Sequence record: NC_105587.1
Length of the DNA: 64,000 nucleotides
Origin: Escherichia phage EC100
Reading direction: 5' to 3' (one strand)
The notes under the pieces are model-generated. The model searched no databases. It saw nothing but the letters and a program-made list of their open reading frames with translations, and was not told the DNA's origin. Below are positions 1 to 64,000 of the stretch, one piece after another (within the stretch, counting starts at the first letter, position 1; each line of letters opens with the position of its first letter). Made by a program: the position numbers and the translations under genes.

Positions 1-269
1 TACATAATAAGTAAACTTTATAGTGTCATTCTAGACAGGACTCGAACCTGTTATCACTTGTGCGGACTTACGAGAACCATTCTTTCACTCGAATCGAACG
101 AGCTTCTGCCCTCGCCAAGCTGGTTTCCCCATCAACCACGCTAGAATGTTTGATTGTTTTCAGTGCAAGAGTCCGAGTCTTGGACACGACCGCTTCGCAA
201 GTACATAGGCAGCTTATCATGAGTCAGCACTTCCGAATTGCTAGCTCCGTGTTCTGCACTGAAATTTTG

Positions 270-617
270 TTAATTTAATAGTAATGTATGATCTACTTCA
301 CCATTAATTGTTCGGCATTCCTCTGGAATTGCTGGTGTAGTCTTATATTCCCACCATTCAGAACCATCATATTCACCACGTTCTAACCAAGTTCCATCAG
401 TAAACCATACGTTACCATAAAGCAATTGTCCACCGAAACCAGAATCATATTTAAAGTCTAGATTATTTAGAAAATCTTCAATATCTTTTTCTGTATAACC
501 TACGGGTAATACCCAAACTTCTTTGTCCCCATAATAACCGAATTCTATTTTAATACACTTAATTTCAGAATTAATATTCTTTAGGGCAAGTAATAATTCT
601 TCTTTAGCATTAATCAT
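270..617 (-). CDS. hypothetical protein (115 aa)
   Basis: ATG-initiated minus-strand ORF directly downstream of tRNA-Lys; no recognisable motif. Confidence 0.4.
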   Translation of the reverse strand: MINAKEELLLALKNINSEIKCIKIEFGYYGDKEVWVLPVGYTEKDIEDFLNNLDFKYDSGFGGQLLYGNVWFTDGTWLERGEYDGSEWWEYKTTPAIPEECRTINGEVDHTLLLN

Positions 618-643
618 AGCATATTTCTCGTGCTAGTTTAGTT

Positions 644-719
644 TGGTACACCCACTAGGACTTGAACCTAGAACCCTCCGCTTAAGAGGCGGTAGCTCTA
701 ACCATTGAGCTATGGATGT
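644..719 (-). tRNA. tRNA-Lys (anticodon CUU)
   Basis: Minus-strand cloverleaf: 7-bp acceptor stem (ACATCCA/TGGGTGT), D-stem GCTC/GAGC, anticodon loop CTCTTAA, T-arm CTAGG-TTCAAGT-CCTAG, encoded 3' CCA. Confidence 0.7.
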
Positions 720-896
720 ATTAAATTACTTTTTCCAGTTCATCAGCTATGGCTTTGATTTTTTCAAAGTTTACATCACTAATAATGATACCTTCCAGTG
801 ATAGAGATATTCTAGCATTTTTCGTAGCAGATTCTTTTATCTGCTCTATATCTTCTGGAGTAAACTCTCTACGTTCCATAGCTAACCTACCTTATT

Positions 897-973
897 TGGC
901 GCGACCGATGGGATTTGAACCCACATTCCCTCCCGTGACAGGGGAGTACCATTACCAAGCCAGCCCCGGTCGC
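897..973 (-). tRNA. tRNA-Asp (anticodon GUC)
   Basis: Perfect 7-bp acceptor stem GCGACCG/CGGTCGC, anticodon stem CTCCC/GGGAG with loop CTGTCAC, T-loop TTCAAAT, encoded CCA. Confidence 0.75.
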
Positions 974-982
974 ATAATTCAT

Positions 983-1168
983 TTACTCAGCTTTGAGTTT
1001 TTCAATAGCTGCATTAAGTTCTTTAAGAAACTCTTTTCGTACATTAAGACGGTTGAGACTTACTAGTATATCATGTTTAAGTTCTTCGATGTATTTCTTC
1101 TCAACTTCAATATTGTTGATAGTGCTATCACGATGAACTTCTAGCTGCGCAATTACATTCTTGGACAT
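983..1168 (-). CDS. hypothetical small coiled-coil protein (61 aa)
   Basis: ATG start preceded by GAGGAA ribosome-binding site; sits between tRNA genes. Confidence 0.4.
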   Translation of the reverse strand: MSKNVIAQLEVHRDSTINNIEVEKKYIEELKHDILVSLNRLNVRKEFLKELNAAIEKLKAE

Positions 1169-1270
1169 GCTTGTTTCCTCAGTTATTAATGAAAATGGTA
1201 TCTGTGGCTGGATTCGATGTCAGCAATGATAGCTGGTTGGCTACCGGTTTACTTAACTCTACACAGAATT

Positions 1271-1353
1271 TGGCGGGCCGTGTAGGATTCGAACCTACGT
1301 TGTCTTTCGACATGGATTAACAGTCCACCGCCAAACCGCTTGGCTAACGACCC
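1271..1353 (-). tRNA. tRNA with anticodon GUU (Asn-type) but a 13-nt variable arm
   Basis: Acceptor GGGTCGT/ACGGCCC, D-stem GCCA/TGGC, anticodon stem GTGGA/TCCAT, loop CTGTTAA, extra arm GTC-GAAA-GAC, T-arm GTAGG-TTCGAAT-CCTAC, CCA. 83 nt. Confidence 0.5.
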
Positions 1354-1505
1354 TGAATTTGTATTGCTGACTAGGATTTTCACCTAGACGGAGTTAGCAC
1401 CGTAGCGTGTAGCGGCATACCTCTCCAAACCGTGCCTCATCTTTCAATTACGGAGACAGTGTTCCTACGCGTGCCTGAATTGATTTAACAATTCTTTCAG
1501 CAAAT

Positions 1506-1581
1506 TGGACGACCGCATGAGATTTGAACTCACATAAAAAGGATTTGCAATCCTTCGCCTAAGCCATTCAGCCAACGGTCG
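1506..1581 (-). tRNA. tRNA-Cys (anticodon GCA)
   Basis: Acceptor CGACCGT/GCGGTCG, anticodon stem AAGGA/TCCTT with loop TTGCAAA, T-arm GTGAG-TTCAAAT-CTCAT, encoded CCA. Confidence 0.7.
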
Positions 1582-1650
1582 GTTTATCTTGTTCTGTCAT
1601 GTTGCTTCTCCAGTTCAATTTATGTAATTATTATACAGAACTTTTGGAAA

Positions 1651-1923
1651 CTAAGCAACTACATTTTTTAAGAATTTGATGCCTTTCTTTTTCTTCTTAT
1701 ATTTCCACGTTAATGGATTCTGTCGATTATGAACGCTTGAGATCTTTGTCTCGTCAAAGTTCTTCAATACCATGTAATCACAAGATAATTGTTTTAATGG
1801 AATGTGATCACCGTCAAAAGCGTATACATAAGGCTGTTGACTAGCACGATAATGATAGACTTTGTTAATTCTACGTTTCAGCAACTTATCCGCGCAGTAA
1901 ATAAAGAAGTTTTCAGGATGCAT
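1651..1923 (-). CDS. hypothetical protein (about 90 aa)
   Basis: Track ORF 1651..1938; internal ATG at 1923 has a GAGGGAG ribosome-binding site, so the start was moved there. Confidence 0.4.
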   Translation of the reverse strand: MHPENFFIYCADKLLKRRINKVYHYRASQQPYVYAFDGDHIPLKQLSCDYMVLKNFDETKISSVHNRQNPLTWKYKKKKKGIKFLKNVVA

Positions 1924-1940
1924 CAGCAGCTCCCTCAATT

Positions 1941-2015
1941 TGGTGCACCCTGTTCGTATCGAACGAACCTCTCAAGCTCTTCAGGCAAGCGCTAATCCAT
2001 CTCAGCTAAAGGTGC
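1941..2015 (-). tRNA. tRNA-like element, anticodon arm not resolvable (possible pseudo-tRNA)
   Basis: Good acceptor stem (GCACCTT/AGGGTGC), T-arm GTTCG-TTCGATA-CGAAC and 3' CCA, but no clean 5-bp anticodon stem could be folded by hand. Confidence 0.3.
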
Positions 2016-2101
2016 AAATTTTGGCAGGGGTAAAGGTATTCGAAACCTTTTCATGGGTTTTGGAGGCCCATTTGCAACCTATGCGTACCCCAATTATTAA
2101 T

Positions 2102-2176
2102 TGGCACACCCAACGAGGATCGAACTCGTGTTCCCACTGTGAAAGAGTGGTGTCCTAACCGCTAGACGATAGGTGC
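2102..2176 (-). tRNA. tRNA-Glu (anticodon UUC)
   Basis: Acceptor GCACCTA/TGGGTGT (two G-U pairs), anticodon stem CCACT/AGTGG with loop CTTTCAC, T-arm ACGAG-TTCGATC-CTCGT, CCA. Confidence 0.65.
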
Positions 2177-2183
2177 ATTAAAT

Positions 2184-2271
2184 TGGTGGGCGTTAATGGA
2201 GTCGAACCACTCGAGTCGCAATGACCAGGGATTTACAATCCCCTCCGCTACCACTTACGGAATAAACGCCC
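2184..2271 (-). tRNA. tRNA-Tyr (anticodon GUA), long variable arm
   Basis: Acceptor GGGCGTT/AACGCCC, anticodon stem GGGGA/TCCCC with loop TTGTAAA, long extra arm, T-loop TTCGACT, CCA. 88 nt. Confidence 0.7.
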
Positions 2272-2352
2272 ATATTTAGAAGTATTCAAATACTAGTTTA
2301 AACACTTTTAAATATGTTTCCAAATTAGATAACTATTATATCAAGTTTTAAG

Positions 2353-2391
2353 GCACTGAGCAAGTAAGATTTTGAAGAACTTGCTCAGTGC
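2353..2391 (-). terminator. stem-loop with 13-bp perfect stem, downstream of 2400..2675
   Basis: GCACTGAGCAAGT ... ACTTGCTCAGTGC inverted repeat; flanking U-tract weak, so possibly a processing or stability element. Confidence 0.4.
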
Positions 2392-2399
2392 TGTATTAG

Positions 2400-2675
2400 T
2401 TAGTCGAACTTAGGAGTGACAGATAAGGAGAACGGAAGTTCAAAAACTTCTTCACCCTCATTACTAACGGTAACTACACGACCTTTAAGTTCAGACATTG
2501 AAATATCAATATCAGCTTTTGCATCTGGAGACATGCCAGCTTCAACACATTTAGCTTTAACTTCCGGAAGGAGTTCTACATCGTAGAAATAAAGCCATTC
2601 AATCTCACCTTCCCAGCCTTCCCAGGATTTACAGATTGCACTTTCAATACCAGTTGCTATAACACGATTTTGCAT
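2400..2675 (-). CDS. hypothetical protein (91 aa)
   Basis: ATG start with GAAGGAG ribosome-binding site; followed by a 13-bp-stem hairpin. Confidence 0.45.
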   Translation of the reverse strand: MQNRVIATGIESAICKSWEGWEGEIEWLYFYDVELLPEVKAKCVEAGMSPDAKADIDISMSELKGRVVTVSNEGEEVFELPFSLSVTPKFD

Positions 2676-2765
2676 TCGTTAACTCCTTCATCAATTTATA
2701 TAACTATTATACCAGAAATTTAAAGCAAAAGGCAAGTACATTTTTAAAAATTCTGTTCGGAGGAG

Positions 2766-2972
2766 CTAAACTCCAGATTCTTCTGCCAAGTCTAGACTAA
2801 TAAGAGTTATAGCCATAATTGCTGCACCGTGTTCTTTTTCTCCGGTGTTTTTAGCAGAGTCTATAATAGTCTTAATCTGTTCGTAATAGCCTTTTACTTC
2901 TTGTTCAATACCTGCCTCGGCTATCATGCCTTTAGTCATGATTCGTTGCATAGTAATTTCACGGTTAGCCAT
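2766..2972 (-). CDS. hypothetical protein (68 aa)
   Basis: ATG-initiated ORF; its start overlaps the stop of a possible unlisted upstream small ORF (about 2965..3132). Confidence 0.4.
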   Translation of the reverse strand: MANREITMQRIMTKGMIAEAGIEQEVKGYYEQIKTIIDSAKNTGEKEHGAAIMAITLISLDLAEESGV

Positions 2973-3161
2973 GTTGTTTCTCCAGCTTCATTTTTAATAG
3001 TTTACAAATGAAATCAACGTCTTCATCTGTACCTAGATCTCTATCTTCAAGGGTTGCCTTGAAATTTTTCGTTAGTTCCATAAGAATAACTTCCCTAGAA
3101 CGACGTGTTGGCGGAGGTGGATGTCTATACATCTTAATTCCTTAACTTGGTAGGGGTTATA

Positions 3162-3845
3162 TCATCTATTTTTCTTAATACTTTTAGGATCTTTCCCTGT
3201 TAGGGACTTATACCTTTTCCTTAATCCAGTATCAGACAATCCTAGTTCTTTGGAGGCACGAATCCAGGAATATTTAGATACCCAGTACTCTATTTGCTCC
3301 ACAGTAATATCTGGATTTATAGTTATCTCTTTAGGAGTACATGATTTACAGTGTGTTGCTCTTGAGCTAATTTCGCAGTGACAAATAGCACACGTATTTA
3401 CAGTCCTTTCTGTATACCTGCCAATATTTTTGCCTGCATGAGTAGGTGTTAGTGCATGGCAATTTGGGCATAGGAAGGCTAAGTTATCCCATTCATTATT
3501 ATAGTGATTTCCATCCTTGTGTTCAAGTTCTAAAGGAATTGGTTTATCTAACCAACTTTCTAAGCCACAACTCTCACATTTATGTGGTTTTAGCCCCTCG
3601 TTAAGAATTTTATTCTTTAGTTTATAGGAAGAAATAGGGCTGCCGTTATATAAATACTCTGTTGCAGACTTATATTTATTATCATACTGCCTATTCGCAG
3701 GAATAACTACTATTCCTAGTTTTCCTAAATATGCTTCCAAAGTGTTCGAGGAGCAGGATAGCATTCTTGCTATCTCTGCTTTAGATTTTCCCTGAGCTAT
3801 CCACTGAGCTATTTCTTCCTTTCTATCTAGTATATCAGTTCTCAT
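3162..3845 (-). CDS. HNH homing endonuclease with N-terminal helix-turn-helix domain
   Basis: HNH motif region HKCESCG...ELEHKDGNHYNNEWDNLAFLCPNCH plus further Cys/His clusters; weak ribosome-binding site; located inside the tRNA island. Confidence 0.7.
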   Translation of the reverse strand: MRTDILDRKEEIAQWIAQGKSKAEIARMLSCSSNTLEAYLGKLGIVVIPANRQYDNKYKSATEYLYNGSPISSYKLKNKILNEGLKPHKCESCGLESWLDKPIPLELEHKDGNHYNNEWDNLAFLCPNCHALTPTHAGKNIGRYTERTVNTCAICHCEISSRATHCKSCTPKEITINPDITVEQIEYWVSKYSWIRASKELGLSDTGLRKRYKSLTGKDPKSIKKNR

Positions 3846-3868
3846 AGTTTATGACTTTATAATTAAGT

Positions 3869-3946
3869 TGGTGGCTCCCCGAGGATTCGAACCTACGTAC
3901 CTTCCGGTTATGAGCCGGGTGCTCATACCATATGAGCTTGAGAACC
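3869..3946 (-). tRNA. tRNA with anticodon CAU (Met or Ile2-type)
   Basis: Acceptor GGTTCTC/GGGAGCC, D-stem GCTC/GAGC, anticodon loop CTCATAA on a CCGG stem, T-loop TTCGAAT, CCA. T-stem pairs only partially. Confidence 0.5.
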
Positions 3947-3952
3947 AAAATC

Positions 3953-4041
3953 TGGCGGAAGAAGTGGGAATCGAACCCACAAGGCTATATTTCAAACCGA
4001 CAGATTAGCAATCTGCTGCAATACCGTTATGCTATTCTTCC
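3953..4041 (-). tRNA. tRNA-Ser (anticodon GCU), long variable arm
   Basis: Perfect acceptor GGAAGAA/TTCTTCC, anticodon stem GCAGA/TCTGT with loop TTGCTAA, long extra arm, T-arm GTGGG-TTCGATT-CCCAC, CCA. Confidence 0.7.
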
Positions 4042-4062
4042 GAATTTATAAGATATATTATA

Positions 4063-4581
4063 TTAGAAATTTAGCTTCATAGCAAGAAAATTTTTCAAGT
4101 TTTCGGTAGACATCTCATCCACATCTACAGGAGAAACAAATCCATTTAATTTTCTAGCAAATTTTTCACCCGCAGGATCGTTGTCCCCGACAGCTACCAA
4201 TTTAAAAGGTAATAATTTCAGTTGCTTTAATAAGGCTTTTCCTGGAGAAGAACCCAACATTGCCAGGGCTGGATAACCAGCGTTATGTAACGCAACTGCC
4301 TTAAATACAGATTCAGCAATCAATACTACTTTTTCATCTCCATTGAGAGTTTCTAGTCCCCATACACACTGTGTAGTAGAATAGGTAAAATATTTAGCTT
4401 CAAAGGGGCACTTACCATGCCCTTTTGGAGCAGAAGGATTATAAGTCTGATAGCCTCTCAACATCCCAGAGAAGTCATACAACGGGACTGTTAGCCATCC
4501 TTCTGGACTTAACCAGCAATGATATTTATCTGTATCAAATCCCCTAGATAAGAGGTGCTGTGTTAGCTCATCAACATTCAT
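4063..4581 (-). CDS. Toprim-domain protein (primase-like catalytic core without zinc ribbon)
   Basis: Toprim signature VVLIAESVFKA (Glu) ... LVAVGDNDPAG (DxD); start moved to the ATG at 4581, which has a GAGAGAGGAA ribosome-binding site. Confidence 0.5.
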   Translation of the reverse strand: MNVDELTQHLLSRGFDTDKYHCWLSPEGWLTVPLYDFSGMLRGYQTYNPSAPKGHGKCPFEAKYFTYSTTQCVWGLETLNGDEKVVLIAESVFKAVALHNAGYPALAMLGSSPGKALLKQLKLLPFKLVAVGDNDPAGEKFARKLNGFVSPVDVDEMSTENLKNFLAMKLNF

Positions 4582-4756
4582 ATTTGGTTCCTCTCTCAAA
4601 TTTATAGATATATTATACAGAGAATTTAGCATTCAAGCAATCAAATTTTTTAACTTTTTAGAGGAAAATCATAGGGCACTTAAGGGTAGCAGATAAGTGG
4701 TGAGGACCAAAATTTGTGACCCCACTAAAAATCCGGGGGCAATTTTTAAAGACCCC

Positions 4757-4785
4757 TTGACATTTTCGCTGGGGTAGTGTAAAGT
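4757..4785 (+). promoter_or_regulatory. sigma70-type promoter (TTGACA, 17 bp, TAAAGT) for the plus-strand low-complexity module
   Basis: TTGACATTTTCGC -35 core shared with the element at 32904; 60 nt upstream of the GGAGG ribosome-binding site. Confidence 0.45.
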
Positions 4786-4848
4786 ATATGTTATGGATGA
4801 GTGATCAAAGAGACACACATTTTCTGTATACTAGGAGGTGTCAAAAAA

Positions 4849-5840
4849 TGACAGAAGAAGTAGCTAAGAGTCCTGAGACCGTCGCTAGCGTTGCGGCAGA
4901 ACTGCACCGTCACGAGGAATCAGATAAGAAAAAGTGGGAGAAGGTCAGAGCCTACGAAGAAAAACATCGTGAACACGATGATGAAGACGATGAAGATGAC
5001 GATGATGAACATTGTCATAAATATGGAAAACATAAAATGCAAGAACCAGTAAACGTATTTACTAATGGCTTCCCTGGCCTACTAGGTGGTTACCCAGCAA
5101 ACGTAGGTGCTTTCGGTGGTGAAGGTATGGGACTATTCGGAGCTATCCTAATCGGCGCTCTATTAACAGGCGGATTCGGTGGTTTCGGTGGATTCGGTGG
5201 ACGTGGTGTTGTTGGTGAAGGTACCGCAGTTGATGCAGTACTTCAGAACCAAGATACCGCTAGTATTCTAGCAGCTATCAACACTACTCGTACAGAAGCT
5301 AACCAGGGTACCGGAGCTGTTTTAAGCGCAGTTAACAATGGTTTTAGCCAGACATCCCAAAACCAGAGCCGTGATACTCAGTCTGTATTAACTACGATCT
5401 ATGGTACAGGTGCTAATCTGTCTAATCAGATCTGCCAGGAAACCCGCAACGTTATTCAGGGTCAGTTCGATCTTTCTCGCCAGATTGATCAATCTTTCGC
5501 AGCTAACCAGATAGCTCGTGCACAAGATAAATTTGATTCTGCACAGATAGCTTTCCAGCAGACTTTACAAACTAATAACCAGTTTGCCGCTGTTCAGGCT
5601 CAGATGTGTGCTAACCAGAACTCTCTGGAACGTCAGATCGCTGAATGTTGCTGTGAACTTCAGACTGCGATCGCTGGTGTAACTACTGCGCGTATCCAGG
5701 ATGAGTTAGATGCATGTCGCCTACGTGAAGCAATCGCTGCGGGTAGCGGTGCTAACGGTCAGGTAATTAATCAAATCGCTTTAAGTCTTGGTGCTATCAC
5801 TCAGACTCTGGCTGGTCTGCAGGCTAAACTGCCGGCTTAA
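4849..5840 (+). CDS. low-complexity protein: acidic N-terminus, Gly-zipper hydrophobic segment, Q/N/T-rich Cys-containing C-terminus
   Basis: GGAGG ribosome-binding site 9 nt upstream of the ATG at 4849; acidic run DDEDDEDDDDE, GLFGAILIGALLTGGFGGFGGFGG, roughly 200 aa Q/N/A/T-rich tail with CCC. Confidence 0.55.
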
Positions 5841-5861
5841 TATTAAGGGGAGGAGCCCATT

Positions 5862-6275
5862 ATGAGTAAATATGGTTTTGTAAATAACGGACTTAATCAA
5901 AGTATGGGCTCCCAGCAGCCCATTCCGGGTCTGGATAACCCCTACTTACAACAGTTGCAACAGCGTTTAGCAGAAGCGCAACAGATGCAGCAACAACTCC
6001 AGCAAAACCCTGGAAGTGTGAGTCCTATGCAAATGATGCAGCAAATGAGCGGGCAGTCGCAAATGCCTCAACAAATGCAGCAACAGATGCCGCAGCAAGT
6101 TCAGCAACAAACCCAACAACCGCAGGTTTCTGCGGAAGGACAGGCAGTACTAGCCCTTTTCGAAGACTTCGCAAAGACAGAGGATGGGAAACAGCTTGTA
6201 TCACTTATGGGTAAGTTTAATAGCTTCTGCCAAAGCCAAATTGCAAAAGCTCAAAATAGCGGTAATAACTCCTAA
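5862..6275 (+). CDS. glutamine-rich protein (137 aa)
   Basis: GGAGG ribosome-binding site; QQLQQRLAEAQQMQQQLQQ...QQMQQQMPQQVQQQTQQPQ; codon usage of highly expressed genes. Confidence 0.55.
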   Translation: MSKYGFVNNGLNQSMGSQQPIPGLDNPYLQQLQQRLAEAQQMQQQLQQNPGSVSPMQMMQQMSGQSQMPQQMQQQMPQQVQQQTQQPQVSAEGQAVLALFEDFAKTEDGKQLVSLMGKFNSFCQSQIAKAQNSGNNS

Positions 6276-6284
6276 GGAGGGATT

Positions 6285-6479
6285 ATGTGTTGCAGAAAAT
6301 CTGTTTCGTGCTGCCCAATGCCTGTAGCACGTTGTTGCTCTCCAGCAATGTTTACGCAAATACCGGCGTTCAATCCGTTTGCCTTTAAGCCTACTCTTAT
6401 CCTGCCCCCTAGAGTAGATTTTCAGTCAAGATTGGCCTCCCGTATGGGTGGTTGCTGTAATAAGAGTATATGGTTCTGA
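6285..6479 (+). CDS. cysteine-rich small protein with four vicinal CC pairs (64 aa)
   Basis: AGGAGG ribosome-binding site; MCCRKSVSCCPMPVARCCSP...GGCCNK; followed by an intrinsic terminator. Confidence 0.45.
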   Translation: MCCRKSVSCCPMPVARCCSPAMFTQIPAFNPFAFKPTLILPPRVDFQSRLASRMGGCCNKSIWF

Positions 6480-6495
6480 AGAACCAAACAATAAA

Positions 6496-6529
6496 GCCCC
6501 TAGTCGAAAGACTTAGGGGCTTTTCTTTT
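6496..6529 (+). terminator. intrinsic terminator ending the plus-strand low-complexity module
   Basis: GCCCCTAGTC-GAAA-GACTTAGGGGC hairpin followed by TTTTCTTTT. Confidence 0.75.
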
Positions 6530-6540
6530 ATCTTAAATAC

Positions 6541-6574
6541 AGAAAAGCCCTGCGCTCTCCAGGAAACGCAGGGC
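6541..6574 (-). terminator. intrinsic terminator after the SPFH gene
   Basis: GCCCTGCG ... CGCAGGGC hairpin with a U-tract on the minus strand; convergent with the 6496 terminator. Confidence 0.65.
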
Positions 6575-6599
6575 TTACTTCAGATGTTACATGCGGGTA

Positions 6600-7547
6600 T
6601 TATTTATTACGCATATCCATAATCATTTGGCCATCATAGCCAGTGCCAACCACAGTCTGCGGTACACCACCCTGATACTTCTGAGCACGAATCATTTCAA
6701 CTTCCAGTTGCTTCCAGCGAATCATCTCAGGAGTAATGGTACGTTGCAGTGCGGCGTTAGCTTCAGCTTCTTTCTTAGCTGCGTACAGTTTAGCATCTGC
6801 ATCACGTTCATTAGCAATAGCTTGGTTGTTGCGAGCTTCACGATCTGCTTCTGCTTGTTTAACTTTTTGCTGTGCTTCCTGTTCAACACGAGCTAATTCA
6901 GCTTTAGCAGCATTAACCTGTTCTTCACGAACTTTGGTATTCTGTACCTGTTCCATGATTACCGGTGGCAAAGTAATATCCTGAAGGAACACCTGCTTAA
7001 CTGTGTAACCATATGGGCGTGCATACTCTTCAACTTCCTGTTGAATTGCAGTTTGCAATTGAGCCTGAATTTTAGCATCAAACAAATCTTGTGCTTTAGG
7101 CACAGACTTACCAAACTCACGAATAGTAGACAATAATTTTTCAGTTACATATTTGTCTAACGCTTGATCCTGAGTACCTGCATTAATACGGTTAATCGGT
7201 GCCTTAGAACCATCAAATTGCAACATAACAGTCAAGTCAACAGTGGATTTAAACTTATCCTGACTAGGAACCTGAAGTTTATCTAATTTTACAGCAATAT
7301 CTTTTGTACTAAAAGTATCGAAAGATGCAAACGGGTTTACAAGATGGAAACCAGGTAATACTGGGTTAGGATCTACTTTACCCAGAAATGTTTGGGTTTT
7401 AACCGTACCATCAGAAACAATAGTATATGAATTAAAAGCTAGGATTAAACCTGCTAAACCAACTACAGCACCAATACCCCAACGTTTAATAGTACGAATT
7501 ACTTTCTGCTCAGAAGTCAGTTCTTTCATATTTTTAGTATTAAACAT
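6600..7547 (-). CDS. SPFH/band-7 (HflC/prohibitin-like) membrane protein
   Basis: N-terminal transmembrane helix (WGIGAVVGLAGLILAF), SPFH-like core, C-terminal Ala/Glu/Gln-rich coiled coil; ATG with AGGA ribosome-binding site. Confidence 0.65.
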   Translation of the reverse strand: MFNTKNMKELTSEQKVIRTIKRWGIGAVVGLAGLILAFNSYTIVSDGTVKTQTFLGKVDPNPVLPGFHLVNPFASFDTFSTKDIAVKLDKLQVPSQDKFKSTVDLTVMLQFDGSKAPINRINAGTQDQALDKYVTEKLLSTIREFGKSVPKAQDLFDAKIQAQLQTAIQQEVEEYARPYGYTVKQVFLQDITLPPVIMEQVQNTKVREEQVNAAKAELARVEQEAQQKVKQAEADREARNNQAIANERDADAKLYAAKKEAEANAALQRTITPEMIRWKQLEVEMIRAQKYQGGVPQTVVGTGYDGQMIMDMRNK

Positions 7548-7581
7548 ATATTTCCTTTGTTTTAGTTACAGTTAATAAAGT

Positions 7582-7656
7582 TGGCCGAGGTGACAGGATT
7601 CGAACCTGCATAAAGGAATTTAGAAGACTCCTGCCTCTCCCTTAGACTACACCCCG
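7582..7656 (-). tRNA. tRNA-Arg (anticodon UCU)
   Basis: Acceptor CGGGGTG/CACCTCG, anticodon stem GGAGT/ATTCC with loop CTTCTAA, T-arm GCAGG-TTCGAAT-CCTGT, CCA. Confidence 0.7.
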
Positions 7657-8157
7657 TTTAAGTATTTTTAAGAACTCTCGTAAAAACTCTTAAAAATACA
7701 GACGATACCGGGAGAGTCATAAGTCTCACTCATTAAGTATTTCAAGACAAAATACAGTAACGTCTATTATTTTCCAGTTTAAGTCAAGGTGACTTAGTGG
7801 TTATGTCCTGCGGTATATTGAGGACTCGGTTAGGTTAGGGTCATGACTCCCCACCTTTTTGCTGCTACTCAACAGGAGTTATCGCGAATTACCTGTGCTA
7901 TTGTGCACCATTAGTGGCATCTCTCATGCCAGCATTTCCCACTTTATGTATAGCTTGAAAAACTACTCCGATATGGAGGAAAAACTTCACTATCTAGAAT
8001 ACCTTCTAAAGTTCTTCTTTAGCCTGGACATAGTTAAATCGTAATAAAACTATTCAGCAGACTGGTTGGTTAGTCTGGAACCAACTACCGCGTGGTTTAG
8101 GCAGTGCGCAACTAACCTCGGAAGCTTTTACGTTAAAAGCATCAGTTATCCAGTTCT

Positions 8158-8229
8158 TACCGACCGTAGGATTCGAACCTACATCTTCCACCAGTTACGG
8201 CTTGATAATACCAATTATACTAGGACGGC
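8158..8229 (-). tRNA. tRNA-like element (degenerate, possible pseudo-tRNA)
   Basis: T-arm GTAGG-TTCGAAT-CCTAC identical to the one in the 1271-1353 tRNA, acceptor stem with one mismatch, no clean anticodon stem, no CCA. Confidence 0.25.
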
Positions 8230-8305
8230 AGTGTTACTACATAAGTGATTTCCACACCCCACTATTTATAAATTAGATAGAAATTACTCTCTAATTTATG
8301 AATAT

Positions 8306-8334
8306 ATTATATAGAATTTATAAGCATTTAGCAA
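8306..8334 (-). promoter_or_regulatory. T5 early-class promoter (TTGCTA, 17 bp, TATAAT)
   Basis: Minus-strand TTGCTA-17-TATAAT with the conserved CATAAATT downstream box. Confidence 0.6.
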
Positions 8335-8342
8335 ATGAATTT

Positions 8343-8777
8343 TTAGAAAAATTCGCTAGCAATCAAAGCAGTTGTTTTACCATCATAACGCCCTGGAAAC
8401 TCTGCCTTAATGGTTTTCATTAAGAGAGCTTTGGTAATACCCGGGTTTAATTTAACCAGTTCTGCAAAATACTCACGAATCTGAACTTCAGTTAACTGCT
8501 CTAGAGCATATTCATACTCTAGACCTGCTAACAAGTCGAGATATTCAGCATCTGGAGTATATTCGATATTTGCTTTTGCAGCAGAAGTCATTGTATTCTC
8601 AATTGCTTTGAACTGTGATTTAATCCAGTTAGTAAATTCTAGTCTAGATACGCAATCTTTATCAATTCGTTGTAGGTCGCCTAAAATCGTGCTAAGGTGC
8701 TTGACTGACGCAGTATCACCGTGTTTGCGAGCTTTTTCAATTAATTCTCGCAGTACACGAATCATATTCGTACCCAT
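8343..8777 (-). CDS. hypothetical protein (144 aa)
   Basis: ATG start overlapping the stop of an upstream small ORF in a TAATG arrangement. Confidence 0.5.
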   Translation of the reverse strand: MGTNMIRVLRELIEKARKHGDTASVKHLSTILGDLQRIDKDCVSRLEFTNWIKSQFKAIENTMTSAAKANIEYTPDAEYLDLLAGLEYEYALEQLTEVQIREYFAELVKLNPGITKALLMKTIKAEFPGRYDGKTTALIASEFF

Positions 8778-8947
8778 TATTTCATCCCCAATGCTTGGTT
8801 AAAAGATTGTTCTGTCATAACTGCTGAGACTTTGGCGAAATCAAACTTTTTAGGGTTCGTAGTGATTTCAGCAATGTTAGAAGTTTTAACAGTTTTCGTA
8901 GTACGAATACCGCGAGTGTTAACACCAATAATTACAACTGATTTCAT
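8777..8947 (-). CDS. hypothetical small protein (about 56 aa, below the track size cutoff)
   Basis: ATG at 8947 with GAGGAAG ribosome-binding site; stop overlaps the downstream start (TAATG). Confidence 0.3.
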   Translation of the reverse strand: MKSVVIIGVNTRGIRTTKTVKTSNIAEITTNPKKFDFAKVSAVMTEQSFNQALGMK

Positions 8948-9015
8948 ATTTCGCTTCCTCTCATTAATTTATGAAAGTATTATACAGAAATTTAAGTATT
9001 TAAGCAAGTAAATTT

Positions 9016-9465
9016 TTAAGTTTTAGTGACAACAGGTTTATAGAATGTATGTCCCTTAATCTTAGTTGTTTTCTTAAATTTCTTTGTCCAGTAAGGTTTA
9101 TCTTTACCACTATGGAAGTATAGTGCTCCATGTGTAGGATCTTGTGGTAAATCAACGTAGTATATCACTCTAGCTAAATTCTTAGCGGTTTGCCAAGCCT
9201 CATCAGTTTTATCAACTTTTGGTCTCTTAGATACCCAAGAGAACTGGTTAGACTGATATACTACTTTACAGTAGGAATCTGGGAATTTACCGGAGTTTAC
9301 ACGGTTTTTAGTAACATGTGCAATCGCCGTCATTCCCTTTATGCCCTCACCACGACTTTCGAAATAGATATTTTTAGCAATGCAATCTATTTCTTTTGCA
9401 TCGTGCGACGCCTGACTACTAAAGCTGAAGGTAAGGGCAGCTACTAAAAGCAAAGCTGCCTTCAT
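9016..9465 (-). CDS. secreted cell wall hydrolase, SleB/Hydrolase_2-like
   Basis: Signal peptide MKAALLLVAALTFSFSSQA; conserved block IYFESRGEGIKGMTAIAHVTKNRV...VVYQSNQFSW; start moved to ATG 9465 with AGGAG ribosome-binding site. Confidence 0.6.
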   Translation of the reverse strand: MKAALLLVAALTFSFSSQASHDAKEIDCIAKNIYFESRGEGIKGMTAIAHVTKNRVNSGKFPDSYCKVVYQSNQFSWVSKRPKVDKTDEAWQTAKNLARVIYYVDLPQDPTHGALYFHSGKDKPYWTKKFKKTTKIKGHTFYKPVVTKT

Positions 9466-9470
9466 TCTTT

Positions 9471-9788
9471 TTACTCCTGCCAATCATATTCAACACGATT
9501 GGGATTTTCTTTATACCCTAAGTCAAGCAAATCATTACGCATATTTTGCTTAGCTACTGGGTTCGAGGTTACTAGTACCACTTTCTTTGGTCTCTGCCCA
9601 AATTCTAAGAGTAAACGAAGAATTTGATAACCTTCCATACCATCTACAGCCAAGTCATTATCCATATAAACGAAGTGGCCTGTGGTATCAGTTTTATTCA
9701 GAAACTCTACAGCGGCTTCTGGGGTTCGAATGATAATGTCCATTCCGTGAAGATTACGCACATCATCAATCAAAATATGAAAAGTCAT
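9471..9788 (-). CDS. stand-alone CheY-like receiver (REC) domain protein
   Basis: Aligns by eye to CheY: ILIDD (acidic pair), YMDNDL..GMEGYQIL (phospho-acceptor Asp), VVLVTS (Thr), GYKENP (Lys); 105 aa. Confidence 0.5.
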   Translation of the reverse strand: MTFHILIDDVRNLHGMDIIIRTPEAAVEFLNKTDTTGHFVYMDNDLAVDGMEGYQILRLLLEFGQRPKKVVLVTSNPVAKQNMRNDLLDLGYKENPNRVEYDWQE

Positions 9789-10230
9789 AATAGCCTCGTT
9801 TCATCAATTTAAAAATATATTATACATATAATTTAGTAGATTAGCAAATACATTTTTAAATTGTGAAACTAGTAAACCGATAAACAGCCTAGAGGCGCCA
9901 CAGGCCATATCTTATGAGCCATGTACCTTTGATCTAGGGTTTGAATCATCAACGAATACTTTGCATCTTTTAGCTTTAGAAGTTTAGAAGTTTGAGTTCT
10001 TTAAACTTTTCAGCTTTCATACTTAAATGTTGATCTTTGAAGTTGTGTCGGTAATATCAACGACGCTTTGTTCTTACGTGTCAGCTTAAAAGGCTGGTGT
10101 AATAAACATAATCTCCAATAGATTATACTTTATAGTATGGTCAGCGGTCTTATTTAACCTCGTATTTCAACCGCTGTTGCGAGGTAAGATGCTTGGGCTT
10201 TCGTCTACCGATTTACTAGCTTTTAAATTA

Positions 10231-10869
10231 TTACTCTACTTCAATAAAGGTAGAGGCGTTAGACTCGGACAGAACAAAGTCAACATTTGTTGCAAAGTCC
10301 TGGTATTCCTCGTCATGCTGCTTAATCAGCTTCTCCAGTTCCAGCGGATCAATCAAGAATGGAGTATTCTTGAGTTCCAGCAGGTTGAGCTGCATTTTAA
10401 CTTCATCTTCGGAAGTTTTCTTATCGCGGGTAGCCATGCTATCCTGCAAACGCTCGTATTTAGCATCAAACTGTGCTTTCTGCGTATTAAACTTAACCGT
10501 AGCGGCATGGAACTGCTTACGCATGTTAGCCAGCAGTTGAGCTTTAAGTTCCATACAACGCTTAGCTTCAATTGCTTCCGCAACAGTCATCTTACGAGAA
10601 CCGATCTCAACGATTGTTTCTGCATTGCTCTTAATCAGAGCAGCTTTGATACGATCACGCTGGGACATCATATCCAGCAGAGACTGGAAATCTGTCTTAA
10701 TACGCTCAGATAAATCAGCTACTTCGATTGCAGCACCAACTACAACCTGGTTTTTATCCTTACCTTCACCAACAGCGATCAGAAGCTGCTGTTCAGTAGC
10801 TTTACGGATTTTAGCTTCCAGAGATTTGATAGTTGCTAGAGCGCGAGTTTTAGAAATACGAGTAGTCAT
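10231..10869 (-). CDS. hypothetical coiled-coil protein, likely abundant (212 aa)
   Basis: AAGGAAG ribosome-binding site; E. coli-optimal codon usage; no catalytic motif. Confidence 0.55.
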   Translation of the reverse strand: MTTRISKTRALATIKSLEAKIRKATEQQLLIAVGEGKDKNQVVVGAAIEVADLSERIKTDFQSLLDMMSQRDRIKAALIKSNAETIVEIGSRKMTVAEAIEAKRCMELKAQLLANMRKQFHAATVKFNTQKAQFDAKYERLQDSMATRDKKTSEDEVKMQLNLLELKNTPFLIDPLELEKLIKQHDEEYQDFATNVDFVLSESNASTFIEVE

Positions 10870-10922
10870 TATTTGCTTCCTTATATGAAGTTTGAGATTT
10901 GAATTTGTTTAAATTTGGTCTA

Positions 10923-11105
10923 TTACAGGCCAATTGCCAGTAAGGTACGCAGAACAGTATCGTTACTGTTATTAATTTTAGGATTAGCACGATTTAGCAG
11001 ATCAAAGATTTTCTGGATACCTGATTGACGTTCAGCCATACGACGGATACCCAGATTACGAGTAGCTTTCTTACCATTTTTACGAACATTTTTAGATACT
11101 GGCAT
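10923..11105 (-). CDS. small basic protein (60 aa)
   Basis: ATG-initiated, Lys/Arg-rich. Confidence 0.4.
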   Translation of the reverse strand: MPVSKNVRKNGKKATRNLGIRRMAERQSGIQKIFDLLNRANPKINNSNDTVLRTLLAIGL

Positions 11106-11145
11106 ATTTGTTTTCCTTTTATTGTTTTCTCAAATTTATGAATAT

Positions 11146-11174
11146 ATTATACAGAATTTTGGAGCCGGAAGCAA
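11146..11174 (-). promoter_or_regulatory. T5 early-class promoter (TTGCTT, 17 bp, TATAAT)
   Basis: Minus-strand consensus hexamers with 17-bp spacer, followed by ATATTCATAAATTTGAGA. Confidence 0.6.
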
Positions 11175-11175
11175 A

Positions 11176-11877
11176 TCAAATTTTCATTTTTTCGATCATA
11201 GCTGCAACACAATAGCTCTCAACTAAGGCATCAAATGCTGGGTCGTGCTTAACCGGATAGATCCCATAACGAATGGTGTCCATCTTCTCCATTTTAGCTT
11301 TTGCCCAGCTAATACCTTCAGCCTCTAGATCTTTGTAACTATAACCAGCTTGCATCCAGAGATTACGGAGAGATCGAACATTGCCCAAATTCCAGAATTT
11401 CCACGGAACTACCTCTTCATTGGTTCCAGCATGGAACGTGTTTGCAGAGTAGATAGTCATATCAAACTCTGGGCCATTGCCATAATACAAAGCATTTTCG
11501 CCTAGAGCCAACTCCATAATATTTTGAGCCATAGAGAAGGCAGCATAGTTTGAGCCGAGTTTATTAGTGCAATGATGTTTACCATTTTGGAAGGCAATCA
11601 GTTTTGGATTACGTCCCTTCATAGCTTCCATAATGTGGATAGCAGACGGGCTATTTTTAGCTTGATCCATCCAGAATGCTAGAGTAGATGCTGTAACTTT
11701 GGCACCAGAATTAAGCTGATCTTGTACATCCAAAGTAACAAATATTAGATCAGGGTCTTTATCAATTCCTTGCATAGCCACAAAAGCGAAAGAAGGCATT
11801 GCGATATGAGTAGTACCACAATCTCCTGGAGTTCCCAGAGATTCAATATCTAGCATACCAAATGGTTTTACTTTCAT
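11176..11877 (-). CDS. DEDDh-type 3'-5' exonuclease (DnaQ-like fold)
   Basis: Exo I motif MLDIESLG, Exo III motif YPVKHDPAFDA; AAAGGA ribosome-binding site. Confidence 0.6.
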   Translation of the reverse strand: MKVKPFGMLDIESLGTPGDCGTTHIAMPSFAFVAMQGIDKDPDLIFVTLDVQDQLNSGAKVTASTLAFWMDQAKNSPSAIHIMEAMKGRNPKLIAFQNGKHHCTNKLGSNYAAFSMAQNIMELALGENALYYGNGPEFDMTIYSANTFHAGTNEEVVPWKFWNLGNVRSLRNLWMQAGYSYKDLEAEGISWAKAKMEKMDTIRYGIYPVKHDPAFDALVESYCVAAMIEKMKI

Positions 11878-11905
11878 AACTTATCCTTTATTGTGTAGAA
11901 AACTA

Positions 11906-12142
11906 TTAAAGAGCTGTCTCTTTAATAGACTCCCACTTCTTGGGGTCTTTAAAACCAGGAAGCATATCCTCACTGACATCCCAGTTCTCTTCCATAGAGA
12001 AGTCGGGCCACTCATTCCAGCTACCTTCCAGCTCTTCATAACAGGTATCCATTACCTCATGACTAGAAAGTCGTGTATAATCTCTAGCGGACTTATGAGT
12101 GCTAGCACGGTTAAAATCATTCTTTGCTACAAAATTACGCAT
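11906..12142 (-). CDS. hypothetical acidic protein (78 aa)
   Basis: ATG with GGAGA ribosome-binding site. Confidence 0.45.
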   Translation of the reverse strand: MRNFVAKNDFNRASTHKSARDYTRLSSHEVMDTCYEELEGSWNEWPDFSMEENWDVSEDMLPGFKDPKKWESIKETAL

Positions 12143-12149
12143 AGTTTCT

Positions 12150-12176
12150 CCAAATAAGAGGGGCTTTCGCCCCCTG
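12150..12176 (-). terminator. GC-rich hairpin terminator (AGGGGCTTTCGCCCC family)
   Basis: Hairpin GGGGGCGAAAGCCCC followed by TTATTT on the minus strand, after 12184..12399. Confidence 0.5.
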
Positions 12177-12183
12177 ATTTAAA

Positions 12184-12399
12184 TCATTTGCCCAGCAGTT
12201 TAAGGATATTTTCCATAATAGTTTGGGCAGATTTTTCACTCTTGCTGGTTTCAGCCAACTTTAAAGCTAGTTCTTCCTGCTGTTTCTGAATATCCGCAGC
12301 AATTTTTTGATCAGCCTCAATACGAGCTTGAAGCTCATCAGTGATAGTGGTAAAGGAAGCAACGATTTCAGCAACGGAACGTGGTTTCTTAGAGAACAT
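12184..12399 (-). CDS. hypothetical coiled-coil protein (71 aa)
   Basis: ATG with AAGGAT ribosome-binding site; flanked by GC-rich hairpins. Confidence 0.45.
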   Translation of the reverse strand: MFSKKPRSVAEIVASFTTITDELQARIEADQKIAADIQKQQEELALKLAETSKSEKSAQTIMENILKLLGK

Positions 12400-12463
12400 A
12401 AAAATATCCTTGATTAGTTAGAGAATTAGTCGATTGTAAGGGGCTTTCGCCCCTATTTATCTG

Positions 12464-12979
12464 TTACTTCGCTTTACGCTTGCGCGCTGGTTTAGCAGAT
12501 TTACGAGCAGAATCACCCGTGAACTTAATGCCTACACCGTAGCACAGAGCACGAACATTATCTTTACTATACTCTACGCCAAAGATATTTGGCTTAACAG
12601 ACCCAAACTGTCCATGAGTATCACGCAATACATCTGCTGTTGGTTTACGCTTCTGGTTAACTGCCTTCTCATAGTCTTTCATAGACATACCATTACGAGA
12701 GAACAACTCAGCCCCAGCGTTGAAGCTCAGGGAAACTGGGACAGATTTGTGGCCGTAATTTTCTACATACATAACCATTTTGTAAGATTTACGGGTGGCA
12801 TTTTTAGCTTTAGGCTTCTGACGAATCGGAGCCGGATTATTCAGTGCTTGCGCAGCCTGAGCATCGGTAGGGTGCTTACGCAGGTGGCGTTCCAGACGAG
12901 CTTTGCGATTAGCCTCGGTCTGTGGGAAAGTTTTAACTGTAGTAGCTGCTTGAGTTTTTGCGTTTTTCTGCTTAGCCAT
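12464..12979 (-). CDS. lysine-rich basic protein, possibly nucleic-acid binding (171 aa)
   Basis: ATG start; basic N- and C-termini (KARLERHLRKH, KPARKRKAK). Confidence 0.5.
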   Translation of the reverse strand: MAKQKNAKTQAATTVKTFPQTEANRKARLERHLRKHPTDAQAAQALNNPAPIRQKPKAKNATRKSYKMVMYVENYGHKSVPVSLSFNAGAELFSRNGMSMKDYEKAVNQKRKPTADVLRDTHGQFGSVKPNIFGVEYSKDNVRALCYGVGIKFTGDSARKSAKPARKRKAK

Positions 12980-13017
12980 TATTTGTTTTCCTTTTTGTTT
13001 ATCAATTTATGAAGTAT

Positions 13018-13046
13018 ATTATACGAGAATTTGAAGCGTTTAGCAA
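13018..13046 (-). promoter_or_regulatory. T5 early-class promoter (TTGCTA, 17 bp, TATAAT)
   Basis: Minus-strand consensus hexamers upstream of 12464..12979. Confidence 0.6.
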
Positions 13047-13054
13047 ATGAATTT

Positions 13055-13504
13055 TTAATTTATTAACTGTAAGCTTCTTTTAATTTCAGACCTTACCTGC
13101 ATCAAAAGAACTCCCAAAGTATTATCCCCGATGCCTCGGCAAACACCCCAATATGTATCTCCCCAGGTATTTCCTTCAATCAAAGTTGCATTTTCTGTTG
13201 CTAACAGTTTATCTCTCAAATCAGGGAGTGCAAACTTTAACCGTAAAAGCTCTAGCATTACATCATCTTTTACCTTATCCCAGTCAGAGCGTAGAGTTAA
13301 TTTACGTCCTCTACGTTTAGCAACTCCTGCATTTAGGGAGCGTAGTACATGAGCTACATCATCTTTTTGGTCGGATTTCATAGCCTGAAAAGCATGTTCT
13401 ACAGTATCAGCATGCCATATTTCATTTAGATATTCGAAAGTAATTGGTGATAAATAAAAGTTAGATAAGAAACTATAAGCACCTTTAAATTCAGTAATCT
13501 TCAT
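13055..13504 (-). CDS. NADAR / YbiA-like domain protein
   Basis: Family motifs FLSNFY, EHAFQAMK, and C-terminal WGDTYWGVCRGIGDNTLGVLLMQVR. Confidence 0.65.
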   Translation of the reverse strand: MKITEFKGAYSFLSNFYLSPITFEYLNEIWHADTVEHAFQAMKSDQKDDVAHVLRSLNAGVAKRRGRKLTLRSDWDKVKDDVMLELLRLKFALPDLRDKLLATENATLIEGNTWGDTYWGVCRGIGDNTLGVLLMQVRSEIKRSLQLIN

Positions 13505-13785
13505 TTTTTACGCCCCGCATCTTTGGCCTCTTCGGCTGTATAGATATACTGGTAAGCCCCTTTGGAGTAGGCTGGAGCAGTACACAGTTTCTTACGCTCA
13601 ATCTCTTCTTGAGCTTTTCTTTCGCGTTCAGCTAATTCTTCATCCAGATAAACTAAACGTTGTTCTGGAGGAGGTGGAAGACGTGTTTCTGGCTCACCAA
13701 TATTAGCCTTTCTTATTTGACGAGGTGATTGTGCACGTTTTCTCAATGATTTAAACCCTAGTGAATTTGAGTTATAAATTCGCAT
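13501..13785 (-). CDS. hypothetical protein (94 aa)
   Basis: ATG with GAGGAGG ribosome-binding site; stop overlaps the NADAR start. Confidence 0.5.
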   Translation of the reverse strand: MRIYNSNSLGFKSLRKRAQSPRQIRKANIGEPETRLPPPPEQRLVYLDEELAERERKAQEEIERKKLCTAPAYSKGAYQYIYTAEEAKDAGRKK

Positions 13786-13861
13786 AAAGCCCTCCTCACT
13801 TTCAATACGAATATTATACTAAATTAGAGAGCTTTAAGCAAGAAGATTTTTAATTTATTTA

Positions 13862-14338
13862 TCACATCTCAGCCATTTCAGCTTCAGTAATAACTGTGTT
13901 ACACAAAGCATCTACAGCTTCATTACCACTAATACCAGAATGTCCTTTAACCTTAATAAAGGTAGGATTAGTATTATGAAAGTTGATATACTGCTGTGTT
14001 AATTTAAATGCTTCCTGCCAAAGTTCTAGATTAAGAGGAACTTCACCATCTGCTTTCTTCCAGCCTTTTCTTTGCCAAGAAAACATCCAACTTTCCATAC
14101 CATTTTTGCAATAAGCAGAGTCAGTATAGATAATAATTGGTCTATTATCTTTTTTAACGGACCAACGTAGAGCTTCTACAATAGCCGTGAGTTCCATCTC
14201 ATTATTTGTAGTTTTAGGACTATACCCAGATTTAGAACCTAAACGATCGTCGTTATCATCATAGACAATAAAACCCCAAGCACCTAAACCCGGATTGCCT
14301 TTACATGCACCATCTGTGTAAATGTGGAAAACCGACAT
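13862..14338 (-). CDS. rnh: ribonuclease H (RNase HI-like)
   Basis: IYTDGACKGNPGLGAWG and downstream TNNEMEL...YTDS catalytic residues; 158 aa. Confidence 0.85.
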   Translation of the reverse strand: MSVFHIYTDGACKGNPGLGAWGFIVYDDNDDRLGSKSGYSPKTTNNEMELTAIVEALRWSVKKDNRPIIIYTDSAYCKNGMESWMFSWQRKGWKKADGEVPLNLELWQEAFKLTQQYINFHNTNPTFIKVKGHSGISGNEAVDALCNTVITEAEMAEM

Positions 14339-14538
14339 TATTTTTCACCTTCTGTTATCTCTTTAGTTTTTGACTGGGTAGGAGACTTGGGTTTTATAGC
14401 CTCTAACTCTCTATCCAGAAATTCCTCTATTGCTCTATCTACAAAATAATCATATGGTAAATGATAATATTCTGATAGAGTAAGAAGTTTGAGTTCTTGC
14501 TTTTCTGTTAAATAAACTTTCTTTCTAAAGAGTCCCAT
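14338..14538 (-). CDS. hypothetical protein (66 aa)
   Basis: ATG ORF whose stop overlaps the rnh start (TAATG). Confidence 0.4.
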   Translation of the reverse strand: MGLFRKKVYLTEKQELKLLTLSEYYHLPYDYFVDRAIEEFLDRELEAIKPKSPTQSKTKEITEGEK

Positions 14539-14632
14539 ATGTGTATCTCCAATTTATAAAATATATTATATTTAAATTTCACTAAATAAGCAAATGAAAT
14601 TTAAATATAATAGCCCCGAAGGGCTATTTAAG

Positions 14633-15472
14633 TTAAGAGGACATTTTAGCTTTAAGAGCTGGATGAGGATCGTACCCCTCTAAATGGAATGACCAAGCTG
14701 CCGTATTATTTTCTAGTAAGTCGTAAAGATCTACAAACTCTGGCATTACTAGAGTTGGTAAAGAACGAGGTTTACGTTTTACCTGTTCTTCTACCTGTTC
14801 CATATGGTCATTATAGATATGAGTATCACCACCACTAAAGATAAGATAACGAGGTTTTAATCCTGTCAGTTTTGCTAATATATGTGTTAATAAAGCATAA
14901 CTAGCAATATTGAAAGGTAAACCGAGGAAACAATCTACAGAACGTTGTGTCCATTTAAGGTCTAGGTATCCATCGTTACTTACATAGCATTGGAAGCCGT
15001 AGTGACAGGGTGGTAATGCCATCTTATCCAGTTCAGCAACGTTCCATGCAGAAACTAGATGTCTGCGGCCATGAGGATTATTCTTGAGTCCCTCAATAAG
15101 TTCTAGAATCTGATCTCGCCCACCAAAGTTACGCCACTGTTTGCCATATACTGGTCCTAGATTACCCTTATCATACCCCATACTTATAGCTTGGTCTTCA
15201 TAATTTGGAGTCCAGATGGTCCACTGCCCTTCGTCACGACCAAATGTGAATACACGTAGATCATGAAGATTTGTGGAACCAGACAAGAACCATAAAAGTT
15301 CTCCTACTACTGATTTCCAGGCCAGGCGTTTGGTAGTTACAGCTGGGAACCCTTCACGTAGGTCGAACTTAGCATAGGAATCAAAAATTGAAACTGTGCC
15401 TGTTCCTGTACGGTCATTACGGGGTTCACCTAGTAAAATTACATCTGTCAAAATTTTTAAATATTGTTGCAT
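14633..15472 (-). CDS. thyA: thymidylate synthase
   Basis: Active-site block LPPCHYGFQCYV and overall ThyA layout; 279 aa; start overlaps the DHFR stop. Confidence 0.9.
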   Translation of the reverse strand: MQQYLKILTDVILLGEPRNDRTGTGTVSIFDSYAKFDLREGFPAVTTKRLAWKSVVGELLWFLSGSTNLHDLRVFTFGRDEGQWTIWTPNYEDQAISMGYDKGNLGPVYGKQWRNFGGRDQILELIEGLKNNPHGRRHLVSAWNVAELDKMALPPCHYGFQCYVSNDGYLDLKWTQRSVDCFLGLPFNIASYALLTHILAKLTGLKPRYLIFSGGDTHIYNDHMEQVEEQVKRKPRSLPTLVMPEFVDLYDLLENNTAAWSFHLEGYDPHPALKAKMSS

Positions 15473-16005
15473 TAATAAGTAACCAATTCCTGTACAAATC
15501 GCAGGCTGTTATCACTGTTTGCGCCAACTGCATAGACTAATCGGGTGGATTCATAATTATAATCCAGTATCATACTATCTAGGTGTATATCTGCCTCTAG
15601 CTTCTGTTCGCTAAAGATTGTAGATACAAAAGCACTTTCTATATGCCCATGTTGGTACATTTCTAGAAGAAGATTAGCTCCGCCTAGAACTACTGTTTGC
15701 TGATCTTTTAGAAAAGTAGGTAATGTATCACCTATCATTGATATGGGAGTGTAAATATCATGTGTAATATCGTCTGGCAGTGGACGATCAGCACGAATAA
15801 ATAGGTCAGAAGCTCCAATCATACGTTCCCTAACGGCGTATGGAAGAGCTAAATAAGTACCTGCCCCAATAATAATATTATCAGGATTTAGTACATCTAA
15901 TTGTGAATAAAAAGCATCTAGTTCTTCTTTAAAAGAACCCCAGGGAAGCTTACCTCGGAGGCCGAACTCCCCATTCGGCCCAACTGCATATATTGCTGTA
16001 ATCAT
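15472..16005 (-). CDS. frd: dihydrofolate reductase
   Basis: N-terminal IYAVGPNGEFGLRGKLPW typical of DHFR; 177 aa; translationally coupled between nrdB and thyA. Confidence 0.85.
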   Translation of the reverse strand: MITAIYAVGPNGEFGLRGKLPWGSFKEELDAFYSQLDVLNPDNIIIGAGTYLALPYAVRERMIGASDLFIRADRPLPDDITHDIYTPISMIGDTLPTFLKDQQTVVLGGANLLLEMYQHGHIESAFVSTIFSEQKLEADIHLDSMILDYNYESTRLVYAVGANSDNSLRFVQELVTY

Positions 16006-17147
16006 AGGAAATCTCCAAATTCATTGCCCAGATCTTTCAGAGTATCAGTAGAGGTCTCAGTTACCTGACCTACACGGTAAGCTGCACCAATCTGGATTTC
16101 TTGTGGAGCAGGCTGTAGAGAAGTAGTATCCAACCAGTTCATGATCCACGGAATAGGGTTTTTGGTGATTACTGGTAAGTGACTAGGCCATTCTACACCA
16201 ATGTGCATAAATGCGTTACGTCCCACAAAGTACAAGTATTCTTCTAGAAGTTCTGCATTCAAACCAATCAGACTACGACCTTTGAAGATGAAATGACCCC
16301 ATTCAATTTCAGTTTTCAGAGTTTTCAGGAGCTGTGCTGGTGCTTTAGCCACTGCTTCATCTACCAGATCTTTGTCAAACTGCTGGAACATAATCTGGAT
16401 GATTGTTTTAGACATCTGAGTATGTAGGGCTTCATCTTTAGCAATCAACTGCAGATTTTTAGCAATACCTTGCAGAATATCGTTCTCTGCTAACGCAAAG
16501 GTACATGCAAAGGATGCGTAGAACTGCATTGCTTCTAGACCGTAGATTGCAAAATAAGCGTCTAATAACTTAGCCTGAGTTTCACGTTTAACTTCAGGAA
16601 ACTCTGTTTCTGGGTAAGTATTATCACCACGATGATCGCGTACTGCGATGAAATACTGACCTAACTGGTACAATTCATCGAACAGTTCAACAGAATCAGC
16701 GATACGTGCGAATGCTTCTTGGTTTTTAGTTACAGAATCAATAAATTCTGCCGGATCAGTCAGCACATTACGGATAATATTGCTATACGCACGACTATGC
16801 AGGTCTTCAAAATAGCTCCACTGCTTGAGCATACCTTCCAATTCTGGACGGCTTACAAGCGGCATAATAGCTGCTTCAGGAGCACGACTGATAAAGGAAT
16901 CTGTTTGAGTCTGCCATGCTAAGTTCAGGAGTGTGATTTCCTGGATTTCACGTGGGAGATTGGGCCATTGTTTCTTATCTGCTTCCAGACTGATTTCAGT
17001 TTCAGTCCAAAATTGAGAGCGTTGCAGAAGTGCCAGACGTTCTAGTTCTGGATGTGCTACACGTACATAATCTGCGATACCTAGAGAATCGCCCAGGAAA
17101 AGATCAGCGTTAGTATGATCCCAATTCAGGTTTAGTAAAGTAGTCAT
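16002..17147 (-). CDS. nrdB: ribonucleotide reductase class Ia beta subunit
   Basis: 381-aa R2-like protein with di-iron ligand region (DEALHTQM); T5-class promoter immediately upstream. Confidence 0.9.
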   Translation of the reverse strand: MTTLLNLNWDHTNADLFLGDSLGIADYVRVAHPELERLALLQRSQFWTETEISLEADKKQWPNLPREIQEITLLNLAWQTQTDSFISRAPEAAIMPLVSRPELEGMLKQWSYFEDLHSRAYSNIIRNVLTDPAEFIDSVTKNQEAFARIADSVELFDELYQLGQYFIAVRDHRGDNTYPETEFPEVKRETQAKLLDAYFAIYGLEAMQFYASFACTFALAENDILQGIAKNLQLIAKDEALHTQMSKTIIQIMFQQFDKDLVDEAVAKAPAQLLKTLKTEIEWGHFIFKGRSLIGLNAELLEEYLYFVGRNAFMHIGVEWPSHLPVITKNPIPWIMNWLDTTSLQPAPQEIQIGAAYRVGQVTETSTDTLKDLGNEFGDFL

Positions 17148-17178
17148 TGATTTTCCTCTTTCTCACTATTTCAGGAAT

Positions 17179-17207
17179 ATTATAGCAAATCAGGTAGCGA
17201 TTAGCAA
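17179..17207 (-). promoter_or_regulatory. T5 early-class promoter upstream of nrdB
   Basis: Minus-strand TTGCTA-17-TATAAT between the nrdA terminator hairpin and the nrdB start. Confidence 0.55.
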
Positions 17208-17216
17208 GTAAAATTT

Positions 17217-17254
17217 CAAAGAAAAAGGAGACCCGAAGATCTCCTTGTTTTTTA
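17217..17254 (-). terminator. bidirectional hairpin terminator after nrdA
   Basis: AAGGAGA-CCCGAAGA-TCTCCTT hairpin with T-runs on both strands. Confidence 0.6.
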
Positions 17255-19585
17255 TTATAACTGGCAACCACCAGAAGCACAACCCGCTGCTTCTTCACCA
17301 GCTCCTCCACCATTCGCAGTGTTAAAGTTAGCATAATACCAAGTTTTTATACCGTACTTAACAGCAGTCATGAAATCACGAACTACTACTGGGCCAGGGA
17401 TGATTTCATTCTCGAATTTAGAGTAATCATAATACATCTGGAAACTTGATGACTGATTCAAGAATTTTTGGTAAACGGCGTTCCACTTGATCCACTCAGT
17501 GCGATCAATATCATAGGCCAGTTTATAGCTCATTAATGTTTCCCAATCAGTCGCACCTGGGGCAATTGCAATTACTTTATTCACTGCACTACCCTTGATA
17601 GATACAATCTTACGAGGTGGCTCAATTGAGTTGGTAACACCTAACAGAACAGAGGAACTTTCTCCCGGCATCTGAGCAGTCAGAACAGAGTTACGCATAC
17701 CGTATTTCAGAATATCTGCACGGAGAGATTCCCAATCCATTTCTAGACCTACGGATACCAGCTCATCAACAGTTTTCTTATACGTGTCGATTACCAGAAT
17801 TCCTTTGGATGGTTTAGTACGATTAAACCATTCACATGCACCTTGTTCTTTAGCCAGACGTACAGAGGCTTTATGTAGGAAGTAAGACAGTTTTTCAGCC
17901 TCACGGTGAATCCAGTTACGTGCTTCAACGCCTTCATAAGCCAGACCTTCTGCTGCCATTGCACCTGCTGCGTTCATAAGGCCAATACCAACGTTACGAC
18001 GTTTCTTAGCTGTATATTCCATAGTTGGGAACGGATAGTCCTGAATTTCAATAATTGTATCAACGAATTTCAGGAGGATGTAGCAAGTTTTTTCCCACTC
18101 AGCCAGAGATTCCATGCGTCCTAGTACAACACCACCTAAGTTACACAGAGATACTTCCCCAATATCCTCCGGCTTCATTTGATCAAGTTGTTCTTTTGTT
18201 TTATACAGTTCCGTGATATGATGGAGCGGGCGTGTAGGCTGAGTAATTTCAACACAAAGGTTTGTCATACGGATTGGATCAAGGAAGTTACCGTGACGAT
18301 TAGATTCCCCAATGTGGTGCGCATACATGCGTCCTGTTTCCATTCGGATACGTAGCCAGGTATCTAGGATTTCTTTTGCAGAGACTTTAGGAGCTGCTGG
18401 AACTGTTTTTCCTTCGTGGTCGATCTTTGTAAGAGATGCCACACGTTTCTCCGCTGCCACATAGATTTCTTCAAATTTAGCCTCGTCATCACTATAAAAC
18501 GCTTCATGAACTTCTGGAGCATAGAAGTATGACATTAGCGTAATATCTTCATTTTTCAGATAACGTTTTAACAAAAGATTGTTGAAACTCAGAGAATAAT
18601 CCATCTTATCGATTTTATTCTCATCTGTAGCACGTTGTTGCTTAACCTGCATCAACTGGATGATTTCAGGGTCAAAGTAAGGATAGGATACAGTAGCAGA
18701 ACCACCACGAGTTTGCTGAGTATTAGCCTTTACTGATCGGTCAATGTGTCGATAATATGGCAGTTTTCCGGAATGCGGGAATGCCCCATTTCGCACCGGA
18801 TCAGCAATTGATCGGCTTTCAAGATGATACCCGATTCCCGCTCTGGCTGCGACCATTTTAAAAACGATGTGCTCGGCTGTGTCGATTGAATCCAATGTGT
18901 CAGTGGAATCCACGAGGCAGCAACTAGCAAATCCACGGTCACTAGAGCGCAAGCCAACCAATGGCGGCGTAGGAACGTTGATTTTGTGGAGCGACATTGC
19001 ATTGTAGAGGTCGATTGCATCTAGAATTGTCCAGTTAGGTTGAGATAACATCGCCATTGCCATGCCCATATAGGCAAATTGCGGGGTTTCGTAAATTTCG
19101 CCAGTTGCGATATTACGACGGGAATACTTATCAAAGAATTGTTTCAGTCCTCCGCTAGTGAAAAGACGGTCACGATCATGATCAATAACCTGATTCAAAG
19201 CCTCAAACTGCTCATCGGTAATCCATGCACTCATGTCTTCCCATGCACCTACACTAACCATATGATCGTGGAAAAAGCGTAGAGAAGGTGGTTCGAAGGA
19301 ATCATAAAGGCGTTTACGCATCTGCGCAAGACGTAATTCCTTTGCAGGCACGTCGTATGCTGGATTATCTTTGATAAGACTTTCAGCAGCTTTAATTAAC
19401 GCATCCATCAGAGTATCGGAATCTACAACCCCTTTAGGCAGAGTTTTTTGAGCAGCCATAGTAATGGCTGACCAACTTACATCAACTGTTTTGCAACCAT
19501 ACTCTGCCCAACCATTGAGTTTTTCAGGAGCAAAGTCTTCTACAGTACCGTCACGTTTAATTACTTTTTCAATGCGATGGCTCAT
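17255..19585 (-). CDS. nrdA: ribonucleotide reductase class Ia alpha subunit
   Basis: N-terminal ATP-cone (VIKRDGTVEDF), C-terminal Cys pair (GCASGGCQL); start moved to ATG 19585 with AAGGAAAA ribosome-binding site. Confidence 0.9.
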   Translation of the reverse strand: MSHRIEKVIKRDGTVEDFAPEKLNGWAEYGCKTVDVSWSAITMAAQKTLPKGVVDSDTLMDALIKAAESLIKDNPAYDVPAKELRLAQMRKRLYDSFEPPSLRFFHDHMVSVGAWEDMSAWITDEQFEALNQVIDHDRDRLFTSGGLKQFFDKYSRRNIATGEIYETPQFAYMGMAMAMLSQPNWTILDAIDLYNAMSLHKINVPTPPLVGLRSSDRGFASCCLVDSTDTLDSIDTAEHIVFKMVAARAGIGYHLESRSIADPVRNGAFPHSGKLPYYRHIDRSVKANTQQTRGGSATVSYPYFDPEIIQLMQVKQQRATDENKIDKMDYSLSFNNLLLKRYLKNEDITLMSYFYAPEVHEAFYSDDEAKFEEIYVAAEKRVASLTKIDHEGKTVPAAPKVSAKEILDTWLRIRMETGRMYAHHIGESNRHGNFLDPIRMTNLCVEITQPTRPLHHITELYKTKEQLDQMKPEDIGEVSLCNLGGVVLGRMESLAEWEKTCYILLKFVDTIIEIQDYPFPTMEYTAKKRRNVGIGLMNAAGAMAAEGLAYEGVEARNWIHREAEKLSYFLHKASVRLAKEQGACEWFNRTKPSKGILVIDTYKKTVDELVSVGLEMDWESLRADILKYGMRNSVLTAQMPGESSSVLLGVTNSIEPPRKIVSIKGSAVNKVIAIAPGATDWETLMSYKLAYDIDRTEWIKWNAVYQKFLNQSSSFQMYYDYSKFENEIIPGPVVVRDFMTAVKYGIKTWYYANFNTANGGGAGEEAAGCASGGCQL

Positions 19586-19729
19586 TTGGTTTTCCTTTTT
19601 ATAGTTATCAGGATTTAGGAAATAGTTTACTTTATTCTCAGTCATTTGGCAAATAAAATTTTCTGATAGAAAAGGCCCGAGTATTTTCATACCCAGGCCT
19701 TCTGTGTTGTCAGTCTAGTTTTTGGCCAC

Positions 19730-19927
19730 TTAAGTTCTCAGCAGAATATCTATTGAGGTACTTAGTTCATTATAATTGAAGGGCCGATTTGGATTTGAGG
19801 TTACAATTTTCCACGCTAGGGTAGTCTTAGGACTATCTTCCCCTTCCTTACGTGTAATCATATTAGCAGCACTCAGTGAAGTACGATGTATTTTTGTTTT
19901 ACGGTGTAGATGTACGACGTTTCCCAT
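19730..19927 (-). CDS. hypothetical protein (65 aa)
   Basis: ATG-initiated ORF immediately downstream of phoH. Confidence 0.35.
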   Translation of the reverse strand: MGNVVHLHRKTKIHRTSLSAANMITRKEGEDSPKTTLAWKIVTSNPNRPFNYNELSTSIDILLRT

Positions 19928-19928
19928 A

Positions 19929-20681
19929 TTACACCTTCCCCATGTCTTTAAAAATATCGTAGAATGCTTTAGACTCAGCAGAACGAACGTTATCGATCAA
20001 TTCGATCATTGAGAATGGAGCATTTTCATATTTCTCATAAACTTCCATAAGAAGTGCTAGACCTGAGTCACCTTTAATGTCTTTCTGAGCTATATCTCCG
20101 CAGATAATTAAACGGCAGTCTTGTCCTACACGAGTTAGGAGACAAACCATTGCCTCAACGGAAATATTCTGAGCTTCATCGACAATTACATAGGAGTTGT
20201 TGAAAGTTCTGCCACGAGCATGTTCTATAGCCAAAAATTTAATTTTCTGGCGTTCGACATATCCCTTATAGGCATGATCACCGATGGCCCATTTCATACC
20301 ATCAGCTATTGGCTCCAACCAAGGCTCTAGCTTTTCTGCTAGATCACCAGGAAGCATACCAAGAGACTTACCTAGAGGTTCATTAGGACGTACGAGAATC
20401 ACTTGCTCAATATCTGAGTGAATGTCTACGAGTTCCTGAGCTGCAAGAACGGACGGGATAAAGGTTTTACCTGTACCTGGTTCACCGATACCTACAGTCA
20501 CTGTGTTGTTCTTGATCATATTGATATATGATTTTTGCTCTCGGTTTTTACCTACTAGGGATTTAGCAACTGGGTTAGCGTAATCATTAGAAAAATCAGC
20601 CTGAATTACGTTATTCTCATATTTGTTGCCACGCTTTCTTGAACCATTGCGGTTCTCTCTTTTTTGACGTGCTTTTCCCAT
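19929..20681 (-). CDS. phoH: PhoH-like ATPase
   Basis: Walker A GEPGTGKT, Walker B YVIVDEAQN; start moved to ATG 20681 with AGGAG ribosome-binding site. Confidence 0.85.
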   Translation of the reverse strand: MGKARQKRENRNGSRKRGNKYENNVIQADFSNDYANPVAKSLVGKNREQKSYINMIKNNTVTVGIGEPGTGKTFIPSVLAAQELVDIHSDIEQVILVRPNEPLGKSLGMLPGDLAEKLEPWLEPIADGMKWAIGDHAYKGYVERQKIKFLAIEHARGRTFNNSYVIVDEAQNISVEAMVCLLTRVGQDCRLIICGDIAQKDIKGDSGLALLMEVYEKYENAPFSMIELIDNVRSAESKAFYDIFKDMGKV

Positions 20682-20993
20682 AAATAACACTCCTATAGTG
20701 TACTTCGCTAACAGAGGATCAACAAAAAGATCTTGTTTATCAACTTACAAATATATTATACCAGTATATGCAGTAAAAAGCAACTACAATTTTAAATAAG
20801 CCTATGATATTGCATTTAAATAAAAAATTTGCTTGCTTTTAACGGGAAATGTATGGTATTAGATAATCATTTTATACCGCGTACATAGGTGCGTGATTAT
20901 ACTATTTTAAGTACAAAATAGCAAATAAATTTTTTAACAATTTGCTAACCTTTTAGCACAGATCAAAATACAATATCTAAGAGAAAAATTATA

Positions 20994-21022
20994 TTGACAT
21001 TTGCCCTTGAATAAGCTATAAT
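20994..21022 (+). promoter_or_regulatory. sigma70 consensus promoter upstream of nrdD
   Basis: TTGACA, 17 bp, TATAAT in the AT-rich divergent region between phoH and nrdD. Confidence 0.6.
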
Positions 21023-21051
21023 AGTAGTCTTAGCTAGAGAAGGAGAGTATA

Positions 21052-22926
21052 ATGAATCGCAATGATGAACTAAAGTACAAGGAAATGCAGTCCTTGATTA
21101 GAAACTGCAAAGAAATTATTGAGGGTTCTGCTGATGAAGAGCTTCTCTTTAATAATGCGAATAAACCCTCTGAGCGTTTCCCTACACAAAGGGATATGCT
21201 TGCAGGGGAATTGAGTAAATATCTGATTCTAGAAGAAATGCCAATTCAGATTCGAAATGCTCATATGATTGGTGATATTCACTTTCATGATGCTGATTAC
21301 GCTGCTTTAGGCATGACTAACTGTTGCCTAGTAGCCCTGGAAGATATGTTGAAAAATGGTATGAAAGTTGGTAATGCTGAAATTAGCACTCCAAACTCTA
21401 TCACTACTGCGGCTGCTATTACAGCTCAGATTATCACACAGGTTAGTTCCCATCAGTATGGAGGTACTTCTGTAGACCGATTAGATGAGGTATTGGCTCC
21501 TTATGTTCGTAAGTCTTATGATAAGAATCATGCGTTTGCAAAACGTTGGACTAAGGATGAAGCCAAAGCATCAGTAATGGCTACGGAGATGACTGAAAAA
21601 GAAGTCTATGATGCTTGTCAAGGTCTAGAGTATGAAATCAATACGATGTTCAACTCTAATGGTCAGAGTCCATTTATTACCTTTGGTTTTGGTCTAGGAA
21701 CTTCTTGGGAAGCACGTCTAGTACAGAAAGCAATACTGAAAGTACGTATGGATGGCTTAGGCATCAATAAACGTACAGCTATCTTTCCGAAACTGGTGTT
21801 TGTTCTGCGTGATGGCGTAAATATGAAGCCAGGAGATGTTAATTATGACATCAAGAAGTTAGCTATGAAATGTACTGCTGAACGTATGTATCCGGACTAT
21901 ATAAGCTATGATAAGGTTGTGGAAGTTACGGGCGACTATAAAGTTTCTATGGGCTGCCGTTCATTCCTAGCTGCTACAGAAGATGGTGAAACTGCCGGTC
22001 GTAATAACTTAGGTGTTGTTTCTATAAACTTGCCTAGAATTGCTATCGAAGCTGAGGGGAATATTGATCTATTCTTTGATTTGCTTGAGTTACGTGTGGA
22101 TACAGCGTTAAAAGCATTGGAGTGGAGGGTTGATCGCTTAAAATACATTCAAGCTAAAGCCGCACCCATCCTCTATATGTCAGGAGCCTTTGGATTACGC
22201 TTAGGGCCTGATGAGTATGTATTCGATCATTTCTATAACCGTGCTTCTGTATCTCTGGGGTATATTGGTTGCCATGAAATGTTACAGTTCATGTTTGGCA
22301 AAGATGTGGATACAATGTCAGACACCTGTATTAAGTTTGTACAACGTGTTCTACAGTATATGCGGGATAGAGTGGATCAGAAGAAGGAAGAGACTCAGTT
22401 AGGCTATAGTCTGTATGCTACACCATCAGAGTCCCTATGTGATCGCTTTTGTCGTCTAGACCATGAATATTTCCCGGAGCATGAAGATATTCTGTCCAAA
22501 GGTTACTACACTAACTCACACCACCTCGATGTGGAGCGTAAGGTTGCTCCAAACGTGAAGTTTGACTATGAATCTAATTTTACTCCAATTGCATCTGGTG
22601 GGTGTATTTCCTACGTGGAATTACCAGACATGAAACGATTCCCAGATGCACTGGAATGGGTTATTAACTATGCTGCTAGTAAGGTTCATTACTTTGGTAT
22701 TAATACTCCAGTGGATTCTTGTGGTAAATGTGGATTCTTAGGTGAAACAGTAGCATCCGAAGATGGATTCAAGTGCCCTATCTGTGGTAATCATGACCCT
22801 GAAACTCTTGAAGTAACTCGTCGAGTTTGTGGGTATCTTGGAAATCCAGGTGCTCGTCCGTTTAACCCAGGCAAACAACATGAGGTTATGGGCAGGGTGA
22901 AACATCAGGATATTCTAGCTAAATAA
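21052..22926 (+). CDS. nrdD: anaerobic ribonucleoside-triphosphate reductase (class III)
   Basis: C-terminal zinc ribbon CGKCG...CPICG and glycyl-radical motif RVCGYLG; 624 aa; TTGACA-17-TATAAT promoter and GAAGGAG ribosome-binding site upstream. Confidence 0.9.
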   Translation: MNRNDELKYKEMQSLIRNCKEIIEGSADEELLFNNANKPSERFPTQRDMLAGELSKYLILEEMPIQIRNAHMIGDIHFHDADYAALGMTNCCLVALEDMLKNGMKVGNAEISTPNSITTAAAITAQIITQVSSHQYGGTSVDRLDEVLAPYVRKSYDKNHAFAKRWTKDEAKASVMATEMTEKEVYDACQGLEYEINTMFNSNGQSPFITFGFGLGTSWEARLVQKAILKVRMDGLGINKRTAIFPKLVFVLRDGVNMKPGDVNYDIKKLAMKCTAERMYPDYISYDKVVEVTGDYKVSMGCRSFLAATEDGETAGRNNLGVVSINLPRIAIEAEGNIDLFFDLLELRVDTALKALEWRVDRLKYIQAKAAPILYMSGAFGLRLGPDEYVFDHFYNRASVSLGYIGCHEMLQFMFGKDVDTMSDTCIKFVQRVLQYMRDRVDQKKEETQLGYSLYATPSESLCDRFCRLDHEYFPEHEDILSKGYYTNSHHLDVERKVAPNVKFDYESNFTPIASGGCISYVELPDMKRFPDALEWVINYAASKVHYFGINTPVDSCGKCGFLGETVASEDGFKCPICGNHDPETLEVTRRVCGYLGNPGARPFNPGKQHEVMGRVKHQDILAK

Positions 22927-22930
22927 GCTA

Positions 22931-22962
22931 ATCAGCCAGGTTGCTAGTCGACCTGGCTTTTA
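22931..22962 (+). terminator. intrinsic terminator after nrdD
   Basis: AGCCAGGT-TGCTAGTCG-ACCTGGCT hairpin followed by TTTATTTT. Confidence 0.7.
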
Positions 22963-22968
22963 TTTTAT

Positions 22969-22997
22969 TTGCTTTCAGCTAAAAATTTATGTATAAT
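22969..22997 (+). promoter_or_regulatory. T5 early-class promoter (TTGCTT, 17 bp, TATAAT)
   Basis: Followed by AGATTTATAAATTTGAGAGGAG and the ATG at 23026. Confidence 0.65.
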
Positions 22998-23025
22998 AGA
23001 TTTATAAATTTGAGAGGAGAAAGAT

Positions 23026-23238
23026 ATGAGGATTCATAAGGTAGATAAAGATCGTATCTATTTTGTTATGGACTCAGGAGCATATGGTTCCATTCTCTGT
23101 GAGGATATAACTAAATTATGTTTAGTAAATACTTGGATGGACGAAGAGAAGATTGATCCTAGGGCGGGATTGTGCTTATCTGAGCCCGCCCTTTCTATTG
23201 CTAATGCAGAAATTGAAATGTTTGAGGAACAAGAATGA
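23026..23238 (+). CDS. hypothetical protein (70 aa)
   Basis: GAGAGGAG ribosome-binding site downstream of a T5-class promoter. Confidence 0.4.
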   Translation: MRIHKVDKDRIYFVMDSGAYGSILCEDITKLCLVNTWMDEEKIDPRAGLCLSEPALSIANAEIEMFEEQE

Positions 23239-23438
23239 AAAACGTAAAACATCTTAAATATCGCTTAATTTACAACGGACGTATGGAAACAGAAGATCTG
23301 GCCCAACTAGCTATTAATTCTAATGAGGTTACAGTGCGTGCACTGGCAATTGAAAAGTTGCGTGCTTCTTATGAAAATCGTGTTATGGAACTAGAGGAGA
23401 AACTTTATGGACTTCTTGAATCAGAATCTAAAAAGTAA
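23235..23438 (+). CDS. hypothetical protein (67 aa)
   Basis: ATGA overlap with the upstream stop (translational coupling). Confidence 0.4.
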   Translation: MKNVKHLKYRLIYNGRMETEDLAQLAINSNEVTVRALAIEKLRASYENRVMELEEKLYGLLESESKK

Positions 23439-23601
23439 TCCAGAAAACATGCTTATTGAGCAGTGGAACTTTGGTTATAATGCTGGTGTAGCTACTTGTA
23501 TTGCTAGATTGGATATGCTTATTAAACAAGAAAAGGTACGCCCGGAGGAAGCAATTTTACTCCGAAATATTATCGAAGGATTTAAGCAAGGAATCGTATA
23601 G
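23407..23601 (+). CDS. hypothetical protein (64 aa)
   Basis: GGAGAA ribosome-binding site; overlaps the preceding ORF. Confidence 0.4.
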   Translation: MDFLNQNLKSNPENMLIEQWNFGYNAGVATCIARLDMLIKQEKVRPEEAILLRNIIEGFKQGIV

Positions 23602-24437
23602 TGCGTAGATTAATTATTATTAGCGGTGCGGGTTTGAGTGTTGAAAGTGGTGTACGAGCTTTTCGTACTGATACTGCTAGTGGTAAAGCATTGTGGGATG
23701 ATTATGACTTAGAAGAGGTATGTAATATTCATGCCTTTCGTGGTAATTTTTATCATAAAACTCATATGTTTTACAACAAGCGTCGTGAAGAGCTAAAAAC
23801 TGTTGAACCCAATCTTGCACACTTGCGTATTGGTGAATGGTATAAGAAATATCCGGGTCAAGTAGTAAACTTGACTACCAACGTTGATGACCTTATTGAG
23901 CGTGCTGGCGTTCCACATAGTGACATTCTGCACATTCATGGGTATTTAAAAGAGGTTGTTGTAGCTGATAGCTACAATAGTAGCAATAAACGAATTATTG
24001 ATATTGGGTATAGCTCTATTGACCCAGATGATTATAAATGGGTTAAACCTAATGTAATCTTCTTCGGGGAACATGCTCCAGCATATGCAGAAATGTACAA
24101 TGTTTTTGATGGTATTACCAGTCAAGATATGATCATTGTGGTTGGTTGCTCTAATCAAGTAATTAACTTCTACTGGGAATTATTCCCTGTTCTTAATCTG
24201 ACTTCTGCAAAACTTATGGTAGTTAACTACTATGATAGTGCTCTAGCGGTGGAACCAGGCTATCAAGGTATGACTCGTAGTGAGATGTACCAATTGGAAG
24301 AACGCGGTATCCCTTACTGGAGTAAAGGTGCGGTAGATGCTTTCAGTGACCCTGGTTTTATTGCTCGTGTAGAAGCCCATTTAGAGGGTAGACCTTATGT
24401 GCCGGAGAGAATGGGGAACAAATATGTCCATAGTTAA
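23601..24437 (+). CDS. Sir2-family (sirtuin/CobB-like) NAD-dependent enzyme, lacking the zinc-binding Cys cluster
   Basis: GAGLSVESGVRAFR (NAD-binding), TTNVDDL, catalytic HIHG, NVIFFGE; no CxxC pairs between HG and FGE; GTG start overlapping the upstream stop. Confidence 0.75.
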   Translation: MRRLIIISGAGLSVESGVRAFRTDTASGKALWDDYDLEEVCNIHAFRGNFYHKTHMFYNKRREELKTVEPNLAHLRIGEWYKKYPGQVVNLTTNVDDLIERAGVPHSDILHIHGYLKEVVVADSYNSSNKRIIDIGYSSIDPDDYKWVKPNVIFFGEHAPAYAEMYNVFDGITSQDMIIVVGCSNQVINFYWELFPVLNLTSAKLMVVNYYDSALAVEPGYQGMTRSEMYQLEERGIPYWSKGAVDAFSDPGFIARVEAHLEGRPYVPERMGNKYVHS

Positions 24438-24606
24438 ATCTGTGTATACACATCCCGATGATATATTTGTATGGGCGGATGGTAGTTGGTGTTATCGATG
24501 TGAGCTATGGGAAATGGACTATAAATCCGATGACTATGGTGTCATATATGTTGATACGGCTGAGTATGATACGTTCTTAGAAAGGAACAAAAATGGAAAT
24601 AAGTAA
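24424..24606 (+). CDS. hypothetical small protein
   Basis: Track ORF 24397..24606; ATG at 24424 chosen; overlaps the Sir2 3' end. Confidence 0.3.
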   Translation: MSIVKSVYTHPDDIFVWADGSWCYRCELWEMDYKSDDYGVIYVDTAEYDTFLERNKNGNK

Positions 24607-25099
24607 TACTCCAATTATTTTTCTAGACATTGATGGGGTGCTTAATTCGAGCATCTCCCACCATCATGCACCTGATGATGAAAAGATTTTCTTTGGAAGT
24701 GACTGGGTTTTTAAACCACTTCTCAAGGCTTTTCAGGACTTTATTCGTCCTTCTCCAATAATGATTGTTGGGGTATCTTCATGGTTCTCTGTCAAGAATG
24801 AGATGGAGAACGTTCAGATTATGGCCGGATTAGATCTTATCGATCGTTTTCTTGGTACAACGGATTTTACTGGTGGTGGGCTATCTAGAGGTAATTCTGT
24901 TCTTCGCTTCGTTGAAAAGCATAAGCTCAAACATTGGTGTGTGCTGGATGACGCTGGTGCTATGATGTATCAGTATCCAACGGTTATAGTCAACGGTAGA
25001 ACTGGAATAAATCTTCAAGATTTAAGAGCTGTTAGCTATATGTTAGAATTTAGTCCAGATCTTGAAATGTGTAAAGCCCTACAACAATTTAAGGTGTAA
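24593..25099 (+). CDS. HAD-superfamily phosphatase-like protein (capless)
   Basis: HAD motif I FLDIDGVLN, motif II VGVSSW, Lys region KHKLKH, motif IV VLDDAG; 168 aa. Confidence 0.55.
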   Translation: MEISNTPIIFLDIDGVLNSSISHHHAPDDEKIFFGSDWVFKPLLKAFQDFIRPSPIMIVGVSSWFSVKNEMENVQIMAGLDLIDRFLGTTDFTGGGLSRGNSVLRFVEKHKLKHWCVLDDAGAMMYQYPTVIVNGRTGINLQDLRAVSYMLEFSPDLEMCKALQQFKV

Positions 25100-25101
25100 A
25101 T

Positions 25102-25530
25102 ATGTTCAATAATGTATTCTCTAAAGAAGCTAACCCAATATTGGTTAATTTTTGGCGTACTCTTCCAGACAACCTGTACAATGAGGCTATTAATGCTCTG
25201 AAAATATGGTGTGAGAATAATGAAATCTCCTTTGCTTTTAAAGGTGAGATTGAAGAAGCTCCCTGTATTGGTTTAATTGTGCAGGTAGAGGATGGCTTTG
25301 AAGAGATTGTCGGCTGGAAAGAGTTAGATGAAATGGGCTTGGTTTTTGCGTTAAACTATAAGCTGTTTATGCCTAATAAGCACCGTATTGTTGTTAACTA
25401 TAAAACCAGTGAATCTCCGGGCTTTCAAGTTAATGAACATTACGGTTGGTCTTACTCACCGGAAGAAGTAAATGATGGTATACAAAAACTTCGTCGTTTT
25501 GGTTATCAAATTCCGGGTTTAACCGCCTAA
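25102..25530 (+). CDS. hypothetical protein, paralog A of a tandem pair
   Basis: Shares SFAF..PCIG, W.EL..MGL..ALN..LF.P and W.Y.P...L.R.G...PGL blocks with the next ORF. Confidence 0.5.
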   Translation: MFNNVFSKEANPILVNFWRTLPDNLYNEAINALKIWCENNEISFAFKGEIEEAPCIGLIVQVEDGFEEIVGWKELDEMGLVFALNYKLFMPNKHRIVVNYKTSESPGFQVNEHYGWSYSPEEVNDGIQKLRRFGYQIPGLTA

Positions 25531-25540
25531 AGGGGGCACA

Positions 25541-25933
25541 ATGGAACAAGTATATTGGCGTCAGATTGATCCTAGTTTGGTGAAGCGTGCGGAGAAGCTG
25601 CTACAACGTTGGTTGGGGGTAAGACAAGCCTCCTTCACTTTTCCGGAGCAGCAAATAGACGATCCCTGTGTTGGTGTTTTCCTATCAGGCTACGCTAGGG
25701 AATGGGAATTGGATTGGAATGAATTGTCTGCTATGGGTTTAATTGTTGCACTAAATTTCTCTTTGTTCCATCCACGTGGTTTGGCCATATGTCGTGTGCC
25801 TGATGACGGTTGTTCGCCCCATCTTTTACAGGTGGAAGATGATATTTGGGAGTACACTCCAGATATTCTCAAAGAAGCCAAAGAACAATTAAACCGTGTT
25901 GGGATCTATGTTCCGGGGCTAAATGATAAATGA
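25541..25933 (+). CDS. hypothetical protein, paralog B of a tandem pair
   Basis: Collinear similarity to 25102..25530; AAGGGGG ribosome-binding site. Confidence 0.5.
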   Translation: MEQVYWRQIDPSLVKRAEKLLQRWLGVRQASFTFPEQQIDDPCVGVFLSGYAREWELDWNELSAMGLIVALNFSLFHPRGLAICRVPDDGCSPHLLQVEDDIWEYTPDILKEAKEQLNRVGIYVPGLNDK

Positions 25934-26550
25934 TTTTTATTAGTTGACCTCTGATTACCGAGTCATTTTGGCTCGGTTTTCTCTATGCTCAAAGACACTG
26001 ATAGCACCATCCGGAAAATTTTACTTGCAGGATGCCCAAAATCTTGATATAATATTTATATTGAATTGAGAGACATTAGTAAAAATTGATTTTGCTAATT
26101 TTTCTTGTTTACAATCCGCGATACGGAACAGTTAGGCTGCCCCATTAAGGGTTGTTTTAACTATTACTAGTGTTTATATTGCATTAGTTAATCTTCAATT
26201 AAGTGATCTGTGTACCCTGAATTCGGAAAGGTAAATCCAAACCGTGCATATTTAGCTCGTTATATAGGCAGAGTTTTATATGGGGGTGCGAACGAAAAGA
26301 GCAGCGAATGGCGGCACGTACAGTAGTCACCTACCAATAGGATAGTGAGGACAAATAGAATCGGCTTAGCGGCCAATGACCTAGGTTCTATTCTGTATAT
26401 GAGCGAAGAGAGCACAGCACTGAGATATGATAACTTATTCATATTGTTTGATGATAATTGATGTTTACGTAAATAGTAGTAATAGTTGTTCTATTCTTTC
26501 TGAATAGTCCTAAAGAAAAGATTTCGATTAACCAACACAGGAGTATTGTT

Positions 26551-28389
26551 GTGTTTTCTATCCTTCAAGGTCACGCCGGATTTTCTCGTGATTTAGCAAC
26601 AGGTATTTGGCGAGAAATCAAAGCGGAAGATTATACCTTTGCCAAGCGATTCTCGAAAGAGCATCCAGAAGGTAAACCAGCTTCTATGCCCTTCAAATTT
26701 GATGTAATAGAAGAGCACGACCCACAAAGCCTTGCCGAAATGTTACCCCTTATGAGACGTTTAACGTCTGACCCTCATATCGTTGCGGTACGAGGTCGAT
26801 GTCTTGCACCTAAAAATAATGTGCGACGTAAGAAAGGTAACTTTAATGTATCTAATCCTAGTAATATTATTGCTATGGACGTGGATGGTATCCTAGATAC
26901 CGGTGGGTACGACAAATTTAATCTTGTTGGTATGGCCCGCCACATTATTAAGATGTTGAATAGTATTAGTGAGGATATGTTTCCTCTTGATGCAGGCTTT
27001 ATAGCTCATGCATCATCTTCGGCTGGGCTAAAACCAGGTATCCGAATGCACTTAATGCTAGAATCTAACGTCAAGGTAACTCAGGGTCAGCTAAAGTTCT
27101 TATTTACATCTATCAACGATAGTAGTAAGCAAAAATTTGGTTTTGATATTGCCGACCTAGCTTATTATTCATCTGTCCAGCTCCACTATTTTGCCGACCC
27201 CTTATTTAGCGATGGTATTGTTGATCCGTTTAAAGCGGAGAGTAAGCCACGTCTGGTGTATGTTAAAGGTTCGAAAGTAAATTTGCCCAATAATCTAGTT
27301 GACTATGAAACAACTAGAGGGGAGTTTAAGGAAGAGTTTTATTCTTTACTTGATCAAATTAAAGGCAAAAAGATTGCTTCTGATAAAGTAGAAGAAACCA
27401 TCAGCGAGTTAGAAGAGGCTGATGATGGAGTGTATTTGCGTATTATCCCCAAACTATACCATAGAGCATTAGAGGATGGTGTTGATTTTGCATGGCTAGA
27501 ACGTGAGATTAAACCAGCTTTATCTGAATATATTGCAACTAAAGATAACAGTCGTAATATTCAAGATTACTTTAATAACGGTCGTAAGCAGGCTCTCAAA
27601 GCGTTTGTTAATAATTCTAAACGTGAGATTCCATTAAATCTGAAAGGTGTTCCACTTAAGAAATTAGAAGTGGATTCTCCACCAGAAGTTCCATACCTGA
27701 AGATTAATATTGTGCCCCCAAAAGGCCATATAACATTTGTTAAGGCAAGTCTTGGTACGGGTAAAACTACGGCAGTAACTAAATGGCTGGACGCAGGTGT
27801 TCTTCCGGGCAACTTTTTAGCAGTTACAAATACTAGAGCACTGGTATCTTCAAATGCCAAGAAATTTAGTGCAGGACAATACGATAAGTCTGTAGATATG
27901 CTCAACTTTAAGCGTGGAGCTATTGATCGTATGTCCACAACTATTCACTCTTTGCATAAGTTCAAAAGTTTTATTGGGCAAATAGACACCATTTTTATTG
28001 ATGAATGTGACGCTGTAATGAATGACCTATTATTCGCCCCTGTTGTTAAACAACGTCGTGAGTGTATTCAAGTTCTACGTGACATCCTCATGACAGCTAA
28101 GACTGTAATCTTATCCGATGGTGATATTAGTGCTGAGACGATTGAAGCATATGGTTCTCTAATTGATTTTGATAAACCGGTTGCATTTTATAATCATCAC
28201 CGTAAAATGCTGTCAAAAGCTCATGCTTATGAGTTCCCTGATGAGTCCAGTATTTGGGTTGCACTTCAGACTTCTCTAGAGATGGGTGAGAAATCTATTC
28301 TAGTATCTGATTGTGGCCCGGATGAGCTAAATGAGAAAGGTATGGCACTGCGTCGTAATACGGGTGCGTTAGTTAAGGAAATCCATTGA
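26551..28389 (+). CDS. P-loop NTPase / helicase-like protein, N-terminal part (ends at an in-frame TGA)
   Basis: GTG start with AGGAG ribosome-binding site; Walker A SLGTGKTT, Walker B IFIDECDAV; the frame stays open beyond TGA 28387-28389. Confidence 0.6.
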   Translation: MFSILQGHAGFSRDLATGIWREIKAEDYTFAKRFSKEHPEGKPASMPFKFDVIEEHDPQSLAEMLPLMRRLTSDPHIVAVRGRCLAPKNNVRRKKGNFNVSNPSNIIAMDVDGILDTGGYDKFNLVGMARHIIKMLNSISEDMFPLDAGFIAHASSSAGLKPGIRMHLMLESNVKVTQGQLKFLFTSINDSSKQKFGFDIADLAYYSSVQLHYFADPLFSDGIVDPFKAESKPRLVYVKGSKVNLPNNLVDYETTRGEFKEEFYSLLDQIKGKKIASDKVEETISELEEADDGVYLRIIPKLYHRALEDGVDFAWLEREIKPALSEYIATKDNSRNIQDYFNNGRKQALKAFVNNSKREIPLNLKGVPLKKLEVDSPPEVPYLKINIVPPKGHITFVKASLGTGKTTAVTKWLDAGVLPGNFLAVTNTRALVSSNAKKFSAGQYDKSVDMLNFKRGAIDRMSTTIHSLHKFKSFIGQIDTIFIDECDAVMNDLLFAPVVKQRRECIQVLRDILMTAKTVILSDGDISAETIEAYGSLIDFDKPVAFYNHHRKMLSKAHAYEFPDESSIWVALQTSLEMGEKSILVSDCGPDELNEKGMALRRNTGALVKEIH

Positions 28390-28404
28390 AACTCTACCTC
28401 AGAT

Positions 28405-29340
28405 GTGGATATTCGACGTATTCTGGATTACACAACTAATGAACTAATTGATCAACAAATTGATTGCTTATTATGTAGTCCATCCGTAACGAGTGGTGTT
28501 GACTTTAACTATTTTGATAACGTATTTGTGATTACTAGAACTAGTAATCAAGCGCCAAACATGCGTTTCCAAGCAATCAGGCGCGACCGTGGTGCTCAGA
28601 ATATCTATTATTTTATTGATAAATCCACTAGTGGATTCTCCGCAGGTTCTGAACAATATAATATTGATGAGGGTTGGCTGGAGTTAGCACAGCAATTATA
28701 TGCACGTCGCAGGGAGCTGGAATCTAGGAACTATACTAGTACTTTACGTTATTACTTGCTTGATCAGGGTGCAACTATTGATATTTTCAGTGAAAGCTGG
28801 GGAACTATTGAAGGTGCTGGTAAAGAGTACACAGAAGAGCGAATCAAAGCTATTCTGCACTCAACTCCTGATTATTGTGCTCCACGTCATGCGGATGCGT
28901 ATGAAGCTAAGCTACTTCTTGTTCGCTATTATCATCTCGAGTCTATTAAAGATGTAACAGTTGAGCATGTTGAACAATATATAAAAGATAAACCGAATGA
29001 TCGAGCTGCATTCTTCCATAAGATGCACGAGATGTTCTGGGAAGATATTAAGAAGTGTTCAAATGTGACCATTAAACCATTCATAGAGGCTCTGAAAGGT
29101 AAGAAGAAAGATTTCTTCCTTAAAACCGGTCAGAGTGCTAACCCAAAATATGCTAGAATGTATCTTGGCATGATGGGTATTGGTAAGGATATGAACACGG
29201 AGAATATCGTAGACTGGTACAGAACCTACTGTAAAATCGAGTGTATGCCAATTCCTTATAAATTCATGACTGACGAGGAAAAACATATGCACGATGAAGC
29301 AATGTCAGAGCTAGGTGCTAGAAATGACAGTGAAGAATAA
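28405..29340 (+). CDS. helicase-like protein, C-terminal continuation (same frame as 26551..28389)
   Basis: Same reading frame as the upstream ORF, five codons after its TGA; begins with helicase-like block LLCSPSVTSGVDFN. Confidence 0.5.
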   Translation: MDIRRILDYTTNELIDQQIDCLLCSPSVTSGVDFNYFDNVFVITRTSNQAPNMRFQAIRRDRGAQNIYYFIDKSTSGFSAGSEQYNIDEGWLELAQQLYARRRELESRNYTSTLRYYLLDQGATIDIFSESWGTIEGAGKEYTEERIKAILHSTPDYCAPRHADAYEAKLLLVRYYHLESIKDVTVEHVEQYIKDKPNDRAAFFHKMHEMFWEDIKKCSNVTIKPFIEALKGKKKDFFLKTGQSANPKYARMYLGMMGIGKDMNTENIVDWYRTYCKIECMPIPYKFMTDEEKHMHDEAMSELGARNDSEE

Positions 29341-29557
29341 AAAATGGGAAACAAGGAAGTTTCCAGTAAAAGAACGTAAAGTTCCTGTTTATGATACTTC
29401 GGAAAAGCTATGTAGGGTGGTACCACATAGATTAGCTGGTATCCCTAACATATCCGAGTGGTTACTTAAACAACGGAGGACTAACGTATCTCTTCGCATA
29501 GGGTTTGAGTTAGATAAAGTATATGCTGAACTTTCTTCTTTGCTCAAGGAATCGTAA
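29315..29557 (+). CDS. hypothetical protein (about 80 aa)
   Basis: Overlaps the 3' end of the helicase-like gene; basic N-terminus. Confidence 0.35.
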   Translation: MLEMTVKNKKWETRKFPVKERKVPVYDTSEKLCRVVPHRLAGIPNISEWLLKQRRTNVSLRIGFELDKVYAELSSLLKES

Positions 29558-29565
29558 AAATTTAT

Positions 29566-29594
29566 TTGCTTTCAGGAAAATTTTTCTGTATAAT
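29566..29594 (+). promoter_or_regulatory. promoter matching phage T5 PN25
   Basis: TTTATTTGCTTTCAGGAAAATTTTTCTGTATAATAGATTCATAAATTTGAGAGAGGAG matches the PN25 sequence as I remember it, including the downstream ATGGCTGGTTCTCGC. Confidence 0.8.
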
Positions 29595-29625
29595 AGATTC
29601 ATAAATTTGAGAGAGGAGTTTAAAT

Positions 29626-30330
29626 ATGGCTGGTTCTCGCAGAAAGAAACATATCCATGAAATCCCGGATGAAGTCTTTAAAAAAGTTATAGAGCATCTG
29701 GAGAATGGTGGTACTAAGAAAGCAGCATGTGAAATGCTCGGCGTATCATCCAATCCAACTATGGAAAGGATGATTGAAGAATGGCAAGACCGCCAGATTC
29801 AAGTTGCCGAAATGAAGAAAAAGAAACGTGGCACACTTATTGAAGGCATAGAGTTAGCCAACGTTATTGAGCAGTATTTATCTGGTGATTCTTTTGAAGA
29901 AATTGCCGATCGTAATTATCGCTCTGTAGCAATGGTTAAATCTGTTCTGGAACGATATGGTGCTCTACTTCGTTTTAACGATATTGTAGATCCATTGAAT
30001 CCTCCAATTATTCCTGATGATGCTGTAGCAGAAGAATTTGCAGTTGGTGAGCTTGTTTGGGTTCCTGGATACCAGTGTATCGGTGAAATCAAAAAAGCAA
30101 TGGATAATCCTGTTGGTTGTTACCGTGTTTGGCTTCTATCAGAAGGCAAACAACAGAACGTTCATTATATGAATTACGAGCTGGCTTCTGTTAAACATCT
30201 GGAAAAGTTAGGAGTAGACGTAAAATCTTTAGGATATAAGTGGACTCGTGAAGAAATTATTACGTTGATTAACGAAGCTGTTAAGGCCGCCTTGAAACTT
30301 GATAAAGAAAAAGGAAAACGCCGTGAGTAA
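29626..30330 (+). CDS. helix-turn-helix DNA-binding protein, first gene of the PN25-type transcription unit
   Basis: Immediately downstream of a promoter matching T5 PN25 as I remember it; GAGAGAGGAG ribosome-binding site; N-terminal helix-turn-helix (TKKAACEMLGVSSNPTMERM). Confidence 0.6.
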   Translation: MAGSRRKKHIHEIPDEVFKKVIEHLENGGTKKAACEMLGVSSNPTMERMIEEWQDRQIQVAEMKKKKRGTLIEGIELANVIEQYLSGDSFEEIADRNYRSVAMVKSVLERYGALLRFNDIVDPLNPPIIPDDAVAEEFAVGELVWVPGYQCIGEIKKAMDNPVGCYRVWLLSEGKQQNVHYMNYELASVKHLEKLGVDVKSLGYKWTREEIITLINEAVKAALKLDKEKGKRRE

Positions 30331-30586
30331 ACTAACAGATTTGCTTAAAGATGGAGATGTAAAATATCTCCAGCGGGATAGCTGGGGTAACTGGGATGCT
30401 CGTACTTATTACTCTACTATTATAAAAGTAGATGTTGATAATAATGATATTGTCGAGTTTACCTGGTGGCCCAATGAAGATGGGTATACCAAGTTCGGTA
30501 TAAAAGACGCAACATGGAAAACCACCTCCCTAACCCTAGAAGAAGCTCTGGCGGATGATTGGGAGATCGTTGAGCTAGATGTGTAG
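30323..30586 (+). CDS. hypothetical protein (about 87 aa)
   Basis: GTG start overlapping the end of the preceding gene. Confidence 0.4.
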   Translation: MSKLTDLLKDGDVKYLQRDSWGNWDARTYYSTIIKVDVDNNDIVEFTWWPNEDGYTKFGIKDATWKTTSLTLEEALADDWEIVELDV

Positions 30587-30605
30587 CAATTACTGAAAAA
30601 TTTCA

Positions 30606-30634
30606 GTTGCTTAATCCTATAATTCTTGATATAA
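30606..30634 (+). promoter_or_regulatory. T5 early-class promoter (TTGCTT, 17 bp, TATAAT)
   Basis: Upstream of 30693..31103. Confidence 0.6.
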
Positions 30635-30692
30635 TATTCTCATAGTTTGAAAGAACTATTCTGTTTAATTCTTAATTAAGGAAATATAAAAT

Positions 30693-31103
30693 ATGACTAC
30701 TCCAACTCAGTGGACTGATGAACTGTTTGAAAAAATGTCTTCCGAATATGTTGCTCGTATGGAGCAATTCCCAGAGGATGAACGTCCGGGCGTTAGCATG
30801 GAAATTGTTAGTGAAATTGCCCAGGAAAATGGTGTAACTCCGAACGGTTTTCGTATGAAGCTGACTAAAGCAGGTTTGTATATCAAGAAAGCTGCTGGTT
30901 CTACTTCTAAATCTAGCGCATCTACTGGAGAAAAAGCTTCCGGTGGTTCTCGTACCTCCAAAGCTCAAGCCCATGCCGACCTTCGTTCAGCGTTCTCTGA
31001 TGCTGGCTTAGCACCAGATTTTCTGGATGATGCAATTATCGACAAATTGACCGGTAAAGCGGCTGCTCATCTGGCAGAAGCAATCCGAGCTATCACTAAG
31101 TAA
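30693..31103 (+). CDS. hypothetical protein, likely abundant (136 aa)
   Basis: T5-class promoter (30606-30634) and AAGGA ribosome-binding site; E. coli-optimal codons; Ser/Thr/Ala-rich linker. Confidence 0.5.
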   Translation: MTTPTQWTDELFEKMSSEYVARMEQFPEDERPGVSMEIVSEIAQENGVTPNGFRMKLTKAGLYIKKAAGSTSKSSASTGEKASGGSRTSKAQAHADLRSAFSDAGLAPDFLDDAIIDKLTGKAAAHLAEAIRAITK

Positions 31104-31138
31104 TTTTAGATAAATCCACCACAAAAGGAACTATAGCT

Positions 31139-31435
31139 ATGACTAAAGCTGAAATTATTGCACAGTGCGAAAAATTTGGTGAGTTTTATCTTCATTACGA
31201 GAAACTTCGTCAGAAAGGAACCACGTACCTTCAGGGTACAATGGAATTTGATCCAGCCCAAGATAAATATCTGGCTGAGCGTATTAAACGTGAACGTATT
31301 CGTAAAGCGAAAGATGATGAAATCCTTGTCTTCTCTCGTACTAATGATAGCTTCCGTTTTATTCCTGTCGAGAAAGTTCGTCGTGTGACTAGCCTCCAAT
31401 CAGAGTTAGATCGTGCTTCTCCAGTAGGCCGATAA
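31139..31435 (+). CDS. hypothetical protein (98 aa)
   Basis: AAAGGA ribosome-binding site; followed by an intrinsic terminator. Confidence 0.5.
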   Translation: MTKAEIIAQCEKFGEFYLHYEKLRQKGTTYLQGTMEFDPAQDKYLAERIKRERIRKAKDDEILVFSRTNDSFRFIPVEKVRRVTSLQSELDRASPVGR

Positions 31436-31443
31436 GAAAACAA

Positions 31444-31466
31444 TTAGCCCCTATATGGGGCTTTTT
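31444..31466 (+). terminator. intrinsic terminator
   Basis: AGCCCC-TATAT-GGGGCT followed by TTTTTG. Confidence 0.7.
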
Positions 31467-31485
31467 GTGTATTTGGGATATGTAA

Positions 31486-31794
31486 ATGAGCGAACAGGTA
31501 AATCAAAACTATGAAGGACACGTTGATGACCAGTCCATCATACTTTGGGAGAAGGAGGGAGAACAAGTAAGATTAACAGTATCTGAATTTCGTGGGAATC
31601 TATACATGGGTATTCGTTACTGGCTTCTTGATATTAATGATGAATGGTTTCCAACGAAATCTGGCTTCTCTTTTCCTTACACCCTAGAAACAACATCACA
31701 GCTTTTCTATGCGTTTACACAGATTCTCAGCGAATCTGAGGTTTTACATGAAGTACAGAAACGAGCTGAAGAACTCAAAGCCAAGAATGCCTAG
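31486..31794 (+). CDS. PC4/YdbC-like ssDNA-binding protein
   Basis: PC4-fold signature: WEKEGEQVRLTVSEFRGNLYMGIRYWLLDINDEWFPTKSGFSFP; 102 aa. Confidence 0.5.
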   Translation: MSEQVNQNYEGHVDDQSIILWEKEGEQVRLTVSEFRGNLYMGIRYWLLDINDEWFPTKSGFSFPYTLETTSQLFYAFTQILSESEVLHEVQKRAEELKAKNA

Positions 31795-31821
31795 TTCTTG
31801 GCTTTTTCTTTATAAATGTAT

Positions 31822-31850
31822 TTGCTTTCAACTCAGTTTTGATATATAAT
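31822..31850 (+). promoter_or_regulatory. T5 early-class promoter upstream of the ligase N-terminal gene
   Basis: TTGCTT, 17 bp, TATAAT followed by ATTTATATAAATT. Confidence 0.6.
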
Positions 31851-31881
31851 ATTTATATAAATTAATGAGAGATATAAATAA

Positions 31882-32853
31882 ATGACCAATGTAAAAGAAT
31901 TTATTAAACGCTGTCAAGAAGCATATTATCAAGGCATGTCTTTAATCTCTGATGAAGAATATGATCGCCTGGTAAAACGCTTCCCGTTAGAGGAAGAGAT
32001 CGGGCCTAAGGGTGATATTCCACACCTATATCGTATGTATTCTTTACAGAAAGTTTATTATAACCGTGGGGATAAACCACCATTTAATCCTTTAGGTCAG
32101 GTAGAAACTGATAAGTTAGATGGTTGTGCAATTTCTCTGCTATATATTAACGGTGAATTTGTTCAAGCATTAACCCGTGGTAATGGTATTCTGGGAAATG
32201 ATGTAACAAGCAACGTAAGATTGCTGAACATTCCTAAAAAGATTTCCCAAAAAGTACCTACTCAAATCACTGGTGAAGTTCTAATTACAAAAGAAGTAGA
32301 AAATAAACGTAACTTTGCCTCTGGTGCTATTAACCTCAAAGATAGTGATGCTTTCGTACAACGCATTGGAGAAGGCGGTTTAATCTTTGTTGCTTACGGT
32401 ATCCAATGTTCTGCTGAATCTGTAGGTATTACAGAAGCATATTTAAAAGATATGCTTTGGCTAGAGAAGGAGAACTTCTTAACAGTTGTTAATGTGCGTT
32501 CCTTTTTTAAATGGATTCCTACGGACGGTAAAGTTGTTCGTATTAATGACAATAACAAATTCTTCCGTGAAGGCTGGACTAATAAATTCCCTCGTGGAGC
32601 ATTCGCCATTAAAGAGGATGAAGAAGGCGAAATTACAACTCTTACTAAAGTTGAATGGCAGGTAGGGGCTTCTGGTAAAGTAACTCCAGTTGGTTATTTC
32701 GAACCGGTAATTATTGATGATGCTACAATTGTTAAAGCGACTCTTAATAACGTTGATTATATTAACTCTCTTGATCTAGAGATCGGTTGCCAGATTCGAG
32801 TGATTCGTGCTGGTGGTGTAATCCCGTGCATAGTAGAGCGAGTATACGATTAA
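31882..32853 (+). CDS. NAD-dependent DNA ligase, N-terminal adenylation/OB part (split gene)
   Basis: LigA-type adenylation block KLDGCAISLLYINGEFVQALTRGNG; own T5-class promoter upstream. Confidence 0.8.
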   Translation: MTNVKEFIKRCQEAYYQGMSLISDEEYDRLVKRFPLEEEIGPKGDIPHLYRMYSLQKVYYNRGDKPPFNPLGQVETDKLDGCAISLLYINGEFVQALTRGNGILGNDVTSNVRLLNIPKKISQKVPTQITGEVLITKEVENKRNFASGAINLKDSDAFVQRIGEGGLIFVAYGIQCSAESVGITEAYLKDMLWLEKENFLTVVNVRSFFKWIPTDGKVVRINDNNKFFREGWTNKFPRGAFAIKEDEEGEITTLTKVEWQVGASGKVTPVGYFEPVIIDDATIVKATLNNVDYINSLDLEIGCQIRVIRAGGVIPCIVERVYD

Positions 32854-32903
32854 TACATAACCCTTTGCTACCCATCTACCATATCGGAATTATAAAGTGG
32901 TTA

Positions 32904-32932
32904 TTGACATTTTCGCCGCTTAGGTATATACT
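32904..32932 (+). promoter_or_regulatory. sigma70-type promoter (TTGACA, 17 bp, TATACT) between the ligase halves
   Basis: TTGACATTTTCGC core identical over 13 nt to the 4757 element. Confidence 0.45.
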
Positions 32933-32996
32933 ATTATCATTCAGTTGAGGGATAGAAAGTTATGGCGAGGGTAAGCAAAGTTAGTTAAAATTGTAG

Positions 32997-33025
32997 TTGC
33001 TAAATGCTTAAATACTTGCTATAAT
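32997..33025 (+). promoter_or_regulatory. T5 early-class promoter upstream of the ligase C-terminal gene
   Basis: TTGCTA, 17 bp, TATAAT followed by ATTTATATAAATT and the AGGAAG ribosome-binding site. Confidence 0.6.
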
Positions 33026-33055
33026 ATTTATATAAATTGATAAGGAAGAAATTTG

Positions 33056-33835
33056 ATGAAAATCGAAATTCCAACACAATGTCCCTCTTGTGGTTCTAAG
33101 CTAGATCTTGTCAACGGACAATTATTCTGTCGTAATAAGTCCAACTGTCCAGCGCAATCAAGTAAGTTAATTGAGAACTTCTGTTCAAAAATGAAGTTAA
33201 AGGGCTTTGGCCCAAAAACTATTGAGAAGCTGGAGCTGACGAAGATTTCAGAACTATTTTACCTAACCGAAGAAGATTTGGTTAGAGCCGTGGGTAGCAA
33301 GGTTGCCGCTAAGTTAATTAGCGAATTAAATACTAAAGTTCGCGGAGACATTGACTTTGGTTCAGTTCTCGGTTCTTTAGGAATCCCTCTAATTGGAGAG
33401 GTTGCAGCAAAGAAATTGTCCCAAAATTGCACCAGTTTTCAAGATGTGAAGGCTGACGGCAAGGCTGGAGAAAACTATAAAGCCTGGCTAAATTCCCCAC
33501 AAGGCAAGGATGTTATCGAATTACCGTGGAAATTCACAACTGGTATTAAAGGTGCTAAAGCTGAGGTCATCATTACTGATGGTCTAGTAGCCCAGCCAAA
33601 TGGAATCGCGGTGTGTATTACCGGGTCTTTGCAAGATTTTGCAAATCGAACGGATGCAACAAACTATTTAGAAGGTCTAGGATATACGGTTAAGAAATCC
33701 GTTACCAAAGACGTCAAATACCTAATCTGTGAGGATGAATCTAAGCGTTCTTCCTCATCTTATAAGAAAGCCGAAACGAATGGGATAGAAATCCTGTCGA
33801 TTAAAGAACTATTGGAGAAAAATAATAATGTCTAA
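33056..33835 (+). CDS. NAD-dependent DNA ligase, C-terminal zinc finger/HhH/BRCT part (split gene)
   Basis: Zinc finger CPSCGS...C...C, helix-hairpin-helix region, BRCT-like C-terminus; AGGAAG ribosome-binding site and own promoter. Confidence 0.75.
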   Translation: MKIEIPTQCPSCGSKLDLVNGQLFCRNKSNCPAQSSKLIENFCSKMKLKGFGPKTIEKLELTKISELFYLTEEDLVRAVGSKVAAKLISELNTKVRGDIDFGSVLGSLGIPLIGEVAAKKLSQNCTSFQDVKADGKAGENYKAWLNSPQGKDVIELPWKFTTGIKGAKAEVIITDGLVAQPNGIAVCITGSLQDFANRTDATNYLEGLGYTVKKSVTKDVKYLICEDESKRSSSSYKKAETNGIEILSIKELLEKNNNV

Positions 33836-34595
33836 ACTGAACTGGAACGTAGAAGGTGTAACCGAGTCTCTGAAAGCAAAAGCCACTGCTCTGGGTGTTG
33901 CTGTAATCTCTCAAGAACAAGTAGCGGCTATCGCTGCTGAACTGGCTGCTGAAACTGGCAAAGACGTTACCGCTCGCTCTGTTGGCTCTAAGCTGCGTAA
34001 AGAAGGTTTCGAAGTACAGAAAGCTAACGAAGTACAGAAATCCCCGTGGACTCCTGAGCAGGAAGCTGAACTGGTTGATTTCCTGAACGCTCATGCTGGT
34101 CAGTATACCTATGCTGAAATCGCTGCTGCTGTAGCTGGTGGTCAGTTCGGTGCTAAGCAGGTACAGGGTAAGATCCTGAGTCTGGAAATGACCGCTTCTG
34201 TTAAACCAACTGAAAAAGCTGCTGCTGTTCGTTCCTTCACTCCGGATGAAGAAACTGACTTTGTTAATCAGGTTGTTGCTGGAGCTACTATTGAAGCTAT
34301 CGCTGCTCACTTCGGTCGTAATATCAAACAGATCCGTGGTAAAGCTCTGAGTCTGCTTCGTGAAGGTCGTATCGCCGCTATGCCGGTACAGGAAACTTCA
34401 AGTGCTAAAACTCGTGAAGATCTGTTAGAAGGTCTGGATCTGGCTAACATGACCGTTGCTGAGATCGCTGAGAAAACTGGTAAGTCTGAGCGCGGTGTTA
34501 AATCTATGCTGTCTCGTCGTGGTCTGGTTGCTAAGGACTATGATGGTGCCGCTAAGCGTGCTAAACTGGATGCAAAAGCTGCGGCTGCTGAATAA
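33828..34595 (+). CDS. abundant DNA-binding-like protein with three helix-turn-helix-like repeats
   Basis: Three repeats (YTYAEIAAAVAGGQFGAKQVQGKILSL / TIEAIAAHFGRNIKQIRGKALSL / MTVAEIAEKTGKSERGVKSMLSR); optimal codons; terminator downstream. Confidence 0.6.
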   Translation: MSKLNWNVEGVTESLKAKATALGVAVISQEQVAAIAAELAAETGKDVTARSVGSKLRKEGFEVQKANEVQKSPWTPEQEAELVDFLNAHAGQYTYAEIAAAVAGGQFGAKQVQGKILSLEMTASVKPTEKAAAVRSFTPDEETDFVNQVVAGATIEAIAAHFGRNIKQIRGKALSLLREGRIAAMPVQETSSAKTREDLLEGLDLANMTVAEIAEKTGKSERGVKSMLSRRGLVAKDYDGAAKRAKLDAKAAAAE

Positions 34596-34611
34596 TCTGG
34601 TAAATTAAACC

Positions 34612-34646
34612 TAAGGGGAGGGGGCTATGCTCCTTCCCCTTTTTGC
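34612..34646 (+). terminator. intrinsic terminator after the helix-turn-helix repeat gene
   Basis: AGGGGAGGGGGC...GCTCCTTCCCCT imperfect hairpin followed by TTTTTG. Confidence 0.6.
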
Positions 34647-34677
34647 ATTTAGAAGGCACGAAAGCGTGCAAAGGAGA

Positions 34678-36150
34678 ATGACCTTGTTTAACGTGCAAGC
34701 TGTAGTGTTGAAGATGCTTCTAGCTTCCGAACAGAAGCAAATAGCATTGGAAACATTCTCAAAACTGCATAAAGATCATTTTAATGACGCTTTCTCCTCA
34801 ATTTACCAAGCCGTCCAGAATTATTATAAAAAATATAACACAATGCCGTCCATTGACGCACTGATGCTTGAGTCTAATAGGAACGCCCGCCTTTCTCAAG
34901 CTCTAGTCGTCTTAGCTAACACTCAAATTCCAGAAGTGAGCATGGAACAGGCACTTGAAGTCCTAGAGGCCGAATATACACAGGATTTATTCCTGAAGCT
35001 TCTAGAAACAGACGTGCTTCAAGATTTAACAATGCTGGATCAGGGAGAAATTCTCAACCGAGTTGCCTCCCTTCACTTAAAATTAGAAGAGAAAGTAACG
35101 AATACTGGAAAAGTATTCAACGCAGATAACATGCGTATTTTCCAGAGAGAAGAAGATACCAAACTGAACTTAATCGCTCTTGGTATTTGTAATGAGTTCG
35201 ACGCTCAAATTGGTTTAGCTCGCACAGAAACGTTACTGCTTGGTGGTTGGCGTGGTACTGGTAAATCCATTATCTGTTCAAACATACAGGTTCAGCAATA
35301 TTTGAATGGAGATATTGCTCCATACTTCTCAATTGAGATGAAAGAACATGAAGTATTTAGACGTAATCTAGCCATGTTAGCTGGTGTATCAGCATTAGCA
35401 ATGCGTAATAATACTCTAGAAGGTGCAGCTCTGTTGAGGTTGGCCAGAACTAGAGCTAGAATGTTTAATGGTGGTGAAGAGCTTTTTGATAACTTCGTTA
35501 AACAGTACACAATGGCTAAGATGAGTGATTTCTACGATATGGAGAGTAAGCTAATAGAGGGATATGAACTACATACTCCTATGATTATTGTTTATGATCC
35601 TGAGCTGTCCATTACAACAGTTGACGTAGAATTAAATAAATTAGTTGCTAGATATGGTGATAAAGTTACAGTAGCTTTACTGGACTATATTAACCAAACC
35701 CGACTTCCAGACTCTAAAACCATTGATATGTATGACTGGAAAGAACAGATGGTTGTTAGCTCGTCTTTCAAATCTATCTGCCAGAAACATAACGTGGCTG
35801 GAGTAGCTCCTTACCAGATCGATCAAGATGGTAGAACACGTATGTCAAAGGGGATTCTTGATTCCGCAGACATGGCTGCTAATCTTAATGCTGCAAAAGC
35901 TGATAATGGTCAAGGTGCTATTATGTTTGACTTCGTTAAGACTCGTTCTTCTGATAGCGTGAAGTTTATGCCTAAAATGAACTGGGAAACTCTGCGAATG
36001 GATAACACTACCAATCTAGCAATGGAAGATATATCTCAAATGGAAGCTGAGTTCGTTATCCCTATTGAGAAGGATAAGTCGGCTCAACCTAAACGTGCTA
36101 AGAAAGACAAAGCTGAAAATTCAACAGGTGAACAGGCCAGCGATATATGA
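34678..36150 (+). CDS. DnaB-like replicative helicase (RecA-fold ATPase)
   Basis: Walker A GGWRGTGKS, DnaB-like FSIEM block; exact start uncertain (ATG 34678 or TTG 34684). Confidence 0.7.
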   Translation: MTLFNVQAVVLKMLLASEQKQIALETFSKLHKDHFNDAFSSIYQAVQNYYKKYNTMPSIDALMLESNRNARLSQALVVLANTQIPEVSMEQALEVLEAEYTQDLFLKLLETDVLQDLTMLDQGEILNRVASLHLKLEEKVTNTGKVFNADNMRIFQREEDTKLNLIALGICNEFDAQIGLARTETLLLGGWRGTGKSIICSNIQVQQYLNGDIAPYFSIEMKEHEVFRRNLAMLAGVSALAMRNNTLEGAALLRLARTRARMFNGGEELFDNFVKQYTMAKMSDFYDMESKLIEGYELHTPMIIVYDPELSITTVDVELNKLVARYGDKVTVALLDYINQTRLPDSKTIDMYDWKEQMVVSSSFKSICQKHNVAGVAPYQIDQDGRTRMSKGILDSADMAANLNAAKADNGQGAIMFDFVKTRSSDSVKFMPKMNWETLRMDNTTNLAMEDISQMEAEFVIPIEKDKSAQPKRAKKDKAENSTGEQASDI

Positions 36151-37037
36151 GTAGAATAACAGAACTACTTGATCTGAAAGGCATTGAATATAAAGACACA
36201 GGTGGGGACATCCTCATCTGTTGTCTCAATCCAGATCATGACGATAAACACCCAAGTTTGCGTATTGATCCTGAAACAGGTATTATGCACTGCTTGAGTT
36301 GTGGCTTCGGTAAAGGTATACCGAGCATTTACCATTATTTTAATGAGACTCAGTACCGACAGTCTCCAAGACTATCACAGGTACGTAAAAAGATTTCAGA
36401 GATTAGGAATGGATCTACGAATCTTGCAATTCCTGAATCTGCTTACCTTTTCGAAGGTGATTTCCGAGGTATAAGTTCTAAGACCTTGAAGAAATATTTT
36501 GCTTTCCAACACCAAGCAGACTGGGAAGGCAGAATTGTATTCCCAATCACAGATGCTGTTGGACGCAATATCCTATTTTTGGGTCGTTCTATAAACAGTT
36601 CTGCCCCTCCTAAATACTTAGTAAAACCAAAACAAGTTTCACCACCAATTTTTCCTGTACGATATAATACTCCAGTTCTTATTCTAGTTGAAGGTATCTT
36701 TGATCTGCTAAATCTAGAGGATAATGGTATAGACTATGCTTCTTGTTGCTTTGGTACACATCAGTTTACTTCAGACAACATTGCGGATAAGTTTAGTCCT
36801 TATATTATTGCTGGTGTAAAAGTTGTTGTTATCTTACTAGATAATGATGCTTCGGGTAATAAAGCTGCACAAGCACTGGCCAAGCTAATTCGTACAAAAA
36901 CGCGTTTAACACCTGTAGTTGCTAACTTTCTTCTACCTGAAGGTAAAGACCCAGGTGACCTAAATAAAGAAGAAATTGATATGTTAGCAAAACGTATTGA
37001 AATTTTAGTTGCTGAATCGCTTAAAGATTTGGTATAA
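36147..37037 (+). CDS. DNA primase (zinc ribbon plus Toprim)
   Basis: Zinc-binding CCLNPDHDDKHPSL...HCLSCG, Toprim LVEGIFD...LLDNDASG; ATGA overlap with the helicase stop. Confidence 0.8.
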   Translation: MSRITELLDLKGIEYKDTGGDILICCLNPDHDDKHPSLRIDPETGIMHCLSCGFGKGIPSIYHYFNETQYRQSPRLSQVRKKISEIRNGSTNLAIPESAYLFEGDFRGISSKTLKKYFAFQHQADWEGRIVFPITDAVGRNILFLGRSINSSAPPKYLVKPKQVSPPIFPVRYNTPVLILVEGIFDLLNLEDNGIDYASCCFGTHQFTSDNIADKFSPYIIAGVKVVVILLDNDASGNKAAQALAKLIRTKTRLTPVVANFLLPEGKDPGDLNKEEIDMLAKRIEILVAESLKDLV

Positions 37038-37099
37038 TATATTGGTAAGTTAGAGAAGAAACACTGAAGTTATACTTACTTACCAAGAGGAGATTAAAT

Positions 37100-39667
37100 T
37101 TGAAAATCGCAGTAGTTGATAAAGCTCTAAATAACACTCGTTACGATAAATATTTCCAGCTATACGGCGAGGAAGTTGATGTATTTCATATGTGTAACGA
37201 GAAGTTATCTGGTCGTTTGCTTAAAAAGCACATTACTATTGGAACACCAGAAAACCCATTTGATCCGAATGATTATGATTTTGTTATACTGGTAGGTGCC
37301 GAACCTTTTCTGTACTTTGCAGGTAAGAAAGGTATTGGTGATTATACCGGTAAACGTGTAGAGTATAATGGATATGCTAACTGGATTGCGAGTATCAGCC
37401 CAGCCCAACTACACTTTAAACCTGAAATGAAACCAGTTTTCGATGCAACAGTAGAGAATATCCACGATATTATCAATGGTCGTGAGAAGATTGCAAAAGC
37501 TGGTGATTATCGTCCTATTACTGACCCTGATGAGGCAGAAGAATATATCAAGATGGTGTATAATATGGTTATCGGACCTGTCGCATTCGACTCCGAAACC
37601 TCAGCACTATACTGTCGAGATGGTTATCTGCTCGGTGTTTCTATGTCTCACCAAGAGTATCAGGGTGTATATATCGATTCTGATTGTCTCACAGAGGTTG
37701 CAGTATATTATCTCCAGAAAATTCTGGATAGTGAAAACCACACTATTGTTTTTCACAACTTGAAGTTTGATATGCACTTTTATAAGTACCATCTGGGACT
37801 TACTTTTGATAAAGCGCATAAAGAACGCAGGCTTCATGATACCATGTTGCAACACTATGTTCTAGATGAACGTCGTGGTACTCATGGCTTGAAATCTCTA
37901 GCGATGAAGTACACCGATATGGGTGACTATGACTTCGAACTAGATAAGTTTAAAGATGATTACTGCAAAGCACATAAAATTAAGAAAGAAGATTTCAGTT
38001 ATGATCTGATTCCTTTTGATATTATGTGGCCATATGCTGCAAAAGATACAGATGCTACTCTACGTCTTCATAACTTCTTCTTACCAAAAATTGAGAAGAA
38101 TGAAAAACTTTGCAGTCTGTATTATGATGTTCTAATGCCTGGTTGTGTATTTCTCCAGCGTGTTGAGGATCGTGGTGTACCTATTTCTATTGATCGTTTA
38201 AAAGAAGCTCAGTACCAATTAACCCATAATCTGAATAAAGCTCGTGAAAAGCTGTATACTTATCCAGAAGTAGTTCAGCTAGAGAAAGATCAGAACGAGG
38301 CATTTAACCCTAACTCTGTTAAGCAGCTACGTGTTCTTCTGTTTGACTATGTTGGCTTAACTCCAACAGGTAAACTGACGGATACTGGAGCAGACTCTAC
38401 AGATGCAGAAGCTCTGAACGAATTGTCTACGCAGCATCCAATTGCTAAGACTCTACTAGAGATTCGTAAGCTGACTAAGCTGATCTCTACTTATGTTGAG
38501 AAAATTCTTCTGAGCATTGATGCTGATGGTTGCATTCGTACTGGCTTCCACGAACACATGACTACTTCTGGTCGTCTGAGTTCTTCTGGTAAACTGAACC
38601 TGCAACAGTTACCTCGTGATGAATCTATTATCAAGGGTTGTGTAGTAGCTCCTCCTGGGTATCGTGTAATTGCATGGGACTTAACAACTGCGGAAGTTTA
38701 TTATGCTGCTGTTCTATCTGGTGATAGAAATATGCAACAAGTATTTATCAACATGAGAAATGAACCAGATAAATACCCCGACTTCCACTCTAACATCGCA
38801 CACATGGTATTTAAGCTCCAATGCGAGCCTCGTGATGTTAAAAAGTTATTCCCAGCTCTGCGTCAAGCAGCTAAAGCAATCACCTTTGGTATTCTGTATG
38901 GTTCTGGCCCAGCTAAAGTAGCTCATTCTGTTAACGAAGCTCTTCTGGAACAGGCTGCTAAGACAGGCGAACCGTTTGTAGAATGTACGGTTGCAGATGC
39001 GAAGGACTATATCGAAACTTACTTCGGTCAGTTCCCGCAGCTTAAGCGTTGGATTGATAAGTGCCATGATCAGATCAAGAATCATGGGTTTATCTATAGT
39101 CACTTTGGTCGTAAGCGTCGTCTGCACAATATCCACTCCGAAGACCGTGGTGTTCAGGGTGAAGAAATTCGTTCTGGATTTAACGCAATCATTCAGTCTG
39201 CTTCCTCTGATAGCCTCCTTTTAGGTGCTGTAGATGCAGATAATGAGATCATTTCTCTTGGCCTGGAACAAGAGATGAAGATTGTTATGCTGGTTCATGA
39301 CTCCGTAGTTGCTATTGTTCGTGAAGATTTGATCGACCAATACAATGAAATCCTGATTCGTAATATCCAAAAAGACCGTGGTATTAGTATTCCTGGCTGT
39401 CCGATTGGTATTGATTCTGATTCTGAGGCTGGAGGTTCTCGTGACTATTCCTGTGGTAAGATGAAGAAGCAGCATCCATCAATCGCTTGTATTGATGATG
39501 ATGAATATACTCGTTATGTCAAAGGTGTGTTACTTGATGCAGATTTCGAGTATAAGAAACTAGCTGCAATGGATAAAGAGCATCCAGATCATAGCAAATA
39601 CAAGGATGATAAGTTTATTGCTGTATGTAAAGATTTGGATAACGTAAGAAGGATTCTCGGTGCTTGA
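37100..39667 (+). CDS. DNA polymerase, family A with 3'-5' exonuclease (T5 DNA polymerase-like)
   Basis: 855 aa; exo motif FDSETSALY, motif B RQAAKAITFGILYG, motif C LVHDS; TTG start with AGGAG ribosome-binding site. Confidence 0.95.
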   Translation: MKIAVVDKALNNTRYDKYFQLYGEEVDVFHMCNEKLSGRLLKKHITIGTPENPFDPNDYDFVILVGAEPFLYFAGKKGIGDYTGKRVEYNGYANWIASISPAQLHFKPEMKPVFDATVENIHDIINGREKIAKAGDYRPITDPDEAEEYIKMVYNMVIGPVAFDSETSALYCRDGYLLGVSMSHQEYQGVYIDSDCLTEVAVYYLQKILDSENHTIVFHNLKFDMHFYKYHLGLTFDKAHKERRLHDTMLQHYVLDERRGTHGLKSLAMKYTDMGDYDFELDKFKDDYCKAHKIKKEDFSYDLIPFDIMWPYAAKDTDATLRLHNFFLPKIEKNEKLCSLYYDVLMPGCVFLQRVEDRGVPISIDRLKEAQYQLTHNLNKAREKLYTYPEVVQLEKDQNEAFNPNSVKQLRVLLFDYVGLTPTGKLTDTGADSTDAEALNELSTQHPIAKTLLEIRKLTKLISTYVEKILLSIDADGCIRTGFHEHMTTSGRLSSSGKLNLQQLPRDESIIKGCVVAPPGYRVIAWDLTTAEVYYAAVLSGDRNMQQVFINMRNEPDKYPDFHSNIAHMVFKLQCEPRDVKKLFPALRQAAKAITFGILYGSGPAKVAHSVNEALLEQAAKTGEPFVECTVADAKDYIETYFGQFPQLKRWIDKCHDQIKNHGFIYSHFGRKRRLHNIHSEDRGVQGEEIRSGFNAIIQSASSDSLLLGAVDADNEIISLGLEQEMKIVMLVHDSVVAIVREDLIDQYNEILIRNIQKDRGISIPGCPIGIDSDSEAGGSRDYSCGKMKKQHPSIACIDDDEYTRYVKGVLLDADFEYKKLAAMDKEHPDHSKYKDDKFIAVCKDLDNVRRILGA

Positions 39668-40157
39668 TTTCAAATTGCCCGTCTATGCGTTACGGGCGTT
39701 TGTATCAATTGAGCAAGAAGGTGATTATTCCGTAATTACAACAAGATATAATAAATATGTGCTAGATAACAGGAAGTTGCCTGGCACGTTTTCTCAACGT
39801 AGGCTTATTCTATTTGAGAAACGGAAAGAATTACCGTACAAGCTCTATCCTATTAGAGGTAGAATATCAATGTTGTCCCAATTAGTTGGGTCAAAGCGTA
39901 GCCAATTTATAGATTCTGATGGAAATCTTATTAATTGGAAGAAAACTACGTTCTATGATGTTGTTACCTCTAAAGTTTTGCATTCAGCTAGAATTTATAA
40001 CGGAAAATACCAATGCTATGTAGCTAAAGTTCCATATCCATTTGTATTATCCTATGTTCCAGCGTATATAAGCTATATTCTGGTAAATAATAGCCCTGTT
40101 ATTTATCAAGTCCATCAAGAGGAGCCTGAAATTCCTAGACTTAGAATAAAATTATGA
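39660..40157 (+). CDS. hypothetical protein (165 aa)
   Basis: GTG start overlapping the polymerase stop; no motif recognised. Confidence 0.4.
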   Translation: MLDFKLPVYALRAFVSIEQEGDYSVITTRYNKYVLDNRKLPGTFSQRRLILFEKRKELPYKLYPIRGRISMLSQLVGSKRSQFIDSDGNLINWKKTTFYDVVTSKVLHSARIYNGKYQCYVAKVPYPFVLSYVPAYISYILVNNSPVIYQVHQEEPEIPRLRIKL

Positions 40158-41506
40158 AGGTTGTTATATCTAATAAAGCCTATTTCAAGCCCGATGATGA
40201 ACTTTGGGATTATTGTAGTAAGCAAACCACTTATCACATTGAGACAATGACTAGTAAATACCCTATTATGTATAAGAATAGTGGTGTTGTTGCTAAAGAG
40301 ATTAAGTGGATTCCTATCACGCGTCTAGATTTACTAGATGCTAAAGGAGTAAAATACGAATTAGTCGATAAACGCACATTAGCCCCAGTAGATATACCAA
40401 AACCTAAGTTTAAGCTGCGTGAAGAAGACCAGCTCCCAATATATGAAGAGTGCGATGATACCTGTATTATTAATGGTAAGCCTGGATTTGGCAAAACTAT
40501 CCTAGCCCTGGCACTTGCGTATAAATTTGGCCAGAAAACTTTGGTAATTTGTACCAACACATCTATTCGTGAAATGTGGGCGGCAGAAGTTCGTAAATGG
40601 TTTGGGTTCGAACCGGGCATTATAGGTTCTGGGAAATACAATATTGATCCACCAATTGTAGTCAGTAATATTCAAACAGTAAATAAACATGCGAATAATC
40701 TTTCTAAAGTATTCGGTACTGTTATAGTTGACGAAGTTCACCATTGTGTGGCTACAACTTTCACTAACTTCCTAGAAATATCATGTGCTCGCTATAAGAT
40801 TGGACTATCTGGAACATTAAAACGTAAAGATGGTCTACAAGTTATGTTCAAAGACTTCTTTGGATATAAGATCTTCAGCCCGCCTGTTAATAATACTGTT
40901 GCACCTACAATCCATAGGTACTCTGTACCTGTTGAGTTATCAGGAAATCAGAATGTGCCATGGGCATTACGTGCTAATGATGTGTACAACCATCCTGAAT
41001 ATCGAGAGACTATTATAAACTTAGCACACTTATACGTGAATATGGGGCATAAAGTACTCATTGTAAGTGACAGAACAGAGTTAATCCAAACAGTACTAGA
41101 AGCTCTCGCACAGCGTGGTGTTACAACATATGAAATTATAGGGGCAACTCACTTAGATGACCGATTAAAAATTCAGGAAGATATAGCAAAAGGTGGACCT
41201 TGTGTACTTGCAGCAGCTCAAAGTATCTTCTCTGAAGGTATTTCCCTTAATGAGTTGTCTTGTTTAATAATGGGAAGTCTCATTAATAATGAATCTCTCA
41301 TCGAACAGCTTGCAGGACGTGTTCAACGTATTGTCGATGGTAAACTAGACCCTATTGTTGTAGATCTAATTATGAAAGGTGGCACTGGACTAAGACAGGC
41401 TTCTGGACGTATGGCAGTATATCGTAACAACGGGTGGAAAACTATTACCATGACCCCTGAGAAAGCAGTTCAATTAGCTAAAATTGCATTTGGCAACAGC
41501 TCATAA
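40154..41506 (+). CDS. SF2 DEAH-type helicase (T5 D10-like)
   Basis: Walker A GKPGFGKT, motif II IVDEVHH; 450 aa; ATGA overlap with the upstream stop. Confidence 0.8.
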   Translation: MKVVISNKAYFKPDDELWDYCSKQTTYHIETMTSKYPIMYKNSGVVAKEIKWIPITRLDLLDAKGVKYELVDKRTLAPVDIPKPKFKLREEDQLPIYEECDDTCIINGKPGFGKTILALALAYKFGQKTLVICTNTSIREMWAAEVRKWFGFEPGIIGSGKYNIDPPIVVSNIQTVNKHANNLSKVFGTVIVDEVHHCVATTFTNFLEISCARYKIGLSGTLKRKDGLQVMFKDFFGYKIFSPPVNNTVAPTIHRYSVPVELSGNQNVPWALRANDVYNHPEYRETIINLAHLYVNMGHKVLIVSDRTELIQTVLEALAQRGVTTYEIIGATHLDDRLKIQEDIAKGGPCVLAAAQSIFSEGISLNELSCLIMGSLINNESLIEQLAGRVQRIVDGKLDPIVVDLIMKGGTGLRQASGRMAVYRNNGWKTITMTPEKAVQLAKIAFGNSS

Positions 41507-41518
41507 ATGATGTATAAT
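41490..41518 (+). promoter_or_regulatory. sigma70 promoter (TTGGCA, 17 bp, TATAAT) overlapping the helicase 3' end
   Basis: First of two tandem promoter-plus-leader copies (TATAATATATACATAAATT). Confidence 0.5.
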
Positions 41519-41588
41519 ATATACATAAATTTGAGAGAGAAAGTTTCGGATTGATAAGAAAGTCCGAAGCAGAAAAATAAAAATTTTA

Positions 41589-41618
41589 GTTGCTAAATTC
41601 TCTCGAAATCTAGTATAA
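41589..41618 (+). promoter_or_regulatory. T5 early-class promoter (TTGCTA, 18 bp, TATAAT), second tandem copy
   Basis: Followed by ATATATACATAAATTCGAGGAG; no ATG at canonical spacing from the GAGGAG site. Confidence 0.5.
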
Positions 41619-41726
41619 TATATACATAAATTCGAGGAGAAAATAAAAATTAAATTCTTCGATTATGAAAAGCTATACTTACTAGCTAGAGGAAATTCCG
41701 ACCTAATTATTAAGCTATTCAAAAGA

Positions 41727-42011
41727 ATGCTTACAGAGCCTGATGCTCACCAATTATTGGTCGGTCCCTCATTCATTTTGAATGAATCAACTATTGTTGA
41801 TAATCCAAATAAATTGTCTAATAGACAACTGGCAGAATATCTAGGAATTTTAAGTCTACGAAATTATGCCGAATACAAGTTTACAAACGATCCTAGTTTG
41901 GACATACAATATGTTCCAGTATGGATACCACGTTTAGTAATCGACACTAACCCACTAATCGCAATTAACAAATCGAAATTAATCTTTAAAGAGGAAATAA
42001 AATATGGCTAA
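41727..42011 (+). CDS. hypothetical protein (94 aa), start uncertain
   Basis: The frame is open from 41613 but the first ATG (41727) lacks a ribosome-binding site; an orphan GAGGAG site lies 90 nt upstream. Confidence 0.3.
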   Translation: MLTEPDAHQLLVGPSFILNESTIVDNPNKLSNRQLAEYLGILSLRNYAEYKFTNDPSLDIQYVPVWIPRLVIDTNPLIAINKSKLIFKEEIKYG

Positions 42012-42777
42012 GTCTTGGGGCGAAACTACTGGCGGTTCTAACGATAAAATCGAATTCCTGAAGTTCAACAACGGTATCACTCGTGTTCGTATCGTTTCTG
42101 GTGTTCTTCCACGTTATGTCTATTGGCTGACCAATAAAGAGGGTAACGTAGCTCCTTTCGAATGTCTCCGTTTTAACCGTGACAAAGAGAGCTTTGTTCG
42201 TGGTAAAGCTGATCCGGTTCATGAGATGGGCTTCTTCGAGAAAGAGCTGGATAAAGACGGTAATCGTGTTCCGCTGAAACCGAAGAAAAACTATATCGCT
42301 TTTGTTATCGACCGTTCTGATAACAAACTGAAAGTAATGGAAGTCAAGGCTACTATTCTGAAAGGCATCCAGTCTATCATGAAGCAGCTGAGCCTGGCAA
42401 CTCCGTTTGATATTGATATTTCTATCGAGAAAAAAGGTAAAGGTTTCGATACTGAGTATGATGTACAGCAGATTGCTGCTATGCAGTTCCAGATTAAGCT
42501 GCAAGATCCTAACAGTGCAGAATCTAAGCAATATGCTGCAGATGTAGATCTGATCGGTGAAGCTATGTGTGATGAAGATGGCGACATCATTAAGTTCGAA
42601 AAAGTTCCTTCTCTGGAACAAACCTATCCGGTTCCTACCTATGAAGAGCAGAAAGAAGCAATTCAAGCCTTCATGGAGGGTCGTGAGAATAAAGATGATG
42701 ATGCCAAATCTGGTAATAGCAATGCAGGCTCCCAGAAAGGTATTGACACAGAAGCTGCAAGCGATCTGGATGACTAA
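42004..42777 (+). CDS. abundant replication-module protein with acidic C-terminal tail (possible gp2.5-like ssDNA-binding protein)
   Basis: GAGGAA ribosome-binding site; optimal codons; C-terminus DTEAASDLDD; own terminator. Function is inferred, not motif-proven. Confidence 0.5.
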   Translation: MAKSWGETTGGSNDKIEFLKFNNGITRVRIVSGVLPRYVYWLTNKEGNVAPFECLRFNRDKESFVRGKADPVHEMGFFEKELDKDGNRVPLKPKKNYIAFVIDRSDNKLKVMEVKATILKGIQSIMKQLSLATPFDIDISIEKKGKGFDTEYDVQQIAAMQFQIKLQDPNSAESKQYAADVDLIGEAMCDEDGDIIKFEKVPSLEQTYPVPTYEEQKEAIQAFMEGRENKDDDAKSGNSNAGSQKGIDTEAASDLDD

Positions 42778-42784
42778 TAAATAG

Positions 42785-42808
42785 AGGGGCTTCGGCCCCT
42801 TTCTTTTT
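42785..42808 (+). terminator. intrinsic terminator (AGGGGC-TTCG-GCCCCT hairpin)
   Basis: Hairpin followed by TTCTTTTT, directly after the stop of 42004..42777. Confidence 0.7.
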
Positions 42809-42813
42809 AACCA

Positions 42814-43791
42814 ATGAGAATATTATTTAGTGCTGATCATCATATCAAACTAGGACAAGATAAAGTTCCAAAGGAATGGCAGAAGCGTCGCTTCCTGATG
42901 CTAGGAGAACGGTTAAATGATATATTCCATAATCATAACTGTGATCTTCATATTGCTGGTGGTGATATACTTGATGTTGCCGACCCGTCGTCAGAAGAAA
43001 TAGAACTGCTTGAACAGTTCATGTCAAGACTCGACCATCCAGGCAAAATCTTTACTGGAAATCATGAAATGCTAACTAAAACCATTTCATGTCTATATCA
43101 CTATGCAGGAGTTATTAATAAAGTAACTAGTGGGAAGTGGGAAGTAATTACCAAACCATATCGTTCTCCTGAATTTGATATTGTTCCATATGATGAGATC
43201 CATAAATCTAAGTGGAAATCTCCTGAATCAAAACTATGTTTCACACATGTTCGTGGTGAAATCCCTCCACATGTAAAACCAGAAATTGATCTAACTAAGT
43301 ACAACTGTTATGATACTGTAATTGCTGGTGATTTACATTCTTATACTAATAGCCAGACTATCGGACCTACTAGACTTCTCTACCCAGGGTCTCCATTAAC
43401 TACGTCGTTCCATAGAGAACGCACAAAAGGTACAAATGGTTGCTTTATCGTTGATACCGACACATTAAAAGTAGAATGGATTGAACTAGGTGATTTACCT
43501 CAACTGATTCGTAAAACAATCGGAGTTGGTGAAGAGATGGAACCTAGTGATTATGATCGTGTAGTCTATGAAGTTACTGGTGACGTTGTTCAATTAAAGT
43601 CTATCAAAGACTCTGATTTATTAGATAAGAAGATTAACCATCGAGTTACTAAAGACGCTAAGTTAAATCTTGTTGATCTTGATATGTTAGGTGAACTTGA
43701 ACTTTACTTCCGTGAAGTTGAGAAGCTATCTCAAGGCGACATTGATAGAATCTTGGCTAGAGCTGCGAAATATGTCAAAGATTACAATTAA
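42814..43791 (+). CDS. SbcD/Mre11-like nuclease (calcineurin-like phosphoesterase)
   Basis: Phosphoesterase motifs FSADHH, IAGGD, TGNHE; 325 aa. Confidence 0.85.
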   Translation: MRILFSADHHIKLGQDKVPKEWQKRRFLMLGERLNDIFHNHNCDLHIAGGDILDVADPSSEEIELLEQFMSRLDHPGKIFTGNHEMLTKTISCLYHYAGVINKVTSGKWEVITKPYRSPEFDIVPYDEIHKSKWKSPESKLCFTHVRGEIPPHVKPEIDLTKYNCYDTVIAGDLHSYTNSQTIGPTRLLYPGSPLTTSFHRERTKGTNGCFIVDTDTLKVEWIELGDLPQLIRKTIGVGEEMEPSDYDRVVYEVTGDVVQLKSIKDSDLLDKKINHRVTKDAKLNLVDLDMLGELELYFREVEKLSQGDIDRILARAAKYVKDYN

Positions 43792-45610
43792 GACACTAAA
43801 ATTTAGTAACGTTATGTCTTACGGTAAGGACATCGTAATCCATTTCGATAAGAATCCAGTTACTCAACTAATTGGTGGCAATGGGCTAGGGAAATCCACC
43901 ATCGCTACGGTTATCGAGGAATTGTTTTATAACAAGAACTCACGGGGTATTAAGAAGGATGCTCTGTTCTCTTGGTCTTCCCCGAAAAAAGAGTATGATA
44001 TGCACGCTTATTTCTCGAAAGATGAAGATGAGTATGAACTGCATAAAGTAGTTAAGTCAACTGCTAAAGTAACTCTTATTAAGAATGGGGAAGATATTAG
44101 TGGGCACACGGCAACCCAAACATACAAGATGATTGAAGAGATTATGGGTGGTGACTTCCAAACATTCACCAAACTAATTTATCAATCAGTAGGTTCCAAT
44201 CTAGACTTTCTAAAAGCAACAGATGCAACACGTAAGGCTTTTCTTGTTAACTTGTTCAATCAAGAACAGTACAAAGAAATGTCAGAAACTATTAAGGCAG
44301 ACCGTAAAGAAATAGCAAATACCTTAAATAATTTGCAGGGCCAAATGGCTGTAATTACGAAAATCCTTGATGGAAAGAATAATCTAGGAACTTTGCAGGA
44401 ACCTGTAGAAGTACCAGAGTTTGATGAAGAGCCATTAGCACAAGAACTTACTAAATCGAAAATTAAGGCGGCATTAGCCAAGTCTCAAGAGGCTAATATT
44501 ACTAAATTGCGTAATTTGGACAAAGCTGTACAAGTTGCCGAACAATCTTTCGAGCCTTTCAAAAATTTACCCGCGCCCACTGACCAAAATGAAGAGATCT
44601 CGAGTGTTACGCGTGACCTAACGATTGTGACCTCACGTGCGGGCGAAGTTAAGAAACGTTATCAGAAGTTCAAGCAAGAGGCTTCAAATACTGAATGTCC
44701 TACCTGTGGTACTCATCTGGATACAACTGCTGCGCAAAAAGCAATGGATATGGCTAGAACAGAATATGATCCTCTGTTCAAAGAGAAGCAATCTCTTGAA
44801 GCTAAGCTAGAACAGTTGAAGAAAGAACAACTTGAGTACGTTGCATATACTAGAGCAAAAGATGCTTTGGATAAGGCAGTAGCAGCTAGAGACGAATTCA
44901 AGAATTCAATGAGTGATACTTCTTTTGAAGAACTCAATGTGCAAAACCTACAGGTGCAAATCCGACAACTAGAACAGGAAATCGCCGATGGCCGTTCTAA
45001 GGTTGCAATTGCCAAAGAGCATAATGCAAATGTTGAATTAGCCAATGCAAAATATAAAGCGAAACTAGAACAGATTGAGAAAGCTGAGGCAGAAATGTCT
45101 GAGATTACTTCCAAACTGGATGGAGTATCAGAAGCTGTTGCTGATCTCGATATTCTGATCGCCGCATTGAAAAATCTGGTAGGGTATAAACTAGAGCATA
45201 GTGTGAAAGTATTTGAAGAGCTTATCAATAAATATCTTTCTATTATGACTGGCGGTAAATTCGCACTTGGATTTGAACTTGATGAAACAAAATTACAAGT
45301 AGTAATCTTCAATGATGGAAACCGTACTAGTATGGAGAACTGCTCCACTGGTCAGCAAAGTCGAATCAATCTAGCAACCCTGTTAGCTATTCGGATGCTG
45401 TTAACATCTATTAGTAAAGTTAATATTAATCTTCTATTCCTTGATGAAGTAATTAGCTTTATTGATACAAAAGGACTTGATACTCTCGTTGAACTATTAA
45501 ATGAGGAAGAAAGTCTAAATTCTATCATTGTTTCTCATGGGCATACGCATCCATTAGCCCATAAGATTACTGTTAAAAAAGATGCAGAAGGATTTTCCTA
45601 CTTAGAATAA
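43772..45610 (+). CDS. SbcC/Rad50-like ATPase
   Basis: Walker A GGNGLGKST, central coiled coil with CPTCG zinc hook, C-terminal LLFLDEVISFID; start taken at ATG 43772 overlapping the SbcD end. Confidence 0.85.
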   Translation: MSKITIKTLKFSNVMSYGKDIVIHFDKNPVTQLIGGNGLGKSTIATVIEELFYNKNSRGIKKDALFSWSSPKKEYDMHAYFSKDEDEYELHKVVKSTAKVTLIKNGEDISGHTATQTYKMIEEIMGGDFQTFTKLIYQSVGSNLDFLKATDATRKAFLVNLFNQEQYKEMSETIKADRKEIANTLNNLQGQMAVITKILDGKNNLGTLQEPVEVPEFDEEPLAQELTKSKIKAALAKSQEANITKLRNLDKAVQVAEQSFEPFKNLPAPTDQNEEISSVTRDLTIVTSRAGEVKKRYQKFKQEASNTECPTCGTHLDTTAAQKAMDMARTEYDPLFKEKQSLEAKLEQLKKEQLEYVAYTRAKDALDKAVAARDEFKNSMSDTSFEELNVQNLQVQIRQLEQEIADGRSKVAIAKEHNANVELANAKYKAKLEQIEKAEAEMSEITSKLDGVSEAVADLDILIAALKNLVGYKLEHSVKVFEELINKYLSIMTGGKFALGFELDETKLQVVIFNDGNRTSMENCSTGQQSRINLATLLAIRMLLTSISKVNINLLFLDEVISFIDTKGLDTLVELLNEEESLNSIIVSHGHTHPLAHKITVKKDAEGFSYLE

Positions 45611-45613
45611 AAC

Positions 45614-46096
45614 ATGGCCGTAGATAGTAGAGAGAAAGGTAAGCGTGGTGAATATCAGGTAAGAGATATTCTACGTGAGCGTACAGGTCTTGAGTGGGAA
45701 CGTGTTCCTGGCTCTGGTGCTTTTGGCCAGAGCCACGGATTGAAGGGTGACATCTACCTTCCACCACAAAGCGGACACATTAGTAAATACTGCTTCGAAG
45801 TTAAGTGGTATAAAGATGATAATATATCAAGTAATTTATTTAATGTTGGTGAATCCACTCTAGAGAAGTGGTGGCAGCAGTGCTCACGTGAAGGCGAGCA
45901 GATGAACTCCAAACCTGCATTAATATTCAAAAAAGACAGAGGACAGTGGTTAATAGCTTTGGATAGCTCAGACCCGATGGTTGACAACTTAATGAGTCGT
46001 ACCCATATGGTGTTAAATAAGAAAGGCATGGAAATCGTAATCGGTTTATTTGAGCCGTGGCTACATAATGCATCTGTTGAGGACTTAATTAAATAA
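45614..46096 (+). CDS. putative PD-(D/E)xK family nuclease
   Basis: Candidate catalytic D...EVK arrangement (GDIYL...CFEVKW); 160 aa. Confidence 0.45.
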   Translation: MAVDSREKGKRGEYQVRDILRERTGLEWERVPGSGAFGQSHGLKGDIYLPPQSGHISKYCFEVKWYKDDNISSNLFNVGESTLEKWWQQCSREGEQMNSKPALIFKKDRGQWLIALDSSDPMVDNLMSRTHMVLNKKGMEIVIGLFEPWLHNASVEDLIK

Positions 46097-46971
46097 TGAG
46101 CAAATCCTGGGGAAAATTTATTGAAGAAGAGGAAGCTGAAATGGCTTCCCGTCGTAACCTAATGATTGTCGATGGAACTAACTTAGGCTTTCGCTTCAAA
46201 CATAACAACAGTAAAAAACCATTTGCCTCAAGTTATGTTTCAACTATTCAATCTTTAGCAAAATCCTACTCCGCAAGAACTACGATTGTTCTAGGTGATA
46301 AGGGGAAATCTGTATTTCGTCTAGAACATCTACCAGAGTATAAAGGTAATCGTGATGAAAAATACTCACAACGTACAGAGGAAGAGAAAGCACTGGATGA
46401 ACAGTTCTTTGAGTACCTGCGTGATGCTTTCGAGTTGTGTGAAACCACATTCCCAACTTTTACCATTCGTGGTGTAGAAGCTGATGATATGGCAGCTTAT
46501 ATTGTTAAGCTCATCGGGCATCTTTATGATCACGTTTGGTTGATTTCTACCGATGGTGACTGGGATACTTTATTAACGGATAAAGTTTCCCGATTTTCTT
46601 TTACTACACGTCGTGAGTATCATCTTCGTGATATGTATGAACATCATAATGTTGATGATGTTGAGCAGTTTATTTCCCTGAAAGCAATTATGGGAGATCT
46701 AGGGGATAATATCCGTGGTGTTGAAGGTATTGGGGCAAAACGCGGGTATAACATTATTCGTGAATTCGGTAACGTTCTGGATATTATTGATCAGCTTCCA
46801 CTACCCGGAAAACAGAAATATATACAGAATTTAAATGCTTCGGAAGAATTGCTTTACCGAAACCTAATTCTGGTTGATTTACCTACCTACTGTGTGGATG
46901 CTATTGCTGCTGTAGGTCAAGACGTATTAGATAAGTTTACAAAAGATATTTTGGAGATTGCAGAACAATGA
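46096..46971 (+). CDS. D15: flap endonuclease / 5'-3' exonuclease (T5 D15-like)
   Basis: 291 aa; N-terminal LMIVDGTNLGFRF typical of the 5' nuclease family; precedes dut as in T5. Confidence 0.9.
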   Translation: MSKSWGKFIEEEEAEMASRRNLMIVDGTNLGFRFKHNNSKKPFASSYVSTIQSLAKSYSARTTIVLGDKGKSVFRLEHLPEYKGNRDEKYSQRTEEEKALDEQFFEYLRDAFELCETTFPTFTIRGVEADDMAAYIVKLIGHLYDHVWLISTDGDWDTLLTDKVSRFSFTTRREYHLRDMYEHHNVDDVEQFISLKAIMGDLGDNIRGVEGIGAKRGYNIIREFGNVLDIIDQLPLPGKQKYIQNLNASEELLYRNLILVDLPTYCVDAIAAVGQDVLDKFTKDILEIAEQ

Positions 46972-47414
46972 TTAAAATTAAGTTAACTCATCCAGATTGT
47001 ATGCCTAAGATTGGATCTGAAGATGCCGCAGGTATGGATCTGCGAGCATTCTTTGGTACTAACCCTGCAGCGGATTTACGTGCTATTGCACCCGGCAAAT
47101 CCCTGATGATTGACACCGGTGTCGCGGTAGAAATTCCGCGAGGTTGGTTCGGTTTGGTAGTTCCGCGTAGTTCTCTAGGAAAGCGTCATCTGATGATTGC
47201 AAATACCGCGGGGGTGATTGATTCAGACTATCGTGGTACTATTAAGATGAACTTGTTCAATTACGGTTCTGAAATTCAAACTCTGGAGAATTTTGAAAGA
47301 CTTTGTCAGTTAGTGGTACTACCGCATTACTCAACCCATAATTTTAAAATCGTTGACAAACTAGGAGAGACTGATCGTGGTGAAGGTGGGTTTGGAAGTT
47401 CGGGAAGCAAATAA
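46968..47414 (+). CDS. dut: dUTPase
   Basis: dUTPase motifs AAGMDLRA, PRSSLGKRH, GVIDSDYRG, RGEGGFGSSG; 148 aa. Confidence 0.9.
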   Translation: MIKIKLTHPDCMPKIGSEDAAGMDLRAFFGTNPAADLRAIAPGKSLMIDTGVAVEIPRGWFGLVVPRSSLGKRHLMIANTAGVIDSDYRGTIKMNLFNYGSEIQTLENFERLCQLVVLPHYSTHNFKIVDKLGETDRGEGGFGSSGSK

Positions 47415-47440
47415 CCTACATATCAAATAAATAATAAACC

Positions 47441-47483
47441 CCAGAGGATTTTGTCCTCTGGGGTTTTCTTTTACTTAGCTTTC
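47441..47483. terminator. bidirectional terminator between dut (plus) and the tail fibre gene (minus)
   Basis: CCCCAGAGGA-TTTTG-TCCTCTGGGG hairpin flanked by an A-tract upstream and TTTTCTTTT downstream. Confidence 0.75.
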
Positions 47484-49201
47484 AATATATTTATTTCTTC
47501 TTGCAATTCTTCAACTTTATTAATAAGCCACTTAACCGCAGCAACGGAATCAAGCAACATAACATTTTCATCGATGGCTAACGTTTTCTCTCTTCCTGGA
47601 TCTCCGTATTCCCGTACATATTGGGGATCTATTTTCTGTAAATCCTGGGCTATAAAACCGCGCCTCACTTGTTCATTCTCATCATTTTTATAGATGTATG
47701 ATTTATAGGGCATCTGCTTAATATTACTTATTGCAATATTAGTATCGATGGACTGAATATTTTTCTTTAGTCTTTCATCACAAATCGGAGATTTTGAAAA
47801 AATATAATTTAACGAACCATCGTTGTACCCATATTGAATATCAAATGAATTATCAATAAATGTAAACACGGTAATACTCTTGCCATTACCTTGTTCACCA
47901 TCTGGCAGTGCCCAATCCCTTACTTGAGCAATTGCAGCTCTAGGATAACTATTGCTAGAATCAGGATAAGATATTTGTCCAAAACAAGCAAAAGATCTAT
48001 AGTTTTTTAGTGAATTACCGCTACCACCCCCAAGAATTGGAACGAAGGCACTATACGCTGTGTTATTCCACCAGTCTGGCGCGCGATAAGCGCAGTGACT
48101 ATAGGAATTCCCTGTACCGACTCCGGCCGGCCTATGAGATGTTGAAAACTGACCATTACTGTCATACTTAATGCTTACAGGGATTCCTCTATCATCTGAT
48201 ATAGTTAAACTAACACCCCATGCACCATTAACCACTTTACTTGATTTTAGTTCCGCTACTACATTTGCACTGGGTGATTTATACTCAGATTTAACACTAC
48301 CTCCAAAAACGACAACACCTGAATTGGGGGTTGTTTTATCCGCATTAATAACACTCCACGAGGTATTAGCAGCCACGAACCCACCAGAAGCACGGATTAC
48401 CCACACACCGACAAAGTTTCGTGTAAGAATCTCATCTGTTGATGCCCCGTAAATCGGACTTGATATTGAGGCATTGAATTCGCAGGTATTATAACGCCCA
48501 GATAAAGCTGTAGACCCTGGAGCGATTCCGTCACCTCTTCCGTCAGGAAACGCATTATTGTTTGCATTAAAGCAACCACCTGTATGTCCTAATACCTGGG
48601 CATAGGTTTGAGAGGCATATGTGGTGAAAAAACCTGTAATATTAGGCGCAGCGGATTCGAACAGTTGCCCATTTGCACCACTATTCCCACCATCTCCACG
48701 GCCATAAAGAGCACGTATTGATCCCTCCTGCACCCCATTCTTATCTGGAACACGAAAGGTTGTTGTCCCATCCCCAGATGAGTATCTGCCACGCTGAAAT
48801 TTATCTGCTAACCAAACTGAATCATCTATAGCCCCAACCATTTGTGCATACGCCCAAAGTTCAGGCCAGTCAGCCCTATTAAGAAGCTGTCCATCCGAAA
48901 CGACTTCGTATGGTTGAATATACGCACGACTATCTCGGAGGTGAAAATCACCAACACCGTAGTTCATAACACCATTCATAGTGGGTCCAACTGTACCAGT
49001 GTTAATCTTATTCTCTACCCAACGTTTAGTTGCGGCATCATAATCCCCAACAGGATCACCAGCAAGAGGGGTTGAACCAATAGGTCTTACATTTAGCCAC
49101 GCTGCTGCACGGTCTGCTAAGTCACTCAGGTTATTATTTTTATTAAGTGACTCATTTTTAAGTTTTGTAATATCCGTAGGAATTACTGTTTTAGTTACCA
49201 T
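47471..49201 (-). CDS. tail fibre protein with phage tail-collar domain and C-terminal intramolecular chaperone (S74-type) domain
   Basis: Collar-domain block LNRADWPELWAYAQ...GDGTTTFRVPD; C-terminal chaperone block DERLKKNIQSID...YKSYIYKNDE...RRGFIAQDLQ; 576 aa. Confidence 0.8.
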   Translation of the reverse strand: MVTKTVIPTDITKLKNESLNKNNNLSDLADRAAAWLNVRPIGSTPLAGDPVGDYDAATKRWVENKINTGTVGPTMNGVMNYGVGDFHLRDSRAYIQPYEVVSDGQLLNRADWPELWAYAQMVGAIDDSVWLADKFQRGRYSSGDGTTTFRVPDKNGVQEGSIRALYGRGDGGNSGANGQLFESAAPNITGFFTTYASQTYAQVLGHTGGCFNANNNAFPDGRGDGIAPGSTALSGRYNTCEFNASISSPIYGASTDEILTRNFVGVWVIRASGGFVAANTSWSVINADKTTPNSGVVVFGGSVKSEYKSPSANVVAELKSSKVVNGAWGVSLTISDDRGIPVSIKYDSNGQFSTSHRPAGVGTGNSYSHCAYRAPDWWNNTAYSAFVPILGGGSGNSLKNYRSFACFGQISYPDSSNSYPRAAIAQVRDWALPDGEQGNGKSITVFTFIDNSFDIQYGYNDGSLNYIFSKSPICDERLKKNIQSIDTNIAISNIKQMPYKSYIYKNDENEQVRRGFIAQDLQKIDPQYVREYGDPGREKTLAIDENVMLLDSVAAVKWLINKVEELQEEINILKAK

Positions 49202-49210
49202 TATAAAACC

Positions 49211-49489
49211 TTATGCCCATACTCTAAGAGGCTGTTCTAGCTGAACTATAAAAGGCTCGAAGTATTCGTAAGTAAAGGATTCATCAAGAATCCTTACATT
49301 AACATAGTATCCTTCATTACGGACGTACATAGGCTCCTCATCATCTGGCGAGGAGATTTCAGTATAAGTATAGCCAATCTCGTCCAGGAGAAACATATCT
49401 CGTAACTCTTCATTTTCTTGCCAACTTATTCCAACTAAGAAATTTTTATATTCATTCTTGTCTTTAAATTTTAGTGTTATGTCTTTCAT
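49211..49489 (-). CDS. hypothetical small acidic protein between the two fibre genes (92 aa)
   Basis: ATG with GAGGGAG ribosome-binding site; start overlaps the stop of the upstream fibre gene. Confidence 0.45.
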   Translation of the reverse strand: MKDITLKFKDKNEYKNFLVGISWQENEELRDMFLLDEIGYTYTEISSPDDEEPMYVRNEGYYVNVRILDESFTYEYFEPFIVQLEQPLRVWA

Positions 49490-51900
49490 ACAGACTCCCT
49501 CATTTGACGATCTGTTAATTCTTTATGCCAGATTCTAAAGTTTCTGACATGCCCGAAAAGATGTTTCCCACCATCTGCACTAATGCCGCCAATACGAAGA
49601 TTTTTAGATAAACCAGCTTTCCATGTTGTTTTTACAGGCGCACCGAACACAGCGTTTGTTACGCATCTTAATTCTGAGTTTTTGTTACAAACGAAACCTG
49701 TCACCATTTTCCCGCTTGTTTTTGTTGATACTGGCGTATATGACTGACTTACTCCCAACTGAGAATAAGGCAGCGGTTCTACTGTATCACTTGATGGAGC
49801 TCTGAAAGCAACTAATAACTGGTCTTCTGGTAAATTTGCTACATGTACTATCCTTGGGGCTGAGTTTGGAGGTATATCCCAGTTTCTGTTTACCTCAACA
49901 AGTAGACTTAATGGTATAGATGATGGTTGATTGCAATCAGTTGGTATTAAAACCATGTCACTAGCGCGAGTTGCTGGCGCACCTCCTGTGATTATGAATG
50001 AAGAAGCGCACGATCCGGTCTCTACTTGAGGTGTAGCTAAGTTAAGCGATGCACCTGTTTGTATAACACTTTCATTTTCAGGGCATACAATCTCAAAACG
50101 ACAAACAGCAGATAGATCTGTATCAAATCCGAATGTCGTTTCAAAGTACCACCAATCACCATCTTTTACCGATCTTGATGTGTATAAAGGACCAGAAGTT
50201 ACCTTACCAGTATCAAGATCGAGAACTGAATCAGAATGAAAAATTGCTACACCATCAGTTACTTTTGCAAGCCTCATTCGAAGCCTAGAATTAGACCCTG
50301 CTTTAGCACGACATGACACTGTAATATAATCACCCGTTGTTCCGCTAATAGCATTACCTATCACCATGCTCAAAATTTGATAGCCGGCAGCGTTTGGTGC
50401 TTCGTTTGTTACAGTTACACGCCCATAATTGAATCTACCATCGTTTGACTCCTCGATACCTATCGATGCTGTTTTATTCCATAATGCCGGTGAGTTGGAA
50501 TTTAAGAAATAATTAGTTCTTTGCCCTTCAATAAGCAAACCATCTCGTTCAAATCGCGGTTCGTCAACTTCAGCAATGGTCAATATACCGGACTTATTAA
50601 TATATGTCGCAGTTGATGCACGGGTAAAGCTAACAATCTTGTCGCTAGGCAGTGTTATTTCCTCATCACCGACTGTTATTTTTTTATAGCCTGGTGCAAA
50701 GCCGGTGATCATATCTAGAGAATCGTTAAACGGTATCCATACATCTGGAAGAGGTTGAATGTCGGGGGTAGAATTAGCAGCAGCTTCTGATCTATCAGCC
50801 TCAGTTTTTGAACGGTCGGCTTCAGTTTTAGCAGTATTAGCACTATTGGCAGCATTAGTAGCTTGTTTTCCAGCTTCAGTAGCAGAATTTGCAGCATTAG
50901 TTGCAGAAGCAGCAGCTTGGTTTTTTAAAGTTGTTGTCTCAGATACCGCGCTATCCTTAATACCTTGTGTATCTATTTTTAATTGCTCAACATCTGCTTT
51001 TAAAGCTGTTGTCTCTGTTACAGCACTATTTTTAATGGCTTGGGTATCTGTTTTTAATTGCTCAACATCTGCTTTTAAAGCTGTTGTCTCTGTTACAGCA
51101 CTATTTTTAATGGCTTGGGTATCAGATTTTAACTGTTCAACATCTGATTTAAGTCCTTGAATAGTAGTTACAGATTGACTGGCGGAAGTTGCAGATCCTG
51201 CAGCATTAGTTTCACTAGCCTTAGCTTTTGTTTCCGAGGTTTTTGCATTGGTTTCAGAGATTTTTGCCGCAGATGCCGATGCAGCAGCTTGCTCAGAGAA
51301 TATTTCCGCCTCATTCCTAAAACCGTTAGAAGCAGCAGCTGATTGAGCTGCATTAGTCTCACTGATTTTTGCTTTATCTTCACTAATTTTTGCAGCTGCA
51401 GTCGAAGCAGCAGCATTAGTTTCACTAGCCTTAGCATTAGTCTCGGAGGCCTTAGCTTTGGTTTCACTAGACTTTGCATTAGTTTCTGATGTTTTTGCAT
51501 TAGTCTCGGAGGTTTTAGCCTTAGTTTCACTAGCTTTCGCATTAGTCTCGGATACTTTAGCTGCTGCAGCTGATTCTGCAGATTTAGTAGCAGAAGTGGC
51601 AGACTGAGTAGCAGAAGTAGCTGATTGGGTAGCCGATGCTTCAGAAGCTCCAGCGGAAATAGCAGCTTCCTGCTCCGAATTCTTAGCATTAAGTTCTGAG
51701 GTTTTAGCTGCTATTTCAGAATCTTTTGCAGCCGCAGCAGATTTAGCAGCGGCCTCTATAGAGGATACTAACTCATTAGCAGTAATAGAGCTAATAGAAT
51801 TTCCAAGAGTTACTGTGTATCTAGGAAATTTACTAGCAGTAGCTTTAGTATCATCAATATTTAATATTTGTTGTACAATAATCTTAGTAGTTATTGCCAT
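49486..51900 (-). CDS. tail fibre protein with Ala/Ser/Thr-rich repeat shaft and C-terminal LamG-like domain
   Basis: 804 aa; SETNAK-type hexapeptide repeats, two to three 25-aa repeats (TETTALKADVEQLKTDTQAIKNSAV), C-terminus GHVRNFRIWHKELTDRQM resembling LamG jelly-roll ends. Confidence 0.7.
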   Translation of the reverse strand: MAITTKIIVQQILNIDDTKATASKFPRYTVTLGNSISSITANELVSSIEAAAKSAAAAKDSEIAAKTSELNAKNSEQEAAISAGASEASATQSATSATQSATSATKSAESAAAAKVSETNAKASETKAKTSETNAKTSETNAKSSETKAKASETNAKASETNAAASTAAAKISEDKAKISETNAAQSAAASNGFRNEAEIFSEQAAASASAAKISETNAKTSETKAKASETNAAGSATSASQSVTTIQGLKSDVEQLKSDTQAIKNSAVTETTALKADVEQLKTDTQAIKNSAVTETTALKADVEQLKIDTQGIKDSAVSETTTLKNQAAASATNAANSATEAGKQATNAANSANTAKTEADRSKTEADRSEAAANSTPDIQPLPDVWIPFNDSLDMITGFAPGYKKITVGDEEITLPSDKIVSFTRASTATYINKSGILTIAEVDEPRFERDGLLIEGQRTNYFLNSNSPALWNKTASIGIEESNDGRFNYGRVTVTNEAPNAAGYQILSMVIGNAISGTTGDYITVSCRAKAGSNSRLRMRLAKVTDGVAIFHSDSVLDLDTGKVTSGPLYTSRSVKDGDWWYFETTFGFDTDLSAVCRFEIVCPENESVIQTGASLNLATPQVETGSCASSFIITGGAPATRASDMVLIPTDCNQPSSIPLSLLVEVNRNWDIPPNSAPRIVHVANLPEDQLLVAFRAPSSDTVEPLPYSQLGVSQSYTPVSTKTSGKMVTGFVCNKNSELRCVTNAVFGAPVKTTWKAGLSKNLRIGGISADGGKHLFGHVRNFRIWHKELTDRQMRESV
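50910..51140. repeat. tandem repeat of about 75 bp, roughly three copies, inside the 804-aa fibre gene
   Basis: GCTCAACATCTGCTTTTAAAGCTGTTGTCTCTGTTACAGCACTATTTTTAATGGCTTGGGTATC occurs twice nearly identically with a diverged third copy; encodes 25-aa repeats. Confidence 0.7.
51170..51560. repeat. short 18-bp coding repeats (hexapeptide SETNAK-type) in the fibre gene
   Basis: Recurring TTAGCATTAGTCTCGGAGG / TTTGCATTAGTTTCTGATG units on the plus strand. Confidence 0.6.
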
Positions 51901-52322
51901 TATCTAGTTACCCCATCACTGATAAATACTTTACCCTCCATTATACGAAAAGAGCTAATAGCTGATCCTATGACATCTCGTGTCATAATTATATCATAGT
52001 ATCCTGCAAAACGTTGGCGAGGGTTATACTTATCTCTCTCTTTGGTAGCTTTTTCACCAATATTATCTACCGCCTCTACAGGTAAACTTATAGCTATGGC
52101 ACCTTGAGCAGCATCAATAATTTTAGTAGTAAAAGATGCCAAAGTTTCCGCATTCTCATCAAGCCCGGCCTTTATAGTACCCCTTAGAGAATACCCCGTT
52201 AAGTTAACAGGGGTATTTGTAGGTGGATAAGTACTATCATCAACATCTAAGAATTGCATCATTAGACCATAAGGTACTTTCTCATCTATCACTAAGTCTA
52301 TAACTCTATTTTCAGTACTCAT
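51900..52322 (-). CDS. tail collar protein (T5 p132-like)
   Basis: 140 aa; position between pb4-like and fibre genes and size match the T5 tail module; no catalytic motif. Confidence 0.55.
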
Positions 52323-52328
52323 TATTTA

Positions 52329-54386
52329 TTACCTTATATGGATATACCCACTATTTAGGTCTATCTTCATCTTGTAGTATGCCTCAGGATTCCCGGATAA
52401 CGCAGCATTTCTATCATAAATGATGTTAACACCGATCTGAGATAAGAAAGCATTTCCTGCTACAATTTTATCTGCCGTCACCGTCCCATTAACAATCATG
52501 TTTCCGTGGAGAACCATTGCAGGGCTAACCCAACCAGACCCATTCCATTGCCTTGTAAATGCTGATTGTGGAGCATTACTATTAAATTCGGTTAATACAT
52601 CATATCTAACAGGAGGACTACCAAAGTTATTCTGGAAGAAGGCATTAGCCTGCCCATCATCCCAGCCCCCAAGACCAGGAATACCTAAGGAGTACATTCC
52701 AGGACCACGTTGTCCATCATGTCCTATAGTACCCTCAGTACCACTCCACTGAACTACATCAGACCAGCTAGTACCTTCAAGAAGTTTGTTAGTAACGGGA
52801 TCAAGCGTACCTGTAGTGGCATAGATATTCTGTGTCATATCTGTACGGTTAGGTGGAGTTTTTGACCAACCAGGAGGCGGATAATCTTGTTCTAGTGGTT
52901 TAGCAGGTAGAGATGTTGCTAACTTATAAACAAATACTGTTTGCTTACCTTGCATACCAGTACCCAGATCTACATCACCATTAGGAGTTCCAATAACTAC
53001 TCCACTAGAAATACGTAGCACATCACCATCATAACGAATCCACTGTGTGGCATTACCAATGTCTAATTTAGCTTTGGCAGAGGTATTATCCATACCCATC
53101 CAAATACCAGAGTTATTATCCCCCCAAGATTTACCTTGAGTGTAAATTGCTGGATTATCCTTACCAGATAAGTTAGTCATGATAAAGTTCGCAGCATTAA
53201 TATCTCTAGTAATTACTTTACCATCAACGTTAACAACACGGTTTATAGGGTCAAAAGAAATAGGTGCTTTTCCTTCTTCATCTAGCAGACCAATGTTAAT
53301 AGCACCAGTAGCTGCGTCGATTAAGAATGTCTGTCTCCAGATTTCTCCATCTTTCATGCTGCCCTTAATAAAGGCATAATTAACATCAATACCCGTCTCA
53401 TTGACAAAGCTGTTGTCTAGAGGAGTATCTTCATTAAGTATAAACGTTACAGGAGCTGATTCTGTTATATCTTGCTTATTTGGTCCCCAGGCAATTGATG
53501 ATACCTTAAAAGTATGCTCAACTTTCCATGGGAATGATATAATCGTTGCAGCTCTAGCAGCCCCAACGTTTATCTTTTGAGCTTTAGCCCAGCCAGTCTT
53601 AGCGTATTCTTCAGAGTTTATATAAGTAACCAGAAATTCACGGACATTAGCACCCGCACCACGTTCCCAGTCCCACTCTATTCTGACATCATATCGTTCC
53701 TTACCATCTGCAATTCGTGCAGCTTTAAAGGCAATGTTAGTAGGTGCAGTAGGTGGTACAAAATTATAAGCTACAGTGAAAACGCTAGGATATTCATAAT
53801 AACCAGATGAGTCAACTGTAACACCATCTGGCATCGTAACTTGACCAGATATTCTGATCTTATAGTCGCCAACAGGAACACCACCAAATTTGATAGTAGG
53901 TCCCAGCGCACCTATATAATACTTAACCCATTCACTATCTTCTGATGCAGTACTTTTTAATTCAATAGTGCAGTAACTAGCTTCACCAGTAGTATCTACA
54001 ACAACTATTGGAGCACCAACACCTACGTCGACGGGTTCTGATTCAGATCTTGCTGCAACAATTATTGGCTTTTCCTTTGTTCTAAAGTTAGTTTCATTAG
54101 AGAGGTTGATACCAATTTTTGCATTTAAAAGCTCTGAGTCAATAATTGAGTCATAGAAAGCCCCCTGAATCTCATAGGAGGTAGAGGGGGTTAGATTATT
54201 AATCATTACGAAGAAAGTATCTATACCGGTGTAATCACGTCTATCTATACTTTCTCCTATTTTTAACCAAAAAGATCTACCAATAACATCATAATCAGTA
54301 TAAATGGAGTGCTGGACATAAGCCAAAGTATATCCAGTCATTATACTATTTAAGACCATTTTGGCTGGTGCATTATTTGAAATCAT
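52329..54386 (-). CDS. tail tip protein (T5 pb4-like)
   Basis: About 685 aa after moving the start to ATG 54386 (TAATG overlap with the pb3-like stop); call rests on size and synteny. Confidence 0.6.
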   Translation of the reverse strand: MISNNAPAKMVLNSIMTGYTLAYVQHSIYTDYDVIGRSFWLKIGESIDRRDYTGIDTFFVMINNLTPSTSYEIQGAFYDSIIDSELLNAKIGINLSNETNFRTKEKPIIVAARSESEPVDVGVGAPIVVVDTTGEASYCTIELKSTASEDSEWVKYYIGALGPTIKFGGVPVGDYKIRISGQVTMPDGVTVDSSGYYEYPSVFTVAYNFVPPTAPTNIAFKAARIADGKERYDVRIEWDWERGAGANVREFLVTYINSEEYAKTGWAKAQKINVGAARAATIISFPWKVEHTFKVSSIAWGPNKQDITESAPVTFILNEDTPLDNSFVNETGIDVNYAFIKGSMKDGEIWRQTFLIDAATGAINIGLLDEEGKAPISFDPINRVVNVDGKVITRDINAANFIMTNLSGKDNPAIYTQGKSWGDNNSGIWMGMDNTSAKAKLDIGNATQWIRYDGDVLRISSGVVIGTPNGDVDLGTGMQGKQTVFVYKLATSLPAKPLEQDYPPPGWSKTPPNRTDMTQNIYATTGTLDPVTNKLLEGTSWSDVVQWSGTEGTIGHDGQRGPGMYSLGIPGLGGWDDGQANAFFQNNFGSPPVRYDVLTEFNSNAPQSAFTRQWNGSGWVSPAMVLHGNMIVNGTVTADKIVAGNAFLSQIGVNIIYDRNAALSGNPEAYYKMKIDLNSGYIHIR

Positions 54387-57235
54387 TAAATGGATGCCCA
54401 CTCCACAGACTGTTCTCCATCATCCCCTTCAGCTCTAATACGAAAATACAATTTTCTATTTATACCTAGAGCACCGCTGTTCTGGAGAGCAAAATCTGCC
54501 TTATTATACGTTAATAAATAGTCATAAGTATACTGATTTTCAATACGTACACTTCTTAACATCCTATTTTGTGAATCGTGTATTTCAAGGGTATAAAATA
54601 TACTCTCTATTATATCTTCTTCAGGTATTCTATCCCAGGCTAGTTTCACATCTGGGCCAACAAACTCAGTTACATCTCCAGAAGCAGTATTAGTTACCCT
54701 AAAATTAGATACTACACTAAGATTTTTAGCGGAGTTAAGTTCTATGGACAGAGTCACCGGAGAACTTCTTCTACCATTAATATCTACTGCCCTTATTTCA
54801 AATATTGCTAAACCTGCAGGCTCTCCAATTACCTCTTGGATCATGCGTTCATTGGGATTTGTTTCTAGTTGCTGCACAATATAAGGTTCAGCATGACCGG
54901 AATGCACAATAGAGTAGTAAACTACATTATTGGTTAGACTCGGAAACCAGGATAACTCACCATTTTTACCTATAGAGCCTACTAAACCGCCAGGAGTAGG
55001 AGTATATTTAAAGTCTCTAGGAGGAAGGACATTGTTACTAATATCAGGAATATCATTACTGCTATTATCAACCTGCTCAGAGTTGATGAATACATCCTCT
55101 CCATACTCCTGTAAGGTAACATTTATCTTTCCTTCTCTAGAGTTTTCCACTTCGTCTACTAGGAAGTACTTTTTATCCCATCCGTAACGATCGTAAGTAA
55201 AGGCGATAGCATCATTGGGTTCAATCCCTATGAACTGGTATGGTAATGAGAAAGAAAGTGTTCTTGAGTATCTGGATTTCTTAAGTTCTCTGTCTGCAAA
55301 ACTTCTAGCAGTATAGTAGTTAGTTATATTTGCAAAAGATAATTGTAATTTTTTATCTAAATTTTTATCTTGCTCTTTATATTTAGAATTATAGAATGTG
55401 ATGGCATTCGTTTTCCAGCTTAATGCAGGATCTACAATAGATGCCTGCACTGAGTTGAATTTATTTCTACCAGTAGTATCTGATAGCTCCAAATCACCGT
55501 AAGTATCTAGAAAATTAATCTCTAATGGAGTATTAGAGTATTTTTCTACAGTAACTCTATACTGGCCAGATAAGTTGTTAATAGCCCCGCCATAGGACTC
55601 TAACAAACCTTGCACATTTTTAAATACTGATTCAGATGTATCTAGAATAGTATTCATTTGTACTATTTGTCTATTTTCTGCTACTGGGTCAGTCCACCCA
55701 ACGTATCTCCAGTATGGCTGCCAAGATACTTGGTATGATTCATCTATAATATCTAGGATAGCAGCTTCTTGTATTAATTGCTGAAGAGGGAACTGATCAA
55801 TAGTAATGTTTGCGCCATACCTATCTGAAGTTAAGTAGTCAAGCGTTTGCCAGATACCATTTAAACTAGTACTATTAGCCGTTACTCTACCATCAGAATG
55901 ATAGATTTTTATCTTCTTACCCTGAATTTCAGCACTAACTTCTGGAATCTCAGTTCTATTTTCATTAATAGTAAAGCGCACTACCGCATATGCAGTATCC
56001 AATAGCTTATACCTAGCATCCCAGTATTCAGGTCCATTGCCATTCATATTTTGAAGATAGAACCCTCGTTCTTTCGCTATGTTTACTAATACTTCAGAAG
56101 CCGTTTGATTAGATTTCCCATGATAAGTCCAAATTCTTATATCACCATTACCATCGTTGTATTTATACTCCTGTCCATGTACGGAAGGGCTACTAGAAGA
56201 TGTTCCTGATGCTATTCTCTGCATGGTATCTCCGGCTACTTTTTTAACACCGAAACAGGTTCTAGCAGAGCTATCATTAGAGTCCATACAAATCATAGGA
56301 TTATCACCAAAGGAAAAATCAAGAAAACCGTCTATCTCTCCCTCAGCAAAAGCATATACTACGTAAACTATATTAGGATTGTGTAGTTCTGTATCCGCAA
56401 AAACAGGTATTCCAGGTATTTTCTGTACACCATAAACTACTGGTATATACTTAGCAGCAAGGTTAAAATCTATATCTACTTCTTTAGTAACAGTCTCATA
56501 GTATTTTTTAAGACTATAGCTTCTAGATAAACCAAATAGTTTTTTCTTAGACTTTAGTTTATATCTTTCTTCCTGTACCTGATACTTTGCTAGAATAGAG
56601 ATACTTTTATTGGCATGAAAGAATCCATAGTCTTCTTGATATTCAGGTCTTTTAGCACCGTTAGATGGAACTAATTGTCCTGCTACAACTTCAAGTCCTC
56701 TATGAGAAGCATCATCAGTATATCTACCATTAACTCTATCGAAGTCATAGAACTGATTAGAACAATTCCAAGTAATTGTAGAGGTTCCAACTCCAGAAGT
56801 ACTAACGTTGTCCTTAATACCTCCCCCAGTAATTCTCCCCCTAAAATATAGTAGAGGACCATTTGTATCTGGGTCTACAGGTAAAATGGAGCCATCCTCC
56901 ATAATAATTGCTTGGTGAATTGATACTATTCTATCTAAAAAGGACACACCATTCTGCACTAATTTCAGTACTTCATCCTGCGCTGTACCCGTAATAGTAA
57001 AAGATAGACTGCCAATAGATAAATCTCTATTTTGTTTATGTGTGCTAATGGACTTAACCTTACCGGCCTGGTACAAAATACCATTATATAGTACATCTCT
57101 AAAATAATCAGTTAAATAAATAAAAGCAGTACTAGTACCAGTAGAGCCAGGTAATTCTAGGGAAATTAGACTAGCAGTTTTTATTCTGCTATTATTTTTT
57201 AAGTAGTTTCTAGCACTATCTAGTATTTTCTTCAT
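54386..57235 (-). CDS. baseplate hub / tail tip protein (T5 pb3-like)
   Basis: 949 aa, same length as I recall for T5 pb3; follows the Dit-like gene. Confidence 0.65.
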   Translation of the reverse strand: MKKILDSARNYLKNNSRIKTASLISLELPGSTGTSTAFIYLTDYFRDVLYNGILYQAGKVKSISTHKQNRDLSIGSLSFTITGTAQDEVLKLVQNGVSFLDRIVSIHQAIIMEDGSILPVDPDTNGPLLYFRGRITGGGIKDNVSTSGVGTSTITWNCSNQFYDFDRVNGRYTDDASHRGLEVVAGQLVPSNGAKRPEYQEDYGFFHANKSISILAKYQVQEERYKLKSKKKLFGLSRSYSLKKYYETVTKEVDIDFNLAAKYIPVVYGVQKIPGIPVFADTELHNPNIVYVVYAFAEGEIDGFLDFSFGDNPMICMDSNDSSARTCFGVKKVAGDTMQRIASGTSSSSPSVHGQEYKYNDGNGDIRIWTYHGKSNQTASEVLVNIAKERGFYLQNMNGNGPEYWDARYKLLDTAYAVVRFTINENRTEIPEVSAEIQGKKIKIYHSDGRVTANSTSLNGIWQTLDYLTSDRYGANITIDQFPLQQLIQEAAILDIIDESYQVSWQPYWRYVGWTDPVAENRQIVQMNTILDTSESVFKNVQGLLESYGGAINNLSGQYRVTVEKYSNTPLEINFLDTYGDLELSDTTGRNKFNSVQASIVDPALSWKTNAITFYNSKYKEQDKNLDKKLQLSFANITNYYTARSFADRELKKSRYSRTLSFSLPYQFIGIEPNDAIAFTYDRYGWDKKYFLVDEVENSREGKINVTLQEYGEDVFINSEQVDNSSNDIPDISNNVLPPRDFKYTPTPGGLVGSIGKNGELSWFPSLTNNVVYYSIVHSGHAEPYIVQQLETNPNERMIQEVIGEPAGLAIFEIRAVDINGRRSSPVTLSIELNSAKNLSVVSNFRVTNTASGDVTEFVGPDVKLAWDRIPEEDIIESIFYTLEIHDSQNRMLRSVRIENQYTYDYLLTYNKADFALQNSGALGINRKLYFRIRAEGDDGEQSVEWASI

Positions 57236-57846
57236 AAACTTTCCCGTAAATTTAATGAGATGCCGGAATATGTTCCGTTATTATTTAATGTAGATCCGAA
57301 AGCATCACCATTCATGAGTTTTGTTCTAAATAGTATTCCGTTAAACACTGGTTTCTCAGCCCCAGTAGTAGTTATAAATAAATCAGGGTATAAGTTTATA
57401 GACCACGTATTGCCTGATTTATTGAATGATGTTATTTTATATACTTTTGGATGGTTAGATAGCTTAAATAGATCCCCCGGTTTTGGAGTACCGATAAGAA
57501 GTCCTTTTGTATCCATAGTTATATTAGAACCCTTCTGTCCAGCAGGTATACTTACTAGACTAGTATTACCTCTAACTCTAAAAGCTTCGTATTGTGGTAA
57601 TATAACATCTATATAACCACCAGTCCTTTTGTATTCTAGAATAAAAGCATCTAGAACACTATATTCATCTGGAAATAATTCTGGGTAAGAAATATTTATA
57701 CCCCAGTATTGAGCGGATACCTTAACTTCGTTAACTTTACCATTTGGTAACTCATCACGAATTACTGGGTCATTATCAATCAGGTTAACACTTTCGAATC
57801 CTAAGCCTGAAAGTTCCGGATTCGTGTATGGGTCTGGTAATCTCAT
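57232..57846 (-). CDS. distal tail protein (Dit; T5 pb9-like)
   Basis: 204 aa immediately downstream of the tape measure gene; promoter-like element upstream. Confidence 0.65.
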   Translation of the reverse strand: MRLPDPYTNPELSGLGFESVNLIDNDPVIRDELPNGKVNEVKVSAQYWGINISYPELFPDEYSVLDAFILEYKRTGGYIDVILPQYEAFRVRGNTSLVSIPAGQKGSNITMDTKGLLIGTPKPGDLFKLSNHPKVYKITSFNKSGNTWSINLYPDLFITTTGAEKPVFNGILFRTKLMNGDAFGSTLNNNGTYSGISLNLRESL

Positions 57847-57866
57847 AGTTAATTTCTCCTCTTTAA

Positions 57867-57895
57867 TAACAATATTATAATAGTATTAGAAAATT
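57867..57895 (-). promoter_or_regulatory. sigma70-like promoter (TTGATA, 17 bp, TATAAT) upstream of the Dit-like gene
   Basis: Minus-strand CTTGATAAAATTTTCTAATACTATTATAAT between the tape measure terminator and the Dit ribosome-binding site (GAGGAG); coordinates approximate. Confidence 0.4.
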
Positions 57896-57929
57896 TTATC
57901 AAGAAATTTTTATTTTTCCATAAAGAAAA

Positions 57930-57959
57930 GGAGGACTCAAAGTCCTCCTCCAGTTTTAA
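57930..57959 (-). terminator. hairpin terminator after the tape measure gene
   Basis: AGGAGGAC-TCAAA-GTCCTCCT hairpin with TTTCTTT on the minus strand; overlaps the tape measure stop codon. Confidence 0.6.
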
Positions 57960-60900
57960 GAATTTCCTAATGTTTTCAGACTAGCACCGTTCTCATTCAG
58001 AGCTAATTCTACTGCGTCTCTTAGAGCACTACTATTACTAGAAGCAAACTCTCTAAAACTTGCAGCATCCATAGCACTAATATTCAAGATGATAGGTCTT
58101 CCTGAAGTTGAGTTAGATGAGGTTTTTAACTCATCATTAGGTGTAGCTTTCATAGGAACCATAGGGGTAACTACTTCTGTACCATGCTCACCCATTTGAT
58201 AGCTAACCCCAGGGTACATATTACCACCCTCAGCACGAGGAACGAAAGAGTTAGCACCGCCTATGCCTTTATCGCCACGAATATAAGATAATTCACCAGC
58301 ATTAGCAGACATGGACACATCTATATTCTTCTGACGTTCTCCTAAGGTTAAATAACTAGTTGTATCCGCCCCAGAATCTGCAATAGAAGACATGCCAGAT
58401 GCAGAAGATGCTTGTGCTAACGCCAATGCACCCGCTAAACCTGCCGCAACCATTAAAGGAATAGAGAACGGGTATGGTACAGCTGTTGCCGCTTGCATTA
58501 CAGCTACTGCAGTTTGGATGATAATCTGCTTCTTAGCTGCGTCTTGTTGAATCTTCAGCTTTTCAGCTTCCAACTTCTTCAACTTAGCTTTAGATGCTTC
58601 TGATTTACCATCACGTTTCTGTTCTGCTGCAATAGCCTGATCAATTGCACTAACTTGTTGGCTAGTACTATATTGAATCATCGAGGCTACAGTCTGCATA
58701 CCAGAAGCAATCATAGACGTAGTATCTAGGGATCCCTGGGAGAACTGAATCATAGAGTTAGTTAAATTACCCATGCTTTGAGCTACAGCAGTTGCTTCGG
58801 AATTTAACTCAGATAGTTTAGAAATTGCTTGGTCATACGAAGACATCCTATTCTGCATATCAGCAAAATCTTTATCTGCTCCAGATAGGCCAGTTGTAGG
58901 AGTATAAGTAGCTCCAACAGAAGAACCTACCTGTTGCTGCATCTGAGCATTACGTTGTGCTGTTAAAGCTGACATCTGAGCCCTTGTCTTAGCTATTTCA
59001 GCATTCCAACGCATTTGCTCATTAGCGTTACCTTTGGTAAGTTCTTTCATCTGAGTATAAAAATCTAACTGCATTTCCATTTTTTGCATTTCCCCTGCCA
59101 GAGGGAACATGGAAGTTAGAGTATTTTCAAAGGCTTCTTGCCTTTTACTGGTCATTTCAGCTTGCTGGTTCTGACGGAATTTCCATATTTCACGTTCAAT
59201 TTGGGCTTGAGAACGTCTAGACTGTTCAGCCTCTTTCTGTTTGTCCGCTTGTTTTGTATACCATTCGTACTTCTCTTTTTCAATGGTCAATTCAAGATTT
59301 AACTGTGCTAGACGATACTGAGTATCTGTCATAGTACGGTTATTTAAGAGAGCTATCTCACGATCTACACCAAGAATTTTATCTGTGTAATCCTTGACCT
59401 TCTTCTGAGCTTCCATACCCTGATTGGTAAGTTTAAGTTTCTCCAGCTGAATTTTTTCAATTTCTTTCTCAACAGCTTTATTTCCCTGGTTTGTTTGAAG
59501 AACACGGCGTAAAGCAGCTTCTTGCTCTTCTAACTGTTGGAGTTCTAAACGCCTACCGGCTTCCTGTGCTTTTTCTTTATCCTTAGTTTGGTTATATACA
59601 TCAGCTATCTTCTGTTGAACTGCTAACTGATTTTTAGTTTCATTACCGGTTAGTTTAACATACTCAGATAAGGCCTGAGACGCAGTTTTCATTTCAGACA
59701 GAGTGTTATAGCCTAGGTTAAGATTTTTAACGTACTCATCTGCACTTTTACCAGTACCTAGAGATAGAGATTCTATATTTTTTATAGCATCTGCTAAAGT
59801 AGCACTAGTTTTAGCAGCAGTATCTGTATTCTGAGCAACGTTCTGTATGTCATTAGCTAAGTCACTAGCCGTTTTCTTAGTCTGATTGTACGCTTTCTGC
59901 TGCTCAGTTAGTCCTTTTAATACAGTAGAGTTAAAATCGTATACAGCATCAGGATCAGTAGTATCTCTCTGTAGATTAATCTGTTTCTGAAACTCTGGAT
60001 TAGCTTTTGCAGCAGCAGCACCCGCAGCTTGATAGGCTGACTTCCAAGCATTAAGGTTTTCAGTAGAATCTTCTACTTCCTTACCTAGTCTGGTTACTTG
60101 TAGACCCATAGCCGCAGTTTCTTCTACGAACTTTTTATTAGCTTCGGAAGCACCAGCAGCAGCAAGACCAACAGGAATACCTTCACCAACTTGACGTATG
60201 GCTAGTTTTGTATAGAAATCTGCTTGTTCCATTCGTTTGTCGAACTCAGATTTTAGCTTATTACGCTTATCAAGAGATTCCTTATACATATCTAGAGCTT
60301 TATTATAGCCTTCTTCAGAAGCAGCCAAACTTAAAGCAACAGCACCAACGTTGGTAGGATCTATCTGTCTATTAGTTTTTTCTTGCGCTCTAGCTGCCTC
60401 AGCAGATATCGAAGCCTGAGAAGTGTAGAATACAGTATTGATAGCATCAATTACTGGCCCTAAATACTTAGCAGCAGCCTGCTGAATCTTTCTCAGGGCG
60501 GCATCTGCATTAGCAGCAAATTGCTCCCATGGAGTTGCACGTAGTACTTCATCTAGGTAGCCAAACCTCTTAGTAGATTCAGCAATTACCGCGTTAGCGT
60601 ATGCTTGTTGTTTCTGGAAAGTGGTAAGACTATTAACATTATATGTTATACCTGTGTTTGCAGCATTTAACTGTTTAACATAATCGGCGTATGCGTCATT
60701 AAGACGGATGGTGACACCAAGTTCATCCAGAAGTTCGATTTCTTGTTTAGATACGCCCTTAATTACACGGTTAAGTGCATCAGTCATATCAACACCAAGA
60801 ACAGCAGCAGCACGACGAGCTACTAAACCAAATTTATTAAGTTGTTCGGCATCAAATCCATAAGCAGATGCTGAAGATGCCTGTCTCATTGCTTCCTCAA

Positions 60901-61639
60901 AAGAAATAGCATATCCAGCAGCTTCTTGTAGTGATCTAGCAAGGGTCTGAACAGGAGTACCTGTCTGAGTACCTACTATAACACCAAATTTTTCTAGACG
61001 ATTTAGCTGGTCACCTAGTTTAAGTTGTTCGAACGCTGATTGCAAAACGAAGATGTTGGAAGCAAGAGCTGCGTACATAATAGGTAAACTACCACCTATC
61101 TTAGCCATTGCTGCAAAATCACGAGTTGCACCACGTGCTGAACCAGAAGTATTACCAATAGCTCTAGAAGCTCTACCAGCGGCACCAGCAGTGTCATTAA
61201 AACCCCTAGCTGTGCCACCTAATGCTCTATTAGTATCATATAACCTATCTTGAACTTTCTCTGTTGCAGCTGCAACATCATTGCCCATTGTTTTAACAGA
61301 TCTAGAAACCCCATCGAATCCAACTTCTAGCTTATCAGCTACCTCTATCATTGTAATAGCAAGGTCGTCCAGCTTAGTTCCTATATCATTAATAGATTTA
61401 GTAACACTAAGCATACCCCTACTAGCTTGCATTTTAGTAAGACTTTTTGCTGCTCTATCTGCTGCCCTCTCAATGGAGTATAGAGTTTTGGGCATTTTAC
61501 CTAACTGTTCATTCGTTAGCTCAGAAGCCGCAGCAGCATTCTCTAATGCATCAGATACGTTTTCAATAGACTTTGCAGTACGAGTTGCCCCCTTCTGTTT
61601 AACGTCTATTAGTAATTCTCGTATTAGCTTATCAGTCAT
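57956..61639 (-). CDS. tail tape measure protein (T5 pb2-like)
   Basis: 1227 aa, extended Ala/Gln/Glu-rich coiled coils, hydrophobic Gly-rich segment near the C-terminus. Confidence 0.85.
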   Translation of the reverse strand: MTDKLIRELLIDVKQKGATRTAKSIENVSDALENAAAASELTNEQLGKMPKTLYSIERAADRAAKSLTKMQASRGMLSVTKSINDIGTKLDDLAITMIEVADKLEVGFDGVSRSVKTMGNDVAAATEKVQDRLYDTNRALGGTARGFNDTAGAAGRASRAIGNTSGSARGATRDFAAMAKIGGSLPIMYAALASNIFVLQSAFEQLKLGDQLNRLEKFGVIVGTQTGTPVQTLARSLQEAAGYAISFEEAMRQASSASAYGFDAEQLNKFGLVARRAAAVLGVDMTDALNRVIKGVSKQEIELLDELGVTIRLNDAYADYVKQLNAANTGITYNVNSLTTFQKQQAYANAVIAESTKRFGYLDEVLRATPWEQFAANADAALRKIQQAAAKYLGPVIDAINTVFYTSQASISAEAARAQEKTNRQIDPTNVGAVALSLAASEEGYNKALDMYKESLDKRNKLKSEFDKRMEQADFYTKLAIRQVGEGIPVGLAAAGASEANKKFVEETAAMGLQVTRLGKEVEDSTENLNAWKSAYQAAGAAAAKANPEFQKQINLQRDTTDPDAVYDFNSTVLKGLTEQQKAYNQTKKTASDLANDIQNVAQNTDTAAKTSATLADAIKNIESLSLGTGKSADEYVKNLNLGYNTLSEMKTASQALSEYVKLTGNETKNQLAVQQKIADVYNQTKDKEKAQEAGRRLELQQLEEQEAALRRVLQTNQGNKAVEKEIEKIQLEKLKLTNQGMEAQKKVKDYTDKILGVDREIALLNNRTMTDTQYRLAQLNLELTIEKEKYEWYTKQADKQKEAEQSRRSQAQIEREIWKFRQNQQAEMTSKRQEAFENTLTSMFPLAGEMQKMEMQLDFYTQMKELTKGNANEQMRWNAEIAKTRAQMSALTAQRNAQMQQQVGSSVGATYTPTTGLSGADKDFADMQNRMSSYDQAISKLSELNSEATAVAQSMGNLTNSMIQFSQGSLDTTSMIASGMQTVASMIQYSTSQQVSAIDQAIAAEQKRDGKSEASKAKLKKLEAEKLKIQQDAAKKQIIIQTAVAVMQAATAVPYPFSIPLMVAAGLAGALALAQASSASGMSSIADSGADTTSYLTLGERQKNIDVSMSANAGELSYIRGDKGIGGANSFVPRAEGGNMYPGVSYQMGEHGTEVVTPMVPMKATPNDELKTSSNSTSGRPIILNISAMDAASFREFASSNSSALRDAVELALNENGASLKTLGNS

Positions 61640-61653
61640 ATTTTATTTTTCCC

Positions 61654-61687
61654 AATAAAAAAGGCTCTGGGCAAATCACCCAGAGCC
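61654..61687 (-). terminator. hairpin terminator/attenuator between tail chaperones and tape measure gene
   Basis: GGCTCTGGG-CAAATCA-CCCAGAGCC followed on the minus strand by TTTTTT, 15 nt before the tape measure ribosome-binding site. Confidence 0.55.
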
Positions 61688-61721
61688 AAGCCTCATCGTG
61701 GAACGCCCATTGGAGGAAACT

Positions 61722-62213
61722 TTACCGTGCTCGAGATTTGGCATGCGGCTTAACGTTAGGTATTCTACCGTTTTGCGGCTTATGCTTCTCAGCACGTTTA
61801 CGTGCAGCGTCTACAGCTTTAGCATCAAATATATTGATAATGTGTAGAACAAATTCTTTTTCTATAGGGTCGGTAATCCCATAAATATCAAATAAAACAC
61901 CTAAAGCAGCCTTGTCTTTACCTATAAAGATAGGGAAGTCACCAGGTATGAAACAGTCAACTAGACTATTATAAATATTCATACTAATAGCTACAATAGG
62001 TGGAAAGTCTTCAAGTTCAACAGGCATAGCCTTAGGATCAGGTTCTATACCCATTGACTCACAAAGTATTAAATATTGTTGTTTAGTCATTTTAGATGCT
62101 GAGCTTTTAATACACTTATCTGCAAAATCAGCAACAGCATCTAGTAGTTCTTTACGCTTTTGAGCTACGAAAAGTGTCGAGGTGGAACACTGTCTGGTTG
62201 ATCCAAGAATCAA
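61722..62213 (-). CDS. tail assembly chaperone, downstream frame (possible frameshift extension)
   Basis: Overlaps the upstream chaperone ORF by about 60 nt in the +1 frame; first internal ATG is only at codon 42. Confidence 0.4.
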   Translation of the reverse strand: MILGSTRQCSTSTLFVAQKRKELLDAVADFADKCIKSSASKMTKQQYLILCESMGIEPDPKAMPVELEDFPPIVAISMNIYNSLVDCFIPGDFPIFIGKDKAALGVLFDIYGITDPIEKEFVLHIINIFDAKAVDAARKRAEKHKPQNGRIPNVKPHAKSRAR

Positions 62214-62556
62214 ACGCAGCAGAGTTCTGCATAAGCATTACAGCATTATCACGACTAAATGGAACTTCAGTAGTAGGATCAGCATCTGTCTCAATCAGCA
62301 TCAGCTTTTCAACGTCACCTACAGTCAAACCAGTCCAACCTTTAATTGCAGCATCAACGAAAGCTTCAATAAACTTATCGTCATCCTGTACTTGAATTAG
62401 AGTACCATTAACCCACTCATCGCGTTTGGCGGAAGAGATAACACGCTTAGAGGTAGCACGAGACATATAGTTAAGCTCTAGCTTAAAGTTTGGCATACCT
62501 GGGTATGAAAGAGTAATAGTACGGGTATCAAGGGTAATATCTTTTAAATTAATCAT
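62152..62556 (-). CDS. tail assembly chaperone
   Basis: Start moved to ATG 62556 with GGAGA ribosome-binding site; sits between the p140-like and tape measure genes. Confidence 0.55.
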   Translation of the reverse strand: MINLKDITLDTRTITLSYPGMPNFKLELNYMSRATSKRVISSAKRDEWVNGTLIQVQDDDKFIEAFVDAAIKGWTGLTVGDVEKLMLIETDADPTTEVPFSRDNAVMLMQNSAAFDSWINQTVFHLDTFRSSKA

Positions 62557-63451
62557 TTTTAATTTCTCCAAAGAAATCTATTCTCACTGGGTCTGAAGAA
62601 GCAGTAGGTATAATATCCCACTCAACTTTATACACATCTGAGAAATCTAGGCGTTTTGTAATACGTGCTAAAGGAAAATCTATAGAAATACTATTATTTC
62701 TTATATTTAAAGGTACATCGGTCTCTGGTTCGATATTGTAAACCATATCTCCAGCAAAACGTTTTAAGTAATATAGAGAAATGGTTGCCGAAGCATTCAT
62801 TTCATTTACATAGGCTCTTTTATTATTATAGATTTTATTTATATCAAAAACACTCTTATCTTCTCTCCAAGAGCATTGCTGTTGAAAAGATAAAGAGGCG
62901 GAAATAAGGCCAGGTAAGATGCTACCGTTAGTAGAAACTATTACCGGGCTATAAGACATTGCTTCACCCTGTATAATAGAAGCTGCTTCTCTATATGTAG
63001 ATACTTCGGAGAATTTCCCTGACTCAATACCAACGTTAAGAATTGGTATATTCTTATCTAAAGAAAAATCTACTGTAGATACATAACAGTTTTCAAAATA
63101 TACACAGTTGTTATCTTTATTTACTATATAGATATTAAACATAATAGGTTCAATATTGTTACTATATAGTGGTAGTAAGAAAGTATTACCTTTTCTGTCA
63201 AAACCTAGCCATTCAAAAAAGTTAGCTTCAGTAAGTGTATTACTAAAATTTATTGCTAGAGAGATAGAAGAAGGAGTTTGAGCATTTATAATAGAGTCTG
63301 CATAGTTAGTTCTACGATGAATAGTCCTACGAAGGGTCTTAAATTCTTCGTAGGATGTTTGTACATCATAGTTTGATAGGGCATCAAAATGAAATGCCCT
63401 ACCATCATACTCAACTATAACTTTTGACTCTCGCATTAGAGAGTAGTACAT
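62549..63451 (-). CDS. minor tail protein (T5 p140-like)
   Basis: 300 aa directly downstream of the tail tube gene; call by synteny and size. Confidence 0.5.
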   Translation of the reverse strand: MYYSLMRESKVIVEYDGRAFHFDALSNYDVQTSYEEFKTLRRTIHRRTNYADSIINAQTPSSISLAINFSNTLTEANFFEWLGFDRKGNTFLLPLYSNNIEPIMFNIYIVNKDNNCVYFENCYVSTVDFSLDKNIPILNVGIESGKFSEVSTYREAASIIQGEAMSYSPVIVSTNGSILPGLISASLSFQQQCSWREDKSVFDINKIYNNKRAYVNEMNASATISLYYLKRFAGDMVYNIEPETDVPLNIRNNSISIDFPLARITKRLDFSDVYKVEWDIIPTASSDPVRIDFFGEIKND

Positions 63452-63455
63452 TTAT

Positions 63456-64000
63456 TTAACCACCAGCACTAACTGTGATAGTTTTAGTACCTTCTACACC
63501 AGAACCGTCTTTAGCTACAGCCTTCACAATAACTGCACCAGTTTTAGAAGCGTCAGCTGTTAATAGCCCAGATTCTGCATCAATCGTAGCTGCGTTACCA
63601 CTAGAAATAGACCAAGTTACAGCCTTATTAGTAGCTTCTGGAGGTGTTACCTCAACAGACATCTGTAAAGTATTACTATTTGTTACAGAAACAGCCTCAC
63701 CTGCAGATTTAACTATAATGGATTTAACGGGAACTGGAGGAGTTTTAGCACCATCTCCGGTAGCAATTAGATTCGCTATTGTAGTTTTGGTATACTTGTT
63801 AGAGAAGCCTAAGTATCCTTCGTCACCAGTATCCAAATCAGTAGGAATAGCTTTAAACTCTACTGAAGTACCAAGTACATCATCAGTCTCAATAGTAGGA
63901 ATGTTAACGTGCGCCTGTTTAGCAACTAACACAGCTGCCGGACGTTCATCATCGTATTCACCACCCAAAATAAGTGCAATTTCAAAACGGTTAACTACCT
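63456..64000 (-). CDS. tail tube protein (T5 pb6-like), C-terminal part only; 5' end lies beyond the window
   Basis: ORF runs open to the window edge; C-terminal Ig-like block (AVTWSISSGNAATIDAESGLLTADASKTGAVIVKAVAKDGSG). Confidence 0.6.
   Translation of the reverse strand, partial: VVNRFEIALILGGEYDDERPAAVLVAKQAHVNIPTIETDDVLGTSVEFKAIPTDLDTGDEGYLGFSNKYTKTTIANLIATGDGAKTPPVPVKSIIVKSAGEAVSVTNSNTLQMSVEVTPPEATNKAVTWSISSGNAATIDAESGLLTADASKTGAVIVKAVAKDGSGVEGTKTITVSAGG

Follow-up and report, generated by a model that had tools for sequence, protein, structure and literature searches.

A conserved UUU_CGN site points to probable +1 programmed frameshifting between tail assembly chaperone genes in T5-like phages

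How do T5-like phages translate the second of their two overlapping tail assembly chaperone frames, which begins without a conserved start codon? We examined this question in a 64,000-nucleotide stretch (hereafter the window) of Escherichia phage EC100 (NC_105587.1), a T5-like coliphage with 100% identity to phage EC104, in which the tail genes run on the minus strand in the order pb6-like, p140-like, G ORF, T frame and pb2 tape measure (Table 1). The same gene order, with PF23779 and PF24164/5 neighbours, was found in metagenome relatives. A sequence-only reading of this locus had described two ORFs between a p140-like gene and the tape measure gene, overlapping by about 60 nt, with the downstream frame at +1 and free of ATG until codon 42, and had offered two explanations: programmed frameshifting (+1 or −2) close to the stop of the first ORF, or internal initiation of the second protein. 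Both neighbours proved to be as named, and the geometry was borne out. The G ORF may start at TTG 62571 or, more likely, at ATG 62556, and codon phase (62556 mod 3 = 0 vs 62213 mod 3 = 2) places the downstream frame one base 3' of the upstream frame, hence at an offset of +1 (equivalently −2). As the downstream frame is open from 62237 to its TAA, the overlap measures 62 nt from the first TTG (62213) or 86 nt if the whole stretch open in both frames (62237-62152) is counted, and the first ATG, at 62090, is indeed codon 42 from that TTG. In T5 the stretch open in both frames is 26 nt long, and Vibrio phage D350 has a minimal 14-nt overlap, ACAACTTTCGTTAA.

Table 1 Features of the chaperone locus in the window.
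Feature	Position	Strand	Remarks
p140-type baseplate tube gene	63451-62549	minus	
Shine-Dalgarno GGAG of G ORF	62569-62566	minus	
G-type tail assembly chaperone ORF (T5.143 homologue), 134 aa	62152..62556	minus	stop TAA 62154-62152
Nearest upstream stop of the +1 frame, TAA	62238..62240	minus	5' limit for a shift in this genome
Proposed +1 shift site UUU_CGU	62167..62172	minus	TTT 62172-62170, CGT 62169-62167
T-type extension in the +1 frame, 148 codons	61722..62168	minus	stop TAA 61724-61722
Linker, 26 +1-frame codons from shift site to first ATG	62091..62168	minus	no start codon of its own
A-run UCA_AAA_G, rival shift site	62157..62163	minus	implied by the joined CDS of Shivani
ATG of separate 122-aa 'tail assembly chaperone' (T5.142 / ORF131 type)	62088..62090	minus	start in most database annotations; predicted N-terminal peptide of a product from Met(62090), MTKQQYLILCESMGIEPDPK
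Terminator-like hairpin, 11-bp stem then T run	61663..61687	minus	between T-frame stop and tape measure start; 3' boundary of the chaperone unit; putative rho-independent terminator in the T5 record annotation
pb2-type tape measure gene	61639-57956	minus	

Profile searches assigned both frames to tail assembly chaperone families. The pair matched phrog_313 (E 3e-34 and 2e-17) and the T extension matched phrog_3914 (E 2e-57), each family bearing that name; phrog_313, 258 positions long, takes in both G (12-141) and T (170-258) and thereby treats the two parts as a single protein. A Pfam scan of the pair returned no match, precomputed tables giving PF27119 for relatives. The G part may resemble known chaperones in fold; a PDB sequence-profile search was without match. 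In a word-index search of a protein collection each half alone gave matches and the fused 277-aa query gave none; single-protein scans of IMG/VR retrieved only close relatives. Among 1.84 billion proteins we found 146 T-family representatives, 144 of them short stand-alone calls of 67-178 aa. Two long matches (P0014 and P0138) were considered as in-frame G-T fusions and rejected as spurious; as both are repetitive proteins, no in-frame G-T fusion exists among the 146 representatives and the frame break is universal in them. The pair occupies the usual G/GT position, preceded by the tail tube genes and followed at once by the tape measure gene, and in all 23 T5-family loci compared the overlapping second frame lacks a conserved start, an arrangement from which a frameshift may be inferred. 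A −1 shift is not what the sequence offers: the overlap holds no X_XXY_YYZ heptamer, and beyond the G stop the −1 frame runs into stops within 2-3 codons.

The comparative set of 23 loci comprises 15 clusters at 70% amino-acid identity, with pairwise identity down to 23%, and the offset is +1 in every locus. For each genome we delimited the permitted shift range by the upstream stop of the +1 frame, which in T5 and most relatives is a TAG two codons before UUC, and by the stop of the 0 frame. These ranges intersect in only five codons (P-site positions −3 to +1), which include an invariant TTT CGN, and because the flanking codons vary, TTT is the sole codon of the five able to re-pair in the +1 frame. 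TTT CGN is in frame at all 23 loci, and the junction Phe codon is never TTC. In this genome the site lies six codons 5' of the G stop, and in D350 and three further loci (L020-L022) the stop follows directly (TTT CGT TAA). That the +1 geometry and TTT CGN recur together across such divergence goes beyond chance, although the lineages are related and the counts are not independent events. The overlap noted in the sequence-only reading is conserved in all the T5-family loci compared.

Codon usage at the junction is more restricted than elsewhere in the alignment. Across 17 aligned lineages the junction Phe is TTT in all 17, whereas the other two invariant Phe columns are split between TTT and TTC (10/6 and 11/6); among 25 conserved columns it is the only one with a single codon, the other 24 varying synonymously. 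The junction Arg is CGT in 13 lineages, CGA in three, CGC in one and AGR in none, yet AGR makes up 30% of the Arg codons of this genome; loci outside the 17-lineage alignment have CGT or CGA. Over the 108 nt aligned, no nucleotide block other than TTTCG is invariant, with the proviso that TTT CG is dual-coding (F-R in frame 0, F-V/E in +1), so that part of its conservation could lie at the protein level.

We therefore regard it as probable, on comparative sequence evidence, that the T5-like chaperone pair is joined by a +1 programmed ribosomal frameshift at UUU_CGU. Most ribosomes would terminate at 62152 and yield the 134-aa G-type protein. In a minority, with UUU in the P site and Arg CGU awaiting decoding, peptidyl-tRNA-Phe (anticodon GAA) would slip +1 onto UUC (62171-62169), with which it pairs better, and the next codon read would be GUA (62168-62166). 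Joining of G residues 1-129 to the T extension would give a 277-aa fusion, ...HLDTF/VAQKRKELL..., and a slip at UUU_C predicts the tryptic junction peptide DNAVMLMQNSAAFDSWINQTVFHLDTFVAQK, whilst the 0-frame product would end ...HLDTFR there. We infer an efficiency of a few per cent or less. By analogy with lambda, the G part of the fusion may bind the tape measure protein and the T part may recruit the tail tube protein.

Evidence that the region just after the site is translated in the +1 frame comes from the linker. In the +1 frame no ATG, GTG or TTG occurs between the shift site and 62090. Pooling six lineage pairs gives this linker a pN/pS of 0.20 when read in +1, equal to the values of the G and T domains, vs 1.19 and 2.23 in the other frames. 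Alignments of the fusion over 9 and 17 lineages carry a gap of at most one residue at the junction, found only in Proteus phage 1. These data bear directly on the second explanation of the earlier reading, in which there is no recoding, the +1 overlap is incidental and a 122-aa protein starts at the internal ATG. Annotation leans that way, since two separate CDS are given in T5, DT57C, ESCO40, Eps7 and most others, and about one-third of the family representatives begin at the equivalent Met; a Shine-Dalgarno-like sequence also precedes some internal ATG in phage K7, D350 and two further loci (L020 and L026). However, Met occupies this position in only 7 of the 17 lineages, and in the 10 that have I, V, L or F instead the next ATG falls within the conserved domain. 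For the window, T5 and Eps7 the ATG at 62090 is without a Shine-Dalgarno sequence (anti-Shine-Dalgarno duplex energy about 0), and members of the T5 group carry a 9-bp hairpin whose end lies 2 nt ahead of it; every lineage has a Shine-Dalgarno sequence at the G start, whereas across lineages the T frame has neither a conserved start nor a conserved Shine-Dalgarno sequence. No promoter-like site was seen on the minus strand inside the pair. An internal start would moreover leave unexplained both the purifying selection, in the +1 frame only, on 26 start-less codons upstream of it and the invariant TTT CGN with its suppressed synonymous change. As the conserved mode of expression, internal initiation did not stand up to this comparison and we judge it improbable, though T could also be produced on its own, alongside the fusion. 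Of the two explanations originally offered, the frameshift is the one that the comparative evidence favours, and it can be sharpened to a putative +1 event.

The same fusion could in principle arise a few codons further on, at the A-run UCA_AAA_G, by a −2 slip or by tRNA-Lys moving +1 from AAA onto AAG. The former is implied by the only joined CDS that we found for this gene family in public records, that of Salmonella phage Shivani (KP143763, CPT_Shivani132; AJA73579.1 / YP_009194776.1), where the same gene pair, at 96% nucleotide identity, is annotated as a fused 277-aa chaperone with a −2 junction, ...FRSSK/KRKELL.... AAA_G would permit cognate +1 re-pairing of tRNA-Lys, and the run lies within the 26-nt stretch of T5 that is open in both frames. 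Across the family, however, the site is unconserved: it reads AAA_T in K7 and L024/25 and AAA_C in L026, and is missing before the 0-frame stop in AAS21, PG07, ValDsh2, Gary, L017, D350, D260, L020-22 and L030. It also falls outside the five-codon intersection of permitted positions; the −2 target CAA is non-cognate for tRNA-Lys, with −2 re-pairing targets unconserved, and V-A-Q-K, the +1-frame residues from TTC to the A-run, is ungapped and conserved in kind across lineages. We judge a shift at the A-run improbable too, slightly more so than an internal start. Least credible of all is a frame change that owes nothing to the ribosome, through transcriptional slippage of RNA polymerase or a sequencing or assembly artefact: the overlap does contain four T (62173-62170) and four A (62161-62158), but runs of 3-4 nt are far shorter than the homopolymers that support productive transcriptional slippage, most lineages have only TTT, and the occurrence of the two-frame arrangement in more than 900 independent phage genome records rules out an artefact.

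Some observations count against a +1 slip at UUU_CGU. We found no conserved RNA structure around the site (RNAalifold, 0 pairs) and no conserved Shine-Dalgarno-like stimulator upstream of it across the aligned loci; a hairpin in the window (z = −2.3) was rejected as a stimulator, being specific to the T5 group and 26 nt downstream. Judged by codon usage, the A-site codon does not appear rare or slowly decoded: CGT is the commonest Arg codon in the window ORFs (373/738), so that the 'hungry A-site codon' of many +1 sites is not evident here. In-frame TTT CGN has seven further occurrences in 53 window ORFs. Specific depletion of TTT_CGN elsewhere in the genome found no support (8 observed vs 9.7 expected among Phe-Arg dipeptides); the motif alone is therefore weak, and its function would rest on context and conservation. 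At a broader level, a pyrimidine follows 23% of TTT vs 52% of TTC in the phage genes, a depletion of TTT-pyrimidine that would be predicted were UUU_Y prone to shifting in this host.

The proposed site has close counterparts. According to Atkins et al. 2016 (PMC5009743), the known +1 motif in influenza PA-X is UUU_CGN, the cassette UCC_UUU_CGU of influenza A works without stimulators at a very low level, UUU_CGN sites also occur in amalgaviruses and chronic bee paralysis virus, and UUU_Y sites are described as shift-prone in bacteria, Yersinia YopN-TyeA being a +1 shift-prone UUU_Ynn site. The phage core is identical to that of PA-X, and four loci in three of the 15 clusters (L020-L022 and L028) read TCC TTT CGT exactly and thus match even UCC_UUU_CGU; in both systems no stimulatory element is evident and low efficiency is expected. 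PA-X is a host shut-off factor, whereas the phage product would be a morphogenetic chaperone fusion of a dsDNA phage made by bacterial translation, and CGU, rare in the influenza host, is common in this phage. Bacterial UUU_Ynn sites, which are reportedly prone to +1 shifts (PMC5009743; Schwartz & Curran 1997) and include YopN-TyeA, share with the phage site the type of host, the proposed re-pairing of tRNA-Phe from UUU to UUC or UUU, and independence from a stop codon; cellular UUU_Y sites are mostly error sites, however, whilst the phage site is fixed family-wide and feeds a long conserved ORF. In E. coli prfB (RF2) the P-site tRNA likewise slips +1 onto better or equal pairing, at CUU_UGA, but there the A site holds a stop codon and a Shine-Dalgarno stimulator lies upstream; neither feature is conserved at the phage site.

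Amongst phage chaperones, the Mu shift is reportedly −2. That of the haloarchaeal myovirus HSTV-2 is called 'very likely +1' (PMC5009743). Both illustrate a G/GT arrangement served by shifts other than −1, as proposed here, with different sites and lineages; we found nothing in the literature linking Mu or HSTV-2 to UUU_CGN. Most phage chaperone frameshifts are −1, as in lambda gpG/gpGT (Levin 1993; Xu, Hendrix & Duda 2004, as cited in PMC5009743). The T5-like pair resembles lambda in the placing of its two frames, after the tail tube genes and ahead of the tape measure gene, in its predicted outcome of a short abundant product with a rare C-terminally extended fusion, and in a proposed shift a few codons short of the first ORF's stop. 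Lambda, by contrast, uses a tandem slip at the heptamer G_GGA_AAG, where we propose a single-tRNA P-site slip in the +1 direction with no heptamer, and its G/T proteins have no sequence similarity to the phage pair that the Pfam scan could detect.

The decoding tRNA offers a further point of interest. A37 of E. coli tRNA-Phe is modified to ms2i6A, and absence of ms2i6A raises +1 slippage at UUU_Y. The window encodes a tRNA-Phe with G37 (2015-1941), and the distant Vibrio phage Gary does too, there adjoining a tRNA-Arg(ACG) that reads CGN. Similar tRNA-Phe genes occur in many unrelated phages, and the same anticodon loop is present in a T4-like Klebsiella phage, so that specificity of the G37 tRNA-Phe to Demerecviridae was rejected. 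One could speculate that UUU_CGN is a kingdom-independent minimal +1 cassette, that Demerecviridae as a whole family have relied on it from their common ancestor onward to fix the G:GT chaperone ratio, and that the phage G37 tRNA-Phe tunes its efficiency; we regard this wider scenario, taken whole, as very unlikely.

Published accounts of these phages have treated the locus differently. One genome announcement describes the T5 chaperone gene as lacking a predicted frameshift signal (citing Zivanovic 2014), the chaperone goes unmentioned in those for Shivani, Stitch, Seabear, Seafire and Sepoy, and our literature search on chaperone frameshifting in Tequintavirus and Demerecviridae found nothing relevant, with no report of a trans-frame peptide in the accessible literature. 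T5 is a model siphophage whose tail assembly and structure are actively studied; for its chaperone genes, RefSeq and most of about 900 related genomes list two proteins independent of each other. If the proposed +1 shift is correct, the real products would be a protein of 134 aa and a fusion of 277 aa, hundreds of annotations together with the single −2 annotation would be corrected, and the locus would provide a clean, deeply conserved training case for frameshift predictors, which now fail on +1 sites. The near-universal G/GT logic of long-tailed phages would then take in a forward shift whose site is minimal and defined, and the UUU_CGN of PA-X and other eukaryotic RNA viruses would be a selected recoding signal on bacterial ribosomes too.

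In the EC100 window, the two small chaperone ORFs are read from the minus strand and lie, as the sequence-only reading had placed them, between the p140-type baseplate tube gene and the pb2-type tape measure gene. Minus-strand codon phases (mod 3) are 0 for the first ORF (G ORF) and 2 for the second frame (T frame), which puts the latter at +1 (equivalent to -2) from the G ORF and bears out the offset first noticed; the -1 frame is closed. The overlap, estimated at about 60 nt, measures 62 nt from TTG 62213 and 86 nt as the stretch where both frames are open, and counting from this TTG there is indeed no ATG until codon 42, the earliest being at 62090. Over this region, Escherichia phage EC104 matches the window at 100% identity and many Tequintavirus genomes match it at 95-98%; at the protein level, identity to T5 is 97.5%.

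Features of the chaperone region of EC100 (window coordinates)
Feature	Coordinates	Strand	Details
pb6-type tail tube gene		minus	
p140-type baseplate tube gene	63451-62549	minus	
G ORF	ATG 62556, stop TAA 62154-62152	minus	134 aa; GGAG at 62569-62566
T frame	open 62237 to stop 61724-61722	minus	
Strong intrinsic-terminator-like hairpin	61687-61663	minus	11-bp stem, 7 G-C pairs, then TTTTTT
pb2-type tape measure gene	61639-57956	minus	

That reading had left open either a frameshift fusion or an internal start, and had proposed checking whether the overlap is conserved in T5-like genomes. We compared 23 loci: those of T5, Eps7, Yersinia phiR2-01, Pectobacterium DU_PP_V, Klebsiella K7_rec5, Pantoea AAS21, Proteus phage 1, the Vibrio phages PG07, ValDsh2, phi3, Gary, D350 and D260, together with one contig from IMG/VR and nine from metagenomes. 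Clustered at 70% identity of the fused protein, they form 15 groups, and the most divergent pairs share 23%. The T frame is +1 in all 23, and all 23 carry TTT CGN in the overlap. Each locus was scanned for TTT followed by a pyrimidine, with at least 100 open frame-0 codons upstream, a frame-0 stop no more than 25 codons further on and at least 100 open +1 codons downstream (90 for loci L032 and L033). Exactly one chaperone-pair site per locus was recovered, always TTT CGN; a single extra match in L032, at the p140/G gene boundary, is unrelated. The codons on either side vary, both before the site (ACT, ACC, AAC, GGG, TCC, ACG, TGC, TTG) and after it (AGC, GGC, ACA, AAC, GAC, ACT, AAT, TCT, TCA, TAA).

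In each genome, a shift is possible only downstream of the closest preceding +1-frame stop and before the frame-0 stop. T5 and most relatives carry a +1-frame TAG just two codons ahead of TTC, and in D350 and loci L020-L022 the frame-0 stop immediately follows CGT. Across all 23 loci the permitted positions intersect in five P-site codons, -3 to +1 around TTT, among which +1 re-pairing is possible for TTT only (UUU to UUC); the -2 target triplets are not conserved across loci (CTT, ACT, CCT, GGT, CGT, GCT, TGT). In a codon alignment of 17 lineages, 24 of the 25 columns conserved in at least 16 lineages use several synonymous codons. Two other invariant Phe columns are split between TTT and TTC (10/6 and 11/6), whilst all 17 lineages use TTT for the junction Phe. 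The frame-0 Arg at the site is CGT in 13 lineages, CGA in three and CGC in one; AGA and AGG, jointly 30% of Arg codons in the window, do not occur there. When 108 nt are aligned across the family, TTTCG is the sole invariant block.

Between this site and ATG 62090 lie 26 +1-frame codons, a linker that, in genomes including the window, T5 and Eps7, lacks ATG, GTG and TTG. Linker pN/pS over six lineage pairs is 0.20 in the +1 frame versus 1.19 and 2.23 in the other two, on par with the flanking G and T domains. At the annotated T start, only 7 of 17 lineages have Met; the others have I, V, L or F, and in these the next ATG falls within the conserved domain. A GGAG-type Shine-Dalgarno sequence precedes the G ORF in all 17 lineages; neither a conserved start nor a conserved Shine-Dalgarno sequence was found for the T frame. 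In a 1.84-billion-protein library, 144 of 146 T-family representatives are short stand-alone calls with ragged N-termini, and no in-frame G-T fusion occurs among the 146; the two long matches, considered as fusions, were rejected as repetitive proteins. In some records (AAS21 gp014, Gary gp31) the start of the second chaperone CDS is set at a TTG or GTG within the overlap, with no Shine-Dalgarno sequence before it (duplex energies of -1 to -2 kcal/mol); their annotators evidently sensed coding upstream of the first ATG. A perfect 9-bp stem (UAGAUGCUG ... CAGCAUCUA; 62093-62143, minus strand) ends 2 nt ahead of ATG 62090 and would occlude the ribosome-binding region needed for independent T initiation; it is retained in Eps7 with a G-U wobble and is not conserved outside the T5 group.

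Public annotation mostly follows the two-protein view: RefSeq T5 and nearly all relatives carry two separate 'tail assembly chaperone' genes, and a statement in the Sugarland genome announcement (citing Zivanovic 2014) describes that phage's chaperone, like T5's, as lacking a predicted frameshift signal. Phage Shivani has a joined CDS encoding ...FRSSK|KRKELL..., which exact look-up of all candidate junctions assigns to a -2 shift at the A-run UCA_AAA_G. Most lineages lack this A-run or have it in altered form, and it falls outside the intersection of permitted positions. It is unlikely to be the ancestral or general site; its use in the T5 group alone is possible. Taken together, the simplest reading of the pair is a +1 programmed frameshift, and the comparative analysis supports that alternative, refined to a predicted shift at UUU_CGU (62172-62167) that would yield a 277-aa fusion (129 + 148 aa).

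In this reading, tRNA-Phe(GAA) would slip from UUU in the P site onto UUC whilst CGN occupies the A site, and a G-starting codon (GUA in the window) would be decoded next. Atkins et al. (PMC5009743) name UCC_UUU_CGU as the minimal cassette of influenza A PA-X, acting at a very low level with no evident stimulators, and state that it has guided the discovery of more +1 sites; TCC TTT CGT occurs exactly in four phage loci. The loci compared showed neither a conserved RNA structure nor a Shine-Dalgarno-like stimulator, an absence that fits a low-efficiency site, as a G:GT pair needs (about 30:1 in lambda, as given in PMC5009743). Across 53 long ORFs of the window, a pyrimidine-starting codon follows TTT in 23% of cases (91/397) versus 52% for TTC (145/281), a genome-wide avoidance of the shift-prone UUU_Y tetranucleotide. 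TTT CGN is not specifically avoided in the window ORFs (seven other in-frame occurrences), and since CGT is their commonest Arg codon, a 'hungry codon' pause is not evident.

The window encodes a tRNA-Phe(GAA) (1941-2015, minus strand) with anticodon loop C-U-GAA-G-A, hence G37, and two U.U mismatches in the anticodon stem; E. coli tRNA-Phe has A37. The tRNA-Phe of the distant Vibrio phage Gary (L034:19311-19386) also has G37, with one U.U mismatch, T4-like Klebsiella phage VPA32 has a loop identical to the window's, and A37 is found in Listeria phage LP-064. More than 600 phage records from unrelated families contain similar genes. The G37 form is not specific to the T5-type family; it may be relevant to +1 slippage at UUU_Y or to evasion of host anticodon nucleases. 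In Gary, tRNA-Phe(GAA) and tRNA-Arg(ACG) genes, decoders of UUU and CGN at the proposed site, are adjacent, 9 nt apart (L034:19311-19471). The sole phage tRNA-Arg seen in the window (UCU; 7582-7656) reads AGA.

Positions 12-141 of the PHROG 313 profile ('tail assembly chaperone') align with the G ORF, and the T frame matches PHROG 3914 as well as positions 170-258 of PHROG 313; PHROG 313 thus models both parts as one protein. Our Pfam-A scan of the window's protein gave no family even at E <= 1, whereas precomputed tables assign PF27119 (Phage_YdaY) to several G ORF homologues (loci L022, L024, L027, L030; protein matches P0168-P0178), either because versions differ or because the score is borderline. 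In an AlphaFold model of the G ORF (pLDDT 83, pTM 0.74), the last six residues, including the proposed shift site, are disordered. Two public records look like mislabelled or contaminating T5-like sequence: OR846901.1, a 10-kb 'Listeria phage LM 4-11-1' record 96% identical to the window's T5-like region, and P0168, labelled 'Enterococcus faecalis, partial' and 97% identical to the G ORF.

The terminator-like hairpin, a putative terminator in T5 records, follows the chaperone stop and precedes the tape measure start, and tape measure expression may therefore need read-through or another promoter. In T5 (NC_005859 95777-96529), the tape measure gene is separated from the chaperone pair by an inserted endonuclease gene, T5.141, which the window lacks, and a putative homing endonuclease interrupts the same neighbourhood in phage IrisVonRoten; this junction is apparently a hot spot at which mobile nucleases insert.

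The classical G/GT logic, chaperone shifts other than -1 and the UUU_CGN motif are each already known separately. What would be new, with no description found in the literature, is their combination: a predicted chaperone frameshift at UUU_CGN, conserved throughout a phage family to which a model phage belongs.
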